Translations under genes and position numbers: made by a program
Notes under the pieces: model-generated
Seen by the model: the letters and a program-made list of their open reading frames with translations, nothing else
Database searches by the model: none
What the model was told of the DNA's origin: nothing
Shown here: positions 1 to 64,000 of the stretch, piece after piece
Position numbering within the stretch: position 1 is the first letter of the stretch
Layout of the letters: every line of letters begins with the position of its first letter
Virus record (IMG/VR): IMGVR_UViG_3300034104_005687
Location: 248,001-312,000 of that record
Direction: 5' to 3' (one strand)
DNA: 64,000 nucleotides

Positions 1-1629
1 TGGTATTATAGTGTCACAGAAAAATCAGCATTCTTAGGTTACGATCAATCTGCTGGTAAAATGGTTATTGCGTCTAATGTAGCTATCAGCAGCGACGTTG
101 TCAGCTATGCTAATTTTGGAACCACTGTGGTTGGTAATTTAGAGGTTGGATCTTTGCAACCAGGTGGCACCGGTGGGGAAATAAGTGTATTTGGCAACGT
201 CACTGGTTACAATCTCAACACAGGCAACATAGTCAGTGCTGTGGGCAACGTGGTTGGTGGCAACATTACCACTGCAGGAATTGCCAACATTGCCACAGCA
301 GAAATTGTCACACTTGTCAACATCAAAGCCACAACTGCTGCCACAACAACCACCTCAGGCGCATTAAGAGTAGCTGGAGGCGCCGGTGTTGTTGGCAACG
401 TGTATGCTGGTAATTTTTACACTGGTGGCATAGTAAGTGCAACAGGCAATATCGACGGCGGAAATATCAACGCCGCCAGCGGAGTATATGCTGCTGGTAT
501 AGTCAGTGCTGTGGGCAACATAATTGCTGCGACATTTATTACTGGTGGTTCTTTGGAGGCAACAGGCAATATTGTGGGAGGCAACATCAGTACCACAGGC
601 ATTGCTAATATTGCTACACTGGAAATTACCACACTGGCCAACATCAAAAATGCTGCCGCAGCAACTTCGACCACATCGGGTAGTTTAAGAACTGCAGGCG
701 GTGCTGGCATAGGTGGTAACGTGTTTGCCGGAGGACTGATCAGTGCTGTAGGCAACATTGACGGTGCAAATATCAACACCGCAGGACTGGTCAGTGCTGT
801 GGGCAGTGTTGTAGGTGGCAACATTGTCACAGGTGGCACAGTGAGTGCTACTGGAAATATCACTGGCAACTGGTTGTTGGGCACTAATATTTCTACTGGA
901 GGAGTGATTACTGCAACTGGCAACATTAGTGGTGGCAACATCAATACCGGTGGTGTTGTAAGTGCTACAGGAACTATTACAGGTGGCAACATTGCCACAG
1001 GTGGCACAGCAAGTGCAACTGGTACTATCACAGGTGGCAACATTGCCACAGGTGGCACAGTAAGTGCAACTGGTACTATCACAGGTGGCAACATTGCCAC
1101 AGGTGGCACAGTAAGTGCTACAGGAACTATTACAGGTGGCAACATTGCCACAGGTGGCACAGCAAGTGCAACTGGCAACATTGGTGGTGGCAACATCAAC
1201 ACTGCCGGACTTGTGAGTGCAACTGGTAACATCACAGGTGGCAACATCAACACTGCCGGACTTGTGAGTGCAACTGGTGCAGTAATAGGAGCCAGTTTAT
1301 CTACTGCAGGCACAGCAAGTGCCGCAGGCAATGTCATTGGTGGCAACGTCAACACTGCAGGAGTTGTGAGTGCCGCAGGCAATGTCATTGGTGGCAACGT
1401 CAACGGTGGTGCCAATGTGTTTGCTACCATTCATACAGGAACAACAGTCAGTGTAACTGGTGCTGTGCAAAGCGCCAACGTTGCTGCAGGTAACGTACAA
1501 GCAACGTCAAGACTGATCATACCTACTGCCGCAAGCGATCCTGCTAGCCCAGTAGCTGGACAATTGTATTACAGCACTTCGCTTGGTGGGCTAAGACTGT
1601 GGACTGGATCTGCATGGGACAGCGTATAA
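1..1629 (+). CDS. Tail fibre-like Gly/Thr/Asn-rich repeat protein (5' end lies outside the window)
   Basis: Frame is open from position 1 (WYYSVTEKS...). 17-aa repeats (SATGTITGGNIATGGTV). C-terminal 'PVAGQLYYSTSLGGLRLWTGSAW' motif typical of phage fibre proteins. Confidence 0.75.
   Translation, partial: WYYSVTEKSAFLGYDQSAGKMVIASNVAISSDVVSYANFGTTVVGNLEVGSLQPGGTGGEISVFGNVTGYNLNTGNIVSAVGNVVGGNITTAGIANIATAEIVTLVNIKATTAATTTTSGALRVAGGAGVVGNVYAGNFYTGGIVSATGNIDGGNINAASGVYAAGIVSAVGNIIAATFITGGSLEATGNIVGGNISTTGIANIATLEITTLANIKNAAAATSTTSGSLRTAGGAGIGGNVFAGGLISAVGNIDGANINTAGLVSAVGSVVGGNIVTGGTVSATGNITGNWLLGTNISTGGVITATGNISGGNINTGGVVSATGTITGGNIATGGTASATGTITGGNIATGGTVSATGTITGGNIATGGTVSATGTITGGNIATGGTASATGNIGGGNINTAGLVSATGNITGGNINTAGLVSATGAVIGASLSTAGTASAAGNVIGGNVNTAGVVSAAGNVIGGNVNGGANVFATIHTGTTVSVTGAVQSANVAAGNVQATSRLIIPTAASDPASPVAGQLYYSTSLGGLRLWTGSAWDSV
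960..1175 (+). repeat. 51-bp tandem coding repeat (four near-identical copies, A-B-B-A pattern)
   Basis: Units start at about 960, 1011, 1062 and 1113 and share the core ACAGGTGGCAACATTGCCACAGGTGGCACAG. More degenerate units continue to about 1410. Confidence 0.9.
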
Positions 1630-1630
1630 T

Positions 1631-4600
1631 ATGACAAGACCAATTTGGATAACCCCAACAGGTAGTTTGGGAGTCATTCCCGAAGGAGTGTTTTATCAGC
1701 AGCCCTTGCTGGCCGCCGCAGAGCCGTTGCCTATGCGACCAATTTGTACGGCCACTGCTGCTGGCACAAACTTGGTGACCTGCGACAGCACAGCAGGGGT
1801 GTATGCAGGCCTGGAGGTTACATTTGTAGGCACAACATTTGGCGGATTGTCAGAAAACACACGCTATTTTGTGCTGCAGGTCACAAACTCCACACAGTTT
1901 AGTCTTACTACCAGCGAGATTGGCACTGTGCCTGTGGCACTGACTGCAGGTACAGGCAACATGATCGCAGTATTTGCGCCACACGTATTTTACAGGCTGA
2001 TTGCAGGAACATTACCAACTGGGCTACAGTTAGCAGACAACGGCAATGTGGCAGGCGTTCCCAAAGCAGTTGCAAGTTTGCAGGGTATTCCCATAGACGT
2101 TGCCGAAGACATCACCAACAAATTTGCTGTGCGTGCCTATATCACCACGCAGGCCGGAGTAGTCACAGGCATTTCAGACCGAACATTTACGCTGACTATC
2201 ACTGGCAATGACGTACCAGAGTTTACTACTCCTGCTGGAGCATTTGCCACAGTGTCCACAGCACAGTTCACAGCATCAATATCAGGCACAACTCTCAGTG
2301 TGTCTGGGGAACCACCGGTAGTAGGCATTATTCGTCCAGGTATGAGTCTCAAAGGCAACGGGGTATACCCAGGAACAGTGATTAGATCTTTTATCACTGG
2401 CAGCGGCGGCACAGGTACCTATGAAGTAAACATATCTCAAATACGCAGTTCTGTCAGCATGGTTGGCTCAGTGGGCACATACTACGATGGCGACTATGTA
2501 GAAATTCCAATTCAATATACCAGCACTGATCCAGGAGAAGTTGTGACGGTGACCTTGATTGCTGGGCAACTTCCTTTGGGCCTGACCATAGATGCTGCAG
2601 GAGTGATCAAAGGATTTATTCGTCCTGCTCCCAACGAAGATGAACCAGTGGGCTACGACGAGACTCCTTCAGGCACTGTTCCTTATGACTTTGTGAGCTC
2701 GGCTATCAGCAAAAACTATCAGTTCACACTAGAAGTCAGCGATGGCAAAACCAGCAGTATAAGAACATTCACAATCTTTGTGTACAATCGAGAAGATCTC
2801 ACTGCTGACGATACCTATATCACTGCTGACACTACATTTGTCACTGCCGATCAGACTCCTGAACGATTCCCGTTCTTGCTGAATTTTGAACCCAGCAGTC
2901 TTGGCCGTGTGCGCAGCGACAACAACTTTGCTTATAGATTTATCGGGCAAGACTATGACATCGAACCTGTGCGTTATGCGTTCAGTGTAAATCAAGGATT
3001 TGGATCTCCACCGGGATTGACTCTGGACCCTGCGTCGGGCTGGTATTATGGATTCATCCCTGATCAAGGGGTTACCGAAATTGAATACAGTTTCAATATA
3101 ACTGTGTATCAGGCCACTTATTCTGGAACTCCCATTACCTGTACTGCTACCACCAGTGGAACCAATGTAATTACATGCAACAGTACATTGCAGTTGGCGG
3201 TAGGACAACCTATTGTATTTACTGGCACGGGATTTGGTGGGATCACTGCGTCTGCTACCACAATATACTATGTGGCAGAAGTATTTGGTGCTCTTGGGTC
3301 AACTCAATTTAAAGTATCTACTAGTCCAGTATCTACCACACCGGTGGTGTTGACCACAGCAGCAGGTACTATGCAGGCCAATCTTGTGGTTGCATCACCG
3401 CCATACCCATTCTCTATCACCATTGCCGGCGATATTGACAGCGAAGTTTCGTGGCTATCTCCGGAGTTTCTGGGCGATATTGAAAACGGAGACACCAGTA
3501 TTTTCCGAATACAAGCAGTCAACTCAGGCGGCCGCACACTGAGTTATCGATTAAAAGACGGAGCATTCAACGAGTTGCCGCAGGGATTGAAGCTGTTGCC
3601 TTCGGGAGAAATTGCTGGAAGAGTCACATTCAACACTTTTGCCATTGACCTAGGATCAACCACATTTGATTCAACACAGAGTTCAGTCACTGAAGTTGAT
3701 CCTACCACATTTGATTTAACGTTTATATTTACAGTCAACGCCTATGCCGAAGATTCTGAACAGCCTTTGTATGAACTCAGCGAAATGATTGTGTTGGACG
3801 GAGGCACAGGATTTTCGAGCCCGCCACAGATTCAATTTGCAGCACCACTGGGCGCCAGCGCAGAAGTTGCTGTGGTGGAAGCAGAAGTTGCTGCTGGCGC
3901 AATCACTGCAATCAATGTAGTAGAGCCAGGAGCTGGATACACAACCACTAACCCTGCGTTTAGTATCACAGGTGCAGGGTCAGGACAGGATCTACAAGTA
4001 GTAATGCAACAGACTGGTGTCAAAGACATTATTTCTGTGTTCAAAACATTTACTATTCGTGTAATCAGAGCATACAACAAACCTTATCAAAACTTGTTTG
4101 TGTTGGCCATGCCACCGCAGAACGATCGAGTACTGCTGAATCAGCTGCTGACCGATCAAAACATTTTTATTCCTGACGCAATTTACAGACCCGATGATCC
4201 AAACTTTGGACTCAGTACACAGGTCAAATATCAGCATGCGTTTGGGCTAGCACCAGAAACGTTTGAAACTTATGTGTTGAGCCTGTACGAAAATCACTAC
4301 TGGAAAAATCTTGTGTTGGGCGAAATTGGTACTGCACAAGCCATTGATCCCGACACTGGGCTAGTGGCATACGAAGTTGTGTACAGCAAAGTTGTGGACA
4401 ACTTGGTAAATGCACAAGGGCAAAGTGTCAGCAAACTGGTGAGTTTGCCGTATCCCATCATTGACCCCAACGACGGTAGCACAGTGATTGGCACTGTGTA
4501 TCCCAACAGTTTGATCAACATGCGTGATCAGGTAATTGATGTTGTGGGACAAATTTCTACCAAACTGCCATTGTGGATGACCAGTAAACAAGTCAACGGT

Positions 4601-6025
4601 CGTGTGCTGGGATTCACTCCGGCTTGGGTAATATGTTATACCAATCCTGGGGAGTCTTCTCGTATTGCCTACTACATCAACAGTCAATTTGGCCAACAAC
4701 TAAACAACATTGACTTCAAAGTTGACAGATATGTGTTGGATTCTACACTGAGCAAAAACTGGGATCCAGTCGCACAAGACTGGACTCCTGACCCTAGTCA
4801 AACAACATTTGATCGTGTGGATACCTTGGGGTATGCTGACCTAGGCATTGTGAATGCTTGTACTGAGCTAGCGTTTGCTGACATCAACTACCAACCTATT
4901 AGCTACATAAACTCCCTAGGCGGCCTCGACGGTCCTACTTGGGTGGCCAAGGCCGGCCAAACTCCTCCTGTTGGTACCACAGTGATCATTCAAAACGGCA
5001 GCAAAATTATATTTGTCAAACAAGAAGCATTCATTGGTCCTTCGGGCAGTGTGTTTGATACTGCTGACGATGCGTTTACCAACTATGCAACACCGTTCGA
5101 CAACGGTGGGTTTGACTCAGGATCAGGTCTAGCCGATCCTGGCACATTTGACTATGGTCCTATTATCAGCGACGGGTACAGTCAAACCTGTACAGCAACC
5201 AGTGCCGCTGCCGACGCTATCAGATGCAACAGCACTGTGGGCATGACAGTAGGGGACAAAGTATGGTTTACTGGCACCACATTCGGCGGTGTACAGTCCA
5301 CTAACAACGGCAGTATACAGTTGTACTATGTGACTGATGTCACAGATGTGGTGTGCACCAATACCACATCTGGCACCAACTTGATTACCACAACAGGTGT
5401 AGCCAACATCAACACTTTGCTGGCAGTAGGTAATCAAGTATGGTTTACTGGCACCACATTTGGCAACGTAAATGATCTAACAGCCGATGGTTCGCCACGT
5501 GCCTACTTTGTGGTAGATATTCCAAATACCACACAGTTTGCCATCAGTGACAGTGCAGGCGGTTCGCCTATAACATTGAGCACTGCGTCGGGCAGTATGA
5601 CTATGTATGTTGGCCAATTCCAGATTAGCCAAGCACCCAGCGGAACACCGGAAACGTTTTCCAATGCGTCAGGCACTATGTTTGCCAACTATGGCAACGA
5701 CAGAATGGCAATCTACACTGTGAGCATTGATGCAGAAGAAATTATCACACTGATACTGGACGAACAAACCATATCTGATGATTATGTGAGCTCAAGCCAA
5801 GGACAAAAATACGCTGCCAATACTTTGTTGTACAGACCAGCTTCTCCCCAACAAGATCTTGTGCTGATAAACTGGCAACCATTGATAACTGCCACAACAA
5901 TTATCACAGGCGAAACCTTGTTTGATGGTGGTAGTGTGGCCTGGGTGGATCCAGTTGATATGTACAATGCCACAGATGAGTTGGATAAATATCTTGTATT
6001 CCCCAAAACCAATATTTTGGTTTAA
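1631..6025 (+). CDS. Large virion structural protein with putative Ig (He_PIG-like) repeats; probable baseplate/tail component
   Basis: 1464 aa. Repeated 'GxLPxGLxLxxxGxIxG' Ig-like motifs and repeated 'CTATxxGTNxxTC' beta modules. Lies in a structural gene cluster. Confidence 0.7.
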   Translation: MTRPIWITPTGSLGVIPEGVFYQQPLLAAAEPLPMRPICTATAAGTNLVTCDSTAGVYAGLEVTFVGTTFGGLSENTRYFVLQVTNSTQFSLTTSEIGTVPVALTAGTGNMIAVFAPHVFYRLIAGTLPTGLQLADNGNVAGVPKAVASLQGIPIDVAEDITNKFAVRAYITTQAGVVTGISDRTFTLTITGNDVPEFTTPAGAFATVSTAQFTASISGTTLSVSGEPPVVGIIRPGMSLKGNGVYPGTVIRSFITGSGGTGTYEVNISQIRSSVSMVGSVGTYYDGDYVEIPIQYTSTDPGEVVTVTLIAGQLPLGLTIDAAGVIKGFIRPAPNEDEPVGYDETPSGTVPYDFVSSAISKNYQFTLEVSDGKTSSIRTFTIFVYNREDLTADDTYITADTTFVTADQTPERFPFLLNFEPSSLGRVRSDNNFAYRFIGQDYDIEPVRYAFSVNQGFGSPPGLTLDPASGWYYGFIPDQGVTEIEYSFNITVYQATYSGTPITCTATTSGTNVITCNSTLQLAVGQPIVFTGTGFGGITASATTIYYVAEVFGALGSTQFKVSTSPVSTTPVVLTTAAGTMQANLVVASPPYPFSITIAGDIDSEVSWLSPEFLGDIENGDTSIFRIQAVNSGGRTLSYRLKDGAFNELPQGLKLLPSGEIAGRVTFNTFAIDLGSTTFDSTQSSVTEVDPTTFDLTFIFTVNAYAEDSEQPLYELSEMIVLDGGTGFSSPPQIQFAAPLGASAEVAVVEAEVAAGAITAINVVEPGAGYTTTNPAFSITGAGSGQDLQVVMQQTGVKDIISVFKTFTIRVIRAYNKPYQNLFVLAMPPQNDRVLLNQLLTDQNIFIPDAIYRPDDPNFGLSTQVKYQHAFGLAPETFETYVLSLYENHYWKNLVLGEIGTAQAIDPDTGLVAYEVVYSKVVDNLVNAQGQSVSKLVSLPYPIIDPNDGSTVIGTVYPNSLINMRDQVIDVVGQISTKLPLWMTSKQVNGRVLGFTPAWVICYTNPGESSRIAYYINSQFGQQLNNIDFKVDRYVLDSTLSKNWDPVAQDWTPDPSQTTFDRVDTLGYADLGIVNACTELAFADINYQPISYINSLGGLDGPTWVAKAGQTPPVGTTVIIQNGSKIIFVKQEAFIGPSGSVFDTADDAFTNYATPFDNGGFDSGSGLADPGTFDYGPIISDGYSQTCTATSAAADAIRCNSTVGMTVGDKVWFTGTTFGGVQSTNNGSIQLYYVTDVTDVVCTNTTSGTNLITTTGVANINTLLAVGNQVWFTGTTFGNVNDLTADGSPRAYFVVDIPNTTQFAISDSAGGSPITLSTASGSMTMYVGQFQISQAPSGTPETFSNASGTMFANYGNDRMAIYTVSIDAEEIITLILDEQTISDDYVSSSQGQKYAANTLLYRPASPQQDLVLINWQPLITATTIITGETLFDGGSVAWVDPVDMYNATDELDKYLVFPKTNILV

Positions 6026-6037
6026 ACTAGGATAAAA

Positions 6038-6931
6038 ATGACCAGTCTTATTAACCCAAACAACATTGATACTTCTTACCCTGTGGCTGGCCAAGACAAC
6101 AGCACACAGGGTTTTCGTACCAATTTTACCAATATCAAACAGAATTTTCAATATGCCGAGGATGAAATCAACACATTGCAAACCAATGGTGTGGTCAACA
6201 ATGCCGCAAACAATTTCAACAACAACCTGATTTACGCAGCAAGAATGCAGGACATTGCATTTACCAAAATCACTGATTCTTCGGCTGCCGGAGCTATTAT
6301 TCTGAATTTTGCTACTGGGCAATACTATTCCCTGGTCACTGATGGTATAGTTAGCCTTACTTTCAGTAACTGGCCTGCAGCCGGTGAAAGTGCTGTGGGA
6401 TACATGAGACTGCAAGTTCAGGTCACCAACGTTGCACACACTGTGACCATTGCCGCCAACAATTCTGAAGGCGGTGCTGCATTGATCAATGCTACAGAAG
6501 TAACAGGTTATGCTGCGACCAATGCTTACACAGGCACAATTACATTTCCTGCAACAGGATACTATGATTTTGAATTTTCGTGCTACGATGGCGGCACTGA
6601 AATCATGGTAAATCAATTGGATCATGCTGCACTGAATGCCAGCAGCGAAGATGTTGCTGCATCAGCAGCAGTGAGTCGTGCTGTCAGCGACAGCTATTTC
6701 AGTACCGCAGCAGCAGAAACTGCCACACTGGCTGCCGGTGTGCCTGGTCAAGTCAAAGTACTAGCCATGTTTGCTGACGGTGGTGATATGGTTATTACAG
6801 TTACCAACGCCGGCTGGAAAACATCGGGCACAGGCACAATCACATTTGATACCATTGGTGATGCTTGCACACTCAAATACATCAACTCAAAATGGTTCTG
6901 CATTGGCAACAACGGTTGTGTATTCGCATAA
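6038..6931 (+). CDS. Virion structural protein (paralogue of next gene)
   Basis: 297 aa. N-terminus 'INPNNID..YPVAGQDN..QGFR.NFTNIK.NF..AEDEIN.LQT' is shared with 6947..8464. Confidence 0.65.
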   Translation: MTSLINPNNIDTSYPVAGQDNSTQGFRTNFTNIKQNFQYAEDEINTLQTNGVVNNAANNFNNNLIYAARMQDIAFTKITDSSAAGAIILNFATGQYYSLVTDGIVSLTFSNWPAAGESAVGYMRLQVQVTNVAHTVTIAANNSEGGAALINATEVTGYAATNAYTGTITFPATGYYDFEFSCYDGGTEIMVNQLDHAALNASSEDVAASAAVSRAVSDSYFSTAAAETATLAAGVPGQVKVLAMFADGGDMVITVTNAGWKTSGTGTITFDTIGDACTLKYINSKWFCIGNNGCVFA

Positions 6932-6946
6932 GGTCAAGGACAAACA

Positions 6947-8464
6947 ATGTCAAGTAACATCAATCCCAACAACATCGACGGTGCATATCCAGTTGCCGGC
7001 CAAGACAACAACTCACAAGGATTTCGCGACAACTTTACCAACATCAAAGTAAACTTTCAATCTGCCGAAGACGAAATCAACGACCTACAAACCAAGTCGT
7101 TGTTGAAGGCAGCACTGGTAGGCGGCATTCTTGACAACAACATGAATGACAACTTGATCTATGCTGCCACCATTAGAGATTTTGCTGCTCCGCGTGTTAC
7201 ATTGAGCCCCACAGGTAGCCCATTGACTGCCACAGTAAACTATGCAGCCGGACACTATCAAACACTGACTACCAGTGCATCTACCACTGTGGAATTTTCA
7301 AACTTTCCGTCATTGAATGGTTTGATTTCAAATTATGGTTATGTAAAAATTCAATTCAATATCACTGACATATCTCACACCATAACAGTCAAAGCCCCAA
7401 CTACAGGACAACTATTGGGCACAGCAGGCATTCAAGGCTATGTTGCCACCAATGCCTACACTGGCGTTATTTCGTTTGGTGCCACGGGCCTGTATGAATT
7501 TGCATTTGGCAGCTACGATGCAGGCGTCACTATCACTGTGTTTGATCTGAACCGAGCTCTCACAAACTTTGTTTCTGCTGATATTCAAACTGATGATGTC
7601 ACTGCCACTGGATTTGTGAGTGCAGCGGGCAACGTTACGGGCGGTAACTTGATCACTGGTGGTAGAGTTACTTCTACCGGCAATATTGTTGGTGGCAACA
7701 TCACCACTGCAGGCACTGTGAGTGCTACTGGCAACATTGTTGGTGGCAATTTGAATAGCACAGGAACAGTCAGTACGTCAGGCAACGTTGCTGGAGTCAA
7801 CATAAACGGATTTTTGAGACCCACTACTGGCACCAACCTTAATGCACCCATTAGAATGACTGCCGGAACCGTGTTGGCCACACCAGCAGCTGGCGCAATC
7901 GAATACGACGGGGATGCAATGTACAGTTCAGTTGCTGCAAGTCAGCGCGGAGTATTACCCAGCGAGTCGTTTATTGCTCAGAGCTCTAATTATGTCGCAG
8001 CAAATTCGGCATCTGCTCAACAGGTGTTTGATGCCACTGCCTCGGGTACAATCACTGTGGCAGGGTCAACTGCCTACATGTTTGAAGCAGTGTATTATAT
8101 CTCTCGGGCAGCTGGTACTACCAGTCATACATTGGCCACACTGTTTGGCGGTACAGCAACTTTTACCAGTATCACATATCTGGCAGAAACCACTTCTACC
8201 ACAGGCAACGTACTGGGTGCAGTGAGTCGAATATATGGCACAGGTGCCACAGCATTGACAGTGACCGCTGCATCTACTTCGGCTACCGAAAACATCACTG
8301 TGATACTAAAAGGCATGATTCGTACCAACGCTGGCGGAACAATGATCCCGCAGATTCAATACAGCGCGGCACCTGGTGGCGTTCCCACTGTTGTACGAAA
8401 CAGCTATTTCCGGTTGACACCTGTGGGCAACAGTTCTGTGGTGTCAGTGGGCAACTGGAGTTGA
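6947..8464 (+). CDS. Virion structural/tail-fibre protein
   Basis: 505 aa. Same N-terminal module as the previous gene, plus GNIVGGN repeats like the first ORF. Confidence 0.65.
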   Translation: MSSNINPNNIDGAYPVAGQDNNSQGFRDNFTNIKVNFQSAEDEINDLQTKSLLKAALVGGILDNNMNDNLIYAATIRDFAAPRVTLSPTGSPLTATVNYAAGHYQTLTTSASTTVEFSNFPSLNGLISNYGYVKIQFNITDISHTITVKAPTTGQLLGTAGIQGYVATNAYTGVISFGATGLYEFAFGSYDAGVTITVFDLNRALTNFVSADIQTDDVTATGFVSAAGNVTGGNLITGGRVTSTGNIVGGNITTAGTVSATGNIVGGNLNSTGTVSTSGNVAGVNINGFLRPTTGTNLNAPIRMTAGTVLATPAAGAIEYDGDAMYSSVAASQRGVLPSESFIAQSSNYVAANSASAQQVFDATASGTITVAGSTAYMFEAVYYISRAAGTTSHTLATLFGGTATFTSITYLAETTSTTGNVLGAVSRIYGTGATALTVTAASTSATENITVILKGMIRTNAGGTMIPQIQYSAAPGGVPTVVRNSYFRLTPVGNSSVVSVGNWS

Positions 8465-8473
8465 TCTTATTGG

Positions 8474-8502
8474 TTGACTGCGTGTCAACTCCATAATACA
8501 AT
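8474..8502 (+). promoter_or_regulatory. Sigma70-type promoter with an inverted repeat over the -35 box
   Basis: TTGACT-17 nt-TACAAT just upstream of ATG 8509. GTTGAC-tgcgt-GTCAAC palindrome overlaps the -35 box. Confidence 0.7.
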
Positions 8503-8508
8503 ACAGTT

Positions 8509-8748
8509 ATGGAACATCCACTAATTGGCAACATTTCTGACTTGACTCTGGAAGAATTGGGCAGCAAGGTCAGTGAATTACAAAAAAAATTATCTATAGT
8601 ACAGCGGTCTGGCAATGGCCATTTGGCCAATCAGATCAGAATGGCGTTAGAATCATACTACAACGTTTATCAAGCTCGACTACAAGAAAGCTATCAGAAA
8701 GATCAACCCAGCAACGTCAATTTTGACAACAAAATCAATATTCAATGA
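8509..8748 (+). CDS. Hypothetical protein (coiled-coil, 79 aa)
   Basis: ORF directly downstream of a promoter and coupled (ATGA) to the next gene. Confidence 0.7.
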   Translation: MEHPLIGNISDLTLEELGSKVSELQKKLSIVQRSGNGHLANQIRMALESYYNVYQARLQESYQKDQPSNVNFDNKINIQ

Positions 8749-9350
8749 ACGTTAGACTACAATACAACCTAGAGTTTGCCGGTGCAGTGCACATTGACGG
8801 CCATTTGCAGCTGAATCAATATCAAGTCAATCTCGACTTGCAAACATGTACTCGTGACCGAGAGGCCATCAACATTGCCATGGATCGACTGCGATTTTTT
8901 GTAAATGTGGAATTGGCCAATGCAGTATATGTAAATCAGAGCGAGCACGATCTTGCTGAAATACTGCAGATGATTGGCACAAATGTAGTCACACTGCCCG
9001 ATGAACCAGTAGACCAGATTGTTGGATTGATGCTGTACTGCAAACTCAACGCAATCATGGAAGGTGTAATGACAGTGACTGCACTGAGCATCTGTTCGGC
9101 GTTGGGCGACGACGTTTGGTACGAGCACACCGAAGAAGATGCCGTGGGACCATTTTTTGACCCTGGCTGGTGGAATCTTGCAACCACAGTACACAACAAT
9201 TTGGACACAGTGGATCGCAGCGACAAAGTGGTAAAAGTGGTACCAGATTGCTGGTCCGAATATGATTTGAGTTGGCCGGATCAGGTTGACAAAGATCAGG
9301 AAAAAGCGCATACTGTGGTATACGCAAAATTTCCCAAGCATGAGAACTGA
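8745..9350 (+). CDS. Hypothetical protein (201 aa)
   Basis: ORF overlapping both neighbours in an operon; no recognisable motif. Confidence 0.7.
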   Translation: MNVRLQYNLEFAGAVHIDGHLQLNQYQVNLDLQTCTRDREAINIAMDRLRFFVNVELANAVYVNQSEHDLAEILQMIGTNVVTLPDEPVDQIVGLMLYCKLNAIMEGVMTVTALSICSALGDDVWYEHTEEDAVGPFFDPGWWNLATTVHNNLDTVDRSDKVVKVVPDCWSEYDLSWPDQVDKDQEKAHTVVYAKFPKHEN

Positions 9351-9858
9351 CAAATTTGGACAATTGATTTTTAACGAGCACGATGTTGTTCACTTGTATA
9401 TGCAAGGACATGACCCATTGGTTCTGAATCATTTGTTGGTAGACAATACCATTGACCTAGAAACTGCTGCACACATTTTGGACAATGTGCCTGCATTTAT
9501 CCGGTACGATGAACTGGTGCAACAACAGTCGCTCGAAGAGTGGGATCATCGTTGTCAAGCCAACTGGTACATGCCACAAAGCTACAAAGATTTAGACATT
9601 GCCAAGTATGTGTTAGAGCTATGTGAGTCGGACACTGAACTACAGAGATGTGGGCATGAACTCATGCTGTTTCAAGAACGCAACCTGTTTGATCTATTGC
9701 GATATCTCAAATATCTAGTGGATGTAATGACTGAGAATCAACTGATTTGGGGTGTGGGCCGAGGCAGCAGTGTTGCCAGCTTTGTGCTGTACAAACTGAA
9801 AGTTCACCGAATCAACAGCATGTACTACGAATTAGATCCTGCTGAATTTTTACGTTAA
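9340..9858 (+). CDS. Truncated DNA polymerase III alpha (DnaE)-like protein
   Basis: 'WGVGRGSSVASFVLYKLKVHRINSMYYELDPAEFLR' matches the DnaE motif GxGRGSxxxSLVxYxLxIT.IDP...L.FERFL. The protein stops before the catalytic PDxD. ATG 9340 is the likely start. Confidence 0.75.
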   Translation: MRTDKFGQLIFNEHDVVHLYMQGHDPLVLNHLLVDNTIDLETAAHILDNVPAFIRYDELVQQQSLEEWDHRCQANWYMPQSYKDLDIAKYVLELCESDTELQRCGHELMLFQERNLFDLLRYLKYLVDVMTENQLIWGVGRGSSVASFVLYKLKVHRINSMYYELDPAEFLR

Positions 9859-9880
9859 ATATAATTTTAAGGAGACTATT

Positions 9881-10084
9881 ATGACTCAAAAGACTTATCG
9901 AACAGCCCAGGGCAAAACAGTTGACATGGGCCGCTTGGTTCTTCAGAACGAACGAACTCGTGCTGTAGGCAACATGAAGGTCAACGCTCGTGGTGATGCC
10001 GTAGACGACATGAATCGTCCCATCAGCAGCAAAACACAACAAGTGAACCGCCAGTACAACAATCAAACCACACCCAAAAAATGA
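9881..10084 (+). CDS. Hypothetical protein (67 aa)
   Basis: AAGGAG RBS; TAAATA late-promoter-like motif upstream. Confidence 0.7.
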   Translation: MTQKTYRTAQGKTVDMGRLVLQNERTRAVGNMKVNARGDAVDDMNRPISSKTQQVNRQYNNQTTPKK

Positions 10085-10482
10085 TCAAAGCAGCCTTTTC
10101 AGCACATCGAATTGATCAATCACAACTAAAGCCCTTGCGGGACGCTGTGATTGTGAGTGAAATGAACTTTGACGAACGCCTCTCAAATGGCGGTATTATT
10201 TTGGTCAAAGACAATGGCAAAAGCTCGGGCATTCGGCCGCGATGGGGCCGGGTATATGCTGTGGGCCCGGATCAGAAAGACATCCGAGTAGGCACATGGA
10301 TCTGTGTTGAACACGGACGTTGGACTCGCGGCATTGACATTGAAGATGAAAACGGCAAACAAACTCTACGCAGAGTTGACCCCAAAGACATCATGCTAGA
10401 ATCAGATGAAGAGCCACAGGATACCACGTTCTCAGATGCCATTCACATTGAAGCCAAACCATCACACATGCAACATAACTAA
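10081..10482 (+). CDS. groES: Co-chaperonin GroES (Cpn10)-like protein
   Basis: 'LKPLRDAVIV...SNGGIIL...WGRVYAVGP...IRVG' matches the Cpn10 pattern. Confidence 0.8.
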   Translation: MIKAAFSAHRIDQSQLKPLRDAVIVSEMNFDERLSNGGIILVKDNGKSSGIRPRWGRVYAVGPDQKDIRVGTWICVEHGRWTRGIDIEDENGKQTLRRVDPKDIMLESDEEPQDTTFSDAIHIEAKPSHMQHN

Positions 10483-10715
10483 TGATTAAAAACTGGGATG
10501 TAGAGCAAGTTATTTCTTCTTGCCAAAAAATGTATTACGGTGCCAATGACCCGTATGTAACTGGTTGGAACAACTGGCCTTGCAAACAAGACTTATATCG
10601 TGTAAAATTTGCTGTGGACGAGATGCTAAAGAAAACCAATACGTTCGCCGGTGAACAAGAGTGGTTAGAAGAACACAACAAAGAAAAAGTTTGGAAGGCT
10701 TTAAATGAAGTGTGA
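10482..10715 (+). CDS. Hypothetical protein (77 aa)
   Basis: Translationally coupled ORF. Confidence 0.6.
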   Translation: MIKNWDVEQVISSCQKMYYGANDPYVTGWNNWPCKQDLYRVKFAVDEMLKKTNTFAGEQEWLEEHNKEKVWKALNEV

Positions 10716-10851
10716 CACCTGTAGAAAACCCGTCTCTCTTGACTGCGATTGGCGCCAAGGCCGTTGTCCGCATCGCCCGCCAATGTTTACGAGTTATCAC
10801 TATAGATTTCTCAATCTAGCAAATTGGATCAAAGGATTATTTAGAAAATGA
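10705..10851 (+). CDS. Small Cys-rich hypothetical protein (48 aa; not in the ORF track)
   Basis: MKCDTCRKPVSLDCDWRQGRCPHRPP...; fills the gap and overlaps the next gene by ATGA. Confidence 0.55.
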   Translation: MKCDTCRKPVSLDCDWRQGRCPHRPPMFTSYHYRFLNLANWIKGLFRK

Positions 10852-11039
10852 GCAAAGGCACAAGACCTCGTCCTGCTGTGATTTCCCAACAAGAAATTGC
10901 TGCCAGGCATGAAGAAATTTTTGGTAAAAAAGAACCCAAACCCCGATGGGTGCCCCCACCACTTCCCGACGATATGCAAAACGTTGAATCGTCATTTGAA
11001 AAACAACTTGGTAAAAACATTCCACAAGGAAGAACATGA
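10848..11039 (+). CDS. Hypothetical protein (63 aa)
   Basis: Coupled ORF (ATGA overlap on both sides). Confidence 0.6.
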   Translation: MSKGTRPRPAVISQQEIAARHEEIFGKKEPKPRWVPPPLPDDMQNVESSFEKQLGKNIPQGRT

Positions 11040-11959
11040 AAAAACTTTGGGTAGAGCAGTATAGGCCAAACACAGTGGATGGATATGTGTTTGTGGATGA
11101 TAGTCAACGTGACCAGGTACAAAGCTGGATCAACAGCAAGTCTATACCACACTTGATGTTGAGCGGATCAGCAGGCACAGGCAAAACCACACTGGCCAAG
11201 CTGTTGATTCACGAACTAGGTGTGCAGGACTACGACGTAATGTATGCCAATGGATCCAAAGAAGCTCGCAAAGTAGAATGGGTAGACAAACTGATCAGCT
11301 TCTGTCAAACCATGCCATTTGGTGATTTCAAGGTTGTGCTGATCGACGAGGCCGACTACATGAACAAAGATTCAGTTCAGCCTGCGCTGCGTAACCTAAT
11401 GGAAGACTATTCTGAAACTGTGCGTTTTGTTCTTACCTGTAATTATCCGCACAAAATTATTCCGCCTATTCACAGTCGGTGCCAAGGATTTCATATTGTA
11501 AAAACAGATCAAACAGAGTTTACAGCCCGTGTTGCTACAGTATTGGTAACAGAAGGGGTAGACTTTGACTTGGATGTGCTGGACAGCTATGTCAAGGCCA
11601 CATATCCTGATTTGCGCAAATGCCTAAACTTGGTGCAGCTCAACAGTCAATCTGGACAGCTGAATCCTCCAGGTGCATCAGATCGTTCTGCCCGAGACTG
11701 GAAGCTGGAATGTGTGGACCTGTTCAAGAAAGGTCGACTGCGTGAAGCTCGCACCATGATTTGTCAGAATTCTACTCCCGAAGAAGCTGAAGATATCTTT
11801 CGCTGGATGTACGACAATTTGAATCTGTGGGGAAATACTCCAGAACGGCAAGATCAGGCCATTGTGATTATTCGTAACGGACTCGTCAATCACAACTCGG
11901 TAGCAGATGTAGAAATCAACTTGAGTGCTACATTAATTGAATTGGCGCAAATACAATAA
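11036..11959 (+). CDS. Sliding-clamp loader AAA+ subunit (T4 gp44/RFC-like)
   Basis: 'LWVEQYRP', Walker A GSAGTGKT, Walker B 'LIDEAD', 'LTCNY', SRC motif and 'PDLRK'. Confidence 0.92.
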   Translation: MKKLWVEQYRPNTVDGYVFVDDSQRDQVQSWINSKSIPHLMLSGSAGTGKTTLAKLLIHELGVQDYDVMYANGSKEARKVEWVDKLISFCQTMPFGDFKVVLIDEADYMNKDSVQPALRNLMEDYSETVRFVLTCNYPHKIIPPIHSRCQGFHIVKTDQTEFTARVATVLVTEGVDFDLDVLDSYVKATYPDLRKCLNLVQLNSQSGQLNPPGASDRSARDWKLECVDLFKKGRLREARTMICQNSTPEEAEDIFRWMYDNLNLWGNTPERQDQAIVIIRNGLVNHNSVADVEINLSATLIELAQIQ

Positions 11960-12583
11960 TGCCAGGATCTCAGCAATAGCACGATGAGAACGCACCCCAA
12001 ACGTATATCGGGCGCCTGGAATAGAATAATCTAAATGAAATTTATTGACTATTGAAATTTTGTCAATAACAGACTTTGGTAAGTCATAGTCTTGGTCATC
12101 CCAATACAACAGCATGGTACGGCGATCAGCAGTCAATTCTAAAACCTGATCAAAATAATCCAAGAATCGTTTGCGAGAAAACTTAGAGCAATTATCTGTT
12201 GTAACTATATTGTCTTTGTTGCGATAACGATCAAGATTATTGATTTGAACAATAAAAATATCATCGGTGCTGCGTTGACTCAAAATTTTTAAATTTGCAA
12301 GATGATCGTGGTTTTCATGAAAGTAACAACCAATCCCAAAGTTGTTACAGGGCAAGCCTAATTTCTGAGACAACAGGTATCCAAATGTTTGGTGTTCATC
12401 AAGTCCGATGCCAAACGCAATGCTATTGCCAACAACGTTTATGCTAGTATCGGCACTGTATTTGTTTCTAAAACCTAACTCGTTGAAGCAATAGGTCACT
12501 GTATTGGTTTGATCATATCCAAAACATTTTACTGTTGAATTGGCCAAATTTTTCATGTGTGGCGGGACAAACCATTTTTCCAA
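11933..12583 (-). CDS. SGNH-like hypothetical protein (AT-rich, opposite strand)
   Basis: 'FNELGFR...VVGNSIAFGIGL...TF..LL.......NFGIG' pattern resembles 24463..25320. The start may be 12556. Confidence 0.5.
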   Translation of the reverse strand: MEKWFVPPHMKNLANSTVKCFGYDQTNTVTYCFNELGFRNKYSADTSINVVGNSIAFGIGLDEHQTFGYLLSQKLGLPCNNFGIGCYFHENHDHLANLKILSQRSTDDIFIVQINNLDRYRNKDNIVTTDNCSKFSRKRFLDYFDQVLELTADRRTMLLYWDDQDYDLPKSVIDKISIVNKFHLDYSIPGARYTFGVRSHRAIAEILALLYLRQFN

Positions 12584-13287
12584 TTTAAAATTTCCTTAAG
12601 AATTTGCGTTTTTTTTGCATAGTCAACACTGGGAATAGACACCAGCTCAGTGCAAAAGTCTCTCTGATTTGCTTGTTGATATTGAGCGTATATTGGCTGC
12701 CAAATTTCCCATCTTTTGTGATCAATACTGAGTTGTAGATATTTGAATATAACAGGCAATTTTTGATCCAGCAGCTGGAACAGATCAACATAATTGATCT
12801 TGCACACTGCTGGTATTGTTGCTGGTATTTCATAATATTGCATAAAAGATTTATGACATTCCAACAGAGTTTCTTGTACTAACTGAGCATCGTAATTTTT
12901 ACCAATTGATTCAATTGCAGCAATATAAGGATTTAGAGATTTTGGTATAGTTATCATTGCCCTTGCCATTAAGATTTTGCTATAATCAGTTGTGTCAAAA
13001 ATAATTTTTTTTCCTGGGAGAGTCAATAAGTATTCGAAGTCGTCCTGACTTCCCGGAACAGCATAGATTATACTGTGCTCTGTTGCGTGATCAAAACGTA
13101 TTTTTAAATCTTGTATGCGTAAATGATCTTTGATATAGCTGTGTGCAACAGATCCCATCAATGGATTTGTTCTGATTTTGTGTTTGACTCCATCCAGCGT
13201 TTGATAAAAAGTATCGCCGCGAAGAAATGAAATAGACCAATTCAAAAATGTAAACCCGCACCCACCAGGACCAATTGTTAACAACAT
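12553..13287 (-). CDS. Hypothetical protein, possible P-loop/sulfotransferase-fold
   Basis: 244 aa; N-terminal 'GPGGCGFTFL' loop; AT-rich. Confidence 0.45.
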   Translation of the reverse strand: MLLTIGPGGCGFTFLNWSISFLRGDTFYQTLDGVKHKIRTNPLMGSVAHSYIKDHLRIQDLKIRFDHATEHSIIYAVPGSQDDFEYLLTLPGKKIIFDTTDYSKILMARAMITIPKSLNPYIAAIESIGKNYDAQLVQETLLECHKSFMQYYEIPATIPAVCKINYVDLFQLLDQKLPVIFKYLQLSIDHKRWEIWQPIYAQYQQANQRDFCTELVSIPSVDYAKKTQILKEILNWKNGLSRHT

Positions 13288-13296
13288 AAAGAAACT

Positions 13297-13590
13297 ATGA
13301 GATATCTACTACTTACCTATGTAACCAGACCCAATGGGAAAATTGACGAACAAATGGAGATTAGCCGTCGTGTAAAACAGCGAGATCTTCAAATGTCCAA
13401 TGTAATTCTTGACTTTAAAGAGTTAAAGGTAGTGAAGTGTAGCATGAGCGGCACTGTGATTCCCAGGGATTGGGACCGAATTGTCAGCTACTACCATCAA
13501 CACTATGCATCGACTATAGAACGATTGCTGAAAGAAAACGGCTACGAAATTGTAAAACCTGATCAACAACCGGCAGAAGAATCCAAATGA
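13297..13590 (+). CDS. Hypothetical protein (97 aa)
   Basis: ORF coupled to the next gene. Confidence 0.65.
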   Translation: MRYLLLTYVTRPNGKIDEQMEISRRVKQRDLQMSNVILDFKELKVVKCSMSGTVIPRDWDRIVSYYHQHYASTIERLLKENGYEIVKPDQQPAEESK

Positions 13591-14177
13591 AAGATAGAGT
13601 AATTTTGGTAGATGCAGACGGTGTACTTCTTAACTGGGAATACGCTTTTGCAATCTGGATGGAACAACACGGATTTAAAACAGTGCCCGGCAGTCAATTC
13701 GACTACAGCATGGGCACACGGTATGCAATTGATGCCGATCAATCCAAGCGATTGATCAAGATGTTCAACGAATCAGCTGCTATTGGATTTTTGCCTGCAC
13801 TCAGAGATGCAGTATACTATGTCAAACGTCTGCACGAAGAACACGGATTTGTGTTTCACTGCATTACCAGTTTGAGCTTGGATCCCAATGCAGGCAAGCT
13901 GCGCGAAATGAATCTAAACAAACTGTTTGGATCAACTGCATTTGAACGTGTGGTGTGTTTGGACACTGGTGCTGACAAAAATGCAGCTCTTGAACCATAT
14001 CGTGATTCGGGACTTTGGTGGGTAGAAGACAAGCCTGAAAATGCCGATGTTGGCCACAACATGGGATTGAAAAGTATACTAATGGAACACGGGCACAACA
14101 TGAAACATGAGTGCCCGTATCCTGTGGTCAAAAATTGGCGAGAAATTTACTCAATAATTGCTCCTCAATCTGAATAA
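13587..14177 (+). CDS. HAD-superfamily phosphatase / 5'(3')-nucleotidase-like (T4 gp30.2-like)
   Basis: Motif I 'LVDADGVLLNW', 'ITS' and motif IV 'WVEDKPEN'. Confidence 0.8.
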   Translation: MKDRVILVDADGVLLNWEYAFAIWMEQHGFKTVPGSQFDYSMGTRYAIDADQSKRLIKMFNESAAIGFLPALRDAVYYVKRLHEEHGFVFHCITSLSLDPNAGKLREMNLNKLFGSTAFERVVCLDTGADKNAALEPYRDSGLWWVEDKPENADVGHNMGLKSILMEHGHNMKHECPYPVVKNWREIYSIIAPQSE

Positions 14178-14899
14178 AGTTTCAAGACATCGCCGATGAT
14201 TTTGTGACGCTGCACATCTCGACTTTCCAGTTCACACACTGCAATTCCTCGAACAGGATGATCTTGCAATCGTTCACACAGATCCAATAGTCCGTTGTCA
14301 CCCGAGGCTCGGTCAGCTTGTTCAACATCACCTGTGATCACAATACGTGAGTTTGTGCCGATACGTGTCATCAGCATCTTGGCCTGTGCTGGGGTCGCGT
14401 TTTGCATTTCGTCTGCGATGATCCACGAGTGTTTGAATGTCCTGCCGCGCATGTAGGCCAGTGGCGCAATTTCAATGACTTGATCTTCAATCATGGCCAC
14501 AATATCTTGTGGTCTATAGTGTTCACGCAATACGTCCAGCAAAGGACGAGTCCATGGTTCCATTTTGGCCACTAGGTTGCCAGGGAGGAATCCGTGTTGT
14601 TCCCCTTCAACTCCCACTGCTGGGCGTGTCATAATGATTCGTTCGCAATCTCCTTCTTTCAGTGCTTTGATAGCAGCTAACATAGCTAGGTAAGTTTTTC
14701 CTGTACCTGCTGGACCTACTGTGACCACAATGTGTTGTGCTGCATCTTGCAGCGCCAGCACCAGTTGTTCTTGGTTTCGTGTTCGAGGGACCAGATCAAT
14801 GCGTCTAGACTGTGGTCTAGGTGCTTGATCAAAACTGATGGTGTTTTCATGGTGTGGCATACGTTTTGCTTGTGCCTTTGCGGCGCGGTTTCTGCTCAA
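14165..14899 (-). CDS. phoH: PhoH-family ATPase
   Basis: 'GPAGTGKTYLA', 'TRPAV', 'GFLPG', 'AYMRGRTF', 'DEMQN', 'TRIG', 'GDVEQ', 'VQRH'. TTG start at 14899 follows an AGGAG RBS. Confidence 0.95.
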   Translation of the reverse strand: MSRNRAAKAQAKRMPHHENTISFDQAPRPQSRRIDLVPRTRNQEQLVLALQDAAQHIVVTVGPAGTGKTYLAMLAAIKALKEGDCERIIMTRPAVGVEGEQHGFLPGNLVAKMEPWTRPLLDVLREHYRPQDIVAMIEDQVIEIAPLAYMRGRTFKHSWIIADEMQNATPAQAKMLMTRIGTNSRIVITGDVEQADRASGDNGLLDLCERLQDHPVRGIAVCELESRDVQRHKIIGDVLKLYSD

Positions 14900-15080
14900 A
14901 GTGTTTACTCCTGGTTGTGCCCTTGTTTGGGCAAGAATATTTACGGTCACAAAAAAATCAAGATATGTGGATACATTATGCTGTGTTTTTACCATAAGTA
15001 TTTCTCTATGGCAGACGTTTTGAACGGACTGTGTGCAGCAGATACCGTATCATAAATATTTCAATAAACGCACACTGACC

Positions 15081-17216
15081 ATGACTACATCATCTCCTGC
15101 ACCTGTTCCTGTACCGTCACCGTCACCCACTCCGTTGGTAGAAAGCTTTGCACCAAGACCAGTGCGTCCTGCACAGGATCCTGGTGTACCAGTAACCACC
15201 CCAACAGTGGTCCCGGCCAGTGAACGTAAAAGAGCTCCACCACCTGTGACGCCTGGCGCCGGAATAGGCACAAGCGTGACATCCATAAACAGTGTGCCGC
15301 CATTGGCAGATATCACAACTGATGCTGCCGATATTACTCCTGCTTCTACAACCGGCAATACTGTAATACCAACTATAACAAGACCAGGCGGCAATGTAGG
15401 AGCCATACAGTTCAACAACGGCAATGCATTTGGAGGCAATGCTAATTTGACCTTTGCTCAGGGCGGGTTATGGGTCGGAGGCGTGTCAAGTTCAGCAAAT
15501 GCTAGTGGTATAATCACTACCAAAAATGATTTTCGTGCAGGTACTTGGAGTCCTATTAGATCTAGTGCCGAGAACCCTGCGTTTAGTCGACTTCGTTTTG
15601 TTGCAAATGCACCCAACGCAAATACTAGTTTTTATGGGTTCAACAGCGATTATCAAGTAATTCAACAGCAATGCACAGTTGTAACCAATGAAAATGTAAC
15701 TACAACAGCCATGGTATTAATGGAAGGAATCGCATATAATGAGGAGTACGCATCGGTACAACCGGGTACTATTTTTGGCATAAGTGTTAACAATGGGTTT
15801 GGTGACCCCATAAGCACCGGTAATGAATACGGCTGGCAAAGACTTATGCAACTTGATAATTGGGGAACACTTAGTGTCGGCGGCAATATCTCAATAAAAC
15901 CTAATTTTAACTATATTTATAATAATGAGAATCCAAATGAGCCCGGTAGGTTTGGTATTGTATTTGCAGATGGCTCATATCAATGGCATGCACCTATTAT
16001 ACAAAAAGACAGTGCCAATGTTGTGGCAAATGCAAGTATAGTTAATTTTGTAGGCCCTGGTGTCACAGTAACCAATGCAAACGGCATTGCCAATATCAGT
16101 ATCTCTAGCGGAAACATTGTATCAGGCATTGCTGTACAAGAAGAAGGCTCTAACGTAGTTGCCACAGCAAATACCATTAACTTTGTGGGTGCAGGTGTCA
16201 CTGCCAGCAATGTAGGCGGAGTTGCCACCATCACAATTCCAGGAGGCAATGGCTCAGGTATTGTTGTGCAAGAAGAAAGCTCAAATGTTCTGTCTAGTGC
16301 TAGCACACTTAACTTTGTGGGTGCAGGTGTAACAGCAAGTAATGTAGGCGGTGTTGCAACTATTACAGTTCCAGGCAGCAGCGGCATCAGCGGCGTCAAC
16401 ATTCTGTATAATGCCAGCGTTGTAACTGCCAATGCTACCACTATCAACTTCTTTGGACCTTTGGCCAATGTAACCAATGTAGGCGTTGGTAATGCCACAG
16501 ATGTTGGTATTGGATTGACTGTTCAAGATGAAAGCACAGTTGTTACAGGAAATGCAGCCATTGGCACACTTAACTTTCTTGGCGCAGGTGTTACTGTAAC
16601 TGCTGGTCCAACTGGTGTTGCAAACATCACAATTCCCAGTGGCGGTGGCACACCTGGTTCACCAAACGCATCAATTCAATTCAACGATGGGGGCAGTTTT
16701 GCCGGCAACACATATTTTACCTTTAACAAAACCAACGGAAACGTGGATATGGCATTGGGTAATCTCACAGTTTCTAACGGTAATATCACTGGCTACACCA
16801 ATGGCATCCCGCTGGGCTACAAGTACCTGCCTGGAAATTCAGTAACTGGCAATCGTGACATATCTTCATCTGACATAGGAGGCTACATTGTTAAATGGGG
16901 CAATAGCGATATAACACTAACAACTCCTGGTTTTCCTGGCGATAGCAATCTTCCAGTTGGAACAAAGATTGAAATTTTCAATGCAAATCCAACTGGCAAT
17001 GCCAACATTGTGGCTGGCAGTGGTGGTGGTACCAGTACAGTGCTTGTGGGTCCACGTCCCAATGCTGAAGGTATTTTGAGCTACGTGCAAGTTGGTCCTT
17101 ATGAACAAGTGACCATGGTTAAATTAGGAGCATCTGCCAGCAACGTATACACTGGCAACAGTGTGGTTTGGTTCTGCTACGGAAGTGCTTATCCACTGGG
17201 AGTGGCGTACCCTTGA
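15081..17216 (+). CDS. Tail fibre / receptor-binding-like protein with Pro-rich N-terminus
   Basis: About five repeats of 'VQEEGSNV...TINFVGAGVTASNVGGVATITIP' and two 'IQFNxG..F.G' motifs. CATAAATA upstream; ATG 15081 is the likely start. Confidence 0.7.
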   Translation: MTTSSPAPVPVPSPSPTPLVESFAPRPVRPAQDPGVPVTTPTVVPASERKRAPPPVTPGAGIGTSVTSINSVPPLADITTDAADITPASTTGNTVIPTITRPGGNVGAIQFNNGNAFGGNANLTFAQGGLWVGGVSSSANASGIITTKNDFRAGTWSPIRSSAENPAFSRLRFVANAPNANTSFYGFNSDYQVIQQQCTVVTNENVTTTAMVLMEGIAYNEEYASVQPGTIFGISVNNGFGDPISTGNEYGWQRLMQLDNWGTLSVGGNISIKPNFNYIYNNENPNEPGRFGIVFADGSYQWHAPIIQKDSANVVANASIVNFVGPGVTVTNANGIANISISSGNIVSGIAVQEEGSNVVATANTINFVGAGVTASNVGGVATITIPGGNGSGIVVQEESSNVLSSASTLNFVGAGVTASNVGGVATITVPGSSGISGVNILYNASVVTANATTINFFGPLANVTNVGVGNATDVGIGLTVQDESTVVTGNAAIGTLNFLGAGVTVTAGPTGVANITIPSGGGTPGSPNASIQFNDGGSFAGNTYFTFNKTNGNVDMALGNLTVSNGNITGYTNGIPLGYKYLPGNSVTGNRDISSSDIGGYIVKWGNSDITLTTPGFPGDSNLPVGTKIEIFNANPTGNANIVAGSGGGTSTVLVGPRPNAEGILSYVQVGPYEQVTMVKLGASASNVYTGNSVVWFCYGSAYPLGVAYP

Positions 17217-17267
17217 TATTAGCAAGAACTATATTACACGCCGACTAAATATTTTGATAAACACACT

Positions 17268-18029
17268 ATGACTATTTCGTCTCCTGCCCCAATTCCTGCC
17301 CCATTGCCGCCAGTCACTCCGTTGGTAGAGACTTATGCACCAGCACCAGTGCCTGTGCCCCCGCCCACAGTGACCCCGCCAGAAGTATTCAGGCCAGGCC
17401 CCCAACCAGCACCACCGCCTGAACCCGATTATCCTGAACTCAATGCTGAACCCGTGGCACCGCCTGATCCTCAATTGATCCTGGCCCGAGGCAGTGTTCC
17501 TTATGCTGTAGCAGTGTTGGACGAAGGTGATTTGGTTACTCCCAAAGTAACTCAGATGAATTTTATCGGTGCGTCGATCACAGCGTCAGCTGATGGCAGC
17601 CGAGCATCCATACAGGTCAGTCCACAAACTGTGTCCACAGTCAGTGCAGGTACAGGCATACAGGTTGTTGCAGTTCAGGAAAGTAATGGTACCAATTATC
17701 AAGTTATCAATACTTTTACAGAAGTTGTAATAGATCTTGGCACTGTATCAGGTACATTTACTCCCAACAGAAACAACGGCACCATACAAAAACTAACACT
17801 AACTGGCAACATTGTGCTAAACGCACCCAGCAATATGTCAGCTGGGCAAAGCTTGACATTGATTATCAAGCAAGACGGATCAGGAAATCGAGGGTTTACT
17901 CCTGCAAACACATATTTGTTTGCCAGCGGATATCAAACATTGAGTCCCGAAGCCAACGTCACTGATATGCTAAACATGTTCTCTGATGGAACATTTGTCT
18001 ACGCCACTTTGACCAATGGATACGTCTAA
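17268..18029 (+). CDS. Fibre-related structural protein with Pro-rich N-terminus
   Basis: N-terminus is paralogous to the previous gene. C-terminal 'LTLTGNIVL.AP.N..AGQSLTLIIKQDGSG.R' phage fibre module. Confidence 0.65.
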   Translation: MTISSPAPIPAPLPPVTPLVETYAPAPVPVPPPTVTPPEVFRPGPQPAPPPEPDYPELNAEPVAPPDPQLILARGSVPYAVAVLDEGDLVTPKVTQMNFIGASITASADGSRASIQVSPQTVSTVSAGTGIQVVAVQESNGTNYQVINTFTEVVIDLGTVSGTFTPNRNNGTIQKLTLTGNIVLNAPSNMSAGQSLTLIIKQDGSGNRGFTPANTYLFASGYQTLSPEANVTDMLNMFSDGTFVYATLTNGYV

Positions 18030-18655
18030 TGCCAACAGGTGCGTCAAGACTGGGATTTTGGTGGGTAACTCCGTTTGCGCCGCCACCTCCGCCTCCTGAA
18101 CCTCCAGTAGATCCGCAACCCATTGATTTTGATGCCGACTACATTGTAATCGAATACACATTTACCAACGGTAGAGATCTTGACACCAGGTCTAGGGTCA
18201 ATATTCCTACTTTGCCTCCGCCCACCGGCGGCGGGCCATATATTGGATGGGGACAAGGTATTTCACAGGGCAGTTATGTCAGCGGTACTGTTTTGACCTG
18301 GGGCGGGGACAACACAGGCCAAGGTGTTGAAGCCACACTGCTAGATTTGAGAGTAATCAAGAGTCAATTCCCATCTGCTACCAATGTAGAAGTTGAATGT
18401 AGATGTATGTGGTTTGGTGCAGTGGGCAATTTGCCTGTGTATCTAACACTGCTTATGTATCAAGGCGGCACAATGGTAAGAAGCGGATTTACCTGGACCA
18501 ACCCCACTGCCACTGCTGCACAAACTGTGTACAGCACAGGCAAGGTAATAACTGCATATTCAAGAACTCCAAGCAACAACGGCGAACTTTTGGGCAGCAT
18601 TGTTTACAATGTAACCGATGGGGAAGGTGCCATAACCATTGTGCCCATCCCATAA
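18029..18655 (+). CDS. Hypothetical structural protein (208 aa)
   Basis: Coupled ORF; Pro-rich linker followed by a beta-rich domain ('DLDTR', 'WGGDNTGQGVE'). Confidence 0.6.
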   Translation: MPTGASRLGFWWVTPFAPPPPPPEPPVDPQPIDFDADYIVIEYTFTNGRDLDTRSRVNIPTLPPPTGGGPYIGWGQGISQGSYVSGTVLTWGGDNTGQGVEATLLDLRVIKSQFPSATNVEVECRCMWFGAVGNLPVYLTLLMYQGGTMVRSGFTWTNPTATAAQTVYSTGKVITAYSRTPSNNGELLGSIVYNVTDGEGAITIVPIP

Positions 18656-18693
18656 TTAGGACAAGTTAGCAGCAGCAACTCATAAATAATCAC

Positions 18694-19269
18694 ATGGACA
18701 AAGAGATTTTCAAGAACCACGAAGACTACTGGCAAGTAGCAGACAACATTCGCGACATCTACATGAGCGACGGCAGTCTCACTACCTTGCTGGATTTTGA
18801 GCGTGTGTTGGACGAAATGGACATGTATGCTTTCAAAAACTGGGCCATAGGAGAACTGATTCAGGGTCCTGTGATCTCAAAATACCGAGTGGCCTGCACG
18901 TTTATGTGGCCCTACAAGCTAATGCCGGACCCGCGTGCAGCACGCAGATTGCTGCCGTTTGACTGCGAAGTCAACTACAAAAAGCAAAAGATCAAGATAC
19001 CAATTCGCATCACTGACCCCAGCGATTATCGCCCGGGCACAGCCAAAGCACGACTCATTGAAAAACCTGTGTGGCTGGTAGAAATTGTGATGCCCAAGGC
19101 TCTCATGAGCGACATTCGTACAGGCAGCATTGAAATGGAAGACCAGGACATTGACCTGGAAGATCTAGATTCAGCCTACGAGGAAGATCTAGACAAAGAA
19201 GAATATCAAAACGACAATCAGGCGCAAGATGCACAGCAACAACTCAACCAACCCGCACCCGCTGTTTGA
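18694..19269 (+). CDS. Hypothetical protein (191 aa, acidic tail)
   Basis: CATAAATA motif 13 nt upstream; clean ORF. Confidence 0.7.
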   Translation: MDKEIFKNHEDYWQVADNIRDIYMSDGSLTTLLDFERVLDEMDMYAFKNWAIGELIQGPVISKYRVACTFMWPYKLMPDPRAARRLLPFDCEVNYKKQKIKIPIRITDPSDYRPGTAKARLIEKPVWLVEIVMPKALMSDIRTGSIEMEDQDIDLEDLDSAYEEDLDKEEYQNDNQAQDAQQQLNQPAPAV

Positions 19270-19786
19270 AGGCCTTGAATACAAGGATCTAGACGGCATC
19301 ATGAAGTCCACTGTTCATGTGGACGAGTTTGCCTCCAAAATGGGCGACGACGCTGACATCATTGTGCTGAGCTTTTTTGTACGCGACAAAGCTGCTGCTC
19401 GTGATCTAATGTCGTGGTTTGAAAAAGGCTATGAATTTGTGTTGGACGCAGACGTAAGCCCTGGAGAAATCAAACCTGGACGCTACTTGGTATATTTGGA
19501 AATACGTCGTCGCAGTGCTGCAGGACGCCATATTCAGTCATTGCTGGATGATCTGTCTACCTTGACTGAGTTTGAGCCCAAGGACTGGAGATTCACCTAC
19601 GATGATCAACAGTATGATTGGAGCGAAGACAAGTTTGAGCAGGTAGTGCCCTTAACTCCTGATGCATATCGTCGTGAACACGAATCTGAACTCAACGAGT
19701 GGCGCACTGCTGCAGGCTTGCCCGCTAAACGAATTCACGAAGTCAAACCCGACATACGTAGTTTACAGAACGCTGCTGGAATTTAA
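19229..19786 (+). CDS. Hypothetical protein (185 aa)
   Basis: Overlaps the previous ORF; clean reading frame. Confidence 0.7.
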   Translation: MHSNNSTNPHPLFEGLEYKDLDGIMKSTVHVDEFASKMGDDADIIVLSFFVRDKAAARDLMSWFEKGYEFVLDADVSPGEIKPGRYLVYLEIRRRSAAGRHIQSLLDDLSTLTEFEPKDWRFTYDDQQYDWSEDKFEQVVPLTPDAYRREHESELNEWRTAAGLPAKRIHEVKPDIRSLQNAAGI

Positions 19787-19816
19787 AACTGCAATTCACA
19801 GCTTCATACATAGTGT

Positions 19817-20470
19817 ATGATAGTAAAAAGTTTCGGTTGCAGCTTTGTATGGGGGTCTGAACTATCAGATATCAACCTTAAAAATAAAAAGTTCAGTTCA
19901 TTGACATGGCCTGCTCTGATTGCAAACAAAAAACAAGCCCAATATCAGTGTCACGCTCGCCCTGGTGCTGGAAATTTCTTTATATTACAAAGTCTGCTGA
20001 ATCAGTTACAAGATCCCGACGATCTATACATTGTGAACTGGACGTTTCACGGACGGTATGATTATGTGTTTGCACACGGTGAAAAAACTACAACATCGTG
20101 GCATTCAATCACACCTTGGGACATGCACGATCGTGCAAAATTTTATTATCAAAATTTTCACAGCGAACTTGTTGACAAGTTGCAAAATTTGATCTGGATA
20201 TCGTCAGCTGTTGCAGCGTTGACTGAGGTCAATGCAAAATTTTGCATGACCTATATGGACAACTTGTTGTTTGACAGTCGATGGAACTGTACTCCGGCAA
20301 TGATCAAATTACAAGAAACGGTTAGACCTCATCTACATCAATTTGAAGGACAGAACTTTGTTGATTGGAGTCAAAAGAATCAATATCCCATAGGATCTGT
20401 GGGCAATCATCCCTTGGAGCAAGCACATGCAGCAGCGGCTGAATACCTGATAAATCAACGTTTGGTATAA
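19817..20470 (+). CDS. SGNH-hydrolase-like protein
   Basis: 'FGCSFVWG...TWPALIA...ARPGAGN' plus C-terminal 'HP..AH'. Confidence 0.55.
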   Translation: MIVKSFGCSFVWGSELSDINLKNKKFSSLTWPALIANKKQAQYQCHARPGAGNFFILQSLLNQLQDPDDLYIVNWTFHGRYDYVFAHGEKTTTSWHSITPWDMHDRAKFYYQNFHSELVDKLQNLIWISSAVAALTEVNAKFCMTYMDNLLFDSRWNCTPAMIKLQETVRPHLHQFEGQNFVDWSQKNQYPIGSVGNHPLEQAHAAAAEYLINQRLV

Positions 20471-21189
20471 ACAAAATACAACCTACCTAGTTCGGTAGGT
20501 TCTTTTTTGAACGTATCTAAAGTCAAGTTGTAGCGTTCAGCAAACTGATTTACAATTTCAAATGTCCAAGGAAAAATATCCACATAGGGACCAGTCTTGT
20601 GCGGGATACCTGGATTGGCTCGCAAAAAGAATTTACCACCAGGCTTCAACAAGTTCACACAGTGTGCAAATCTTTCTTCAATTTCATCTTGTGAGTTAAA
20701 GTTGATACTGCCCAGTGCAATAATCACATCATGTGATTCTGGCTTTACTTTGTAGTCTAGAATATCTACTTCATAATCAGCTGCATCATTGTAAGGATCA
20801 ATACCAACAATATTGTGTATGCGATCTTTAAACGGGTGATAGCCACAGCCCACATCCAGAACTTTTTCAGGATTTAGTTTGTTTACTTCTTCCACTAGTG
20901 CCCATCCTGAGTGATCATATTCACCAGTTCTGGGACGCCAGATTTCACTGAAGAAACGATGTGTGTAACGCTCGCTTAGATCTGCTACAATTTCTTTTAT
21001 TGTGCCACGATATTCACATGGCAAAAACAACTCAGCATCCACAGCATCTTTGAATTTGCTGTAGCGAGCCGGCGTCCACGGCAGTGATTGCACGTTGGTA
21101 TCAGCATCAAAAGAAATATTTGCATACTTGGGTAAATTAAATGCAAGTTGCAAATTTTTTGTAATTAGGTTAAAAATTTTGGTGTTCAT
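20455..21189 (-). CDS. Class I SAM-dependent methyltransferase with a small N-terminal extra domain
   Basis: 'VLDVGCG', 'GIDP' and 'LLKPGG' motifs. Confidence 0.8.
   Translation of the reverse strand: MNTKIFNLITKNLQLAFNLPKYANISFDADTNVQSLPWTPARYSKFKDAVDAELFLPCEYRGTIKEIVADLSERYTHRFFSEIWRPRTGEYDHSGWALVEEVNKLNPEKVLDVGCGYHPFKDRIHNIVGIDPYNDAADYEVDILDYKVKPESHDVIIALGSINFNSQDEIEERFAHCVNLLKPGGKFFLRANPGIPHKTGPYVDIFPWTFEIVNQFAERYNLTLDTFKKEPTELGRLYFVYTKR
20480..20508 (+). terminator. Rho-independent terminator
   Basis: AACCTACC-tagttc-GGTAGGTT hairpin followed by CTTTTTT, just after the stop at 20470. Confidence 0.65.
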
Positions 21190-21243
21190 AGGAAATTTTG
21201 ATATATAAGTTAGATTTTCAATTACTATTTAAGGAGACTTACG

Positions 21244-22203
21244 ATGATCAAGAAATTTCTACTTGCCTTGTTGCTGGTGCCTGCTTTGGCCACTGCTTGG
21301 CAACCCACAAAACCAGTTACTGTGGTATTCCCCAATGGCCCCGGGGCCGGAAACGAAATATCATTTCGTATTGTAGCAGACATTGTGGAACGGAAAACTG
21401 GAGCCAAATTCAATTCTGAATATCGCCCAGGAGCTGACGGCAACATTGCTATCAATCACTTTGTGACAACTCCCCGCGATGGACACACCATTAGTGTGCC
21501 TGCTTGCCAATCAAATTGGGTCACACCTGAAATCTGGTATCCCAACATGATCAAGTACAGCCCAATGGATCTGGAACCCATTGCCAACATTGCTCGCTCA
21601 CCCCTAGCATTTTGGGCACATCCGTCAAGCAAGATCAACACTCCGGAAGAGTTTGTTGCAGCCATTCGTAATAAGCAACGAATGACTGTGGCTATTGGCG
21701 GTGGCGGGCACAAGCTGGCAGTGGAATATCTTGTGGACAAGGTCAGTGTGGCTGGCAGTGATAACTTACAAACTGCTATGTACAAAGGTCCAGCACAGGC
21801 CCTGTTGGATGTCATGGGCGGGCACGTGGAATTTGGCGTAACTCCCGTGGCAGTGGGATATCCTCATGTACAAGCAGGCAAACTCAAGTTCATTGGCATT
21901 GCTGATACACGCCCACTGCCAGGGTTGGAGCACATTCCTTTGATGAGCAAAGCAGCGCCAGGACTCAGCATACACGGCTGTTGGAACATGGTATTGCCAC
22001 CAGGTACACCCCTTGAAATCCAAGCATGGTATCGTGATCAGTTTGTGCCTGCAATTCGCAGTGCAGACGCTGCTGTGAAGTTTCGTGAAAACATGATGTA
22101 CATTACGCCAGAAGAACACAGTGCCGCAGGTGTTAGAGTCAGCATGGCACGTTTGCAGCAGACATGGCAACCCATTGCTCGCAGAATTGATCCCAACAAA
22201 TGA
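21244..22203 (+). CDS. Bug/TctC-family periplasmic solute-binding protein (tripartite tricarboxylate transporter receptor)
   Basis: Signal peptide, 'WQPTKPVTVVFPNGPGAG', 'RPGADGNIA', 'PRDGHT', 'YKGPAQALLDVMGGHV', 'GKLKFIG', 'PPGTP'. AAGGAG RBS. Confidence 0.88.
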   Translation: MIKKFLLALLLVPALATAWQPTKPVTVVFPNGPGAGNEISFRIVADIVERKTGAKFNSEYRPGADGNIAINHFVTTPRDGHTISVPACQSNWVTPEIWYPNMIKYSPMDLEPIANIARSPLAFWAHPSSKINTPEEFVAAIRNKQRMTVAIGGGGHKLAVEYLVDKVSVAGSDNLQTAMYKGPAQALLDVMGGHVEFGVTPVAVGYPHVQAGKLKFIGIADTRPLPGLEHIPLMSKAAPGLSIHGCWNMVLPPGTPLEIQAWYRDQFVPAIRSADAAVKFRENMMYITPEEHSAAGVRVSMARLQQTWQPIARRIDPNK

Positions 22204-22829
22204 AATATATCTTTGTAGCCGGTGCTCCGGGCTCTAAATGGAGCAGCGTGGTCAAAAACATCTATTACTCACCCAGTATCGATCAAAGTGACTACCGAGA
22301 CGAGTGGACCTATTATCACGATGCGTCTGGCCAGCGCGAACTCATGCATTTGGGTGCATACTGGGATCCAGGCATGGCATGCGACCTGCCCGCGGATCTC
22401 ACTACACTTACACAACAACAACTGGAGGAAAAATTCAATGAACCATTCAACCAGGATTCTGCAGGAATCCGAATCATCAAAAGCCATATCTTCTCGTATG
22501 AACAAAATATCAGATACCTGCGTCAGCAGTTCGTAGATTGTGCCATTGTGCTGGTTCATCGCAGCGATGATGCTTGCCTGGGTTGGTGGGTAAAGTGCGG
22601 ACACTTTGACATCACTTACCCCAGTTATGCAGGTTACTATCAAAACTTAAAAAATATGGCCAGCATAATTAAACAGCAAAATACAGGTATACGTCAGGCC
22701 TGGACTCACTACACAGGTTCTGAACCACAGACCAATAGACTGCTGGCTACTGAGCTGGGTATTGAAACGCCACCATTGGAATACATACAAGACTACCACA
22801 TGAGCAACATCAAGGTAAAAGTAATATGA
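22200..22829 (+). CDS. Hypothetical protein, possible P-loop/sulfotransferase-fold
   Basis: 'IFVAGAPGSKWSS', 'IIKSH', 'IVLVHR' pattern. Confidence 0.45.
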   Translation: MKYIFVAGAPGSKWSSVVKNIYYSPSIDQSDYRDEWTYYHDASGQRELMHLGAYWDPGMACDLPADLTTLTQQQLEEKFNEPFNQDSAGIRIIKSHIFSYEQNIRYLRQQFVDCAIVLVHRSDDACLGWWVKCGHFDITYPSYAGYYQNLKNMASIIKQQNTGIRQAWTHYTGSEPQTNRLLATELGIETPPLEYIQDYHMSNIKVKVI

Positions 22830-23476
22830 CACAAAGCAACTGGGAAATAACAAGACAACGCAGTCAATATCATTTTGACAACAGCCGAATGGACCCACGT
22901 TGGGACACTGTACAACAGCTGGGACACATTGCGCCCTGTTGGCATGCGGAATTATCTGAAGCTATCGCAGCATCAACACCAGTGACTTGGCGCACTCGTG
23001 GTCGAGACAACGATCCACTGAAACGTGCATCAGAGGAATACGATCAAGAAGATTATGATCTAGAACAGCAGGGCTATGGTCGAGATCACATTGTTACAGA
23101 CTTGAACTACAACCTGGCACCTGTGTTTCAGCACATTGCTGATCAGTTTGCCTTGGACAAAAGCATGGCTCGCATACACGTACAACGCCCAGGACAGACC
23201 TGGAACCTACACTTAGACAAGCTGGAAAAATGGATGCCAGCAGATCCCAGTCAGGTAGTACGATACTTTGTGCAACTCACAGACTGGCAACCTGGACATT
23301 TTTGGAGTTATGGCAATTACAACTGGTCAGGTTGGCGTGCTGGAGATGTTTCAACTTTTGACTGGGTCAATGTGCCCCATGCAACAGCCAATGCAGGACA
23401 TGTGCCCAGAGCAACACTGCAGATCACCGGAATTAAAACCGCTGCCACAGACACTTTCTTAAATAGTATACTATGA
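22826..23476 (+). CDS. Cupin/2OG-Fe(II) oxygenase-like protein
   Basis: HxD 'LHLD', distal 'PHATANAG' and 'RATLQITG'. Confidence 0.65.
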   Translation: MTQSNWEITRQRSQYHFDNSRMDPRWDTVQQLGHIAPCWHAELSEAIAASTPVTWRTRGRDNDPLKRASEEYDQEDYDLEQQGYGRDHIVTDLNYNLAPVFQHIADQFALDKSMARIHVQRPGQTWNLHLDKLEKWMPADPSQVVRYFVQLTDWQPGHFWSYGNYNWSGWRAGDVSTFDWVNVPHATANAGHVPRATLQITGIKTAATDTFLNSIL

Positions 23477-24270
23477 AACAACCTCAACGTATTCTTATCA
23501 TGGGCCTGCCCGGTGCAGGCAAAACATATCTAGCTCAACAACTAAAGCAACAGCTTGAAAGTCACGGATCTACTGTAGGCTGGCTCAACGCCGACGAAGT
23601 TCGACGTCATTACAACGACTGGGATTTCAGTCGTGAAGGGCGTATACGTCAAAGCCTGCGTATGCGTGATCTTGCTGATGAAAGCAACACAGACTATGTA
23701 ATTGTGGACTTTGTGGCCCCACTGCCCGAAATGCGTCACAACTTCAAAGCTGATTGGTGTATCTGGATGGATACCATTGATGCAGGACGCTACGAAGACA
23801 CCAACAAGATGTTTGTGGAACCTGATGTTTACGATTTCCGTATTACAGAACAGGCAGCAGAAAAATGGTCAGAGTTTGTGGCCGAGCACATCCAGGACAA
23901 TCGTCGCAGACCTGTGTTTGACTGGCAGCGAGAAACAGTTCAAATGCTGGGACGTTGGCAACCATGGCATACAGGCCATCGTGCACTGTTTGAACGTGCT
24001 ATTGCCAAAACAGGGCAAGTTGTGATTCAAATCCGTGACTGCCAAGGCTGGCAAGGGTCAAACCCATTTGCTATAGAACAGGTCAAAAGTTACATACGCA
24101 GAGATCTAGATCCTTTGTATCAGGGACAATACGAAATACAAGTTGTGCCCAATATTGTGAACATTACCTATGGGCGAGATGTTGGTTACAAAATTGAACA
24201 AGAAGTATTTGATGATGCTACTCATTCAATAAGTGCTACTAAAATACGCCGGAGCATGGGGCTTGAATGA
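23473..24270 (+). CDS. cysC: Adenylylsulfate (APS) kinase fused to an HxGH nucleotidyltransferase domain
   Basis: N-terminal 'MGLPGAGKT', 'LNADEVR', 'DFSREGR', 'DFVAP'. C-terminal 'GRWQPWHTGH' and 'ISATKIR'. Confidence 0.8.
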   Translation: MKQPQRILIMGLPGAGKTYLAQQLKQQLESHGSTVGWLNADEVRRHYNDWDFSREGRIRQSLRMRDLADESNTDYVIVDFVAPLPEMRHNFKADWCIWMDTIDAGRYEDTNKMFVEPDVYDFRITEQAAEKWSEFVAEHIQDNRRRPVFDWQRETVQMLGRWQPWHTGHRALFERAIAKTGQVVIQIRDCQGWQGSNPFAIEQVKSYIRRDLDPLYQGQYEIQVVPNIVNITYGRDVGYKIEQEVFDDATHSISATKIRRSMGLE

Positions 24271-24466
24271 TACTACTGCTAGAAGTTTAGTAAAAACCGT
24301 GACATGGAGAGTCACTGGATCGACTGCTACATTTCTGATTGCGTATGCAATGACTGGCAACTTTGCTGTTGCTGGCGTGATAGGGGTGACTCAAATGATA
24401 TCTAACACCATTCTGTACTATATTCACGAGCGGGCATGGAATCGCATTACATGGGGAGTAAAATGA
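24263..24466 (+). CDS. DUF2061-like small membrane protein
   Basis: 'RSLVKTVTWR...YYIHERAW..I.WG'; TTG start after GGAG. Confidence 0.75.
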   Translation: MNDTTARSLVKTVTWRVTGSTATFLIAYAMTGNFAVAGVIGVTQMISNTILYYIHERAWNRITWGVK

Positions 24467-25320
24467 TATTGCCTAGCTTGGTGTTGCCAAGTCGCATAAA
24501 TCAGCACTGGCAATTTTCAGGAATGGATCATATTGACCAGTGCTTTGACAAGAATCATTTTTTGTCATATCCTTACAGTATAACTTACAAGTACAACAGT
24601 CGTGGGTTCCGTGATCAAGAATGGCCCGACACCATGCAAGAATTGCGCAACGCAATATGGTGTATTGGTGACAGCTTCACTGTCGGTCTGGGGTCGCCGC
24701 TGGAACACACCTGGGCATTTCGACTGTCACAGATTGCCAATCGTCGTATCATAAATGTTTCAATGGACGGTGCCAGCAATGAATGGATTGCAAGAACTGC
24801 AAAAAACATTGTTCAAGTTGTTGATCCTGCACAACTTGTAATAATGTGGAGTTACACTCATCGTCGGGAAAGCATCAAAACGTCATTGAGTGATGAATTT
24901 CGAAGAATATATAGCAGTAACTGCACTGACCACGAAGACTGGGAGAATTTCGTAGACTGTAAAAAAAGAGTTGATTTGATTGCAAACTCGGTGCAATTTG
25001 CAGTACCTTGTTTTCGTCATGAACCACCGTTGATTCATCAGAGTTGGTGGGAATCAATACGTGGCACTAACTGGCCAGCAAACCCTCCGACTACACCCCA
25101 AGAATTAAATTCATTGCCAGACTGGATATTGCATGAACTAAAAAATTTGCATGGAAGATTAGACGAATACAGAGATATTGTGACAAGACAACAGTTGTAT
25201 TCTCCACTTCCTGCTACAGTTATACAAGTTGAATCTCAAGATCTTGCTCGAGACGGTCATCATTTTGATTTGATTACAGCTGATTGGGTGGCAACTCAGG
25301 CAACGAGCCGGTTGAATTAA
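24463..25320 (+). CDS. SGNH-hydrolase-like protein
   Basis: 'YNSRGFRD', 'IGDSFTVG', 'NVSMDGASN', C-terminal 'DGHH'. Confidence 0.6.
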   Translation: MILPSLVLPSRINQHWQFSGMDHIDQCFDKNHFLSYPYSITYKYNSRGFRDQEWPDTMQELRNAIWCIGDSFTVGLGSPLEHTWAFRLSQIANRRIINVSMDGASNEWIARTAKNIVQVVDPAQLVIMWSYTHRRESIKTSLSDEFRRIYSSNCTDHEDWENFVDCKKRVDLIANSVQFAVPCFRHEPPLIHQSWWESIRGTNWPANPPTTPQELNSLPDWILHELKNLHGRLDEYRDIVTRQQLYSPLPATVIQVESQDLARDGHHFDLITADWVATQATSRLN

Positions 25321-26518
25321 AGATAGAATTCCAAAATTCTGACTCTGTATGTGTTTTTTCTAACAAGTATTGATCAGTAACTGGTGACGCTGTTTCTGGG
25401 TTGGCCTGAGCCCAGTCGTTGTATATCTCGATCAACTGTTCAAAATTTCTTATTGTTTTTTGTTTTTCAGACAGTGTTTGTTTTTTGATTGGAGGCCCAC
25501 TTATCATTATACCCAACTCAATCATTTGATTTATGGTTTGTTGTGCCTGATCATATCCGTGTTTGAATTGAACCAATGCTTGCTGCTGCGGATGACTCAT
25601 CAGAGACACTACTCCTTCGTGACGTATTAGATTTTGTGCCCATTGCTGCTGTAACTCCGTTGGTAAATTAGCAATATCCTCTACAGAGTGCACTGCCGGC
25701 CAATGCTCAGGAGCGTGCTGTTGGTAATGTTTTACAACGTCAGTTTGTTCCAGTAGTAATTTGTTCAAATCGCTGGGTTTTTCCAGGGGCAAATGATTTA
25801 GATCGCTGCGAGCATAGTGCATCTTGTTCCAGTCATTGAAACTTATGCCAAAATTCTGATTCCATGTTACGCGATTAGATTGAGAGGAAAACACCGGTAG
25901 GTCAAGTATGTATTGTTCTAGTCTAGGAATATCTTTTTCGTAGTTGAAATACGAAGCAATGTCAAAATGTTGCTCGCTCCAGTCAACATACAGTTTGTAT
26001 GCATCCAACTGTCGCTCAAATACCACAGGATCCAGAGTCACTCCCGATTTGTATATTTCGTAAAATGCGTTGATTTTTTCATAGGCAGTGTATACATTTA
26101 GTTTTTTGGTAATTGTGTTCAATGTCATGCTGAGAGCGTGCTCAAACACATTGGCACGCCTACAAGCAATCACATAAAAGTTTTCATTGAGATAGTGATA
26201 AAAAGGAACTTGTTGTTCCATGGTGTCACCACGTCGACGAATATGATAATGTGCCAAGCGTGACGTTTTGTAGTGATCTACACCGTCCAACAACTCTGTT
26301 ACTTGTTGCAGTGTTTGATGATATCCCCAGTCTTTTACTGTTTTTTTGCTGACAATTTCTCGACCAAATTCAGGGCTGTAGTACTTGGCCAGTCCGTTGG
26401 TGAGTTCGTGCATGTTGATAACAGGGCGACCAAAGTCATGAAACTGCATGTAAATGGTCAGCATGCGTTGCAACAAGGTGCTGCCCACAGCATCAGGAGT
26501 GAGAATTAGAACGTTCAT
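25274..26518 (-). CDS. Sulfotransferase-like protein
   Basis: 5'-PSB-like 'TPDAVGSTLL' and 3'-PB-like 'RRANVFEHALS', as in Stf0-type sulfotransferases. Confidence 0.55.
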   Translation of the reverse strand: MNVLILTPDAVGSTLLQRMLTIYMQFHDFGRPVINMHELTNGLAKYYSPEFGREIVSKKTVKDWGYHQTLQQVTELLDGVDHYKTSRLAHYHIRRRGDTMEQQVPFYHYLNENFYVIACRRANVFEHALSMTLNTITKKLNVYTAYEKINAFYEIYKSGVTLDPVVFERQLDAYKLYVDWSEQHFDIASYFNYEKDIPRLEQYILDLPVFSSQSNRVTWNQNFGISFNDWNKMHYARSDLNHLPLEKPSDLNKLLLEQTDVVKHYQQHAPEHWPAVHSVEDIANLPTELQQQWAQNLIRHEGVVSLMSHPQQQALVQFKHGYDQAQQTINQMIELGIMISGPPIKKQTLSEKQKTIRNFEQLIEIYNDWAQANPETASPVTDQYLLEKTHTESEFWNSIFNSTGSLPELPPNQL

Positions 26519-26545
26519 GCAGGTACTTATGGACTAAATATCTAC

Positions 26546-27034
26546 ATGTGGATATTACAACTTCTTCCTGACGCAGTTATTCTTTGGTTCTGTAACATCC
26601 TGTTGTTGGTTGGCGTTGTGCTGACTGTAGCAGGGTTTTTCATTCATAGATTACCTTTCTTGTATCAATATCAGTTGCCCTTCAAAGTCATAGGCATTGC
26701 ACTGTTGACCCTGGGCGTGTACTTTCGCGGAGGCTATGCTGTAGAACACGAGTGGCGTCAACGTGTGGCAGAACTAGAAGCACAACTCAAAGTAGCACAA
26801 CAACAAAGTGCTCAAGTCAACACTGTGATTCAAGACCGTGTGATCACAAAAACACAAGTTATCAAAGAAAAAGCCGACACTCTGGTGCAGTTTGTGGATC
26901 GTGAAATTTTCAAAGATCGTGAAGTTGTACGAGAAGTAAACAACTGTCCTGTACCGCAAGAAGCCATTGATGTGCACAACGAAGCTGCACGAATGAATCG
27001 AGTGATTGAACAGCAAAGAAAGAGCACAAAATGA
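26546..27034 (+). CDS. Rz-like inner-membrane spanin
   Basis: N-terminal TM helices, coiled coil and a C-terminal Cys; adjacent to a lipoprotein gene. Confidence 0.7.
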   Translation: MWILQLLPDAVILWFCNILLLVGVVLTVAGFFIHRLPFLYQYQLPFKVIGIALLTLGVYFRGGYAVEHEWRQRVAELEAQLKVAQQQSAQVNTVIQDRVITKTQVIKEKADTLVQFVDREIFKDREVVREVNNCPVPQEAIDVHNEAARMNRVIEQQRKSTK

Positions 27035-27297
27035 AATTGTTGGTTCTAACTGCTGCGTTGGCGCTGTCAGCATGCTCCACTCCTGTGCCAGTGAAACAAC
27101 CATTTCCTGTGGCTCCTGCTGCACTGCTGGAACGCTGTCCTGACTTGCTGGTCATTGATGACGGCAAAAACAGCATGCGAGACATGCTGAAAGTTGTGAT
27201 ACAAAACTATGCACTGTATTATCAGTGTGCAGAAAAGACTCACGGCTGGCAAGACTGGTACGGTGAGCAAAAAAGAATACATGAGAGCGTGCGATGA
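27031..27297 (+). CDS. Rz1-like outer-membrane lipoprotein spanin
   Basis: Lipobox 'LSAC', Pro-rich segment and two further Cys. Confidence 0.75.
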   Translation: MKLLVLTAALALSACSTPVPVKQPFPVAPAALLERCPDLLVIDDGKNSMRDMLKVVIQNYALYYQCAEKTHGWQDWYGEQKRIHESVR

Positions 27298-27641
27298 GAT
27301 ACAGAGAAATACTGGAATCTTGTTGGAAGGGCTATCAGCGTGTGCCAGGCACAGCTGAATACTCACCAGGCAGTTGTGAAAAGATCAGTGAAACAGATCT
27401 TGAAGAAGACCTGCGTAAATGGTTCAAACAAAAGTGGGTGAGATTTGGACCTGACGGCAAGATCCGTGGAGACTGTGCTAGAGGTTCAGAAAAGGAAGGC
27501 AAACCCAAGTGTTTGCCACAGGCCAAGGCACATGCCCTGGGCAAGAAGGGTCGTGCGTCAGCAGCGGCTCGCAAACGTCGTCAAGACCCTGACGCCAATC
27601 GCAGAGGAGCGGCCATCAACGTGGCCACAAAGAAAAAATGA
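27294..27641 (+). CDS. Basic hypothetical protein, putative internal head protein
   Basis: 'MRYREILE' leader followed by two Cys-containing modules, the second Lys/Arg-rich. Confidence 0.55.
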   Translation: MRYREILESCWKGYQRVPGTAEYSPGSCEKISETDLEEDLRKWFKQKWVRFGPDGKIRGDCARGSEKEGKPKCLPQAKAHALGKKGRASAAARKRRQDPDANRRGAAINVATKKK

Positions 27642-28648
27642 AAATCAATCAATTTGTAAACGAATCCCACATGACCTGTCCCGAGTGCGGCGGCCCTGCT
27701 TTCAGTGATCTGCTGTTGGCAGAAAAGAAAGACGCTTGCTATCACAAGGTCAAAGCAAGTGCCAAGGTATGGCCGTCAGCGTATGCGTCTGGACGACTGG
27801 TGCAGTGCCGCAAAAAAGGTGCTGCCAACTATGGCAACAAATCTGAAGGTGTGGCCGAAGATGCTGTGGCAGACTTTGTGGCTCGCGGCGGCCAGATACA
27901 AAAAGGAAAACTACACAAACCACGTAAGGGTGAAACTTGGCAAGGATCATCACATATTGGCGCAGCGGGTGGACAAGGTACAAAAGGTACAGTGTCAGGT
28001 CGAGCTGCAAACACCAACCCAAAGGGTGGTAAACCAGTGGTCAGTGCCGAAGGTTACAATCCTGAATACGATGACGAAGCAGGCATGGCTGACAACAATC
28101 TCGAAACGCTAGAACGTGCAGTCAAAGGCATTGATGACCTAATTCAAGCCGGTGACAACTTGCCAGAATGGTGCCAAGAAAAGATTGCTGTGGCAAAAAG
28201 CATGTTGGTAAGTGTATGGGACTACATGTATTCAGAAGAAGCCAGTGACGAAGTAGATCCTGAAGTCGATGAGATGTTTGAAGCCATGGATCAGTTAGCA
28301 GAAGAGCTGGCTGCCAAGCACAAGGTCAATGTAGACACTGTGTGGGAAAGTTTTGAACAGCTGGATGATCGCATTCTGTACGAAACTGCTGCATGGCGAC
28401 GCAAAGAAGGCAAAAGCAAAACAGGCGGACTCAATGCCAAGGGTGTGGCCAGCTATCGTCGTGAGAACCCAGGATCAAAACTGCAAACTGCTGTGACCAC
28501 AAAGCCAAGCAAACTGAAGCCTGGATCAAAGGCTGCCAAACGCAGAAAGAGCTTCTGCGCCAGAATGTCGGGCGTAAAAGGCCCAATGAAAAAGCCCAAC
28601 GGCAAACCAACTCGCAAAGCACTAGCACTGCGCAAGTGGAACTGCTGA
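27638..28648 (+). CDS. Modular basic/acidic hypothetical protein, putative internal head protein
   Basis: 'MKINQFVNE' leader; modules separated by LAE/VAE/SAE/LYE motifs. Confidence 0.55.
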   Translation: MKINQFVNESHMTCPECGGPAFSDLLLAEKKDACYHKVKASAKVWPSAYASGRLVQCRKKGAANYGNKSEGVAEDAVADFVARGGQIQKGKLHKPRKGETWQGSSHIGAAGGQGTKGTVSGRAANTNPKGGKPVVSAEGYNPEYDDEAGMADNNLETLERAVKGIDDLIQAGDNLPEWCQEKIAVAKSMLVSVWDYMYSEEASDEVDPEVDEMFEAMDQLAEELAAKHKVNVDTVWESFEQLDDRILYETAAWRRKEGKSKTGGLNAKGVASYRRENPGSKLQTAVTTKPSKLKPGSKAAKRRKSFCARMSGVKGPMKKPNGKPTRKALALRKWNC

Positions 28649-28667
28649 CCATACAAGGAGCCAAGTT

Positions 28668-29285
28668 ATGAGCATACTCACACTACAGCAACTACGACAA
28701 CTGGTACCAAGTGCACCCCACATCGAAGATTGGCACGAAGCCCTGGACCAGCTGCTGGACGACTACGGAATCAACACACCACAACGTGTGGCACACTTCA
28801 TAGCACAATGCGCCCATGAATCAGGAAATTTTAGATTTATTCGTGAGAACTTGAACTACAGTGCCAAAGGCCTGATGAGCACGTTTAAAAAGTATTTCCC
28901 CACAGAAGCACTGGCCACACAGTATCAACGTCAACCTGAACGCATTGCCAATCGAGTGTATGCTAGCCGTATGGGCAATGGCGACGAAGCTTCCGGAGAC
29001 GGATGGCGTTATTGCGGTCGCGGCCTGATCCAACTCACAGGCAAAGACAACTACACATTCTTTGCCGGTAGTCTTGGAATCCCTGTGGAAGAAGCTGCTG
29101 AATACTTGGCCACGTTTGAAGGTGCTGCACAAAGTGCCTGTTTTTTCTGGGAACAAAACAATCTCAATCGTTTTGCTGATGCCAACGACGTCAAAGGTCT
29201 GACTCGTGCCATCAACGGTGGACAGATCGGCCTAGAAGACCGTATCAAACACACCAACCATGCCTTGCATGTCATGGGAGTTTAA
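28668..29285 (+). CDS. Endolysin, glycoside hydrolase family 19
   Basis: 'AHFIAQCAHESG', 'ENLNYS', 'GRGLIQLTGKDNY', 'TRAINGG..GLEDR'. AAGGAG RBS. Confidence 0.92.
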   Translation: MSILTLQQLRQLVPSAPHIEDWHEALDQLLDDYGINTPQRVAHFIAQCAHESGNFRFIRENLNYSAKGLMSTFKKYFPTEALATQYQRQPERIANRVYASRMGNGDEASGDGWRYCGRGLIQLTGKDNYTFFAGSLGIPVEEAAEYLATFEGAAQSACFFWEQNNLNRFADANDVKGLTRAINGGQIGLEDRIKHTNHALHVMGV

Positions 29286-30161
29286 ATGCCAATCATATTT
29301 GAATCCGGTGTATCGATCAGTGCAGGCATAACCATTACAGATGGTACTGGAGAGACCCAAGGGCAGTTATTCTCTACACCTGGCACATTTAGTTGGACTG
29401 CTCCCGAAGGAGTAACCAGCGTGTGTGCTGTTGCCATTGGCGGAGGTGCTGGCGGGTATAGATTTACTGGCGGGCTAAAACGAGGCGCTGGTGGTGGCGG
29501 TGGCGGATTGGGTTGGAAAAACAATATTCCAGTTACGCCAGGGCAAAGTTATACAGTAGTAGTAGGCGCTGGCGGCACTGGAACATCTGGAGCCGATCTT
29601 CCCCTAGCCACTGATGGCACTGAAAGTTATTTCATTAGTGATAGCACAGTTAGAGGCCTTCCTGGTTATCGTACCGGCCTTGGTGGTAGAGAATCTCAAG
29701 GAGGGGGATATATAGGCGATGGCGGCGGCAATGGCGGTAACAGCGGTGGCGATGCTAGCAATGAAGTAGGTGGTGGTGGCGGAGCCGGTGGATATAGTGG
29801 AAACGGCGGTTTAGGAAGCTCGTTTGGAAACAACGGTGCTGCAGGCGCCGGTGGTGGCGGTGGAGCCGGTGGCTCTTATAGAACACCATTCGCTGGTGGT
29901 GACTTTGGACTTGCCGGCGGAGGGGTTGGTGTATTTGGTGAAGGATCAAGTGGAGCAGGAGGTCTTGGCTACAACAACGGTTCTACCACCGACTCAACAG
30001 GTCAAGGTGGTTCAGGCGGAACCGCAGGTAGTTCTGGTCAAGGGGCCGGCGGACTCTATGGTGGCGGTGGCGGATCAGCAAATGCGGGCGGTGGCGGAGC
30101 AGTAAGAATTATTTGGGGCTCAGGCCGTGCGTTTCCATCAACCAATACAGGTAGGTTATAA
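29286..30161 (+). CDS. Glycine-rich virion accessory protein
   Basis: 'TPGTFSWTAPEGVTSVCAVAIGGG', 'VTPGQSYTVVVGAGG', 'GAVRIIWG': glycine-rich domain common in phage fibres. Confidence 0.7.
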   Translation: MPIIFESGVSISAGITITDGTGETQGQLFSTPGTFSWTAPEGVTSVCAVAIGGGAGGYRFTGGLKRGAGGGGGGLGWKNNIPVTPGQSYTVVVGAGGTGTSGADLPLATDGTESYFISDSTVRGLPGYRTGLGGRESQGGGYIGDGGGNGGNSGGDASNEVGGGGGAGGYSGNGGLGSSFGNNGAAGAGGGGGAGGSYRTPFAGGDFGLAGGGVGVFGEGSSGAGGLGYNNGSTTDSTGQGGSGGTAGSSGQGAGGLYGGGGGSANAGGGGAVRIIWGSGRAFPSTNTGRL

Positions 30162-30260
30162 TGGCTGCCGAAGCAACATCTACATTGGCTGGTGCAACCA
30201 GTGTGTTTACCAATACAGCAACACCAATTCTGTAAGATTAAATAAACAAAAGAGCAAACA

Positions 30261-30977
30261 ATGCCAATAGTAATCGGACCAGGAATTGAAGTAGGACCCG
30301 GAGTTGTCATGGGCGGCGGGTTTGTGCCGTCAGCTACCCTGGTGTACGATTTGGATGCAGCCAACTACTCAGCTGTGCCTGTTAACGGCAGCACAGTGGC
30401 TGGCACCGGCAGTTTTGGCATCACAGTGGCCAATGCCGGTGCCAGTATCTCTTGGCAGTCAGACAATGGCGGCGTGTTTAGAAAAAGCAATGCCACTGGC
30501 ACTGATGTCATGTATGGCGGCCCTAACTATGTCACTGGACAAAGTTACACAGTGTTTATGGCCTACAAACGCATAGCTACATCGTCTGGAAGACTGCTTA
30601 ACACTCAAAGTGAAGCGACCAAAGACTGGCTAATGGGACTCTACAACGGCAATCCTGATACATTCTATCCCAACTACGCAGTAAACTTGCCTGCATCTGG
30701 CGCTGACCTTGTGTGGCACTTTGGGTGGGCAACCTGGAACACCAGCACAAATCTAGGACAACTATACACTGCAACAAGTTCACAGCCAGTGGGAACATCA
30801 TACGCTGTAACCAATGCTGGAGGAGGCGGTTTTAACCAACTCAGAATGTTTAGTCGTTCTGCCGGCAGTGAAGTGCAAACGGCTGACATAGGTTTTGTCA
30901 AGGTATACAATGGAGTACTCACATTGTCAGATGTACAAGGCTTGTACACACAATATAAATCAAGATTTGGATATTAA
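30261..30977 (+). CDS. LamG/concanavalin-A-like lectin domain protein
   Basis: 'LVYDLDAAN..S', 'IGFVKVYNGVLT..DV..LY...KSRFG'. Confidence 0.7.
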   Translation: MPIVIGPGIEVGPGVVMGGGFVPSATLVYDLDAANYSAVPVNGSTVAGTGSFGITVANAGASISWQSDNGGVFRKSNATGTDVMYGGPNYVTGQSYTVFMAYKRIATSSGRLLNTQSEATKDWLMGLYNGNPDTFYPNYAVNLPASGADLVWHFGWATWNTSTNLGQLYTATSSQPVGTSYAVTNAGGGGFNQLRMFSRSAGSEVQTADIGFVKVYNGVLTLSDVQGLYTQYKSRFGY

Positions 30978-31050
30978 AACATAACAATCATATTATGATC
31001 AGTAATCGCAACAGATACGAAATCTAATAAATATTTCAAAGGAGCCAACA

Positions 31051-31605
31051 GTGAGCAAAAAAGAACTACCCCCAAGCAAAATATCCAAAGCAGAAGAAGA
31101 CTGGATGACCAAGAAATGGCGACCCATGATGGCCATCATGTACATGACTGCCTGCTTGTTTGACTTTGTGTTTTTTCCAATAATGTTCACAGCCGTTCAA
31201 TTCTGGGAAACTGCTGTACAAAACGATGCGTTCCGTCAATGGGCACCTATCACATTGCAAGGTGGCGGCCTGTTCCACGTGGCCATGGGTGCTGTGCTGG
31301 GCGTGAGTGCATGGAGTCGAGGCCAAGAAAAAATGGCCGGTGTGTCTGGAGGAAACAATGCAACACCACAACTATCCAACCCTGCAACCGGGGCTGCAAC
31401 ATTTGGCGTATCTGCGCCAGCAACAAACTCCTGGGGTTCGCAACCCATGGGCGGCGGAAGCAGCTTTGGAAGCGCACCTCAATCAGCAGCGTATACTCCC
31501 GCACCCAGCTGGGGTCAGACTCCTGTTGCAACCGCGGCACCAGTAAACACTGGATGGGGCGGCAAAAAGGCTCCACCTGAGCCAGAATATCCAGTAATTG
31601 GTTAA
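31051..31605 (+). CDS. Holin-like membrane protein (3TM holin family-like)
   Basis: 'WRPMMAIMYM...FDFVFFPI', 'GAVLGVSAWSRGQEK'; near the endolysin. Confidence 0.65.
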   Translation: MSKKELPPSKISKAEEDWMTKKWRPMMAIMYMTACLFDFVFFPIMFTAVQFWETAVQNDAFRQWAPITLQGGGLFHVAMGAVLGVSAWSRGQEKMAGVSGGNNATPQLSNPATGAATFGVSAPATNSWGSQPMGGGSSFGSAPQSAAYTPAPSWGQTPVATAAPVNTGWGGKKAPPEPEYPVIG

Positions 31606-31618
31606 AAAGGAAACAGCA

Positions 31619-31840
31619 ATGAAATCATTAATTTTAGCAGTAGCATTGGCTCTAGGTACTTCGCTGGCGTATGCTGAAGAGCCCAAAAAAGAAACTAAAA
31701 AAGTTTGTGTAGACGTCAAAGACAAAGAAGGCAAACCTGTCAAAGACGCCAAAGGCAATGTCAAGCAAAATTGCAAAGAAGTCAAGCAACACAAAAAACT
31801 TGAAAACGCAACTGCGGTACCGGACGGCAACAAAAAATGA
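31619..31840 (+). CDS. Small secreted Lys-rich protein
   Basis: Signal peptide 'MKSLILAVALALGTSLAYA' and a Cys pair; AAGGA RBS. Confidence 0.7.
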   Translation: MKSLILAVALALGTSLAYAEEPKKETKKVCVDVKDKEGKPVKDAKGNVKQNCKEVKQHKKLENATAVPDGNKK

Positions 31841-31926
31841 TAGGTATTGTACTCTGGGTCAGTTCTGTTTTGGTTGTGGCCATTGCAGTTTGGTGGACCA
31901 CAGACTATCTATTTCGTCGACGTTGA
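31837..31926 (+). CDS. Single-TM micropeptide (29 aa; not in the ORF track)
   Basis: MIGIVLWVSSVLVVAIAVWWTTDYLFRRR; ATGA-coupled to the upstream gene. Confidence 0.5.
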   Translation: MIGIVLWVSSVLVVAIAVWWTTDYLFRRR

Positions 31927-31927
31927 T

Positions 31928-31957
31928 TTGACAAAGGCAGCACCAACCCAGTATAAT
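31928..31957 (+). promoter_or_regulatory. Consensus sigma70 promoter upstream of dnaJ-clpA
   Basis: TTGACA-18 nt-TATAAT. Confidence 0.75.
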
Positions 31958-31980
31958 TAACATATACTGGGTTTCTTTTA

Positions 31981-32757
31981 ATGACAGATCACTACGCCAC
32001 ATTGGGTGTTTCCAAAACTGCCACCGCTGACGAGATCAAACGAGCATTTCGCAAGCTGGCCAGTCAGCACCACCCTGACAAAGGTGGCGATACCGCAGCA
32101 TTTCAAAAAATACAGGCTGCATATGACACACTGGGCGACGCAGCCAAACGAGCTGCCTACGACAACCCCCCAGCACAACACAACTTTTCAAACTTTGGCG
32201 GTGCACAGTTCAATGACATATTTGGTCAGATGTTTGGCGGCGGTGGGTTTCCAGGGTTTAATCAAACACGTCGCAATCATGTGCGTGTGACGCTGTGGAT
32301 AACACTGCATGATGTTGCCACCGGAGGTGCCAGAACAGTGAGTCTAGACACAGCACAAGGTGCCAGTGCTGTGGAGATCAACATTCCTGTGGGCATTGAA
32401 GACAACGACAATGTACAGTATGCAGGCATAGGACCTGGTGGCACTGACTTGGTCGTGACCTTCAAGATTCGCCCAGATTCTCAATGGCAGCGTCAGGGTC
32501 AAAATCTCATTCAAGAACAGCGTGTGAATGTGTGGGATTTAATCACTGGCGGGTCTGTTCAAATCACTGACATTTTGAACAACCAATTGCAGATTACCAT
32601 TCCGGTGGGTACACAACCGGGCACTATGTTGCGTGTGCGAGGACGTGGTCTTCCCAACTCGCAAGGGCAAACCGGAGACATGTTTGTGAGAGTACATGCA
32701 GTATTGCCCCCCAAAATTGCTCCAGAAATACTGGAAGCAATCCAAAAGTATCGCTAA
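31981..32757 (+). CDS. dnaJ: DnaJ/CbpA-type co-chaperone (J domain + G/F region + C-terminal domain, no Zn finger)
   Basis: 'DHYATLGV', HPD motif, 'AYDTLGD..KR..YD', C-terminal 'GRGLP...GDMFV'. Confidence 0.9.
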   Translation: MTDHYATLGVSKTATADEIKRAFRKLASQHHPDKGGDTAAFQKIQAAYDTLGDAAKRAAYDNPPAQHNFSNFGGAQFNDIFGQMFGGGGFPGFNQTRRNHVRVTLWITLHDVATGGARTVSLDTAQGASAVEINIPVGIEDNDNVQYAGIGPGGTDLVVTFKIRPDSQWQRQGQNLIQEQRVNVWDLITGGSVQITDILNNQLQITIPVGTQPGTMLRVRGRGLPNSQGQTGDMFVRVHAVLPPKIAPEILEAIQKYR

Positions 32758-32802
32758 TTTATTTGCGATGTGTTACAATAACAGTTAGGTTAACTTTTTA
32801 CT

Positions 32803-35073
32803 ATGTCCATGACAAACAACTCCGAAATTGAAAGCATTGTTGAACAAGCCGTTGAAATTGCTCGCGACAAAAAACATGAATTTGTTATCACCGAGCACTT
32901 GCTGTTGGCCATGATACGGTATCAGCCGTTTCGCAAACTACTGGACAAATTTGGCACAGACACTGAGCACATGGAGGTCGAGGTTGACACATATCTTGGT
33001 GGTCTGACCAACATTGTGACTTCAGCAGAAAACATCCAGCCCAGAAAAACACAGGCTCTGGAACGCATTTTCAATCGAGCCAATGTGCAGGCCATGTTTA
33101 CTGGCCGACGCACACTGACCACTGGCGACTTGTATCTCAGCATCATGAGTGAGAGCAACAGTCATGCACATTATTTCTTGCTGAAATACGGTGTGAAGAA
33201 AACAGAATTCATTGACTTCTGGCAGAAAAACTACACTGCTGCCGAAGGCAAACTCAGCAATACACAAGCCACAGAAATCCTGGAAGAGTACTGCATAAAC
33301 CTCAGTGCCAAGGCCAAAGCCAATCAGCTGGAGCCCATGATTGGCAGAAGCAAAGAAGTACAGGAAATGATCACTGTGCTGGCTCGCAAGTTCAAGGCCA
33401 ACGTGCTGATGGTGGGCGATCCTGGTGTGGGCAAGACTGCTATTGTGGAAGGCTTGGCCCAGGAAATTGTGGCTGGTCGAGTGCCTGCGTTTATCAAGGA
33501 TCATGAAGTATGGGGCTTGGAAATTGGTTCACTGTTGGCCGGATCTAAGTATCGCGGTGACTTTGAAGAAAAACTCAAGTCTGTGATTGCTGCACTGGAA
33601 AGCAGAAAGAACTGTATTTTGTTTGTGGACGAAGCACACACCATGAAAGGTGCAGGAGCCAGTTCCAACAGCAGCCTGGACTTTGCCAACATGCTGAAGC
33701 CTGCTATCACCAAAGGCAGCTTGAAAGTGGTGGCTTCAACTACCTGGGAAGAATACTATGAAAGCTTTGAAAAAGACCGTGCTCTTATGCGACGTTTCTA
33801 TCGCTTGTCGATTGATGAACCGGATACTCTCACTACCGAACAAATTCTCATTGGTTTGTCGCCCCGGCTCGAACAGTTTCACAATGTTCTCATTGATACC
33901 GAAGCCATTACGGGCGCAGTGGAGTTGGCCAACCGATACATCCATGATCGCAAAAACCCAGACAAGTCGATTGATCTCATTGATGCAGCATGTGCTCGGG
34001 AACGTGTCAAAGACGCAGGTACAGTTACAATTACAAAATCCATGATTGAACAACAGCTGAGTCGTGTGGCTGGTGTGCCTGTGGACAAACTGCAAAATGA
34101 ACGCAGTGCCAAAATTGTGGAACTGGAAGGCAATATCAAACAACGACTATATGGGCAAAATTCAGCTGTGGACACTGTGTTGGAACGTGTGTACATCAGC
34201 TTTGCCGGCATCGGCAATGAGAGCAAGCCCATGAGCAGTTTCTTGTTCCTGGGACCCACAGGCACAGGCAAAACAGAATTGGCCAAAGCATTGTCCAACA
34301 ATCTAGACATGCACTTGTTGCGATACGACATGAGTGAGTATCAGGAACGTCACTCAGTAAGCAGTTTGATTGGTGCGCCACCAGGATATGTGGGCTTTGA
34401 AGATGGCAACATCGGCGGCGGCAAACTGATCTCAGACATCAGCAAGCATCCGTTCAGCATTATCTTGTTTGACGAGATTGAAAAAGCTCACCCCGATGTC
34501 ACCAATATCTTGTTGCAGATGCTGGACGAAGGACACATCACTGGCAGCAACGGCAAAAAAGTCAGTTGCAAAAACACCATCATCATCATGACATCCAACC
34601 TGGGTGCACGTGACAGTGAAACCAATGCCATTGGCTTTGGTTCACAAGAAAAAACAGGCGAAGACGAACGAGCCATGAAAGAGTTTTTCAAGCCCGAGCT
34701 GCGAAATCGTATTGATGCTGTGTGCAAGTTTGTGAAACTGGACACACTGGCCATCAAGAAGATTGTGGTAAAGTTTGTGGATGAACTCAAAGCCAGCTTG
34801 GCACCCAAGAACATCAGACTGAATCTTAGCGAAGCAGTGATTGATTACTTGGCAGTCAAAGGATACGACAGCAAGATGGGCGCTCGACCATTGAGTCGCA
34901 AAATTGACGAAATCATTCGTGTGCCGTTGAGCAAGAAGATCTTGTTTGAACGTTTGAGCGACTGCACAGTCAACGTGGATATTCAAAACGACACAGCAGT
35001 GTTTGATGTAGAAGTTGCAGTTCAATCAGGAGTAAATCATGACGGTATCATTGTTGTCAACACTGAAAACTGA
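32803..35073 (+). CDS. clpA: ATP-dependent Clp protease ATP-binding subunit ClpA
   Basis: Clp N-domain 'HEFVITEHLLLA', two AAA+ modules (GDPGVGKT; GPTGTGKT), 'GAPPGYVGF', IGF loop; 756 aa with no ClpB M-domain. Confidence 0.92.
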   Translation: MSMTNNSEIESIVEQAVEIARDKKHEFVITEHLLLAMIRYQPFRKLLDKFGTDTEHMEVEVDTYLGGLTNIVTSAENIQPRKTQALERIFNRANVQAMFTGRRTLTTGDLYLSIMSESNSHAHYFLLKYGVKKTEFIDFWQKNYTAAEGKLSNTQATEILEEYCINLSAKAKANQLEPMIGRSKEVQEMITVLARKFKANVLMVGDPGVGKTAIVEGLAQEIVAGRVPAFIKDHEVWGLEIGSLLAGSKYRGDFEEKLKSVIAALESRKNCILFVDEAHTMKGAGASSNSSLDFANMLKPAITKGSLKVVASTTWEEYYESFEKDRALMRRFYRLSIDEPDTLTTEQILIGLSPRLEQFHNVLIDTEAITGAVELANRYIHDRKNPDKSIDLIDAACARERVKDAGTVTITKSMIEQQLSRVAGVPVDKLQNERSAKIVELEGNIKQRLYGQNSAVDTVLERVYISFAGIGNESKPMSSFLFLGPTGTGKTELAKALSNNLDMHLLRYDMSEYQERHSVSSLIGAPPGYVGFEDGNIGGGKLISDISKHPFSIILFDEIEKAHPDVTNILLQMLDEGHITGSNGKKVSCKNTIIIMTSNLGARDSETNAIGFGSQEKTGEDERAMKEFFKPELRNRIDAVCKFVKLDTLAIKKIVVKFVDELKASLAPKNIRLNLSEAVIDYLAVKGYDSKMGARPLSRKIDEIIRVPLSKKILFERLSDCTVNVDIQNDTAVFDVEVAVQSGVNHDGIIVVNTEN

Positions 35074-35710
35074 AAGTCGAGACCGACTGTATTTTGATCA
35101 GTGGCAGTATGCGTTTTCTTTTTGGTTGAAAGAAGCGCACACACTCAGACATAGATCTGTTGCTGCACTAGATCACTATGTTGGTGACAGAATGTCATGG
35201 GCACACTGGGAAGAACGGTACACAGCAAAAGTAGTTTCCGATCTAAGAATCGTTCTGGATTTTGTCAACCATATTGCACAGCCGTTCAAGCTGACTGTGA
35301 GCGGGCACTGGGCTTCGATCTATACCAACGATCCTGACATTGCTGACGATTTAATTGCGCAGTGTCCTTTTACCAAACAACACCGGATCAAACAGGCTGT
35401 GGTAGATCGGCCTCGTGACACTGTGTTGCTGTTGGAGCCCACACATCAGTTTCGCAGTTACTTTAAGAGTCAGAAATTTCCTGGGGCCAAAATATCTGCT
35501 TTACAAGATTTTTTTACAGCGCAAGGCAACGATATAAAACCCAGTATTGCCATGCAACAGTTCTTGAAAGGTACTCGGCACGGCAATCACTGGATTCCAG
35601 ATCACTACTATGTGGACTACAATGACCCAGTGTATGCTACCATGTTGGCATTGATCATGCCCAGAGCTTTCAGAAAGACTGTGCCCATTGTTCAGCGTAT
35701 AAATACTTGA
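35039..35710 (+). CDS. Hypothetical protein (223 aa)
   Basis: Clean ORF overlapping the end of clpA. Confidence 0.65.
   Translation: MTVSLLSTLKTESRDRLYFDQWQYAFSFWLKEAHTLRHRSVAALDHYVGDRMSWAHWEERYTAKVVSDLRIVLDFVNHIAQPFKLTVSGHWASIYTNDPDIADDLIAQCPFTKQHRIKQAVVDRPRDTVLLLEPTHQFRSYFKSQKFPGAKISALQDFFTAQGNDIKPSIAMQQFLKGTRHGNHWIPDHYYVDYNDPVYATMLALIMPRAFRKTVPIVQRINT
35698..35705 (+). promoter_or_regulatory. T4-type late promoter (TATAAATA)
   Basis: Exact T4 late consensus 7 nt before ATG 35713. Confidence 0.65.
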
Positions 35711-35712
35711 CT

Positions 35713-35880
35713 ATGGCAAAAATTATCGAAGACGTACTCGTCATTAAATTCAGCAAAATTGTGCGTGAAAACGACACAGACCCAGATCCAGCTATTACCA
35801 ATGAGCACATTACTGCCATGGTAGAAGTTGCACAGGAACTGGTGGGCAGTGCAGTGATTGTGGAAGTTGAACGAGCATAA
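35713..35880 (+). CDS. Hypothetical protein (55 aa; not in the ORF track)
   Basis: MAKIIEDVLVIKFSKIVREND...VEVERA; TAATG-coupled to the next gene. Confidence 0.65.
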   Translation: MAKIIEDVLVIKFSKIVRENDTDPDPAITNEHITAMVEVAQELVGSAVIVEVERA

Positions 35881-36242
35881 TGATCACCACCAAAACCATG
35901 CTGGGCACCACAGTGTATGGCACACCGTCGGGCAACTACGACGGCAGCAGTCAAGACTGGGCTGGCGATGCTGTCGAAGCTGCCAACTACTATCAAGGTC
36001 GCGGTGGTTTGCAAACTGTGTTGATCAATGTAACTAGCGTGGTAGCCGAAATCATCATCGAAGCCACCCTAGACTCTGTGGCTCAAACTGCCACATGGTT
36101 TGAAACTTATTCCATTGGTGATTCAAGTTCGGCTGTGACTGGTTATTATTCGGTCAATATTCCTGGAAACTTTGCCTGGATTCGGGCCCGTGTAGTGGGC
36201 TTTGACGGCGGTACTATTAACTCTGTAACTATTTCATACTGA
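35880..36242 (+). CDS. Hypothetical beta-rich (probably structural) protein
   Basis: 120 aa; coupled ORF under a late promoter. Confidence 0.65.
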   Translation: MITTKTMLGTTVYGTPSGNYDGSSQDWAGDAVEAANYYQGRGGLQTVLINVTSVVAEIIIEATLDSVAQTATWFETYSIGDSSSAVTGYYSVNIPGNFAWIRARVVGFDGGTINSVTISY

Positions 36243-36679
36243 TGACTACTTCAAAATTAAAATTCGATATTGTTCCCACCAATCCTGATGCTCCCGTAGG
36301 CGTAGAGGTTTGGGCTGATCAGCAATGCATACTGAATCAAGATCAGTGTACTGAATCTCATGCAGTGGACCACGATTTTGATGACACAGTTGAACAACTG
36401 CATGTTGTGAAAATTGTGATAAAAAACAAAACAGCCGAACACACTCAAATTGATGACAACGGCACAATTGTGAGTGACAGCATGTTGGAAATCAACAACT
36501 TCAGCATTGACGGAATTGACATAGATCAAGTGGTGCGCGAACAAGCTGTGTACCGACATGATTTCAACGGTACTGAGACCGAAATCACTGAACAGTTCTA
36601 CAACACTGTGGGCTGCAACGGAACTGTGAGCTTGAAGTTTTCTACCCCTGTTTACCTTTGGTTGCTGGAACACATGTAA
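36242..36679 (+). CDS. Hypothetical protein (145 aa)
   Basis: Coupled ORF. Confidence 0.65.
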   Translation: MTTSKLKFDIVPTNPDAPVGVEVWADQQCILNQDQCTESHAVDHDFDDTVEQLHVVKIVIKNKTAEHTQIDDNGTIVSDSMLEINNFSIDGIDIDQVVREQAVYRHDFNGTETEITEQFYNTVGCNGTVSLKFSTPVYLWLLEHM

Positions 36680-36692
36680 ACTAAATACCAGC

Positions 36693-38162
36693 ATGACCAC
36701 AATTGTAATCATGCCTGGCGGCTTTCACCCATTTCATGCAGGACATGCTGCATTGTATCAAAGTGCGCAACAAACTTTTCCCGATGCTGAAGTGTATGTT
36801 GCTGCCACCAACGATACCAGTTCACGACCTTTTCCGTTTGCTGTAAAAGAAAAGCTGGCTCGATTAGCCGGAGTCGATACAGGTCATTTTGTACAAGTCA
36901 AATCACCGTTTAGAGCAGAAGAAATTACCGCCAAGTTTGATCCACAAAAAGATGTGTTGATCTTTGTACGCAGTGAAAAAGACGCAGCACAACCGCCACA
37001 ACCTGGTGGTGTCAAAAAAGACGGGTCGCCTAGCTACTTGCAGCCTTTGTTGGGTGCTCGAAAGCTAGAACCATTTGCAAAACATGCCTACATGGCATAC
37101 TTGCCCACTGTGGAGTTTGGTCCTGGCATGACGTCGGCCACTGAGATTCGTAGTGCATGGCCCCGGCTAAACGAAAAACGCAAAACAGCTCTTGTGATGA
37201 GCCTGTACCCTAAAACGCAAACGAACCCTAAGTTGGCACAAACTGTGGTCAAACTGTTGGACACAGCATTAGGTGTAGTAGATGAGAGTGCGCTGGATAA
37301 CCTTCCACGCCCAAACAAACGTAATCAATTCAAGAGTCTACACAAACAAAGAAAACAACGTGGACTAGACGAGCAAGGTGTGGCGGAAGGCGTTCCTCAA
37401 CCTGGTAAATCATCTGGCAAACCTATATCCTGGATTGATCCTACCAAAGTTGTAACAGAATATCTAACGCTAGATGAGATATTCAAGTCAGTATCAGGCA
37501 TACCATACTATAACAATGTTGTAACAGATAGAGATAATAAAGACTTTACTTGGGGAGTAACTAAAAGAGTAATTCAATATGCAAAAGAATTAGTCATACG
37601 ACCCGATGCCTATAAAAACTGGCCTCCTATAATAGTTTTAGATGGCAAATTACAAGACGGGGCACATCGCATATCCACTATATACTTGATGCAACAAAGA
37701 GTTCAGCCAAATAACCCAATTTGGAAAAACGCTAAACTAAAAGTAGAATTTGGTACATCAGATAATGTAAAGCAAGGTGTGGCGGAAGGCAACGATGATA
37801 TCTGGGGACCGCAAGGAAACTTTGCTGGAGATATCAAAATAGATGTTGGCACAGCAAGCATGAAAAAAATACAAGCTGGTGATACTGTAAAGTATTTTGG
37901 AGAAACAGCACAAGTAATTGAACTAGATCCAGACAAAAACTATGCTCGAATCTCAGCCAATGGCAAGACTCTGAATGTGCGTTTATCTGACTTAAAACAG
38001 TTAGGTCGAGGTGTAGGCGAAAACCAAGGTTGGGCTGCTACCTTTACCAACGAAGACGACTACATAGAAGAAAAGTGGAGCAGCAAGTACAAAAACAGCA
38101 TCAACTGTGCTGCACCACGAGGATTCAGTCAACGTGCTCACTGTGCTGGCCGCAAAAAATAA
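36693..38162 (+). CDS. Modular protein: HxGH nucleotidyltransferase + ParB/Srx-like cassette + SH3-like module + basic Cys tail
   Basis: 'PGGFHPFHAGH' and 'SATEIR'; 'PPIIVLDGKLQDGAHRI' lies between two QGVAEG repeats. Confidence 0.7.
   Translation: MTTIVIMPGGFHPFHAGHAALYQSAQQTFPDAEVYVAATNDTSSRPFPFAVKEKLARLAGVDTGHFVQVKSPFRAEEITAKFDPQKDVLIFVRSEKDAAQPPQPGGVKKDGSPSYLQPLLGARKLEPFAKHAYMAYLPTVEFGPGMTSATEIRSAWPRLNEKRKTALVMSLYPKTQTNPKLAQTVVKLLDTALGVVDESALDNLPRPNKRNQFKSLHKQRKQRGLDEQGVAEGVPQPGKSSGKPISWIDPTKVVTEYLTLDEIFKSVSGIPYYNNVVTDRDNKDFTWGVTKRVIQYAKELVIRPDAYKNWPPIIVLDGKLQDGAHRISTIYLMQQRVQPNNPIWKNAKLKVEFGTSDNVKQGVAEGNDDIWGPQGNFAGDIKIDVGTASMKKIQAGDTVKYFGETAQVIELDPDKNYARISANGKTLNVRLSDLKQLGRGVGENQGWAATFTNEDDYIEEKWSSKYKNSINCAAPRGFSQRAHCAGRKK
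37372..37390 (+). repeat. 19-bp repeat AGCAAGGTGTGGCGGAAGG, copy 1
   Basis: Exact match to the copies at 37771, 45990 and 46344. Confidence 0.95.
37771..37789 (+). repeat. 19-bp repeat AGCAAGGTGTGGCGGAAGG, copy 2
   Basis: 399 bp (133 codons) after copy 1. Confidence 0.95.
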
Positions 38163-38245
38163 TTGATTTTTGTTTCAAAACCACTAGAAAAATTTTGTCA
38201 GGCCGTGTATAATCTGTAAATATTAGCACATTTTACGGAGATACC

Positions 38246-39148
38246 ATGGCAGACATTCAACCCACAACCACCCCACCTAGCAACACTGATCCCGCTCAAG
38301 TACAGATTCAAGTTGATCTAGATTACTTGCGCACTACTCGTGTTCATATCTGCATGCCATGCTACGGCGGCATGATGACTGAACAAACATTCATGAGCTT
38401 TATCAAATGGGGCAATACTTGTCGCCAATTGGGCATTGACTGGACTGTGGAAACCATGACCAATGAAAGCTTAATCAGTCGTGCACGAAACACACTCACA
38501 GCCAAGTTCTTGAACACACCCGAAAGCACTCACTTGATGTTTATCGACGCAGACATTGGCTGGGAACCCTGGCACCTGTTGGTCATGATCAATGCTCGCA
38601 AAGACGTGATCGGCGGCTTGTACCCCATGAAGAGTTTGCCTGTGAAATGGTGCGTCAACGGCATCCCGGGCAAAGAAGAAGGCACACCCGAACAACCACA
38701 CTTGGTAGAAGTCAGCAAAACTGGCACAGGTTTCTTGTTGATCAAGCGCGATGTGTTTGAAAAGCTGAATCAGCACCCTGCTACTCGTCCGTTCAACAAC
38801 GACATTGGCTTGCCCGAAGAACTCAATCCTTACATGAAAACCTACTTTGACACAGCAGTGCGTGAAAATCGTTACTACTCCGAAGACTGGACATTCTGTG
38901 AAAACTGGCGTGATCTAGGCGGGGAAGTGTACGTGGACAAACGTGTGCTGTTGCGTCACGTGGGCACCTATGTGTTTGACGGTCAAACACAAGACAAACT
39001 GTATCAGGACCTTGCTGCTCTGGTCAAAGGTCCCACACATCAGATTCCTAGCCAGTTGCCGCCTGCGGCTACAGAGGCTGCACCTGCTGCAGAGCCTGAA
39101 GTGTTTGCATCTAGCCAAACCCCCGAAACAACTTCTACAGCTCCGTAA
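38246..39148 (+). CDS. GT-A fold (GT2-like) glycosyltransferase
   Basis: 'ESLISRARN', DxD 'FIDADIGW', 'GTGFLLIKRDVF', 'SEDWTFC'. Confidence 0.7.
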   Translation: MADIQPTTTPPSNTDPAQVQIQVDLDYLRTTRVHICMPCYGGMMTEQTFMSFIKWGNTCRQLGIDWTVETMTNESLISRARNTLTAKFLNTPESTHLMFIDADIGWEPWHLLVMINARKDVIGGLYPMKSLPVKWCVNGIPGKEEGTPEQPHLVEVSKTGTGFLLIKRDVFEKLNQHPATRPFNNDIGLPEELNPYMKTYFDTAVRENRYYSEDWTFCENWRDLGGEVYVDKRVLLRHVGTYVFDGQTQDKLYQDLAALVKGPTHQIPSQLPPAATEAAPAAEPEVFASSQTPETTSTAP

Positions 39149-39162
39149 CGGTAAATACACTC

Positions 39163-42100
39163 ATGAACCTCCATGAGTTAGATTCCTACAACCTTGCAGA
39201 TGCAGTAAAATTCCACAATCGCCTTAACCCGCGGTTGTGGGACAAAACTGAACATCTGTTGCCCGAAGTACACAACAAACTGCTGGAAATAGCAGCCGAT
39301 TTTCAAGAATTTTTGGGTGTGCCTGATCTAGACGTAGTGGATGTCACAGTGTCAGGATCCAATGCAGCCTACAGTTATACCCCACACAGTGACATTGACC
39401 TGCATCTTGTGGTGCAAATGCCAGAGCAAAACAGCGAAGTATTTCAAGAACTTTTCAACGCCAAAAAATATCAGTACAACGATGAACACGACATACGCAT
39501 AGGGGGTGCTGATGTTGAACTCTATGTTCAACCTGCGGATCAAAAACATCATAGTCTAGGAATCTACAGTGTCAAAAACAATGACTGGGTCCAGGTACCA
39601 CGCAGACGCAAAATAGAACTAGACGACCAGTGCGTGGCTCATAAAACTGAAGATCTGGCAGCCAGGATTGATCAAGCTGTGGCATCCGGCAGCGAAGAAA
39701 CCATGCAGCGTTTGTGGGACAAAATTAAGACCATGCGTCAGACTGGGCTAGAGCAAGCCGGCGAGTTTGGCTGCGATAACTTGGTATTCAAAATGCTGCG
39801 TCGTTCTGGACACATCGAACGTTTAACGCAAGCCAAGACACAGGCTCATGATCGTGAGCTCAGTCTCACAGAAAAGAAAAAACGCAAGAAGGCCAAAAAG
39901 AAATTTACCTATGGTGCGTTTGGTGGCTGGTTCTATCCAGGCTACAACTTTGGCGCAGGCGAAACCGGTGATGCTGGTGGCGGAGACGGCGGTGGAGAAA
40001 GTGTACGCGAAGTTGATTCAGGCATTGCACAAGGCAGCGCCATTGGTGACGCTGGTGCACAAAGCACATGGGACGGGGTAAGTCCTGACACTGACGAATA
40101 TCTCAGTGAAGAAGCCGAAGCCGAAAGCATTGTGCGTGATTTCATTAGAGACACTGCTCGCCGACTGAACATTCAGAAACTACCGCGTGTGCGACTACAC
40201 AATGATGACAGCTGGAGCGAAAATGCCGGCAGCTTTGGCAGATACGTACCTGAAACACACGAACTACATGTGAACATGGCCGATCGCCACATCATGGACA
40301 TATTGCGTACCACTGCACACGAATTGGCACATTGTAGACAGCACGAACTGTCGCCGTTGCCTGCTGATGCTGGCAACACTGGCAGTCGTTGGGAAAATCA
40401 AGCACATGCCACAGCTGGTGTGATCATGCGTGATTATGCTGATGCACATCCAGAAATGTTTGACAAATCTGCTGTAACTGAAAGCTCAGGTTACATTCCC
40501 ACTGACGCAGAAAAGAACGATCCACGCTTTGTGATGGCCTTGAGTCCAGATGTTCGTCCAGGCGCAACAGGCAAGAATGCCAACAAGATGGCGTTGAGGA
40601 CCAATGCACAAGGTCAGCCACAATTGGCCAAGACCAATGGCCTAGTAGAAAGCCTGCGTCGAGAGTTTGCTCTCCTAGAGGATGAATTTCTAGGCGAAAT
40701 CAAAATGACCAGCAAGAATCTGCGAGCTGAAGCCGCCAAGACTGGTGCTATAGCTGGCATGGAATTTGAAATGATTGTGCCCAACACTGAAGGCAACGAT
40801 GACGGTGACTTGGAACCCGACTATGACGCAGACCAACGCTGCCGTAGCATAGATGATGCTGTGGAGTTTTTCTATGACGGCGACTACAATGGCCGTAGAG
40901 ATGTTGAAAACCTACGTGCAAGAATGAACAACGATTTCCAGGAATGGCGTGATGATAAAATTGGCAATGATTGGGATACGGATGGGGATGATTATGTGCG
41001 TGAGTGGGTTGCCAACAATGTAGACGAATCAGAATGGAACAACAATGAAGATGATCCTGAAGCTTCGCGTGAAGAAAAATTAGACAACTTTGCTGCTAAT
41101 GTTTACAATGATCCCGGCAGTAATTACCATCAACAAGCATTTGATGAGTTCCGAGAAGAAAATCAAGACTCATATGACGAAAGTGACTGGTTAGACGCTG
41201 AAGACCTAGATCGCATGAGCGGTGTTGAAAACGCCTATGATATTTCTTGGCCGCACTGGACCAGCGGTGGCGGCGGTGGCGAAGCCAGTATTGAAGATGT
41301 AGCACAAGAGTTTGAAAATGCCATAGGCCGTGACGTTCGAGCCAGTGGCAGCTATCATTCAGGACGAGTACAAAGACCCAGCCCTACACAACAACACTAT
41401 GTGGTCGAGCCCGATGGCAGTTTGGAGCCGGATGATACCAATGATCAAGGCCTGGAGTTTGTAAGTCCGCCCCTGCCCATTGACGATATACTAAGTGACT
41501 TGAACAAAGTCAAGGCCTGGGCCAAAGAATATGGCTGCTATACCAACGACTCAACAGGCTTGCACATCAACATCTCAGTGCCCAACTACAGCAGAGAAAA
41601 CTTGGACTTTGTAAAGTTAGCATTGTTAATGGGCGACGAGTATATCCTGGACTTGTTTGGTCGTGTTGGCAATACCTACGCTAAGTCAGCCATGAAGCTG
41701 GTCAAGGAAAAAGTACGTGAAAATCCAGATGCAGCAAAACAGTTGCTGGACAAGATGAAGGGTAACTTGGATGCACTTGCTACCAAGGCCATCCACTCAG
41801 GTATTACCAGCAAGTACACCAGCATCAACACCAAGGACGGACACATTGAATTCCGCTCACCTGGTGGTGACTGGCTGGATGACAACTTTGACAAGATTGA
41901 AAACACCCTGTTACGATTCACAGTGGCCATGAGTGCGGCACTGAATCCGGATGCTTATCGTCAAGAGTATCAAAAGAAACTTTACAAATTGTTGACTGCG
42001 GACCAAAAGGATTCAGACACAATCAAGTATTTTGCACAATATGCTGCTGGTGAGCTACCCAAGGCTGCCTTGCGTAGTTTTGTTAAGCAAGCACAACTAG

Positions 42101-43389
42101 AGCGCAAGGTAAAACGCGGCGAAACAATCAATCAAAAAATGTGGTGGAGCGTTACCAATCCCCCGCAAAGTTCTGCCGGTATAGAAGTTGTTGCTACCTC
42201 TAAAGAAGAAGCCATTGCCCAAGCCCTGGGACCAGATGGCTATCCTGGCTGGGCCAACACACGACAATCAGTTGTGGCCAAGCCTTTGCGTCCATTTGAA
42301 GACACCAGTTTGGACAAACCTTTTGTATGGAAAGTTCAAGGCACTGATTCTCCATATCAAAGACAAGGTATAGAAGTTGTTGCTTTTAGTGAGCTCGAAG
42401 CAATGCAAAAAGCCAGACGACGATGGAATTTAAACATAGGTACAACCCCAGAACAAGAATTCTTTAGAACCAACCGTTGGATTGCTACCACTGTTCGTCC
42501 TGCTGAAGAACCTGAACAAGATCAAGACAGTGCAACAACTGGCAACTGGGGAGCTTATGTAACGGTGCTTGATCGGTTTGCAGAATTCAACGACCAAGGT
42601 ACCACCCGTACTAGGAGATTCAGAGACCAGGCAGCAGCTGAGTCCTGGATACAGAATTATAATATAAGGTACCCTAGAAATGATCTTGAATTGACTGCTC
42701 GAGAGCTTGAACCTTCTGAACAAGCGCCGCAGTCTGGCCGTGCTGCCACAAGCCCAACAGGACAGTGGAAAATGGTTGATGGTTTAAATCGTGAAGTATA
42801 TCGTTTCCGTCCTGCAGAGAATACTAGAGCCAAAGCCAATGAGTTAGCCTCACTATGGGCACGGGAAAACAACTTTGATGGCAATTATCAAGTTGAACCT
42901 GCGGAAGATACTGCACAAACAGATACGAACCCACTAACACCAACAGGCTCTGGACCCTGGGAAGTAGCCAGCAGAAGCAACAATCAAGTTTATTACAACC
43001 CACCAAGCAGTAATCCTATTGAAGCAGAGTCACAATCAAGAACGTGGTTAAGACAAAACGATCACAACGAATCAGACTTTGAAGTACGAACTCGAGAAGG
43101 TGTTGGTGGCACAGACACAGCACAAGGTGGTATCATTGATATTGAACCAGATATATCACAATACAATGCACCACAAACACTGACCCGCCCTGGGCAAGAT
43201 CAGCAGGTGTTTACAGGCCAATGGAAAGTAACACTCGATGGCGAAGAGATTCATCGCTTTGGCGGCATTGGTAACAATCAAATGGATGCAAATCGTGTTG
43301 GCCGTGAATGGGCACGTAATCAAATACGTCAAGGATTATTATATCCTGCGGGCGATATCGAAGTCTTTCCAGTAATGGGAAATGCCTAA
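39163..43389 (+). CDS. Polyvalent protein: Pol-beta-type nucleotidyltransferase + HExxH metallopeptidase-like + amidoligase (COOH-NH2 ligase)-like + C-terminal repeats
   Basis: 'GSNAAY....SDIDLH'; 'AHELAH...E..A'; 'GMEFE', 'EPDGSL', 'GLEFVSP', 'TGLHIN', 'KYTSIN', 'IEFR'. Confidence 0.75.
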   Translation: MNLHELDSYNLADAVKFHNRLNPRLWDKTEHLLPEVHNKLLEIAADFQEFLGVPDLDVVDVTVSGSNAAYSYTPHSDIDLHLVVQMPEQNSEVFQELFNAKKYQYNDEHDIRIGGADVELYVQPADQKHHSLGIYSVKNNDWVQVPRRRKIELDDQCVAHKTEDLAARIDQAVASGSEETMQRLWDKIKTMRQTGLEQAGEFGCDNLVFKMLRRSGHIERLTQAKTQAHDRELSLTEKKKRKKAKKKFTYGAFGGWFYPGYNFGAGETGDAGGGDGGGESVREVDSGIAQGSAIGDAGAQSTWDGVSPDTDEYLSEEAEAESIVRDFIRDTARRLNIQKLPRVRLHNDDSWSENAGSFGRYVPETHELHVNMADRHIMDILRTTAHELAHCRQHELSPLPADAGNTGSRWENQAHATAGVIMRDYADAHPEMFDKSAVTESSGYIPTDAEKNDPRFVMALSPDVRPGATGKNANKMALRTNAQGQPQLAKTNGLVESLRREFALLEDEFLGEIKMTSKNLRAEAAKTGAIAGMEFEMIVPNTEGNDDGDLEPDYDADQRCRSIDDAVEFFYDGDYNGRRDVENLRARMNNDFQEWRDDKIGNDWDTDGDDYVREWVANNVDESEWNNNEDDPEASREEKLDNFAANVYNDPGSNYHQQAFDEFREENQDSYDESDWLDAEDLDRMSGVENAYDISWPHWTSGGGGGEASIEDVAQEFENAIGRDVRASGSYHSGRVQRPSPTQQHYVVEPDGSLEPDDTNDQGLEFVSPPLPIDDILSDLNKVKAWAKEYGCYTNDSTGLHINISVPNYSRENLDFVKLALLMGDEYILDLFGRVGNTYAKSAMKLVKEKVRENPDAAKQLLDKMKGNLDALATKAIHSGITSKYTSINTKDGHIEFRSPGGDWLDDNFDKIENTLLRFTVAMSAALNPDAYRQEYQKKLYKLLTADQKDSDTIKYFAQYAAGELPKAALRSFVKQAQLERKVKRGETINQKMWWSVTNPPQSSAGIEVVATSKEEAIAQALGPDGYPGWANTRQSVVAKPLRPFEDTSLDKPFVWKVQGTDSPYQRQGIEVVAFSELEAMQKARRRWNLNIGTTPEQEFFRTNRWIATTVRPAEEPEQDQDSATTGNWGAYVTVLDRFAEFNDQGTTRTRRFRDQAAAESWIQNYNIRYPRNDLELTARELEPSEQAPQSGRAATSPTGQWKMVDGLNREVYRFRPAENTRAKANELASLWARENNFDGNYQVEPAEDTAQTDTNPLTPTGSGPWEVASRSNNQVYYNPPSSNPIEAESQSRTWLRQNDHNESDFEVRTREGVGGTDTAQGGIIDIEPDISQYNAPQTLTRPGQDQQVFTGQWKVTLDGEEIHRFGGIGNNQMDANRVGREWARNQIRQGLLYPAGDIEVFPVMGNA

Positions 43390-43931
43390 TGCGAGCTAAT
43401 GAGTTTGTTGTTGAAGCACACGTTCCACCTATACGTGATCAGATTCGTGCTGACGTGAAAAAGAATGGTCCTGGTGAATATTTTGTGCGTGTAACTGCTG
43501 TAGACCAACTGGGATTTAGTGCCAGGCAAAAGTTTGGTCGATCGCCCGACATGGATGATCCCAACTTTGATGTAGACTACATTGGTGCAGGCCGAGGACG
43601 TCCTGCACTTTGGTTCTACCCAGTTAACGAATATCTCAAAAACAAAGACTTGTACGCAACAGAAAATCCTTATGTTTGGCTAGTTAAACTAAAAGACACA
43701 GCTTGGCTACAACCTGCTCGTCGTGGTGATTCAGGTGTGGCTAATCCGCCGCAGGGTAAACAACGTGTGGGTATTATGCGTATGAGTAATCCTCCGGCTG
43801 CTATATTCTTCCAGCCAGGATTTGATGTTGTAGGACGTTACTATGACTATGCAGGACAACACAAGCGTCACGGCGAAGTCAAGGGTCGTCCTGATCCTAG
43901 CTGGTTTGATCGTGTTAGAGGTCAATCATGA
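43389..43931 (+). CDS. Hypothetical protein with MRAxEF leader (putative internal head protein)
   Basis: Starts MRANEFVVE. Confidence 0.65.
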   Translation: MRANEFVVEAHVPPIRDQIRADVKKNGPGEYFVRVTAVDQLGFSARQKFGRSPDMDDPNFDVDYIGAGRGRPALWFYPVNEYLKNKDLYATENPYVWLVKLKDTAWLQPARRGDSGVANPPQGKQRVGIMRMSNPPAAIFFQPGFDVVGRYYDYAGQHKRHGEVKGRPDPSWFDRVRGQS

Positions 43932-44410
43932 GAGCACAAGAGTTTGTAGGCGAAAAAGTTTCTCCAGAAACTGCACAAGACGGTTTTCTTGATCAGCAGC
44001 TGGTCAACAACGGAGAATGGACAATCAAAGCCACGGGCGATACACGACGCTATGGTGACACAGTTGCCAATGTGTTGCATGTAAAGGTGTTTGATACCAA
44101 CACCAATGAAGAACTGGCCTGGGTCGATTTTCTTGTAAAAACTCGTAGAGAAGATGGAGAGCGATACATGGAGTCAGCATACACTTATGTAAATCCTCGA
44201 TACCGCGGCAAGGGACTGGCCAAGTTAATGTATCAGTATGCCAATAGCTTGGGCAACGACATTCAACCAAGTCAAATGCAAACTGACATGGGCAAAGGTA
44301 TGTGGAAAGGACTCAACAAGGCTGTGAAACAACCTCCTTTGCTGCCTACTGTGTCTGTGCCCGAGAAACCGCCCAGTGTGTGGCAGCGTTTGCGAAAGGC
44401 CGTGGTATGA
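43928..44410 (+). CDS. GNAT-family acetyltransferase with MRAxEF leader
   Basis: Acetyl-CoA motif A 'YVNPRYRGKGLAKLMY' and 'QTDMGKGMW'; starts MRAQEFVGE. Confidence 0.8.
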   Translation: MRAQEFVGEKVSPETAQDGFLDQQLVNNGEWTIKATGDTRRYGDTVANVLHVKVFDTNTNEELAWVDFLVKTRREDGERYMESAYTYVNPRYRGKGLAKLMYQYANSLGNDIQPSQMQTDMGKGMWKGLNKAVKQPPLLPTVSVPEKPPSVWQRLRKAVV

Positions 44411-44955
44411 GAGCAAATGAATTTACACAACCACGGGCTGCTGGCTGTATAATAGTAGCTGAGGACACAGGTCGTTGGTGTTTACAGCAACGCAGTGACA
44501 CAGTGAGTGATCCTGGCCTGTGGTCAACCTGGGGTGGCGGCTGTGAACTAGGAGAAACACTGGAACAATGTGTGCGTAGAGAGCTGGCAGAAGAAGGTGG
44601 ATATGTAGGCCCACTCCAGTTGGAACCACTCAGCAGCAACAGTCAGTATGCCACCTTTATTGGTCGTGTGCCACATGAATTTGAACCCAAAATCAATCGT
44701 GAATCAAAAGACTGGTGCTGGTGTGAGTCAGATCAACTGCCTGAACCCATGCATCCAGGACTTGCACAAGCGTTGAGTGAAAACTTTGCTGACGGCAAAG
44801 TAAAAGGAAAAAGCAGACCTGGGCGTGTAAAACGTGCAGGTGCCAGCTGCAATGGAAGTGTAACAGATCTAAGAGCAAGAGCCAAACGTGCATCAGGAGA
44901 AAGAGCCCGTATGTACCACTGGTGTGCCAACATGAAATCAGGACGTAAAAAATAA
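44407..44955 (+). CDS. Nudix hydrolase with MRAxEF leader and a basic C-terminal module
   Basis: Nudix box 'GGCELGETLEQCVRRELAEEGG'; ATG 44407 is coupled to the previous stop. Confidence 0.85.
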   Translation: MRANEFTQPRAAGCIIVAEDTGRWCLQQRSDTVSDPGLWSTWGGGCELGETLEQCVRRELAEEGGYVGPLQLEPLSSNSQYATFIGRVPHEFEPKINRESKDWCWCESDQLPEPMHPGLAQALSENFADGKVKGKSRPGRVKRAGASCNGSVTDLRARAKRASGERARMYHWCANMKSGRKK

Positions 44956-44999
44956 GAGGCGGTCTCCTGTAACTTAAACTTATTTCAAAAACAAACAGC

Positions 45000-45445
45000 A
45001 CAAGGTTGGCGGGCCGAATATAATACCGCTGGTGAATCCGCTCTGATGTGTGGCGGTAGCCAATTCTGTCCGCTGTTAACAGGCTTCTGTTCTCTACCCC
45101 TGTGCCGCAGGGATGCCCAGAGAAAACGTCTGCCCTGTGGCAGTAGCGTTAGAACAGTCGTACGGGTTGAGCGTAGCGCAAGCTAGCTTATTGTCAGATA
45201 CTGTCATAGATCCAATTGACACCGAGGGATCTTTAAAAGTCGTAGCAGGTAGGGTAAGGTACAGAGCCCAGAACAGTAGACAACACAAATACCTGCTGTC
45301 ATAAGTGTGGCTGAGCAACTCAGCGAATGTCTTGGCGCCCTGTTTCAGGGTGTCGTATGGCGTCACAATCTAGCGAAATATCTCTTGTGTATTTGTATAA
45401 ACAAAGCGAGCTGACAAGCGAAGCTTAGGATTGCGTAGCAATCCG
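45000..45445 (+). ncRNA. Unidentified, highly structured non-coding element (candidate large ncRNA and/or ssDNA structure)
   Basis: Core of the longest gap in the window (44956-45466), with at least nine readable stems, some with G-U pairs and GCAA loops. Confidence 0.6.
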
Positions 45446-45466
45446 ATCAGACTAAATACAAATACT

Positions 45467-46597
45467 ATGCTATTCAACGAACTCTTTAACTCTAGCCCTG
45501 AACCCCTTGCTGAGGGTGTATTGGATAACCCTGGGCAAGAACACAGCCCGGTTGCGTCTGCTATTATTCGTCGTATCTTGCTACAGCGTACAGACTTATT
45601 GAGCAAGTACGGTCCTGAGCGAGTGGGTGCAGCAGTTGACGATGTTGCTGACTTTGTGGGTGACACGGACGAAATTGGCAGTAGCGATGTATCCGGTTGG
45701 GTTCGCCAAGTTGAACAGATGTTGGGCAACATGACAGAAGCTGGATACAAGCGTGATGCGTATCAAAGAGATTACGACAATAGTGTTGCAGGCATGAGCA
45801 AACGTGACTCTTACGCCTACAGTCAAGACGGTGGTGGCAACGATGAACGCCACGATCTAGATCCCACTGAGTGGTACATTGTCAAAGATGGCAAAATGTT
45901 CAAAGCAACTGTGTATCCTACCCAAGTACAGTCAGCAATGTCACAGGGCTTTAGTCCCAGCAGAGAAGAAGCCAAAGCCAGAGCTGACCAGCAAGGTGTG
46001 GCGGAAGGCTCAGATTTTTTTGCAGGTAGCAAATTTGCCGACGAAGATGGCAATACATTTAGTGTAGAAAAAATAATAGCCTTTGCCAAAAAAAATCCAA
46101 AATATTTTCATAAAGATTTTCCATTATCAAAAATAAAACATGATCTTTCATGGTGGCAAGGAAATAAAGAAAGAATGATGAATGCTGATACAAGTTTTCC
46201 ACTGTTAGTAATTCAAAATGATGATGGACATCTTGGTGTTGCTGATGGGCTTAATCGCATGAAAAAAGCAGTTGATGTTGAGAAGAAAACAACTATTGAT
46301 GTTTATCTAGTTCCAAAAAAAGATATTATGAAGTTCTCTGAAAAGCAAGGTGTGGCGGAAGGTGATATCGGTCAGTTAGAAAAAGATATTGCTGCTGCAC
46401 CAGTTGAGCCTATTGCCAACATGGAAGGCTCCAACGAAAAGATTGGCAATATGGATGCTGATGCGTTTGATTCTGCCATGGCACGCCTTAAAAAGCTAGC
46501 AGGTGCAGGGCCAATGAAAACTGTGTGGGATCCTACCAAACGTGTTTACCGCAACATGCCCACAGCAGTTCAACCTCCTCAACAGCCCAAAAAATGA
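45467..46597 (+). CDS. Modular putative internal head protein with a ParB-like cassette
   Basis: CTAAATA upstream; 'MLFNELF...LAE'; 'FPLLVIQNDDGHLGVADGLNRMKKA' lies between two QGVAEG repeats. Confidence 0.65.
   Translation: MLFNELFNSSPEPLAEGVLDNPGQEHSPVASAIIRRILLQRTDLLSKYGPERVGAAVDDVADFVGDTDEIGSSDVSGWVRQVEQMLGNMTEAGYKRDAYQRDYDNSVAGMSKRDSYAYSQDGGGNDERHDLDPTEWYIVKDGKMFKATVYPTQVQSAMSQGFSPSREEAKARADQQGVAEGSDFFAGSKFADEDGNTFSVEKIIAFAKKNPKYFHKDFPLSKIKHDLSWWQGNKERMMNADTSFPLLVIQNDDGHLGVADGLNRMKKAVDVEKKTTIDVYLVPKKDIMKFSEKQGVAEGDIGQLEKDIAAAPVEPIANMEGSNEKIGNMDADAFDSAMARLKKLAGAGPMKTVWDPTKRVYRNMPTAVQPPQQPKK
45990..46008 (+). repeat. 19-bp repeat AGCAAGGTGTGGCGGAAGG, copy 3
   Basis: Exact match. Confidence 0.95.
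46344..46362 (+). repeat. 19-bp repeat AGCAAGGTGTGGCGGAAGG, copy 4
   Basis: 354 bp (118 codons) after copy 3. Confidence 0.95.
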
Positions 46598-46860
46598 GAG
46601 CCAGCGAGTTCATTGGCACCGTTGCCAAACGTAATGCTCGCGTAGGCTCCAGACATCAACGTGGGCACACTCCGCTGCCCAGATATCGTTACAGCAATGA
46701 TCAAAAATTGGATGAACTCAGTTTCCTGGGTTCTGAATGCACCAAGGACTGTTCAGGACATCGTGCTGGCTACGACTGGTACAAGAAACGTGGCTATGAA
46801 CCAGCCAGCTGGAGCAACAGCTTCAACCGTGGTGCTGCCTTGGCTGCTGCTGGCAAATAA
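46594..46860 (+). CDS. Small protein with MRAxEF leader
   Basis: Starts MRASEF; 'CTKDCSGHRAGYDW' module follows LDE. Confidence 0.65.
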   Translation: MRASEFIGTVAKRNARVGSRHQRGHTPLPRYRYSNDQKLDELSFLGSECTKDCSGHRAGYDWYKKRGYEPASWSNSFNRGAALAAAGK

Positions 46861-46893
46861 CAACTCACAATCACAGCTAGCATACATACGTGC

Positions 46894-47733
46894 ATGATTG
46901 ATATTTGCACTGTTGTATTCCAACAAGAAATTCCTGTGCTGAAATTACAGGCTCAAAGCATAGATTTGTACTGCCACGACATTGGCGTAAACTGCATTTA
47001 TGTTGTGGTCAACGATCACGACTCAGTTGTGCAACTGATTGATCCTGCATGGTGGGGCAGTATGAGCCATTTGGTTCGAGTCATACCCAGATCTGTGTTT
47101 TCAACTGACTTTGTGGACAATGGATGGGTCAGTCAGCAAGTACTCAAACTACTGGTGCCCGCCATGAGCTACAATCAGTGTACCATGGTATTGGATGCCA
47201 AAACTGTATTTGTTCAACCTGTGACATTGTCACAACTGTTTGATTCCACAGGCAAGATTGCCACAGGAACCCTGGAGCTGTATCCAGTGTTTGATGCTGC
47301 TAGACAAATTGTCAATGCCACATACAACATTGACCTACAGCATCAAATTGGACCCGGCGGCGTGCCGTTTGTGTTCAACAACAACACAGTGAGAATGATG
47401 ATTGCAGATACCACTGCACTGACTCAGCAGAACTTCCCTGAATGGTTTCAATCGCAAGGCATGCTCACAGAGTTTGTGCTGTATTCTGGTTATGTGCAAT
47501 ACCGACATGGTTCATTGACCAGTTTGTACACTACAGATCAACCATCAATACGGCCGGTAAACATGTGTCACAGTGAGGTTGCATTAGCGGATCGTATACT
47601 AGATCATATGCAGCAGGCCACCACAGTGAGCATACACCGAAACGCCTGGCCGCAGCTCACTGTGAGTCAGCAACAACAGTATCGTGATTTGCTGATCGAC
47701 AAAGGAATTACTCAAGCATGGGCACTAAAATAA
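46894..47733 (+). CDS. Glycosyltransferase-related (DUF6492-like) protein
   Basis: 'GWVSQQVLKL', 'VLDAK', 'TEFVLY'; same pattern as 50098..51114. Confidence 0.55.
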   Translation: MIDICTVVFQQEIPVLKLQAQSIDLYCHDIGVNCIYVVVNDHDSVVQLIDPAWWGSMSHLVRVIPRSVFSTDFVDNGWVSQQVLKLLVPAMSYNQCTMVLDAKTVFVQPVTLSQLFDSTGKIATGTLELYPVFDAARQIVNATYNIDLQHQIGPGGVPFVFNNNTVRMMIADTTALTQQNFPEWFQSQGMLTEFVLYSGYVQYRHGSLTSLYTTDQPSIRPVNMCHSEVALADRILDHMQQATTVSIHRNAWPQLTVSQQQQYRDLLIDKGITQAWALK

Positions 47734-48242
47734 ACGCACTGTGCATGGTTGCACACCCTGATGACTGTGTGATTTTTGCCTATAGTTATATTCACAATCA
47801 TCCAGAAATGAATTGGACCATTGGATACCTGACCTATACTGAACAAGACCCACGAGGTGCAGAGCTTGCTGCTTTTTGGCGCCGCCGAGGTATTGATACT
47901 GTGTTCTTGGGATTTGAAGATCATTGGCACGACAATGAACAAAAACAATTCACTAGATGGACAGAGGAACGTGCCGAACGAGCCTGTTGGGAGTTGGCAA
48001 AGAATTTTGATCTGGTGTTGACACATGATGAATTTGGCGACTACGGACACATACATCATGTGTTGGTACACAATTCAGTGCAATGGCATCCGCGTCTGGT
48101 CACATTTGCGCCACCAGGCCAAGGTACCACATACACTGTGCCTGCAGGTACATACAACCTCAATGAGTTGCCCATGCACGGTGAAATTGTGCAAGGCTTT
48201 CATCACAGTGAACACCGCAACAGTTACAAGGAAACAAAATGA
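47718..48242 (+). CDS. PIG-L/LmbE-family deacetylase
   Basis: 'VAHPDD' and 'THDEFGDYGHIHH'. Confidence 0.8.
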   Translation: MGTKINALCMVAHPDDCVIFAYSYIHNHPEMNWTIGYLTYTEQDPRGAELAAFWRRRGIDTVFLGFEDHWHDNEQKQFTRWTEERAERACWELAKNFDLVLTHDEFGDYGHIHHVLVHNSVQWHPRLVTFAPPGQGTTYTVPAGTYNLNELPMHGEIVQGFHHSEHRNSYKETK

Positions 48243-49051
48243 AATTAATGGTAGCAGGATGTAGTTATTCAGCAGTGAGTCAGCGCATGCCTGGCACCAG
48301 CTGGAGTGAGTTGCTGGCTCAACAACTAGGCTGGGACCTGACGAATCTAGCACGACAGGGTTGCAGCAACGGGGGCATACGTGTGCAGATTGATGAAATA
48401 CTGAGGCAACGTCCTGACTTTGCTGTGATCACTCCCACGTTCTGGGACAGAATGGAAATACCAGCTTCGGCAGCACCATTTGATTGGAAAAAAAGCACAG
48501 GTGGATGGAATCCAGAAATACAGCGTCACTTGCAAGATCGCACATTAAAAAATGGCTATAATCGTGACGATGGCATCAACAACGTCAACTACGGCAACAA
48601 CAACTACAACATGATCTGCGAGACTATCTACACCTTAGCAGAAAACTTTGATCATCCTTATCGTTCAGGGCTGATCAGCAAAACATCTCAGACTGCTGTA
48701 CGACACTACATAGATGGTATATATGATTCAGAATGGAAACGGCAACAAGACGAATGGATTGTTAAGTCGGGCATTTTTGAACTGCATCATGCTGGCATTG
48801 ACTTTTTGTTTGTGCCTGTGTTGTTGTGGCCCTTTGATCCTGCGTTGGGGGCAACTCAATGGCGCAAATCAATCAGTACTGCTGTGCCTGACCGCAACGT
48901 GATGTTTGACGAACGAGAATCAATATTGCCGTTGTGTGGCAACAATCCGTTTGAAGGAGAAGATCCTGGTTACCATTCGGGTGCCCGGGGCCAACAACTC
49001 ATTGCTGACAACTACTATCGCAGAATCACACAAGATTTTGGATTAGCGTAA
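48239..49051 (+). CDS. SGNH-hydrolase-like protein
   Basis: 'AGCSYS...SWSELLA...NLARQGCSN', C-terminal 'YH....Q..IA'. Confidence 0.55.
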   Translation: MKLMVAGCSYSAVSQRMPGTSWSELLAQQLGWDLTNLARQGCSNGGIRVQIDEILRQRPDFAVITPTFWDRMEIPASAAPFDWKKSTGGWNPEIQRHLQDRTLKNGYNRDDGINNVNYGNNNYNMICETIYTLAENFDHPYRSGLISKTSQTAVRHYIDGIYDSEWKRQQDEWIVKSGIFELHHAGIDFLFVPVLLWPFDPALGATQWRKSISTAVPDRNVMFDERESILPLCGNNPFEGEDPGYHSGARGQQLIADNYYRRITQDFGLA

Positions 49052-50101
49052 ATGTGGCTCAATCATGCGCTGCATTTCGGAGTATTTTTCTTGACGAAAC
49101 TCATATAGCCTGTGATGATTGTGGTCCAGGATGGATCGAGCTTGCAGTAGTATTTTCTGATGGTCTTGTTGACTCAACCATTTTACTTGCTCAAATGCAG
49201 CTTGCCAACGATCAATGTCACGTTCAATGCTGTCATAGCTTTCGTCCAGTATGGAATCAAAAGTCTTGAATCCAAAGGATCGAAGTTTTTTCAACCAGTG
49301 TGCTACGCCAAAGTGCACAAACAGTCTACGAGCATGTAGGCATTTGCCAATCTTTTCTGCCATGAGATAGCAGTCTCCAGATCCCAGTGTTTCTACCAAG
49401 ATGCTGTAGTATGTGCGATTGTATATTTCCCAGGGTTCGATGCTGCTGATAGAGTTGTCAAGATGTTCTCTTACCTCCCATGCAGGATCTAGATTTGGAC
49501 TCACATAAGGCCACACAATTTTTTGATCAGGAAATTGTTGTTGTACTTTGTCAGTGGTTTCGGTGATGTTGCCACCTACAAAAATGTCTCGGTAGGTAGC
49601 AATACTGTGATTCAGCAGTCCTGATTTTTCAAGACTCAGCATCACATAGTCTCGATGTTCTCTGCGTGTGCCACACAAACAGTCAAACAAATAAGGACGT
49701 GACAGTGGAAAATCATCACGTGGTGGGTTCCACTGTAGGAAAGTAAAACTCCACCATGGACGATACACTGTACGATGAGTCAAAGTTTCAGAAGCATACA
49801 GTCCTGCTACACTCAACAGCCAGTTGTTGGCATCGGTGGTATCAATCCAGTTGATCAACTCTGTCTGCGATCTAAACTCAATATCAGTAAACAACACCAG
49901 GTCAAACTGACTCAATTGTAGATTTTCAAATTCTGGTTTGTAAGAAAATTCTGTGGGTCGATTAAAGTACACTGGCAATACTGCAATCTTGGTAGGCTGT
50001 GCCAGTGCAGTGGCTAGATCCACTATCTGTGGATAATCAAAACCCCAATCTATGGCTTGGTAGCCCGGGCTATAAATTTTGAGTTGCGAGAAATCTGTCA
50101 T
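49043..50101 (-). CDS. Hypothetical protein, possibly glycosyltransferase-like (GT-B)
   Basis: 352 aa; 'SILVET...AEKIGK...F.TF..ILDESYD' pattern; lies in a glycan gene cluster. Confidence 0.45.
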   Translation of the reverse strand: MTDFSQLKIYSPGYQAIDWGFDYPQIVDLATALAQPTKIAVLPVYFNRPTEFSYKPEFENLQLSQFDLVLFTDIEFRSQTELINWIDTTDANNWLLSVAGLYASETLTHRTVYRPWWSFTFLQWNPPRDDFPLSRPYLFDCLCGTRREHRDYVMLSLEKSGLLNHSIATYRDIFVGGNITETTDKVQQQFPDQKIVWPYVSPNLDPAWEVREHLDNSISSIEPWEIYNRTYYSILVETLGSGDCYLMAEKIGKCLHARRLFVHFGVAHWLKKLRSFGFKTFDSILDESYDSIERDIDRWQAAFEQVKWLSQQDHQKILLQARSILDHNHHRLYEFRQEKYSEMQRMIEPHLR

Positions 50102-51114
50102 GGTTTCCAGGCCTTGTAAGTGTTACCAAACTTTTGAGTTAGGTGTTGGTCGTCTGCAGCACTGCGTCCTAACCAATGTTGATCAGGCTGTCCAGGGCAT
50201 ATTTCTTCCATAATTGAAGTCTTGATCACACCCGTAGCTTCAGAAAGCCTTTGCCGTATCTGATCCATCCACTGATCAAAGTTCTCAATTTCTTTTTTAT
50301 CCCAATCAAATCGCACACTGCGGTTAAGATCGGGCACAGCATCACAGATTGCTGTGTGATAGTCAGGATCAAACCCGCCAATCTTGGTCATATCATCATA
50401 CATGTACCTGTGCTGTGGCTCTGTAGAGATCTCTCTGCGACTCATGGTCCAGTTGCCCAGTAATTCGTACTCAGACAACCAGCGTATGAGTTCACCTTTG
50501 CCCCAGGGTGGCACAGTGGCTTCTCCTGGACAGTTGTCCACAATGGCGTCTAACCATTTGATGTGATGACGTTGTTCCAGGAACAGTCGTAGATCAGTGA
50601 TGTCTTGTTTGAGTACAGGCACATATTCAGAAATAAAGCAGTGAGGTGTTTGTCTTTCAATTCCCAAAGCGTTTTTGATAGTTTCGTAGTAACCCCAGCT
50701 GTGTCGTTGATTTTCCAGTACCATGTAATTCAACTTGCCGTTCTTGAACGGTTCATAATCGCGAATCAAGATACAGTCAGGGTCGTTCATGACCATGAGA
50801 TCATAATCTAGGTAATCCAAAAAAGCCATCTTGATGGCCTGTTGTCGCAGCCACCAACCCCGATAGTCATCTTCAAACACCCAGTTGTTGACTTCGGGAT
50901 ACAGTCTGTAGATTTCTGAGTCGGGCGCATAATCAAAGTTAGTGGTATCAATGCCGTATTTTTCAAATACGGGCCATAGTTCTTCTTTGGGCACAGGACT
51001 GGCAATACAGGTTCTGTCTACACCAATCAGGTGCCGGCTAAACTCTGATTGCAACGCCATCACAGCGTGCGGCACACGATAACGTGCAAGGTATACAATT
51101 TTTGCTGATGTCAT
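50098..51114 (-). CDS. Glycosyltransferase-related (DUF6492-like) protein
   Basis: 'GWWLRQQAIKM', 'NDPD', 'SEYELLG'. Confidence 0.55.
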   Translation of the reverse strand: MTSAKIVYLARYRVPHAVMALQSEFSRHLIGVDRTCIASPVPKEELWPVFEKYGIDTTNFDYAPDSEIYRLYPEVNNWVFEDDYRGWWLRQQAIKMAFLDYLDYDLMVMNDPDCILIRDYEPFKNGKLNYMVLENQRHSWGYYETIKNALGIERQTPHCFISEYVPVLKQDITDLRLFLEQRHHIKWLDAIVDNCPGEATVPPWGKGELIRWLSEYELLGNWTMSRREISTEPQHRYMYDDMTKIGGFDPDYHTAICDAVPDLNRSVRFDWDKKEIENFDQWMDQIRQRLSEATGVIKTSIMEEICPGQPDQHWLGRSAADDQHLTQKFGNTYKAWKP

Positions 51115-51710
51115 AATATTTCTTTGAATTGATCACGATGCCACAACGACATGTTGTTGGCATCACAGTCTGTGACCTGATCCAGCGGGACAGGAAAGTT
51201 CCAGGGTGGCAACTGCCAGTTGACACCAGATGATGGAAAATGTTCTGCAGAGTATTCAATATCAACGTTTTGACCAATGTATGTTTGGTGTGTGATAAGA
51301 ATCCAAGGAACACTGCTGTTGTACCAGTTGAGCCATAATTGACGACAATCATGATTGTTGAGATGTATAGCAACATCTCTCACAAACAGCAAATCAACTT
51401 TGGGTATGGGATCTGTGGTCACATCGTGTAACACAACATCAAGCTCAGGATGGCGATGCCAAGCATCTGCAACCATGGCCAAACTGATATCGCCCCCTTG
51501 GTACTGCACAAACTGTCCCACTCTCTTCATCCAATTGCAGTCGTTACACCCAGCATCAAAAATACTGGATATATTATGTTTCTTAAAAAGTTCAATAATG
51601 TTGTCACGTAAGCGTTGTGTACCGGGCACACTACTGGCCCCTGTTAAATTGCCAGCAGTATGAGTTGGTGAATACAACTTTGAAAATATTTTTTGTAAGG
51701 TTAGATTCAT
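51111..51710 (-). CDS. Class I SAM-dependent methyltransferase
   Basis: 'IFDAGCND.NW', 'GGDIS', 'DLLFVRDVAIHL'. Confidence 0.75.
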   Translation of the reverse strand: MNLTLQKIFSKLYSPTHTAGNLTGASSVPGTQRLRDNIIELFKKHNISSIFDAGCNDCNWMKRVGQFVQYQGGDISLAMVADAWHRHPELDVVLHDVTTDPIPKVDLLFVRDVAIHLNNHDCRQLWLNWYNSSVPWILITHQTYIGQNVDIEYSAEHFPSSGVNWQLPPWNFPVPLDQVTDCDANNMSLWHRDQFKEIL

Positions 51711-52759
51711 ATCTTGTTGCAGGTTTTAACGCACTGGTATGTTCTACCTTGTGCTATGCTATTTAATTGCCATGTTTGTTCCACACGATCAAACCATTCA
51801 AGACATTGAGTCAATGGATATTCCAGTGCGTTGTTTTGATGTATCAGCGTGGCCAGTTCTTGATTACCAGGATGATTCATTTGTCCCGGATAGAATCCCA
51901 AAAAGCAACAAGGGTACACAGATCCGTTGGCGGCCACATAGATTTCTCGGTTGCGTTTGTGAATACACTGTATGTCAAGATCGGGCGTGTCCTTGGCTTC
52001 TTTGACAGTTTTGGAATCGTACCAAGTAACATGATTTTCTAACAAGGGTTTGATATCTCTAGGAGTCCCGTTGAATCCAGGATCGTTACCAATTTGATGA
52101 CTAAACTCTCCAGTGCGTGTAAATGCAGGGCCGTTGTCTCTGCCGTCGTATATGTTTTCAAACTTGGCAAACCCAAGCTGTTGTGCCATGTTTCTACAGG
52201 CCTGTTCTTGATGACGATTATGTTCAAATGGAACAAATCTCCATACTGCACGACCGCCTGCTTGGATAAAGGCAGAGGCATGTTCAATGATTCTATGCCA
52301 GTCAGTGTCTTGACGATATAAAGAATGAGTATCTGCTAGTCCGTCAATTGCCCAACCAATTTCTACTCCTGACATAGCCAATCGAGCCCACCATTCAGAG
52401 TTGCGCACACTGCCATTGGTATTGATTGCCACAGGCACGCCGTGGTCAACTAGATACTTGACTATTTCTGCGCCGTCTCGCGCTGATCCAAAATCCCCAA
52501 GATTACCGTTGAAAGAAAATCCGTGCGAGAATCCATATGACACAGGAACACGCCCGTTGACAGGAGGATCAGGCTGCATGATACTGGCCAATATTTCAGG
52601 AGTAAAAATTTGTTGAAATTGAACTAAGTTGAGTTCACACACAGGATAACCTGAATTAAAATCCATGCCTCTATAGTTGCGCATGCACATAGGACAACGA
52701 GCATTGCATCTTGTGGTTAACTCAACGTGGACTCTACGTATCTGATTTAGTTTTAACAT
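51707..52759 (-). CDS. Radical SAM protein with SPASM/twitch-like C-terminus
   Basis: CxxxCxxC 'CNARCPMC', 'NTNGS', 'IYVAANGSVYPCC', terminal 'CVKTC'. Confidence 0.88.
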   Translation of the reverse strand: MLKLNQIRRVHVELTTRCNARCPMCMRNYRGMDFNSGYPVCELNLVQFQQIFTPEILASIMQPDPPVNGRVPVSYGFSHGFSFNGNLGDFGSARDGAEIVKYLVDHGVPVAINTNGSVRNSEWWARLAMSGVEIGWAIDGLADTHSLYRQDTDWHRIIEHASAFIQAGGRAVWRFVPFEHNRHQEQACRNMAQQLGFAKFENIYDGRDNGPAFTRTGEFSHQIGNDPGFNGTPRDIKPLLENHVTWYDSKTVKEAKDTPDLDIQCIHKRNREIYVAANGSVYPCCFLGFYPGQMNHPGNQELATLIHQNNALEYPLTQCLEWFDRVEQTWQLNSIAQGRTYQCVKTCNKI

Positions 52760-52766
52760 TGTAGAA

Positions 52767-52794
52767 TATTTATAGGCGTAGTTTTTGATAAATA
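52767..52794. promoter_or_regulatory. Divergent pair of late-type promoters
   Basis: TATAAATA on the - strand (52767-52774) before the radical SAM gene; GATAAATA on the + strand (52787-52794) before ATG 52800. Confidence 0.6.
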
Positions 52795-52799
52795 TTCTT

Positions 52800-53096
52800 A
52801 TGAAAAGTCAGTTTGTCAAATTGGTGTTCGATGTATACTGTCGTTGGAGTGACACTCCTCCACGATATCGTTGCTATGTTGAAGACGAGTTGTTTGCTGA
52901 ACGAACATGGACATGGCAAGGTGTTCATCTTGAAGAAGCATTTCAGATACAGGCACCGCCGGGTCGATACAAAATAAGATATGAGTTGTTGGATACTGAA
53001 AAAGCAGAACTGCGTCTGCGCAACGGCAGAGTAGAAGTGGGATCAGCTGTGTTGCACAAAGGTGATGTGTTGGAGATAATCAATGAAAATGCGTGA
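52800..53096 (+). CDS. Hypothetical protein (98 aa)
   Basis: ORF after a late-type promoter. Confidence 0.6.
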   Translation: MKSQFVKLVFDVYCRWSDTPPRYRCYVEDELFAERTWTWQGVHLEEAFQIQAPPGRYKIRYELLDTEKAELRLRNGRVEVGSAVLHKGDVLEIINENA

Positions 53097-53280
53097 AATT
53101 ATGGAAACGGCCAGTGGTGGTGCCAGTGCAGGTGTTACATCAGCTGGCAGTATGGCTCCGGCTATAGGCAACATGGGCATGTTGTCAAGAACAGGCTCAG
53201 GCCTACTGACAGGTAAATATACATCAGAGCCGACGCCTAACACGCCGGCCAAATACAAAAGGAAAAAACGTGCTAGTTGA
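53083..53280 (+). CDS. Small putative head peptide (MKMREIME leader, basic tail)
   Basis: Leader resembles the other CTS-like leaders; Gly/Ser/Ala-rich with a Lys/Arg tail. Confidence 0.55.
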   Translation: MKMREIMETASGGASAGVTSAGSMAPAIGNMGMLSRTGSGLLTGKYTSEPTPNTPAKYKRKKRAS

Positions 53281-53713
53281 TGATTTAAAAACACTGTTGG
53301 CCACCCAATATGCTTATGTGCTCAAGGCACAGTTGTTTCATTGGAACGTTGAAGGCCCAGACTTTGCCCAACTACACAAATTTTTTGGCAAGATATACGA
53401 AGAAGTGTACGAAAATTCTATAGATCAAACCGCAGAATTTATTCGCATACTTGACGACTACACCCCAGGCAGCTTTGAACGTTTTGCTGAACTCAGTTTG
53501 ATTCCTGGTCAAACCAAAATCCCGCGTGCTCGACTCATGATTGAAGAACTGTTCAATGACTCAGAGCAATTGATTGCATTGTTGAATCAGTGTTTTGATG
53601 TGTCTGAAGCCGAAGATCAACAAGGCATTTGTGATTTCCTTGCTGGTCGTATTGATGCCATGGGCAAGCACCGTTGGATGCTGAGAAGTTTCTTGAAAGA
53701 CCAACGAGCATGA
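53270..53713 (+). CDS. dps: Dps / ferritin-like DNA-protecting protein
   Basis: 'HWNVEGPDFAQLHKFF..IYEE....D..AE' ferroxidase motif and 'KHRWML'. Confidence 0.9.
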   Translation: MLVDDLKTLLATQYAYVLKAQLFHWNVEGPDFAQLHKFFGKIYEEVYENSIDQTAEFIRILDDYTPGSFERFAELSLIPGQTKIPRARLMIEELFNDSEQLIALLNQCFDVSEAEDQQGICDFLAGRIDAMGKHRWMLRSFLKDQRA

Positions 53714-54459
53714 CCGTAGATATTCGCACCATATTGCAACGCATTACAGCCATTGAAGAAGGTGCAACCACACCAGCTGTGGTCAAGCACGGGCTAAATC
53801 CTCAACAGAAGTCAGTGCCGCAGTTGCCTGCATTGTTCAAGCCTAGATCTATCAAAGCATTGGGTGCAAAGACTGATCCGCAGCATCCCATGAAAGGGTA
53901 TGCTGTGGGTGCAGATGAAAGTGCAGAGTCCAAGAAGTCTGCCTTGGAAGAAGCCATGGCCCAGGTAGAAGAAGACATGCTGAGCAAAGTCAAAGCTGAT
54001 CTCAACAGCTACCTAGACAGATTAGAAAACAAATTGGCCGGTGATGATGGCCAGCGCGACAAAGGCACACCTGACTTGGATCGTCTAGAAAAGAAAACTC
54101 GCATCGACCGAGACCTAATAGACAAGGCTGTGAATGCTATTGAAAAAGGCCAGGCTGAAAGCGACCAAGCAGTTGCAGAAGATCCCACACAACAAGACTC
54201 TATGTCTGCGGCGCCACCTGTGCCTGTTGAAGATCCTGTGTTGCCTGAATCAGCAGGTCCTGTGTTCACAGTGGAAATGAGTGACGGATCATGTTTAGAA
54301 TGTTGGGGCGACGAAGGACGCGGTTTTGAAGTACGCAGACAAGGTCGTTCTATGCCTAGTCGTTTCCCCAAAGTTGATCATGCTAAGATGGCCATGGACC
54401 TGTTTAGGAATCAGTGGGAACGACAAGACCGTGGGCAGGATTACATAGAGGAACACTGA
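53710..54459 (+). CDS. Hypothetical modular acidic protein (putative head protein)
   Basis: 'IRTILQRITAIEE', with LEE/VAE/LPE-delimited segments. Confidence 0.55.
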   Translation: MTVDIRTILQRITAIEEGATTPAVVKHGLNPQQKSVPQLPALFKPRSIKALGAKTDPQHPMKGYAVGADESAESKKSALEEAMAQVEEDMLSKVKADLNSYLDRLENKLAGDDGQRDKGTPDLDRLEKKTRIDRDLIDKAVNAIEKGQAESDQAVAEDPTQQDSMSAAPPVPVEDPVLPESAGPVFTVEMSDGSCLECWGDEGRGFEVRRQGRSMPSRFPKVDHAKMAMDLFRNQWERQDRGQDYIEEH

Positions 54460-54494
54460 AATACTGCCGATGAAATATCAGTAGCAAACAAGAA

Positions 54495-54580
54495 CACCCT
54501 TAGGACCGCACTTGTTGCGAGGGCGCCCGGCTGCTGGGCGTGGTAATCCGATTCGCTACCGGAACCCACTAAGTGAGCAA
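54495..54580 (+). ncRNA. Candidate small structured RNA motif
   Basis: Intergenic and GC-rich; three adjacent stems plus a possible pseudoknot. Confidence 0.5.
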
Positions 54581-54597
54581 ATACCCTCAACAGAGGC

Positions 54598-54626
54598 TTG
54601 ACTTCGGCCGCTGTTTCATTTATACT
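54598..54626 (+). promoter_or_regulatory. Sigma70-type promoter for the replication genes
   Basis: TTGACT-17 nt-TATACT. Confidence 0.7.
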
Positions 54627-54649
54627 AGTGTTTTAAACAGGAGTATTGT

Positions 54650-54910
54650 ATGGAACAAAAAACATTCAACGGTGAACAAAAGATCAAACTGATTCAAATC
54701 ATCAACGAAGGTATGCAGGTCACTCAAGAAATTGAAACTCTAACCGGCGGCCTCAATGACACCATCAAGGCTGTGGCCGAAGAACTGGAAATCAAACCAG
54801 GTGTACTGAAAAAAGCCATCAAGCTGGCACACAAGGCCGAATTTGGCAAAGCCAAACAAGACCACGAACTGCTGGAAACAATTTTAGAAACTGTTGGCAA
54901 GACCTTATAA
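54650..54910 (+). CDS. Small helical dsDNA-binding-like protein (T4 DsbA/GapR-like)
   Basis: 86 aa, coiled-coil, 'IKAVAEELEIKPGVLKKAIKLAHK'; AGGAG RBS. Confidence 0.5.
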   Translation: MEQKTFNGEQKIKLIQIINEGMQVTQEIETLTGGLNDTIKAVAEELEIKPGVLKKAIKLAHKAEFGKAKQDHELLETILETVGKTL

Positions 54911-54956
54911 ATATCTGTTTCAACAGCGAGTCGCTACCGTAAGCAGCATGAATCAC

Positions 54957-54978
54957 GGCCTTCCGGCCATAAACGGAG
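54957..54978 (+). promoter_or_regulatory. Candidate H-type pseudoknot/hairpin sequestering the PolB ribosome-binding site
   Basis: GGC-C-TTCCG-GCC-ATAAA-CGGAG, where TTCCG can pair with the Shine-Dalgarno CGGAG. Confidence 0.45.
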
Positions 54979-54982
54979 AACA

Positions 54983-57649
54983 ATGAGTTATATTGACGCA
55001 CTATTTGATCGTGAGCACGATCGCATTCATGTTGTAGAACGCCGCGATGGCATTCGCAAATATCAAGAGTACCCTGCAAATTACGTTTTTTACTACGACG
55101 ATGCTCGTGGCAAATTTCGCAGTATCTACGGCAATCCAGTTTCAAGATTCAGTTCCAAAAACAACAAAGAATTTCGCAAAGAAGTGCGACAGCACAGCCA
55201 CAAGCAGTTGTATGAAAGCGATATCAACCCAATCTTTCGTTGTCTAGAAGACAACTACAAGGGTCAAGATGGTCCCAAGCTACAAACAGCATTTTTTGAC
55301 ATTGAAGTAGCATTTGACAAAGAGCGTGGGTTTTCACCTACCACAGATCCTTTCAATCCTATCACAGCAATATCAGTGTACCTGGACTGGCTGGATCAAC
55401 TGATTACTATGGCAGTGCCGCCGCGAGGGTTGAGTTGGGAAACTGCACAGGAACTGGTAGCAGAGTTTGACAACACATTTTTGTTTGAACGTGAAGAAGA
55501 CATGATCAAGATGTTTCTTGACATCATCGATGATGCTGATGTGTTGAGTGGTTGGAACTCCGAGGGCTATGATATACCTTACACAGTAAACCGTACCACA
55601 CGGGTGCTCAGCAAGGATGACACTCGCAAGTTTTGCTTGTGGGGACAGTTGCCCAAAAAACGCATGTTTGAACGTTTTGGTGCAGAGAACGAAACATACG
55701 ACTTGATTGGTCGAGTGCATATGGACTATATGCAACTGTATCGCAAGTACACTTACGAAGAACGTCACAGTTATAGCCTAGATGCCATTGCTGAATACGA
55801 ACTAGGCGAACGCAAGACACAGTTCGAAGGCACACTGGATCAGTTGTATAATCAACACTTCAAGAAGTTTATTGAATACAACCGTCAGGACACTGCACTG
55901 ATCGGCAGACTGGACAAGAAGCTGAAGTTCTTGGATCTGGCCAACGTGTTGGCACATGAAAACACTGTGCTGTTGCAGACCACCATGGGTGCTGTGGCAG
56001 TGACTGAGCAAGCTATTATTATCGAAGCCCACGAACGTGGAGTTGTTGTTCCTAACCGCAAAGAAAGACTCGCAGATGAAGACACACAAGCCGCAGGTGC
56101 CTATGTTGCTTACCCCAAAAAAGGCATCCATGAATACATTGGCAGTATTGACATCAACTCGCTCTATCCCTCGGCTATTCGTGCGCTCAACATGGGGCCA
56201 GAAACCATTGTTGGTCAACTCAGACCCACGGCAACTGATAAATTGATTCGTGACAACATGTCTCAAGGGCAAAGCTTTGCTGCTGCCTGGGAAGGCTTGT
56301 TTGCCAGCATAGAGTATACTGCTGTGATGGAACAGAATCGCGGCAGCGAAATCACCATTGACTGGCAAGATGGCACAGAAAGCACACACTCAGGTGCTGA
56401 AATTTGGCACATGATTTTTGATTCTAACCAGCCCTGGATCATGAGCGCCAATGGCACTATTTTCACTTATGAACGTGAAGCAGTGATTCCAGGCCTGCTG
56501 AAACGTTGGTATGCTGAACGCAAACAAATGCAGGCCAAACTCAAAGAGTGCATTGACTCAGGAGACAAAGCTGCCGAAGAGTATTGGGACAAGCGTCAAT
56601 TGGTCAAGAAGATTAACTTGAACAGCTTGTATGGTGCTATTTTGAATCCAGGATGTAGATTCTTTGACAAACGTATTGGACAGAGTACCACACTCACAGG
56701 CCGTAGTATTGCTAAACACATGGATGCGTATGTCAACGAATGTATCACAGGCAAATATGATCATGTGGGCGAGACCATCATCTATGGCGACACAGATTCG
56801 TGTTATTTCTCGGCCTGGCCAGTGTTGCAGAAGTCTGTGGAAGCTGGCGAAATGGAATGGAACAAAGAAATTTGCATTCAGCTGTATGATTCAATTGCTG
56901 ATCAAGTCAACGAAAGCTTTCCTGGATTTATGGAGCAAGCATTTCATTGTCCCAGGGAAATGGGTTCAGTGATCAAGGGCGGTCGAGAAGTTGTGGCATC
57001 AAAAGGACTGTTTATTACCAAAAAGCGATATGCTGTGATGATTGTGGACAAAGAAGGCAAACGTCAAGACATCAATGGCAAGCCGGGCAAGGTCAAAGCC
57101 ATGGGGCTGGATCTAAAACGCAGCGATACTCCCAAAGTGATTCAAGACTTCTTGAGTGATGTATTGCACGATGTGCTAACAGATGCCACACGCGATGCTG
57201 TGGTTGAAAAAATACGCACATTCAAATATGTGTTTTCAGAACGTCCAGCCTGGGAAAAAGGTTCACCCAAGCGTGTCAACAATTTGACCAAGTATGGTGC
57301 TGCCGAGGCTGCGCAAGGCAAAGCCAATATGCCAGGACATGTGCGAGCAGCACTGAACTGGAACACACTGCGTCGCATGAACAGCGACAACTATTCAATG
57401 CAGATTGTGGATGGCATGAAAACCATTGTGTGCAAGTTAAAGTCGAATGCATTGGGCTGGACATCAATTGGTTATCCCACTGACGAGCAGAGACTGCCCG
57501 CCTGGTTCACAGAATTGCCTTTTGATGACGGGCTCATGGAAGCCACTGTGGTTGACGGCAAAGTTGACAACTTGTTGGGTGTGTTGGACTGGGACTTGGC
57601 AGCAGCCACCAACACTGAAAACACATTTACCTCACTGTTTAGCTTCTAA
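54983..57649 (+). CDS. Family B DNA polymerase
   Basis: ExoI 'FFDIEV', ExoII 'GWNSEGYDIPY', ExoIII 'YNRQD'; polymerase motifs 'DINSLYPS', 'KINLNSLYG', 'YGDTDS', 'KKRY'. Confidence 0.97.
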   Translation: MSYIDALFDREHDRIHVVERRDGIRKYQEYPANYVFYYDDARGKFRSIYGNPVSRFSSKNNKEFRKEVRQHSHKQLYESDINPIFRCLEDNYKGQDGPKLQTAFFDIEVAFDKERGFSPTTDPFNPITAISVYLDWLDQLITMAVPPRGLSWETAQELVAEFDNTFLFEREEDMIKMFLDIIDDADVLSGWNSEGYDIPYTVNRTTRVLSKDDTRKFCLWGQLPKKRMFERFGAENETYDLIGRVHMDYMQLYRKYTYEERHSYSLDAIAEYELGERKTQFEGTLDQLYNQHFKKFIEYNRQDTALIGRLDKKLKFLDLANVLAHENTVLLQTTMGAVAVTEQAIIIEAHERGVVVPNRKERLADEDTQAAGAYVAYPKKGIHEYIGSIDINSLYPSAIRALNMGPETIVGQLRPTATDKLIRDNMSQGQSFAAAWEGLFASIEYTAVMEQNRGSEITIDWQDGTESTHSGAEIWHMIFDSNQPWIMSANGTIFTYEREAVIPGLLKRWYAERKQMQAKLKECIDSGDKAAEEYWDKRQLVKKINLNSLYGAILNPGCRFFDKRIGQSTTLTGRSIAKHMDAYVNECITGKYDHVGETIIYGDTDSCYFSAWPVLQKSVEAGEMEWNKEICIQLYDSIADQVNESFPGFMEQAFHCPREMGSVIKGGREVVASKGLFITKKRYAVMIVDKEGKRQDINGKPGKVKAMGLDLKRSDTPKVIQDFLSDVLHDVLTDATRDAVVEKIRTFKYVFSERPAWEKGSPKRVNNLTKYGAAEAAQGKANMPGHVRAALNWNTLRRMNSDNYSMQIVDGMKTIVCKLKSNALGWTSIGYPTDEQRLPAWFTELPFDDGLMEATVVDGKVDNLLGVLDWDLAAATNTENTFTSLFSF

Positions 57650-58590
57650 TGAAACTGAGTGATTTGGTTGCCTATAGAAACTTGTTGGAAGAATATTCCC
57701 TGGCGGATATTCACCAACAGTCTCGCGGTCAGCTCAATGCTGTGATGCATCAAGTGGTCAACCATGGACTACAATTCAAACAGTTCAGCAGGGAACTGGG
57801 GCAGGATGCTGCCGCAATTGATTCAGCATTTGTCAAATTTGGTACCACTATCAACGACATCAAACAACACCTAGATGTGTTGATTGAGCAACAATATCCC
57901 GACATGCTTAGAGAAAGCCTGCGTTGGTTTGAACACGAAAGCATATACGAGGCCACTGACTATGTGCTGAATCGCAAACTGCATCTTGATCCAGCTAGTC
58001 AGGAATTGTTGTTGGGTCGAGTATTGAGATACACTGATTGGCGATTGCCTGGGTTGTGTTTTAGACCTGGATTAGAAAAATGGGTAGAACACTTGGTACC
58101 CTTGGATCCGTTGTATCTGGTAGACCACAACACTGAGTTATTGGCACCAGCAGTGGCAGGGTTTCACGAGCAGTATCAGCGCAGACTGAGATTGTATACC
58201 ATTAATGATTGCAACAACAATCAGGCTATTTTATCACAACTACCCAACAATCAATTTGGTTATGTGTTTGCCTACAACTGGTTCAATTTCAAACCATTGC
58301 AGGTAATCGAGCAGTACCTACGTGAACTGTGGCACAAGGTACGACCTGGCGGTACAGTGTTGATGACATTCAATGACTGCGATTATGCACATGGTGTTGC
58401 ACTAGCCGAACGCAATTTTATGTGCTTTACCCCGGGCACACGCATCATGAAGGCTGCCGAAACAGTGGGGTTTGACACCCTGGATCGACATCGCGGGCTA
58501 GGTGATGTAGCCTGGTTAGAATTCCAAAAGCCCGGAAAAATTTACAGCCTGCGCGGCGGCCAAACATTGGCCAAAATAATTGAGAAATAA
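57649..58590 (+). CDS. Methyltransferase-fold protein
   Basis: C-terminal 'LRELWHKVRPGGTVLMTF'; SAM motif I is degenerate; N-terminal coiled coil. Confidence 0.55.
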   Translation: MKLSDLVAYRNLLEEYSLADIHQQSRGQLNAVMHQVVNHGLQFKQFSRELGQDAAAIDSAFVKFGTTINDIKQHLDVLIEQQYPDMLRESLRWFEHESIYEATDYVLNRKLHLDPASQELLLGRVLRYTDWRLPGLCFRPGLEKWVEHLVPLDPLYLVDHNTELLAPAVAGFHEQYQRRLRLYTINDCNNNQAILSQLPNNQFGYVFAYNWFNFKPLQVIEQYLRELWHKVRPGGTVLMTFNDCDYAHGVALAERNFMCFTPGTRIMKAAETVGFDTLDRHRGLGDVAWLEFQKPGKIYSLRGGQTLAKIIEK

Positions 58591-58601
58591 TATCAATTTA
58601 G

Positions 58602-58630
58602 TTGAAAAATCTAAATATATCCTGTATAAT
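58602..58630 (+). promoter_or_regulatory. Sigma70-type promoter with a nested late-type motif
   Basis: TTGAAA-17 nt-TATAAT, with CTAAATA (58611-58617) inside the spacer. Confidence 0.65.
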
Positions 58631-58647
58631 TGTTTAAAGGAGAAATC

Positions 58648-59370
58648 ATGAGAGACCATTTGTTAGACCTAGTACAACACAGCATTGACCTTGGCTGTAT
58701 CGACATGTTGAAAATTGAGGGCACTGAGACCGAGACCAAAATCATTGGTGTAGGCAATGATCAAAGTGTGGTGATTGATGGTGTATTCCATCATCCAATT
58801 GCTGAGTTTGTGGGATCGTTTGGCATGCCTAATCTGCCCAAACTCAAAACTATTTTGAATCTTGATGAGTACAAACAAGATGCCAACTTGACCATGAGCC
58901 GCAACAACAGCGGTGATCTTGACGGCATTGAATTTGCCAACAAGTCTGGAGACTTTCGCAACACCTATCGATTCATGGTAGCAAATGTTGTGGCCAGCAA
59001 AGTGCCCACACCTAAGTTCCGTGGAGCCAACTGGCACGTTGAATTCCAGCCAGCCGCTGCCAACATTCAACGCCTGAAATGGCAAATGAGTGCCAATGCT
59101 GAAGAACCCAACTTTCAAACCAAAGTTGAAAACGGCGATTTGAAGTTCAGCTTTGGTGCAGCGGCCACACACGCTGGCAACTTTGTGTTTCAATCAGCAG
59201 TGACAGGAACACTCAAACGCAGTTGGAATTATCCTGCCGCACAGATTGCCAGCATTTTAGGCAGCAGTGGCGACAAAACCATGAAACTCAGTGACGATGG
59301 TGCTATGCAGATCACTGTGGATTCAGGACTGGCTGTTTACAACTACATCATCCCTGCTCAGACCAAGTAA
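58648..59370 (+). CDS. Probable DNA sliding clamp (gp45/PCNA-like)
   Basis: 240 aa, alpha/beta pattern ending 'YNYIIPA'; next to PolB, and the clamp loader is in the window; AAGGAG RBS. Confidence 0.6.
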   Translation: MRDHLLDLVQHSIDLGCIDMLKIEGTETETKIIGVGNDQSVVIDGVFHHPIAEFVGSFGMPNLPKLKTILNLDEYKQDANLTMSRNNSGDLDGIEFANKSGDFRNTYRFMVANVVASKVPTPKFRGANWHVEFQPAAANIQRLKWQMSANAEEPNFQTKVENGDLKFSFGAAATHAGNFVFQSAVTGTLKRSWNYPAAQIASILGSSGDKTMKLSDDGAMQITVDSGLAVYNYIIPAQTK

Positions 59371-61004
59371 TGACTGATTCTATTGTTCAAGACAATCTCA
59401 CAGCCAAGCAGTCAGACTATGCTGTGTTTTTACCAGCTATCTCAGGCTTCTATGCTACCTTTGTAGGAAAACAAAGGAACGAGCACTATGTGGATCCTGC
59501 ACGTTTCCCTGCTGGGCTCACAGACATGGAACAGATGAATTGGCTCAACAGCCAAAAAGCCTTGTTTCCGTATCGTTGGAGTCTGTATTCTGGTGGGCAT
59601 GCCAACTTGGACTTGAACAAGCAGGACTGGTCAGAGGACATGGTTCGCAACCGAGAGCCCGGCACGTTCATCCTAGGCGACTCAGGTGGATTTCAAATTG
59701 CCAAAGGCCTGTGGGAAGGCGATTGGAAAGCCAACTCGGGTTGTCCAAAAGCACAAAAGAAACGTGAGTTGATTCTAAACTGGCTAGACACAGTGGCTGA
59801 CTACGGAATGATTCTTGATATTCCAACTTGGGTCATTCACGACAAGAAAGCATCAGAAGCCTGTCAGATTACCACATTGCAAGAAGCCGTGGATGCCACC
59901 AAGTTCAACAACGAATACTTCATGCGTCACCGCAAGGGTGTAAAGAATGGTGGTGCCAAGTTCTTGAACGTGTTGCAGGGAGACAACCACACCAGTGCGG
60001 ATGCATGGTACGAGACCATGAAGGAATATTGTGATCCTGCAAAATATCCAGACACACATTTTGATGGGTGGTCAATGGGTGGTCAGAACATGTGCGATGT
60101 TCATTTGGTGTTGCGACGACTGGTGGCTTTGCGATACGACAACTTGCTGCAACAGGGAGTACATGACTGGATGCACTTCTTGGGCACATCAAAACTAGAG
60201 TGGGCGGTGTTGCTCACTGTTATTCAGAGAGCTGTGAGAAAATATGTCAACCCTGCTTTTACTATCTCTTTTGATTGTGCTAGTCCATTCCTTGCAACGG
60301 CGAACGGGCAAGTCTATTTTGAAAACGTTTTTGAGCACGATTCTAAGTGGTCGTACAGAATGGCGCCGTCGGCAGACGACAAAAAGTACTCAACAGACAC
60401 CCGCAAGTGGTCAGACGGAGTAGTACAAGACGGTGTCTATCCACGTTGGGAAGACTCACCAATCAGCAACATGCTGAAGATGAAAGACATCTGTATCTAC
60501 AAGCCAGGTGTGCCCAAAGCAGGTGTTGTTATCACAGAAGAAAACTTCCGTGATCCAGAAATGTATGATGTATTGCCTGATGTCAACAAGAACAGCAAGT
60601 GGGGTAAGACATCCTGGGACAGTTTCAGTTATGCCTTGCTGATGGGTCACAACGTTTGGATGCATTTGACTGCGGTGCAAGAAGCCAACCGACGCTTTGA
60701 TGCTGGTGAACATCCTGCTATGATGCAACGTTCGGGAGGTGATTACGCCAAGTTTGCGGACATTGTAGAAGCTATCTTTGCAGCACCAGACCGTGACAGT
60801 GCAGAAGCCATAATTGAACACTATGACACATACTGGATGGAGATTGTGGGCACACGCGGATTCAAAGGCAAAAAGACCAAAAACGCACGTACACAGTTCA
60901 ACGCATTGTTCAGTTTGGACGAACCCGAGGTTGCACAATCCAATGACGACAGTGTACAATTAGACAACAACAAACTCGATCAACTAGAGCAGGATCAACA
61001 ATGA
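59370..61004 (+). CDS. tRNA-guanine transglycosylase (TGT)/DpdA-like protein
   Basis: 'DSGGFQ', 'MILDIP', 'VLQG', 'GWSMGG', 'HFLG', 'SFDCAS', 'HN'. Confidence 0.8.
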   Translation: MTDSIVQDNLTAKQSDYAVFLPAISGFYATFVGKQRNEHYVDPARFPAGLTDMEQMNWLNSQKALFPYRWSLYSGGHANLDLNKQDWSEDMVRNREPGTFILGDSGGFQIAKGLWEGDWKANSGCPKAQKKRELILNWLDTVADYGMILDIPTWVIHDKKASEACQITTLQEAVDATKFNNEYFMRHRKGVKNGGAKFLNVLQGDNHTSADAWYETMKEYCDPAKYPDTHFDGWSMGGQNMCDVHLVLRRLVALRYDNLLQQGVHDWMHFLGTSKLEWAVLLTVIQRAVRKYVNPAFTISFDCASPFLATANGQVYFENVFEHDSKWSYRMAPSADDKKYSTDTRKWSDGVVQDGVYPRWEDSPISNMLKMKDICIYKPGVPKAGVVITEENFRDPEMYDVLPDVNKNSKWGKTSWDSFSYALLMGHNVWMHLTAVQEANRRFDAGEHPAMMQRSGGDYAKFADIVEAIFAAPDRDSAEAIIEHYDTYWMEIVGTRGFKGKKTKNARTQFNALFSLDEPEVAQSNDDSVQLDNNKLDQLEQDQQ

Positions 61005-61498
61005 ATCGCAAAGGACACGACCATGTGAATTTTTTCACTGGTACAGAAGTAGAAAAAACTCCTGCATTTGGCAAACAAACACTGTTTGTGGTAGGTGTGC
61101 AAAGTGTCGAAAGTGTTGCACTGAATTTACAAGGCTGCGAACATATCTTTTTTGGAGCCAATCACAGCTTTGATCCCAAAGACAATCTAGAGTGGGCACG
61201 TTGGGAAGGCATGATCGGATACTTTCTTGAGCGTGGTTATTTGTGCAGTTTGGATATTCCCACAAGTGCTGTAGAGCAATTCAATGACTCGGGCTTGTGC
61301 GAATATCGCAACTTTGTGCCACAGATTCGTGTGAGCATTCCGTATATTAAATTGTGGAACTACAACACCATGATCAAGATTGACGACAACGATTTTGACG
61401 CAACCAATCCCGGCGTATGGACGCACAGCTTGCACAGCCTAATGTCAAAGCGAACGTTCACAGACTGGGATCAATACAACAAGGACCAACCTATATGA
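61001..61498 (+). CDS. Hypothetical protein (165 aa)
   Basis: Coupled ORF in the TGT operon. Confidence 0.7.
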   Translation: MNRKGHDHVNFFTGTEVEKTPAFGKQTLFVVGVQSVESVALNLQGCEHIFFGANHSFDPKDNLEWARWEGMIGYFLERGYLCSLDIPTSAVEQFNDSGLCEYRNFVPQIRVSIPYIKLWNYNTMIKIDDNDFDATNPGVWTHSLHSLMSKRTFTDWDQYNKDQPI

Positions 61499-61938
61499 AT
61501 CAACAACAAAGAGAAACAGTAGAACGCATTATGACTGCGGCAGAGCGTAAAATTTGGATCACGTTTCGCAAGGAAGGCATTCACTGCTATCCTGCAGCCG
61601 CAACTGATCCTGCACTGGCCACAGGCGACGAGTATGATGTGAGCTTTCTTGGCACACCACACCGTCACATCTTTCACTTTCGTGTTTGGATCGACGTGAT
61701 TCACAATGATCGAGACATTGAGTTCATCCAGTTCAAACGCTGGTTAGAGAATCTTTACAGAGACAGTATTCTACAGTTGGATTACAAGAGCTGTGAAATG
61801 ATGGCAGATGATCTATATCTACAGATTGCTGCAAAGTATCCAGATCGTGCGGTCTGGATTGAGGTTGCCGAAGATGGTGAAAACGGCGCCCTTATAAAGT
61901 ACGAAACTTACCGCCCTCAACTCAGTGTTAACATTTAA
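61495..61938 (+). CDS. QueD/6-pyruvoyl-tetrahydropterin synthase-like T-fold protein
   Basis: 'GIH', 'HRH', 'SCEMMA' and 'EVAEDGENGA' align with the QueD pattern H...HGH...T.E.lA...ET. Confidence 0.6.
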   Translation: MNQQQRETVERIMTAAERKIWITFRKEGIHCYPAAATDPALATGDEYDVSFLGTPHRHIFHFRVWIDVIHNDRDIEFIQFKRWLENLYRDSILQLDYKSCEMMADDLYLQIAAKYPDRAVWIEVAEDGENGALIKYETYRPQLSVNI

Positions 61939-61947
61939 GGAAGTATC

Positions 61948-62175
61948 ATGGCCAAGCCTACATTCAAACCCAACCAGCGCCTGACTGAGATCTTTGAAGA
62001 TCTCGAAGTGTTCTTGGAATTCTGCCAAGACTACGGGTATCGTTACAACGAGAGCGATCTCTACAACTTCAAAAGCTATGCTTGGCAACAGTTTACCAAG
62101 TACAGCACCGGCAAGAACGCCAAGAACATGTGGTGGGAAGATGCACGCCGCTTTGCAGGATACCGCCCAGCATGA
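61948..62175 (+). CDS. Hypothetical protein (75 aa)
   Basis: AAGGA RBS; coupled to the next gene. Confidence 0.65.
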   Translation: MAKPTFKPNQRLTEIFEDLEVFLEFCQDYGYRYNESDLYNFKSYAWQQFTKYSTGKNAKNMWWEDARRFAGYRPA

Positions 62176-63386
62176 GAAAGCTGTTCTACATGGGCTTGGA
62201 GAGCTACGAAGCCCGTTACACACTACAGCTCACAGAGTGGAACCGGCGTGTTTTTGAACGCCGTGGCTTAGACGTTGTGTATGTACCCGGCAACACCATT
62301 GACAACACACAGGCCATCTCAGTGGGTCAAGTGTTGGATGCACATGGTCGCAGTTACTTTGCCATGAGCCAGATGATGAATTTGGTTCAGATGATGAAGA
62401 ACGGTGATGTCACAGGTGACGATGTGATCTACTTTGAAGACATGTTCCAGCCAGGCTTTGAAAGTCTTGGCTATATCATGAATCAGATTCCACGTGAACA
62501 ATGTCCCAAAATCTATGTGCGTTGTTTGGCACAGGCCATTGACCCTGATGACTTTGTGCATGTATGGGGTATGGCAAAGTGGATGAACTTGTATGAACAA
62601 ATGGTCAATGAAATGGTGGCTTTCTCGGGGGGTGCAGTATTGGCTACCAATGAGGAAATGGTCGCGCACATGCGCATTGCTGGATGGACTGCTCCAATCT
62701 ACAACATTTCTGGTCTTGCATTTGGAAAGGCGGAAGTACTGGAGCGGATCGGTGGACTGGAAAAAATCCAACCGTTTAATCAGCGTTCCCGGAGGGTGGG
62801 TTTCGCAGCAAGGTTTGACCAAGAAAAGCAACCTGGCTTCTTTATGGATCTCATTGAAATGTATGGCGAGCTTACCACGGAGCCATGTGAGTTTGCAATT
62901 TACAGTGGCGGACCTTTGCGATCCAACAATCCAGAGTATGTTGAACGTGCCCGCCGTATGGAGGCAGAAGGCAAACTCCAGATCTATGACAACATAAGCA
63001 AGAACGAATACTATGCTCACCTTAACAATACTCGTGTGCTGTTTAATTGTGCTCTACAAGACTGGGTCTCTAACACAGTTTCCGAGGCTGACACTCTTGG
63101 CTGCAATGTTCTTTATCCTGCCTATCGCAGTTTCCCCGAAACTTTTGCAAACGATCCAAACAGGCTTTATGTCCCTTGGAGTATAGACGATGCCTACCAC
63201 AAAATGCAACTACTCTTACGAGAACCGCATCACAACATGGGACTTATTAGCGATTGGAACAATGCCACTGTGGATCGTGTTGTTGATATCGTTACTGGCA
63301 TGGGTGAGCAGTGGAATCGAGCGGGCAATCGCTATCGTGACCATGCTGCTCACGAAAAATATCAAGTTGTAAAGATTGAATCATGA
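62172..63386 (+). CDS. GT-B fold (GT4-like) glycosyltransferase
   Basis: 'FAARFDQEKQP', 'QDWVSNTVSEADTLGC', 'SFPE'. Confidence 0.75.
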   Translation: MRKLFYMGLESYEARYTLQLTEWNRRVFERRGLDVVYVPGNTIDNTQAISVGQVLDAHGRSYFAMSQMMNLVQMMKNGDVTGDDVIYFEDMFQPGFESLGYIMNQIPREQCPKIYVRCLAQAIDPDDFVHVWGMAKWMNLYEQMVNEMVAFSGGAVLATNEEMVAHMRIAGWTAPIYNISGLAFGKAEVLERIGGLEKIQPFNQRSRRVGFAARFDQEKQPGFFMDLIEMYGELTTEPCEFAIYSGGPLRSNNPEYVERARRMEAEGKLQIYDNISKNEYYAHLNNTRVLFNCALQDWVSNTVSEADTLGCNVLYPAYRSFPETFANDPNRLYVPWSIDDAYHKMQLLLREPHHNMGLISDWNNATVDRVVDIVTGMGEQWNRAGNRYRDHAAHEKYQVVKIES

Positions 63387-64000
63387 ATGTTGTAGTAACA
63401 GGCGCTGCTGGCTATATTGGCGGCCAAGTGGCATTGCAGTTGCAAGATGCAGGCCACTCTGTAACAGGCATTGACCGCAGACCTTTGCCACAACACCTTC
63501 GAGGTATAATGAAGTTTGTGCAAGCAGACTTTGACAGCGACGAGTCCTATAAATTGTTGTTGGATGTGCAGCCCAATGCTATTGTACATTGTGCCGGTAC
63601 TAGCCTGGTTGGGCCCAGCATTAAAAAACCTTCAGATTACTACAACAACAATGTGGCCAAGACCCTGCACCTGCTTAATTTTATAACACAGGCTTTGCCT
63701 CGAACTAGATTTATTTTTAGTTCAAGCGCAGCAGTATACGGTGAACCTATTATGACACCATGTCACGAAGTTGATCCTTTGCAACCTATCAGTCCCTACG
63801 GTCAAAGCAAATTGATGACAGAAATGATCTTGGAGAGCTATCATTGTGCTTATGGGCTGGACTATGTGGCATTCCGCTACTTCAATGCCTGCGGTGCCGA
63901 CAGCCAAGCTAGGCATGGACAAGAGACAGGTGCCACGCACATCATTGCCAGGGTGCTGGAAAGCATTAGAGATCAACAAGATTTTGTGCTCAACGGCATT
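63383..64000 (+). CDS. galE: UDP-glucose 4-epimerase-like NAD-dependent epimerase (runs off the window end; not in the ORF track)
   Basis: 'VVTGAAGYIGG', 'FSSSAAVYG', YxxxK 'PYGQSK', 'RYFNACGA'. Confidence 0.88.
   Translation, partial: MNVVVTGAAGYIGGQVALQLQDAGHSVTGIDRRPLPQHLRGIMKFVQADFDSDESYKLLLDVQPNAIVHCAGTSLVGPSIKKPSDYYNNNVAKTLHLLNFITQALPRTRFIFSSSAAVYGEPIMTPCHEVDPLQPISPYGQSKLMTEMILESYHCAYGLDYVAFRYFNACGADSQARHGQETGATHIIARVLESIRDQQDFVLNGI

What the first reader, a model, noticed from the sequence alone, without database searches (positions are those of the whole stretch)
44956..45466. ~470-nt orphan structured non-coding element among the head-protein genes
Seen: this is the longest gene-free stretch in the window and is packed with stems: GGTTGGC/GCCAATT (45004-10/45059-65); CCGC/GCGG; CTGTTCT/AGAACAG (45087-93/45151-57) enclosing the CCCTGT/GCAGGG and CTGCC/GGCAG hairpins; TAGC-GCAA-GCTA; AGATCC/GGATCT; AGCAGGTA/TACCTGCT (45244-51/45290-97) enclosing GGGTAAGGTACAGAGCCC; GCTGA-GCAAC-TCAGC; and GGCGCCCTG/CAGGGTGTC with G-U pairs. 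The near-repeat CAACTCAGCGAA / CAATCTAGCGAA (45316, 45366) flanks the last hairpin. G-U pairs and a GCAA tetraloop favour a + strand RNA. I cannot match it to tRNA, tmRNA, RNase P or group I/II intron cores. Inference: an undescribed large phage ncRNA (ribozyme, scaffold or nuclease-associated RNA).
Basis: partly seen in the sequence, partly recalled or inferred. Interest (0 to 1): 0.82.

Follow-up and report, generated by a model that had tools for sequence, protein, structure and literature searches.

The report
Large structured RNA gene in phages
The gap holds a stand-alone gene for an intricately folded non-coding RNA of about 460 nt, one member of a large, uncatalogued RNA family carried by uncultivated aquatic T4-like and jumbo phages; its function is unknown, but its 3' part has a very unusual pair of co-evolving identical sequences.

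Summary
The element is real and lies on the + strand.

**Family.** Window 44956-45466 carries one copy of an RNA found in at least 142 distinct loci, from IMG/VR phage contigs, lake and marine metagenomes and a few MAG contigs. The 91 unique full-length sequences have a median pairwise identity of 62%.

**Structure.** About 60 base pairs show compensatory double changes. They define roughly 14 helices, at least two pseudoknots and an invariant core.

**Transcription signals.** Many members have a family-specific extended -10 promoter upstream. Most have a conserved two-hairpin 3' end.

**Known families.** Rfam 15 gives no match. ARAGORN finds nothing at the element, INPHARED isolate phages give no hit, and I found no paper describing it.

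**Neighbours.** They vary, with no fixed protein partner and no reverse transcriptase. The gene often lies beside phage tRNA arrays or a permuted tmRNA, on the same strand.

**The oddest feature.** Two 6-9-nt segments 50-68 nt apart are always identical to each other, yet differ between lineages (at least 14 variants). Nothing inside the RNA is complementary to them. One hairpin loop is complementary to both repeat units.

**Best reading.** This is a new class of trans-acting structured phage RNA that presents a lineage-specific sequence twice to an external strand. That mechanism is inferred, not shown.

The parts
44410..44955 (+). Upstream gene: NUDIX hydrolase with a widespread 60-aa C-terminal module. 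It is a neighbour, not part of the RNA.
   Evidence: Pfam NUDIX 1.4e-18, PHROG 1198. The same neighbour occurs in only about 12-18 related loci.
44968..44975 (+). Promoter-like extended -10 (TGTAACTT) of the window's clade. The inferred transcript start is near 44982.
   Evidence: The box is conserved as T(G/A)TAACTT in clade relatives. In other clades the position holds TGTATAAT or TGTATACT, often after a CCAA..TTGG palindrome. The motif TTGG-N5-9-TRTATAMT has 33 hits in 1.0 Mb of loci, and 29 of them lie within 120 nt upstream of the element on its strand. The generic sigma-70 scan of the window found nothing.
44996..45169 (+). 5' domain. P1 (44996-99/45166-69) closes a multi-helix junction. 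Inside are the small pseudoknot 45004-06/45013-15; P2 45008-12/45026-30; P3 45031-33/45059-61 with inner 45038-41/45053-56; P4 45066-69/45079-82; P5 45084, 45087-93/45151-57, 45160; P6 45098-102/45108-112; P7 45125-28/45147-50; and P8 45130-34/45139-43.
   Evidence: RNAalifold, MI/APC and pair tables. P2, P3, P4, P5 and P8 have double changes in every pair, and P6 in 4 of 5. 88-98% of cells are canonical except P8 (70%) and the inner P3 stem (74%), against 10-65% when partners are slid by 1-2 positions. P1, the small pseudoknot and P7 are mostly invariant. There is an extra long-range pair, 45117-45165 (C-G 67, U-A 22).
45170..45188 (+). P9: an optional hairpin with a GNRA loop (GCAA here).
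   Evidence: It is present with compensatory stem changes and GCAA/GUGA/GCGA/GUAA loops in about two thirds of A2 rows, and deleted in the rest.
45194..45300 (+). Pseudoknotted core: P10 45200-05/45271-77 (plus 45194/45282 and 45195/45279); P11 45208-13/45227-32 with loop GACACC at 45218-23; the invariant strand UUAAAAnUCG at 45233-42; P13 45244-51/45290-97, which crosses P10; and the near-invariant GGGUAAGGUACAGAGCCCAGA at 45252-72 (possible P12 45252-55/45266-69).
   Evidence: P10 has 8 of 8, P11 6 of 6 and P13 5 of 8 pairs with double changes. MI values reach 1.4. Invariant columns are listed; the two search patterns came from this region, so its invariance is partly by construction.
45296..45333 (+). 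3' repeat unit 1: UGUC (45297-300, complementary to the P11 loop), GUGUGGC, the small hairpin GAG-CAA-CUC, then variable segment X1 (AGCGAA, 45322-27).
   Evidence: P11 loop with 45297-300: 90% canonical, with coordinated changes in at least 5 lineages. X1 equals X2 in 92-99% of sequences per column.
45334..45354 (+). P14 hairpin (45334-42/45346-54). Its 5' strand repeats the P11-loop sequence. Its 3' strand (GGUGUC 45349-54) is also complementary to the P11 loop.
   Evidence: 5 of 9 pairs have double changes and there are many G.U pairs. The alternative pairing 45218-23/45349-54 is 96% canonical. 45220-45352 and 45219-45353 covary.
45349..45386 (+). 3' repeat unit 2: (GG)UGUC, GUAUGGC, CAAUCU, then variable segment X2 (AGCGAA, 45372-77).
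   Evidence: Identity covariation with unit 1 at 45298/99 = 45352/53 and 45322-26 = 45372-76. X variants are listed.
45404..45444 (+). Conserved 3' end. Hairpin A (45404-07/45423-26) has the loop motif GAGYG..ARCGWA (45408-22; tandem G.A pairs are possible). Hairpin B (45428-44) is terminator-like.
   Evidence: Both are present after an A/U-rich linker in most of the 91 members and in the second subtype. A U-run follows hairpin B in many relatives but not in the window.
45467..46597 (+). Downstream gene: a modular 376-aa protein. It is a neighbour, not part of the RNA.
   Evidence: Only PHROG 17560 matches, and its function is unknown. Relatives have other genes here, some on the opposite strand.

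Best explanation
Window ~44982-45445 (+ strand) is a stand-alone gene for a non-coding RNA of about 460 nt. It belongs to a large, previously uncatalogued family carried by uncultivated aquatic T4-like and jumbo phages.

**Shown.** The family exists. It has a conserved multi-helix, pseudoknotted fold with an invariant core. The + strand is the RNA strand. A family-specific promoter-like box lies upstream and a conserved two-hairpin 3' end lies downstream. Gene neighbours vary. The gene is recurrently placed beside phage tRNA/tmRNA genes.

**Inferred mechanism (about 0.3 on its own).** The RNA acts in trans as a folded machine or scaffold. Its 3' domain carries two tandem arms. Each arm has a docking sequence (UGUC) for the same hairpin loop (the P11 loop) and the same lineage-specific 6-9-nt single-stranded sequence X. 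X has no partner inside the RNA, yet both copies always change together. I therefore read X as a recognition sequence that base-pairs with an external strand. The two arms would exchange on the P11 loop: state 1 is P11 loop with unit 1 plus hairpin P14; state 2 is P11 loop with unit 2, with P14 opened. Either copy could then be presented in the same place in the core.
For: **Family and fold**
- Homologues were found stepwise. There are 173 loci with hits, 142 distinct.
- 91 unique full-length sequences have median identity 62%.
- 37 of 58 RNAalifold pairs have double changes. P2, P3, P4, P5, P6, P8, P10, P11, P13 and P14 are supported in the 91-sequence alignment, and canonical pairing collapses when partners are slid.
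- G.U 439 against A.C 103.

**Stand-alone gene**
- The promoter motif is almost exclusive to the element: 29 of 33 hits in 1.0 Mb.
- The 3' hairpins are conserved.
- Flanking genes differ and can lie on the opposite strand.

**Not a known family.** Rfam gives none. ARAGORN reports nothing overlapping the element in the window or in 58 related loci.

**Arms**
- Identity covariation of X1 and X2 involves at least 14 variants.
- No internal or local complement exists.
- The P11 loop is complementary to both units, with coordinated changes in at least 5 lineages.

**tRNA/tmRNA neighbourhood.** They occur in 28 of 142 loci, and the nearest one is on the same strand in 24. A permuted tmRNA lies within 11-65 nt in three distinct loci (L120, L219, L322).
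Against:
- No target for X was found. Its complement is not enriched in the window or in the fetched loci.
- The two-state exchange is inferred from sequence only. Both cis pairings can form at once, so switching is not required by the data.
- In the second subtype the X-equivalent (ACAAUG) does not vary, so the rule cannot be tested there.
- The window's own promoter box is a weak -10 (TAACTT), and hairpin B lacks a U-run here.
- The alignments are MAFFT-based, and no phylogeny-aware test (R-scape) was run.
Confidence: 0.6

Rival explanations
1. Template RNA with terminal direct repeats. A polymerase (a reverse transcriptase or other) copies from X2 towards X1 and stops at the small hairpin abutting X1. 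The nascent 3' end, complementary to X1, then re-anneals on the identical X2. This gives reiterative copying of a 50-68-nt unit, as in telomerase translocation or DRT2 template jumping.
For: - It is the one model here that needs no separately encoded partner: X1 must equal X2, X may drift freely, and no complement need exist in the genome.
- Identity stops sharply at the 5' edge of X (CUC against UCU).
- Unit 1, but not unit 2, has a GAG-CAA-CUC hairpin right at that edge.
- Phage RT-ncRNA systems and DRT2 are described in the literature.
Against: - None of the roughly 20 largest neighbour clusters that I annotated is a reverse transcriptase or other polymerase. The prokaryotic RT-ncRNA systems I know of (retrons, DRT2, UG27; DRT2 and UG27 as described) have the ncRNA next to the RT.
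- Concatemers of the unit have no more open frames than shuffles.
- The 'template' would contain a stable hairpin that is selected at the RNA level (G.U pairs).
Confidence: 0.13
2. Self-processing ribozyme. The two repeat units are two reaction sites docked in turn on the same guide loop (P11 loop, like an EBS or IGS). The result is excision or rearrangement of the 50-68-nt segment that contains P14.
For: - The RNA has a compact pseudoknotted core with invariant nucleotides.
- One loop is complementary to the same tetranucleotide upstream of both sites, with coordinated changes.
- Its size and complexity are typical of large ribozymes.
Against: - X varies freely and has no guide partner, so the RNA itself does not read X.
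- No similarity to group I, group II or RNase P models.
- No genomic variants lack the segment.
- No RNA data are available.
Confidence: 0.1
3. RNA-only quaternary assembly like ROOL or GOLLD. The surplus complementarities (P11 loop with two partners, P14 strand exchange) would be intermolecular contacts that build an oligomer or cage, perhaps linked to phage tRNAs.
For: - ROOL and GOLLD are large phage or prophage RNAs, often near tRNA islands, of unknown function, and their intermolecular contacts show up as covariation.
- This RNA shares the phage origin, the tRNA/tmRNA neighbourhood and the lack of a protein partner.
Against: - No sequence or model similarity to ROOL or GOLLD.
- It is smaller (about 460 nt).
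- Identity covariation of X is not explained by symmetric contacts.
Confidence: 0.1
4. Cis-regulatory leader (riboswitch-like 5' UTR) of the downstream gene 45467-46597, or 3' UTR of the NUDIX gene.
For: It lies directly between two + strand genes in the window. P14 and the P11 loop form a possible two-state switch.
Against: - Neighbours differ among 142 loci.
- In L036 both flanking ORFs are on the opposite strand.
- It has its own promoter box and a terminator-like end.
- At about 460 nt it is larger than any riboswitch class I know of.
Confidence: 0.03
5. Highly divergent member of a known RNA (RNase P RNA, tmRNA, group I or II intron), or a DNA-level element (origin, homing site, decayed gene).
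For: - It sits beside tRNA/tmRNA genes.
- By my recollection of E. coli M1 RNA (not checked with a tool), it has short resemblances to RNase P RNA: AAAGUC before a long-range helix, and CUAGAUGAAU in one clade.
- A GIY-YIG endonuclease ORF is adjacent in 10 loci.
Against: - No Rfam hit even at E<=10.
- No tRNA-like domain.
- The helix order does not fit the P3-P8-P7 topology of group I or the P4 topology of RNase P.
- Compensatory changes and the G.U bias show selection on RNA, not on DNA or protein.
- Stop-free stretches in homologues reach only a median of 63-65 aa of about 140 possible.
Confidence: 0.04

Closest known systems
ROOL and GOLLD RNAs (Rfam RF03087, RF01998)
   Same: Both are large, ornate, protein-partner-less RNAs of phages and prophages, often placed near tRNA islands, with function unknown. 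This RNA is also phage-borne, is often next to tRNA arrays or tmRNA on the same strand, and has multiple pseudoknots.
   Different: No sequence or covariance-model similarity. It is about 460 nt against about 600-800 nt, with a different helix layout. Its tandem arms with identity-covarying segments have no counterpart that I know of in ROOL or GOLLD. Oligomerisation was not tested.
Telomerase RNA / DRT2-type template ncRNAs
   Same: Two identical short sequences bound a segment, change together between lineages and have no complementary partner in the RNA. A helix abuts the 5' repeat, like a template boundary element. A pseudoknot lies nearby.
   Different: No reverse transcriptase is encoded nearby. 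The bounded segment holds a stable conserved hairpin. There is no hidden repeat ORF. Phages of this type have no telomeres. The resemblance is functional speculation only.
Group II intron EBS1-IBS1 and group I IGS guide pairing
   Same: A hairpin loop (P11 loop) pairs with a short sequence upstream of a conserved site, and covaries like a guide.
   Different: The guide has two equivalent targets within the same RNA. There is no domain 5, no P3-P7 topology and no flanking exons. Rfam intron models do not match.
Bacterial RNase P RNA and tmRNA
   Same: Similar size (350-450 nt), pseudoknots, and co-location with tRNA/tmRNA genes in phage 'RNA islands'.
   Different: No CR-I/CR-V P4 core and no tRNA-like domain or tag reading frame at the element. 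Rfam and ARAGORN are negative there, while the true permuted tmRNA next door is detected easily.

Membership tests
Any Rfam 15 family (4227 models, including RNase P, tmRNA, group I/II introns, GOLLD, ROOL, HEARO, OLE, raiA, T-box) | A covariance-model match at or near the family's gathering score. | tested here: not met
   There are no gathering hits in the 64-kb window. At E<=10 over 44800-45600 there are only four chance-level hits of 14-18 bits to unrelated small families. Nothing lies at the element in 12 related loci at E<=5, although tmRNA and tRNA beside it are found.
tmRNA | A tRNA-like domain (T arm and acceptor stem ending in CCA) plus a tag reading frame. | tested here: not met
   ARAGORN finds no tRNA or tmRNA in the window, and none overlapping the element in 58 related loci, while it finds permuted tmRNAs next to it.
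Group I intron | A P3-P8-P7 pseudoknot order, and insertion in a host gene with exon continuity. | tested here: not met
   The order here is P10 5', P11 hairpin, P13 5', P12, P10 3', P13 3'. The element is not inserted in a continuous gene: flanking ORFs are unrelated and vary. A G-binding site was not examined.
Group II intron | A domain 5 hairpin with the AGC triad, and a six-domain layout. | tested here: not met
   The Rfam group II models give no hit, and no D5-like hairpin appears among the conserved helices.
Bacterial RNase P RNA | The CR-I/CR-V P4 helix enclosing the specificity domain, and a J15/16 site for CCA. | tested here: not met
   The Rfam RNase P models give no hit. The only long-range helix preceded by AAAGUC (P13) encloses about 38 nt, not a specificity domain. 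Catalysis cannot be tested here.
T-box leader | A specifier codon plus an invariant UGGN bulge that pairs with tRNA NCCA, located upstream of an aminoacyl-tRNA-related gene. | tested here: not met
   The UGGC in the repeat units is not conserved (UGAC, UGAG, CUGC and others occur). Downstream genes are unrelated. X varies over 6-9 nt, not 3.
RT-associated template ncRNA (retron msr/msd, DRT2, UG27) | An adjacent reverse transcriptase gene. | tested here: not met
   Proteins within 3.5 kb in 142 loci were clustered. The roughly 20 largest clusters I annotated are NUDIX, CHASE2 cyclase, desaturase, AhpC, CMD, GIY-YIG, gp46/47-like, baseplate and DUFs. Distant RT genes in complete genomes were not examined.
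RT-associated template ncRNA (retron msr/msd, DRT2, UG27) | Identical short repeats at the two template ends that allow the product to re-anneal. | tested here: met
   X1 equals X2 in 92-99% of sequences per column, with at least 14 variants and no internal complement. This is a resemblance in logic, not evidence of copying.
ROOL/GOLLD-type ornate phage RNAs (a functional kind, not a homology family) | A large, complex-fold RNA of phages, near tRNA islands, without a protein partner. | tested here: met
   Phage contigs. tRNA or tmRNA within the locus in 28 of 142 loci. No conserved neighbouring protein.
ROOL/GOLLD-type ornate phage RNAs (a functional kind, not a homology family) | Homo-oligomeric cage assembly. 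| not testable with these tools
   This needs native gels or cryo-EM of the transcript.

The most novel reading that the evidence does not exclude
This is a new natural RNA machine: either a new large ribozyme, or an RNA whose two identity-locked segments serve reiterative templating or guide a reaction on an external nucleic acid. It is encoded by abundant aquatic T4-like and jumbo phages next to their tRNA/tmRNA genes.
Probability: 0.3. Interest if true: 0.95.

Novelty: categorically new. Interest (0 to 1): 0.85.

Why it matters
Large RNAs with complex folds are rare. In bacteria and phages only about a dozen classes are known, and several of them (RNase P, group I and II introns, tmRNA, the HEARO/omega RNAs) proved to be enzymes or guides.

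This one is widespread. It has no protein partner in cis and sits in the phage translation-RNA neighbourhood.

It also shows covariation of identity rather than of complementarity. I know of no such pattern reported for a bacterial or phage RNA. That pattern points to interaction with an external or nascent strand.

It gives a concrete, testable object: a defined gene, promoter, fold and mutable X segments. It can be used to ask what ornate phage RNAs do, a question still open for ROOL and GOLLD.

Tried and rejected
- **Known families.** Rfam at gathering and E-value thresholds on the window and on 12 loci gave nothing at the element. ARAGORN gave nothing overlapping the element.
- **Isolate phages.** megablast and blastn of the region, of a relative and of the 44-nt core against INPHARED gave no true hit. 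The whole Melnitz genome and the cyclase regions of Melnitz-3 and HTVC008M were scanned with nhmmer profiles and gave nothing.
- **Pseudogene or intron in a larger gene.** Relatives of the downstream protein are longer, but their extra parts do not match the region.
- **Coding.** Stop-free stretches in homologues reach only a median of 63-65 aa of about 140 possible. The spacing between X1 and X2 is not a multiple of 3.
- **Hidden repeat ORF.** Concatemers of the X1..X2 unit are no more open than shuffles.
- **Partner for X.** There is no internal complement, no enrichment of X or its complement in the window, and no consistent complement in the fetched loci.
- **X as a codon or anticodon-loop mimic.** The pattern 'triplet + AA' fits, but two further variable nucleotides are also identity-locked, so I dropped the idea. 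The large tRNA arrays checked contain the cognate tRNA for that reading, but arrays that size hold most tRNAs, so this does not discriminate.
- **UGGN as a CCA-binding site.** It is not conserved.
- **DNA-level deletion variants between the repeats.** None appear in four lake runs.
- **Literature.** Six searches or readings found no description. The IMG/VR catalogue of candidate structured RNAs stops at 151 nt.
- **Steps not taken.** I did not build a covariance model, because the full RNA exceeds the practical size limit. I did not send a 540-column structure string to the count of structure pairs; the pair counts were made in scripts instead.
Full report
**Where the window comes from and what flanks the region.**
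The window is part of IMG/VR contig IMGVR_UViG_3300034104_005687, which is 349,369 bp. The same DNA is held by many lake-water metagenome runs. The window carries a T4-type family B DNA polymerase and other large-phage genes.

The region 44956-45466 lies between a NUDIX hydrolase ORF (ends 44955) and a 376-aa ORF of unknown function (starts 45467). Further neighbours are GNAT-like, amidoligase, DUF6492 and PIG-L proteins. None of these is a head protein.

The + strand folds better than dinucleotide shuffles (-165.4 kcal/mol, z -2.46, 1 of 100 shuffles as good). The - strand does not (z -0.75). That alone is weak evidence. The decisive evidence comes from relatives.

**Finding relatives.**
- The region had no DNA match among isolate phages.
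- Loci fetched through the two flanking proteins gave two homologues at 72-73% identity, L034 and L036. L036 sits between two opposite-strand ORFs.
- Their alignment already showed hairpins with different sequences but the same pairing, including a GCAA-to-GUGA tetraloop change.
- Two exact-pattern scans of IMG/VR, using the most conserved stretches, gave 50 and 65 loci. One scan of GTDB genomes gave 7 real members, on short MAG contigs or large contigs of alphaproteobacterial MAGs.
These include marine TARA contigs.
- In total 173 loci have hits and 142 are distinct. The 91 unique full-length sequences have a median pairwise identity of 62%.
- The window has a single copy (E 3e-108 to the family profile).

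**Structure.**
RNAalifold on 36 sequences predicted 58 pairs, 37 of them with compensatory double changes. Mutual information with APC correction on 48 and then 91 sequences recovered the same helices and added long-range ones. A pair-by-pair table gives the following in window coordinates:
- P1 44996-99/45166-69
- a small 5' pseudoknot 45004-06/45013-15
- P2 45008-12/45026-30
- P3 45031-33/45059-61
- P4 45066-69/45079-82
- P5 45087-93/45151-57
- P6 45098-102/45108-112
- P7 45125-28/45147-50
- P8 45130-34/45139-43
- an optional GNRA hairpin, P9
- P10 45200-05/45271-77
- P11 45208-13/45227-32
- P13 45244-51/45290-97, which crosses P10
- P14 45334-42/45346-54

P2, P3, P4, P5, P8, P10 and P11 have double changes in every pair. 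Canonical pairing is 87-98% for most helices (70% for P8, 74% for the inner P3 stem), and drops to 10-65% when partners are slid by one or two positions.

G.U pairs outnumber A.C pairs 439 to 103 in these helices, so the + strand is the RNA.

Invariant single-stranded or untestable nucleotides cluster in CUACC, GAUGCC, UUAAAAnUCG and GGGUAAGGUACAGAGCCCAGA. The last two were used as search patterns, so their invariance is partly by construction.

**Ends of the gene.**
Upstream of the core, many members have TGTATAAT or TGTATACT, often preceded by a CCAA..TTGG palindrome. The window's clade has TGTAACTT at 44968-75.

The motif TTGG-N5-9-TRTATAMT occurs 33 times in 1.0 Mb of fetched loci. Of these, 29 lie within 120 nt upstream of the element on its strand. 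It therefore belongs to this gene and is not a general phage promoter.

Downstream, after an A/U-rich linker, most members share two hairpins. Hairpin A has the loop motif GAGYG..ARCGWA. Hairpin B is GC-rich and is followed by U's in many relatives. In the window these are 45404-26 and 45428-44.

Transcription itself could not be tested. They show the locus intact, with no deletion between the repeats.

**What it is not.**
Rfam 15 has no match at any threshold for the window or for 12 related loci, while the tmRNA and tRNA beside the element in those loci score well. ARAGORN finds no tRNA-like domain.

The helix order does not fit group I introns or RNase P, and there is no domain 5.

Stop-free stretches in homologues reach only a median of 63-65 aa of about 140 possible.

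It is not a leader of the downstream gene, because the neighbours change. The commonest are NUDIX (12-18 loci), a CHASE2 adenylate/guanylate cyclase (12-18), a small holin-like protein, a fatty-acid desaturase, AhpC, CMD, DUF6641, T4 gp46/47-like proteins and a baseplate protein. A SegE-like GIY-YIG endonuclease sits about 100 nt upstream in 10 loci. There is no reverse transcriptase.

The cyclase has homologues in the Kyanoviridae pelagimyophage HTVC008M and the methylophage Melnitz. The Melnitz genome lacks the RNA, and no INPHARED record has its core.

**Neighbourhood of RNA genes.**
In 28 of 142 loci, tRNA or tmRNA genes lie within the fetched stretch, and the nearest is on the same strand in 24.
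- A permuted beta-proteobacterial-type tmRNA ends 58-65 nt upstream in L120 and L322, and one starts 11 nt downstream in L219 (L116 and L140 hold the same arrangement as L120). It has its own terminator, so the two are separate transcription units.
- Arrays of 17-23 tRNAs follow 2-5 kb downstream in L121, L212 and L286.
- An amber-suppressor tRNA is close in four loci.

This is the same kind of neighbourhood reported for ROOL and GOLLD.

**The unusual 3' domain.**
Two stretches of about 37 nt are similar to each other: unit 1 at 45296-45333 and unit 2 at 45349-45386. Each contains UGUC, GURUGGC, CAA, a pyrimidine triplet and then a segment X.

X1 (45322-27) and X2 (45372-77) are identical to each other in 92-99% of sequences per column. 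X itself differs between lineages. Variants include AGCGAA, AGCAAA, AACAAA, AACGAA, AGAUGAA, GGAUGAA, ACAUGAA, GUAUGAA, GCAUGAA, GUAAGAA, AGAUGAG, AAGAGAA and ACAUAAU, plus GGUUCAAGU in a divergent MAG member.

Nothing in the RNA or in the fetched loci is complementary to X. X is not enriched in the window.

A second identity relation links 45298/99 with 45352/53. The P11 loop (GACACC, 45218-23) is complementary to the UGUC of both units. The 5' strand of P14 repeats the P11-loop sequence. All four elements changed together in at least five lineages: GACAC/GUGUC, GGCAC/GUGCC, GAAGC/GCUUC, GUCAC/GUGAC, UUCGC/GCGAA and GGAAC/GUUCC.

Both cis pairings can form at once (P11 loop with unit 1, and hairpin P14). 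The linked identity, however, only makes sense if the cross pairings also matter: P11 loop with unit 2, and P14 5' strand with unit 1. That could happen in a second conformation or between molecules.

Unit 1 has a small GAG-CAA-CUC hairpin abutting X1. Unit 2 has none.

One locus has the 3' module duplicated again. A second subtype has an inserted hairpin and a constant ACAAUG in place of X, but keeps the core, both units and the hairpin A motif.

**How it most likely works.**
*Shown:* this is a conserved, independently signalled, highly structured RNA gene.

*Inferred:* it acts in trans. X varies freely, is locked to a second copy and has no internal partner. I therefore read X as a sequence that meets an external complementary strand, with the two arms exchangeable on the P11 loop so that either copy occupies the same place in the core.

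I give this general picture about 0.3. Within it, two concrete versions remain:
- *A trans target bound by two identical seeds.* No target was found.
- *A template whose end repeats let a nascent copy re-anneal, as in telomerase or DRT2.* This explains the free drift of X and the hairpin at X1 best. It lacks any nearby polymerase gene and shows no hidden ORF.

A self-processing ribozyme and a ROOL/GOLLD-like RNA-only assembly are the other live rivals. None can be settled without RNA data or bench work.

**Novelty.**
No Rfam family, no isolate phage and no paper in the searchable library describes it. The large IMG/VR catalogue of candidate structured RNAs only holds motifs up to 151 nt and could at most contain fragments.

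I therefore rate it as a new RNA class. It belongs to the same ecological kind as ROOL and GOLLD, but is unrelated to them in sequence and layout.

Noticed in passing
window 44773-44952: The last ~60 aa of the NUDIX ORF (ending ..MYHWCANMKSGRKK) form a separate module. It occurs in more than 592 IMG/VR stretches at about 85-92% identity, often on otherwise unrelated ORFs. It has no Pfam match.
   Followed up: partly
window 45467-46597: The downstream 376-aa protein is modular. Its segments recur in shuffled order inside 250-900-aa ORFs of related phages. Lake metagenome contigs show forms that skip about 330 nt at 46008-46342.
   Followed up: partly
L116:2967-3385 (also L120, L140, L322, L219, L139, L285): Related phage contigs encode a permuted, beta-proteobacterial-type two-piece tmRNA (Rfam RF01850 at 122 bits, RF04321 at 115 bits). 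It often lies directly beside the new RNA gene, with its own terminator.
   Followed up: partly
L155:3855-3928, L165:3364-3438, L171:8093-8167, L288: Amber-suppressor-type tRNA genes (anticodon CUA) lie 1-4 kb from the RNA gene in four related contigs. This hints at TAG recoding in those phages.
   Followed up: no
L173:3457-3885 and 9 other loci: A SegE-like GIY-YIG homing endonuclease ORF (Pfam PF19835, 7.6e-32) sits about 100 nt upstream of the RNA gene on the same strand. The conserved RNA gene may be its homing target.
   Followed up: no
5' leaders of many relatives, e.g. L139, L116, L217: Three repeats of (U/A)AGGC(A/U)C, spaced about 11 nt apart, lie between the promoter box and the RNA core. 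They are absent from the window's clade.
   Followed up: no
L170 (minus strand, ~200-700) compared with L176: The 3' module of the RNA (unit 2 plus the hairpin A region, about 85 nt) is tandemly duplicated in one contig and single in its close relative.
   Followed up: no
window 54590-54908: A good sigma-70-type promoter (TTGACT, 17 nt, TATACT) lies ahead of an 86-aa ORF, in what mechanical ORF lists show as another gap of about 520 nt.
   Followed up: no

Follow-up and report, generated by a model that had tools for sequence, protein, structure and literature searches.

Does a lake-water giant phage that carries a gene row resembling a base-modification operon immediately after its DNA polymerase and sliding clamp replace guanine in its own DNA with a 7-deazaguanine, and does it decorate this base with a sugar? 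To address this, we analyzed a window of 64,000 nucleotides (positions 248,001 to 312,000 of the IMG/VR record IMGVR_UViG_3300034104_005687) together with the rest of the 349-kb genome. The original prediction, made from the sequence alone, was that a TGT/DpdA-like gene, a QueD-like gene, a glycosyltransferase gene and galE form an operon beside PolB and the clamp, and that this operon may direct a sugar-decorated 7-deazaguanine modification, with a tRNA target as the alternative. We confirmed the presence of every element named and found the interpretation supported, with several refinements. On computational evidence alone, insertion of a 7-deazaguanine derived from 7-carboxy-7-deazaguanine (CDG) into DNA is probable, whereas the subsequent glycosylation of that base is about as likely as not. 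Such a sugar-bearing DNA modification was not described in the papers searched.

Gene organization of the locus

The genes that start the replication and modification row, and those that follow up to the end of the window, are as follows:

54983..57649 (+), family B DNA polymerase
57649..58590 (+), 313-aa protein of unknown function, a conserved upstream neighbor
58630..59370 (+), sliding clamp (gp45/PCNA-like)
59370..61004 (+), 544-aa TGT-fold protein, a long-form DpdA-like guanine transglycosylase and the proposed DNA base-exchange enzyme
61001..61498 (+), 165-aa conserved protein of unknown function
61495..61938 (+), DpdL, a QueD/PTPS paralogue and proposed CDG decarboxylase
61948..62175 (+), 75-aa conserved ORF of unknown function
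62172..63386 (+), GT4-type GT-B glycosyltransferase, the proposed sugar-adding enzyme of the deazaguanine system
63383..64000 (+), UDP-glucose 4-epimerase GalE, cut by the window end

Successive genes overlap by 1 or 4 bases (ATGA type), and the description of the row as tightly coupled is therefore correct. The polymerase was identified with Pfam DNA_pol_B (2.7e-36), DNA_pol_B_exo1 (1.6e-17) and phrog_262 (1.2e-191), and its nearest isolate relatives are those of the jumbo phages Phosso, Atu_ph07, Vibrio 2.275.O and the 121Q group. The 313-aa protein gave no family hit but is present in 66 of 76 related loci with enough flank. The 246-aa clamp matched phrog_12062 and, in a structure search of the Atlas, PCNA and gp45 sliding-clamp clusters (TM 0.72-0.76); it is homologous to PA5oct EST35_0314 and is present in 77 of 77 loci. 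The 165-aa protein is translationally coupled to the DpdA-like gene, with ATGA overlaps on both sides, and is present in 60 of 61 related loci. Its only homologue among the isolate-phage clusters examined is ACP17 gp122, which is next to the DpdA of that phage, and no Pfam or PDB match was found.

Two gene starts were corrected. The likely starts are ATG 61495 for DpdL (147 aa) and ATG 62172 for the glycosyltransferase (404 aa), and the 75-aa ORF lies between them. An AAGGAAG ribosome-binding site precedes ATG 61948, the stop of this ORF overlaps the glycosyltransferase start, and the ORF is present in 50 of 50 related loci with enough flank. The full galE gene encodes 314 aa and ends 327 bases past the window; the fragment matched Pfam Epimerase (1.3e-43), and the full-length protein scored 292.3 bits on TIGR01179 galE against a cut-off of 262.3. 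GalE is present in 26 of 35 related loci and is thus a lineage-specific accessory rather than part of the conserved core.

The same-strand operon continues beyond the window with a mini DegT-like protein, a 338-aa ORF, FolE, a HIT protein, QueD, a second GT-like protein, a B12 radical-SAM enzyme, a 233-aa ORF, QueE, a 140-aa ORF, a nucleotidyltransferase, a DUF6071 protein and a 5'-3' exonuclease. The genes folE, queD and queE, of which the original prediction noted only that folE and queE were not in the window, lie about 2-8 kb downstream, interleaved with sugar genes, while queC is absent from the whole genome.

Characteristics of the TGT-fold protein

The similarity of the 544-aa protein to TGT could not be seen with Pfam, PHROGs or phmmer, and the protein matched no curated TGT or DpdA model at threshold. 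It is, however, clear by structure: the AF2 model (pLDDT 89.9) gave Foldseek top hits in PDB that are all TGT (E about 3e-7), and VIA-align gave Z about 18 over about 300 residues to bacterial, archaeal and human TGT. The protein has DSGGFQ at 104-109, SFDC at 300-303, six scattered cysteines and no CxCxxC. In an alignment of 79 family sequences, S74, D104, S105, G107, H269 and D302 are invariant and no Cys is. The family comprises 945 clusters at 50% identity.

The nearest characterized relatives of this protein act on DNA. Profile-profile alignment with hhalign gave 96.6% (E 5.5e-10) to DpdA2 of Vibrio phage VH7D, which put preQ0 and preQ1 into plasmid DNA in E. coli, and 95-97% to the DpdA2-type proteins of ACP17 (gp123, 96.8%), X1 and BUCT-ZZ01. 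Structural hits in BFVD include nt-1 DpdA2 and the Motura TGT. The protein belongs to a large unnamed clade allied to DpdA2, as a long-form relative and not as a member of any named DpdA subfamily.

DpdL and the predicted route to 7-deazaguanine

The gene described as QueD-like in the original prediction is more precisely dpdL, and a true queD lies downstream. The product carries the LGTPHRHIF motif, which fits the LxxxHRHxF signature of Cui et al. 2023 (PMC10516641), and is 34% identical to phiST CGPG_00067 and 55% identical to ACP17 gp125, both named DpdL in that paper. It also matched phrog_17812 (8e-35) and is present in 55 of 55 loci. The gene set matches what Cui et al. 2023 describe for DpdL phages, namely DpdA, FolE, QueD, QueE and DpdL without QueC, a set that in Cellulophaga phage phiST goes with complete replacement of G by 2'-deoxy-7-deazaguanosine (dDG). 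Since queC is absent, the base is inferred to derive from CDG, probably as 7-deazaguanine made through DpdL, and not from preQ0. The decarboxylase activity of DpdL has never been shown, and co-expression of the dpdA and dpdL genes of phiST and of ACP17 in E. coli gave no dDG.

Association of the glycosyltransferase with deazaguanine genes

The glycosyltransferase was identified by its predicted fold: the AF2 model (pLDDT 78) gave Foldseek E about 1e-10 and VIA-align Z about 24 to retaining GT4 enzymes, with MshA, BshA, PimA, TarM, SenB and BGluT among the matches. Comparative analysis strengthened its link with the deazaguanine genes and provided the new result of this study. Homologues lie beside DpdL and deazaguanine-synthesis genes in seven separate phage lineages (this one, PA5oct, ACP17, X1/BUDD, BUCT-ZZ01, Phosso and BCSR5), five of them with a DpdA-type gene in the same cluster, and also in 41 of 41 related metagenomic loci with enough flank. 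On the other hand, six of 13 DpdL lineages, including phiST with plain dDG, have no glycosyltransferase homologue within 9 kb, indicating that glycosylation is optional and that the glycosyltransferase could serve another purpose. In addition, a more distant homologue in PhiXhv-12-type phages sits with GlmS and a deacetylase, and no gene within 9 kb of it is annotated as a deazaguanine gene. No ThyA-family hydroxymethylase, TET/JBP or C5 methyltransferase was found in the genome, so the known pyrimidine acceptors for DNA glycosylation are missing.

Proposed pathway

Taken together, we regard the locus as the 5' half of a roughly 17-kb replication-linked operon that may make a hypermodified guanine in the phage's own DNA, a reading that, as a whole, we hold with moderate confidence. 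Strong family matches suggest that FolE, QueD and QueE convert GTP to CDG and that no preQ0 is made by the phage. DpdL would then convert CDG to 7-deazaguanine, as proposed, but not verified, for phiST. From its fold, catalytic residues, relatives and context, we infer that the TGT-fold protein, which lacks the zinc subdomain of TGT, exchanges guanine in double-stranded phage DNA for this base after replication, using the conserved aspartates D104 and D302. The cluster sits between PolB plus clamp and a 5'-3' exonuclease, and homologous clusters in PA5oct, ACP17, X1, Phosso and phiST lie beside polymerase or other replication genes too. The last step is inferred from gene association only: the GT4-type glycosyltransferase would transfer a sugar from a nucleotide sugar onto the deazaguanine, most likely once it is in DNA. 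7-Deazaguanine has no obvious hydroxyl to glycosylate, and the attachment point is thus unexplained, although there is a precedent for a glycosyltransferase acting on a 7-deazaguanine scaffold in HuiG of huimycin synthesis. In this lineage, GalE would supply UDP-Gal or UDP-Glc, and the sugar may be elaborated further by the downstream GT-like proteins, the mini DegT-like protein, the RfaE-II-like nucleotidyltransferase and the B12 radical-SAM methyltransferase-like enzyme. The purpose would be protection from restriction and other DNA-targeting defenses. No nucleoside chemistry supports these assignments, and the public runs are short-read contigs that carry no modification signal.

Alternative interpretations

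The alternative that remains possible, although we favor it less, is that the DNA carries plain 7-deazaguanine or another CDG derivative and that the glycosyltransferase, GalE and the other sugar genes are only co-transcribed and act on virion proteins, host envelope glycans or another DNA base. The unglycosylated dDG of phiST-type DpdL systems, the DpdL lineages without a nearby glycosyltransferase, the accessory nature of GalE, the PhiXhv-12-type homologue and the lack of an evident acceptor group are consistent with this view. However, the recurrence of the glycosyltransferase beside DpdL in seven lineages with otherwise different genomes, and in 41 of 41 related loci, is hard to explain by co-transcription alone; moreover, the sugar genes are interleaved with folE, queD and queE, and no other known DNA acceptor pathway is present in the genome. 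A tRNA target is unlikely but not excluded. The genome encodes 24 tRNAs, including Asp-GUC, Tyr-GUA, Asn-GUU and His-GUG, at position 34 of which a deazaguanine could be placed and then glycosylated; the fold is that of tRNA-guanine transglycosylase, and a language-model feature search placed the glycosyltransferase near clusters named tRNA-queuosine alpha-mannosyltransferase, at ranks 34 and 47 among generic GT4 clusters. Nevertheless, the zinc motif of TGT, and with it the corresponding subdomain, is missing, Pfam QTMAN_N does not match the glycosyltransferase, and no preQ1 or queuosine route is evident, as no QueC was found and no QueF, QueA or QueG is among the operon genes scanned. The DNA-acting DpdA2 relatives, the location among replisome genes in every lineage checked, the replacement of G in DNA by the related phiST system and the restriction resistance of PA5oct DNA also argue against it.

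Two further possibilities appear more doubtful still. In one, the deazaguanine is converted to a (deoxy)nucleotide and incorporated by the phage PolB, with the TGT-like protein in a salvage or editing role and the HIT protein, the RfaE-II-like nucleotidyltransferase and a MazG/PRA-PH-like pyrophosphatase, which lie in or just after the operon, shaping the nucleotide pool. BUCT-ZZ01 has a xanthine-guanine phosphoribosyltransferase inside its cluster, and phiST, which replaces all of its G, has a MazG-like gene next to DpdL. In contrast, no phosphoribosyltransferase (PF00156) was found in this genome, a DpdA-type enzyme with intact catalytic aspartates is conserved in every related locus, and Cui et al. 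2023 conclude that insertion is post-replicative in all known cases. In the other, which we consider the least likely, the operon makes a soluble glycosylated pterin or deazapurine comparable to tetrahydrobiopterin glucoside or huimycin, given that FolE plus a PTPS-family enzyme plus a GT4 glycosyltransferase is also the logic of pterin glycoside synthesis, that the tetrahydrobiopterin glucosyltransferase BGluT is among the structural matches (Z about 22), and that HuiG glycosylates a free deazapurine. Yet BGluT is no closer structurally than many other GT4 enzymes, a conserved transglycosylase with intact catalytic residues has no role in such a pathway, the operon lies among replisome genes, and a genome-mining study treats dpdA in a cluster as the marker of nucleic acid modification rather than secondary metabolism.

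Comparison with known systems

The DpdA2 transglycosylases of Schizotequatrovirus-type vibriophages (VH7D, nt-1) and the DpdA2-type proteins of ACP17, X1 and BUCT-ZZ01 share with the 544-aa protein the TGT-type TIM barrel, the aligned DSGG(F/L)Q, LD/FDE-IP, QG, H-x-LG and S-(F/Y)-D motifs, including both catalytic aspartates, and a location next to folE in a phage replication and nucleotide-metabolism region. The present protein has no CxCxxC motif. The relationship is not detectable by BLAST at 1e-5 in either direction, and the present protein is about 100 residues longer, with a roughly 95-residue N-terminal region before DSGGFQ and large insertions after the barrel. VH7D and nt-1 pair DpdA2 with QueC or QueF and insert preQ0 or preQ1, whereas here queC is absent and DpdL is present. 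The DpdA3 plus DpdL system of phiST follows the same pathway logic, with FolE, QueD, QueE, a homologous DpdL sharing the LxxxHRHxF motif and a divergent DpdA, without QueC and next to the polymerase. However, its DpdA3 has 259 aa and is only marginally related to the present protein (hhalign 85% over 83 columns), no glycosyltransferase, GalE or other sugar genes lie near the cluster, and its measured product is unglycosylated dDG.

The closest isolate counterpart is the cluster EST35_0314-0322 of the Pseudomonas jumbo phage PA5oct (Wroclawvirus), which has the order clamp, long-form DpdA-like protein (36% identity), GT4-like protein, DpdL (58% identity) and QueE, downstream of PolB. A deazaguanine system was predicted there by Iyer et al. 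2021, and PA5oct DNA resists restriction, consistent with a modified G, although this modification has not been identified chemically either. PA5oct lacks GalE, the mini DegT-like protein, the B12 radical-SAM enzyme and the 165-aa protein within the region examined, and its glycosyltransferase is the short, roughly 350-aa form, only 23% identical. T4-type glucosylation of 5-hydroxymethylcytosine, and phage glycosyltransferases that put glycans on 5hmC, embody the same idea, in which a GT-B enzyme uses a UDP-sugar to decorate an already modified base in phage DNA and extra glycosyltransferases extend the sugar, but here the acceptor would be a purine analogue and not a hydroxymethyl pyrimidine. 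T4 AGT and BGT were not among the 50 best structural matches of the present glycosyltransferase, the best being cellular GT4 enzymes. In huimycin and dapiramicin tailoring, a glycosyltransferase uses a UDP-sugar to glycosylate a 7-deazapurine derived from the FolE/QueD/QueE pathway, and glycosyltransferases of the huimycin clusters carry Pfam PF13439; those are actinomycete small-molecule pathways that start from preQ0 and lack any DpdA or TGT.

Genome context and gene organization

The virus record that contains the region (bases 248001-312000) is 349,369 bp long and was judged 97% complete. Its PolB is most similar to those of the jumbo phages Phosso, Atu_ph07, Vibrio 2.275.O, SCTP-2 and the 121Q group (41-50% identity), whereas a megablast search of the region against isolate phages found no match. 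Nineteen lake-water metagenome runs hold most of the stretch, and in two of them contig pieces without differences cover much of it. The record therefore represents a real, recurrent freshwater jumbo phage, although these runs are short-read contigs and carry no modification signal, and the one run labelled RNA is probably DNA and holds only relatives.

From 54983 to the window end, all genes are on the + strand, and successive genes overlap by 1 or 4 bases.

Genes from 54983 to the window end (window coordinates)
54983-57649 (+): PolB
57649-58590 (+): 313-aa protein of unknown function, no family hit
58630-59370 (+): sliding clamp, TM 0.72-0.76 to PCNA and gp45 models
59370-61004 (+): 544-aa protein with a predicted TGT fold
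61001-61498 (+): 165-aa protein of unknown function
61495-61938 (+): DpdL
61948-62175 (+): 75-aa ORF, conserved in relatives
62172-63386 (+): GT4-like glycosyltransferase with a predicted GT-B fold
63383 onward (+): GalE

The GalE assignment rests on the full-length 314-aa protein, which scored 292.3 bits against the TIGR01179 equivalog cut-off of 262.3. The 165-aa protein had no Pfam or PDB match, even with a 31-sequence profile, and an Atlas feature search suggested a Helicase_C-like protein only at a score (about 0.9) too weak to use.

On the same strand, the gene row continues beyond the window; where given, coordinates are those of L006, a stretch that extends past the window end.

Genes downstream of the window
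L006:7302-7904 (+), just past the window end: 200-aa DegT/DnrJ/EryC1-like protein
L006:7901-8917 (+), 900-1917 bases past the window end: 338-aa ORF
FolE
HIT protein
true QueD
280-aa protein matching a PHROG glycosyltransferase family
L006:11633-13630 (+): 665-aa B12-binding radical-SAM protein
L006:13627-14328 (+): 233-aa ORF
QueE (phrog_2076, 1.5e-52)
140-aa ORF
RfaE-II-like nucleotidyltransferase
L006:16063-16833 (+): DUF6071 protein
5'-3' exonuclease

The DegT-like protein is about half the usual length but keeps an SFGYTK lysine motif, and its function as a half-size aminotransferase is unclear. We considered that it might be a fragment broken by the following 338-aa ORF. However, relatives without that ORF have the same roughly 200-aa gene directly before folE. 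The 338-aa ORF occurs at quite different positions in relatives, or not at all, like a mobile or shuffled gene. The radical-SAM protein, which was seen in 9 related loci, is nearest to KedN5-type C-methyltransferases but below the cut-off (269 bits against 700), and could methylate the base or a sugar. The 233-aa ORF is a paralogue of the DUF6071 protein (jackhmmer 5e-34).

The 544-aa protein is a long-form relative of DpdA2

Curated models did not recognize the 544-aa protein: searches with Pfam, PHROGs and phmmer against PDB found nothing, and Pfam PF01702 gave no hit even at E 10, with only 4 of 79 family members hitting weakly (best E 0.0087). A family profile against PDB gave only E about 0.5 to Z. 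mobilis TGT. Membership in the TGT/DpdA superfamily therefore rests on fold and motifs. The AF2 model (pLDDT 89.9) matched TGT for all of the top 50 Foldseek hits in PDB (E 3e-7 to 2e-6), and VIA-align gave Z 17.6-18.7 over about 300 residues to bacterial TGT, ArcTGT and QTRT1. The original prediction had noted catalytic DSGGFQ and SFD motifs and the lack of a CxCxxC zinc motif, and this was exact: DSGGFQ lies at 104-109, SFDC lies at 300-303, and there is no CxCxxC. In 79 diverse members, S74, D104, S105, G107, H269 and D302 are invariant and no cysteine is conserved. D104 and D302 align with the same motifs in DpdA2 proteins, and DSGGFQ aligns with Z. mobilis TGT.

Among viral models, the protein matched the Motura 'tRNA guanine transglycosylase', nt-1 R9TGF0 and, weakly, the phiST DpdA3 (Foldseek E 5.6e-3). 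Profile comparison by hhalign gave 96.6% to VH7D DpdA2, 96.8% to ACP17 gp123, 95.9% to the X1 enzyme and 94.9% to the BUCT-ZZ01 enzyme, while the relation to phiST DpdA3 (CGPG_00065) was marginal (85% over 83 columns). By tblastn, the protein found only PA5oct-like phages, Phosso and Vibrio 2.275.O. ACP17 gp123, in contrast, is BLAST-similar to the DpdA2 proteins of nt-1, VH7D, phi-Grn1 and phi-ST2 but did not find the PA5oct group. The relation to DpdA2 is seen only profile to profile. VH7D DpdA2 put preQ0 and preQ1 into plasmid DNA in E. coli (PMC10516641). We conclude that the protein is a zinc-free, long-form DpdA relative allied to DpdA2 that appears to lie outside every named subfamily, although bDpdA, DpdA1 and DpdA4 reference sequences were not included in the comparison. 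The family is very abundant, with 945 clusters at 50% identity in an exhaustive search and more than 7000 metagenomic proteins matched in a word-indexed search.

DpdL and the deazaguanine synthesis genes

The gene originally predicted to be QueD-like is DpdL. It carries LGTPHRHIF, which fits the LxxxHRHxF signature that Cui et al. 2023 (PMC10516641) give for DpdL, their proposed CDG decarboxylase, in place of QueD's CxxxHGH. It is homologous to the two DpdL proteins they name, phiST CGPG_00067 (BLASTP 7e-17) and ACP17 gp125 (1e-46). An hhalign comparison of a six-sequence DpdL alignment with the phage's own QueD found nothing, and a PDB profile search gave only a weak match to chain 2dj6 (E 0.71); the assignment rests on homology to the published proteins and on the motif. 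The context also fits, namely a cluster with DpdA, FolE, QueD and QueE but no QueC. The only weak QueC match in the genome is an NAD synthase (NadE, Pfam 1.3e-48; genome about 238294-239160, L003:1375-2241 in a second stretch of the record). In phiST, this combination goes with complete replacement of G by 2'-deoxy-7-deazaguanosine. In Vibrio phage Bakedbeans (L174:8266-9417 of its retrieved stretch) and Chryseobacterium phage MA9V-3 (L178:8395-9276), the DpdL-like region is the C-terminal part of much longer annotated proteins (383 and 293 aa, respectively), which may be fusions or mis-called starts.

Glycosyltransferase and its association with deazaguanine genes

From ATG 62172, the glycosyltransferase has 404 aa. 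Pfam Glycos_transf_1 detected it only weakly (E 0.02, 14.8 bits against a cut-off of 26.4), and homologues in ACP17, PA5oct and BUCT-ZZ01 were also below threshold. Its model (pLDDT 78) has a two-Rossmann-domain GT-B fold, with Z 21-24.7 over 300-343 residues to SPS, MshA, BshA, TarM, SenB, PimA and others, and Foldseek E about 1e-10, close to retaining GT4 enzymes. Five residues (R214, E218, K219, E305 and E323) are invariant in 32 homologues. Within the gene, at window 62315-62960, the summed contig depth in lake metagenomes is two to five times that of neighbouring genes and many variant contigs are found. Several co-occurring phage strains or lineages may therefore share this part of the gene; the homologue in the lake cyanophage BUCT-ZZ01 is 64% identical.

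BLAST and HMM searches placed homologues of this protein inside deazaguanine clusters of other phages. Six cultured relatives carry DpdL with the glycosyltransferase, four of them with a DpdA gene alongside.

Position of the glycosyltransferase homologue in other phages
PA5oct: EST35_0317, between the DpdA-like gene and DpdL
ACP17: gp124, between DpdA and DpdL
X1 and BUDD: directly before the TGT (X1 examined)
BUCT-ZZ01: directly after DpdL
Phosso: directly after DpdL
BCSR5: between DpdL and QueE

In Sinorhizobium phage Phosso (L172, 8409-10484 of its retrieved stretch), the long-form DpdA homologue (record 323228-324706) lies about 170 kb from the cluster of PolB, clamp, DpdL, glycosyltransferase, FolE and QueE, and a 177-aa gene annotated 'glycosylase' occupies the position that DpdA holds in the other clusters.

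We also examined 80 IMG/VR loci whose DpdA-like protein is 55-100% identical to this one.

Loci with the gene / loci with enough flank
165-aa protein: 60/61
DpdL: 55/55
75-aa ORF: 50/50
glycosyltransferase: 41/41
FolE: 24/25
DegT-like protein: 28/32
GalE: 26/35

These loci belong to one clade and are not independent. Moreover, six DpdL lineages (the phiST group, RHph_I1_18, Bakedbeans, Ahp1, D479 and MA9V-3) have no glycosyltransferase homologue within 9 kb. Nor does the family occur only with deazaguanine genes: a more distant homologue in PhiXhv-12-type phages of about 227 kb (Xanthomonas phage PhiXhv-12, L179:6735-9969 of its retrieved stretch) sits with GlmS and a BshB-like deacetylase, with no annotated deazaguanine gene nearby, and may belong to a different sugar-based system. 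The conserved core is the clamp, the DpdA-like protein, the 165-aa protein, DpdL, the 75-aa ORF and the glycosyltransferase, whereas GalE and the other sugar genes are accessories of this lineage.

Discussion

The original prediction, that a TGT/DpdA-like enzyme and an associated glycosyltransferase and epimerase may produce a sugar-decorated 7-deazaguanine in DNA, was supported with refinements. The base is inferred to derive from CDG and is probably 7-deazaguanine made through DpdL, the proposed transglycosylase represents a new long-form DpdA clade, and the glycosyltransferase, not GalE, is the conserved partner. The step from gene association to a glycosylated base in DNA is an inference for which we consider the evidence nearly balanced, with the attachment atom of the sugar unexplained.

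Other targets were considered. The known pyrimidine acceptors for DNA glycosylation are absent, since no ThyA-family hydroxymethylase (PF00303), TET/JBP (PF12851) or C5 methyltransferase (PF00145) was matched in the 349-kb genome at E 1. A nucleotide-pool route is weakened by the absence of a PF00156 phosphoribosyltransferase, although a MazG/PRA-PH-like pyrophosphohydrolase just after the 5'-3' exonuclease (L006:18013-18636), together with a MazG-like gene next to DpdL in phiST, hints at nucleotide-pool control alongside the modification. A tRNA target cannot be dismissed for lack of substrate, because a block near the right end of the record (genome 332941-349337) encodes a tmRNA (tag ANDSQFALAA) and 24 tRNAs, including all four GUN-anticodon tRNAs (Asp-GUC, Tyr-GUA, Asn-GUU and His-GUG). 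Against it stand the missing zinc motif, the missing preQ1 supply genes (no QueC in the genome, and no QueF among the operon genes scanned against Pfam), the DNA-acting relatives, the replisome context in every lineage checked, and the restriction-resistant DNA of PA5oct (PMC12191111).

It is possible, though tentative, that a widespread group of phages decorates a 7-deazaguanine in its DNA with a sugar, using a dedicated GT4-type enzyme that travels with DpdL and, in most lineages, DpdA. The group would include abundant freshwater jumbo phages, Pseudomonas PA5oct, Acidovorax ACP17, Xanthomonas X1, Synechococcus BUCT-ZZ01, Sinorhizobium Phosso and Burkholderia BCSR5, and in the present lineage the sugar may be a methylated or amino-modified oligosaccharide. 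Iyer et al. 2021 noted a deazaguanine synthesis and incorporation system in PA5oct, and a 2026 review still calls deazaguanine use by jumbo phages 'predicted'; in the papers searched, we found no report of glycosylated deazaguanine in phage DNA or of DpdA together with a glycosyltransferase. Such a modification could explain the unidentified modified G of PA5oct. It could also explain why Cui et al. could not obtain dDG from the dpdA and dpdL genes of ACP17 in E. coli; the phiST genes likewise gave none, and they suggested that other enzymes may be needed. The glycosyltransferase and the 165-aa-type protein next to ACP17's DpdA are candidates for those enzymes. Given the abundance of the family, the modification would be ecologically common, and it would matter for phage therapy candidates; PA5oct-type phages are restricted by END nucleases that sense modified G. 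It would also add new enzymes for labelling DNA, namely a long-form, zinc-free DNA transglycosylase and a glycosyltransferase that may recognize a purine analogue.

A glycosyltransferase acting on a deazapurine scaffold has a precedent in HuiG of huimycin synthesis. Known 7-deazaguanine DNA modifications carry small groups at C7 (H, carboxy, amido, cyano, aminomethyl and its methyl or formyl derivatives, and formamidino). A sugar on this base would join two anti-restriction strategies that have so far been seen separately, deazapurine replacement and DNA glycosylation.
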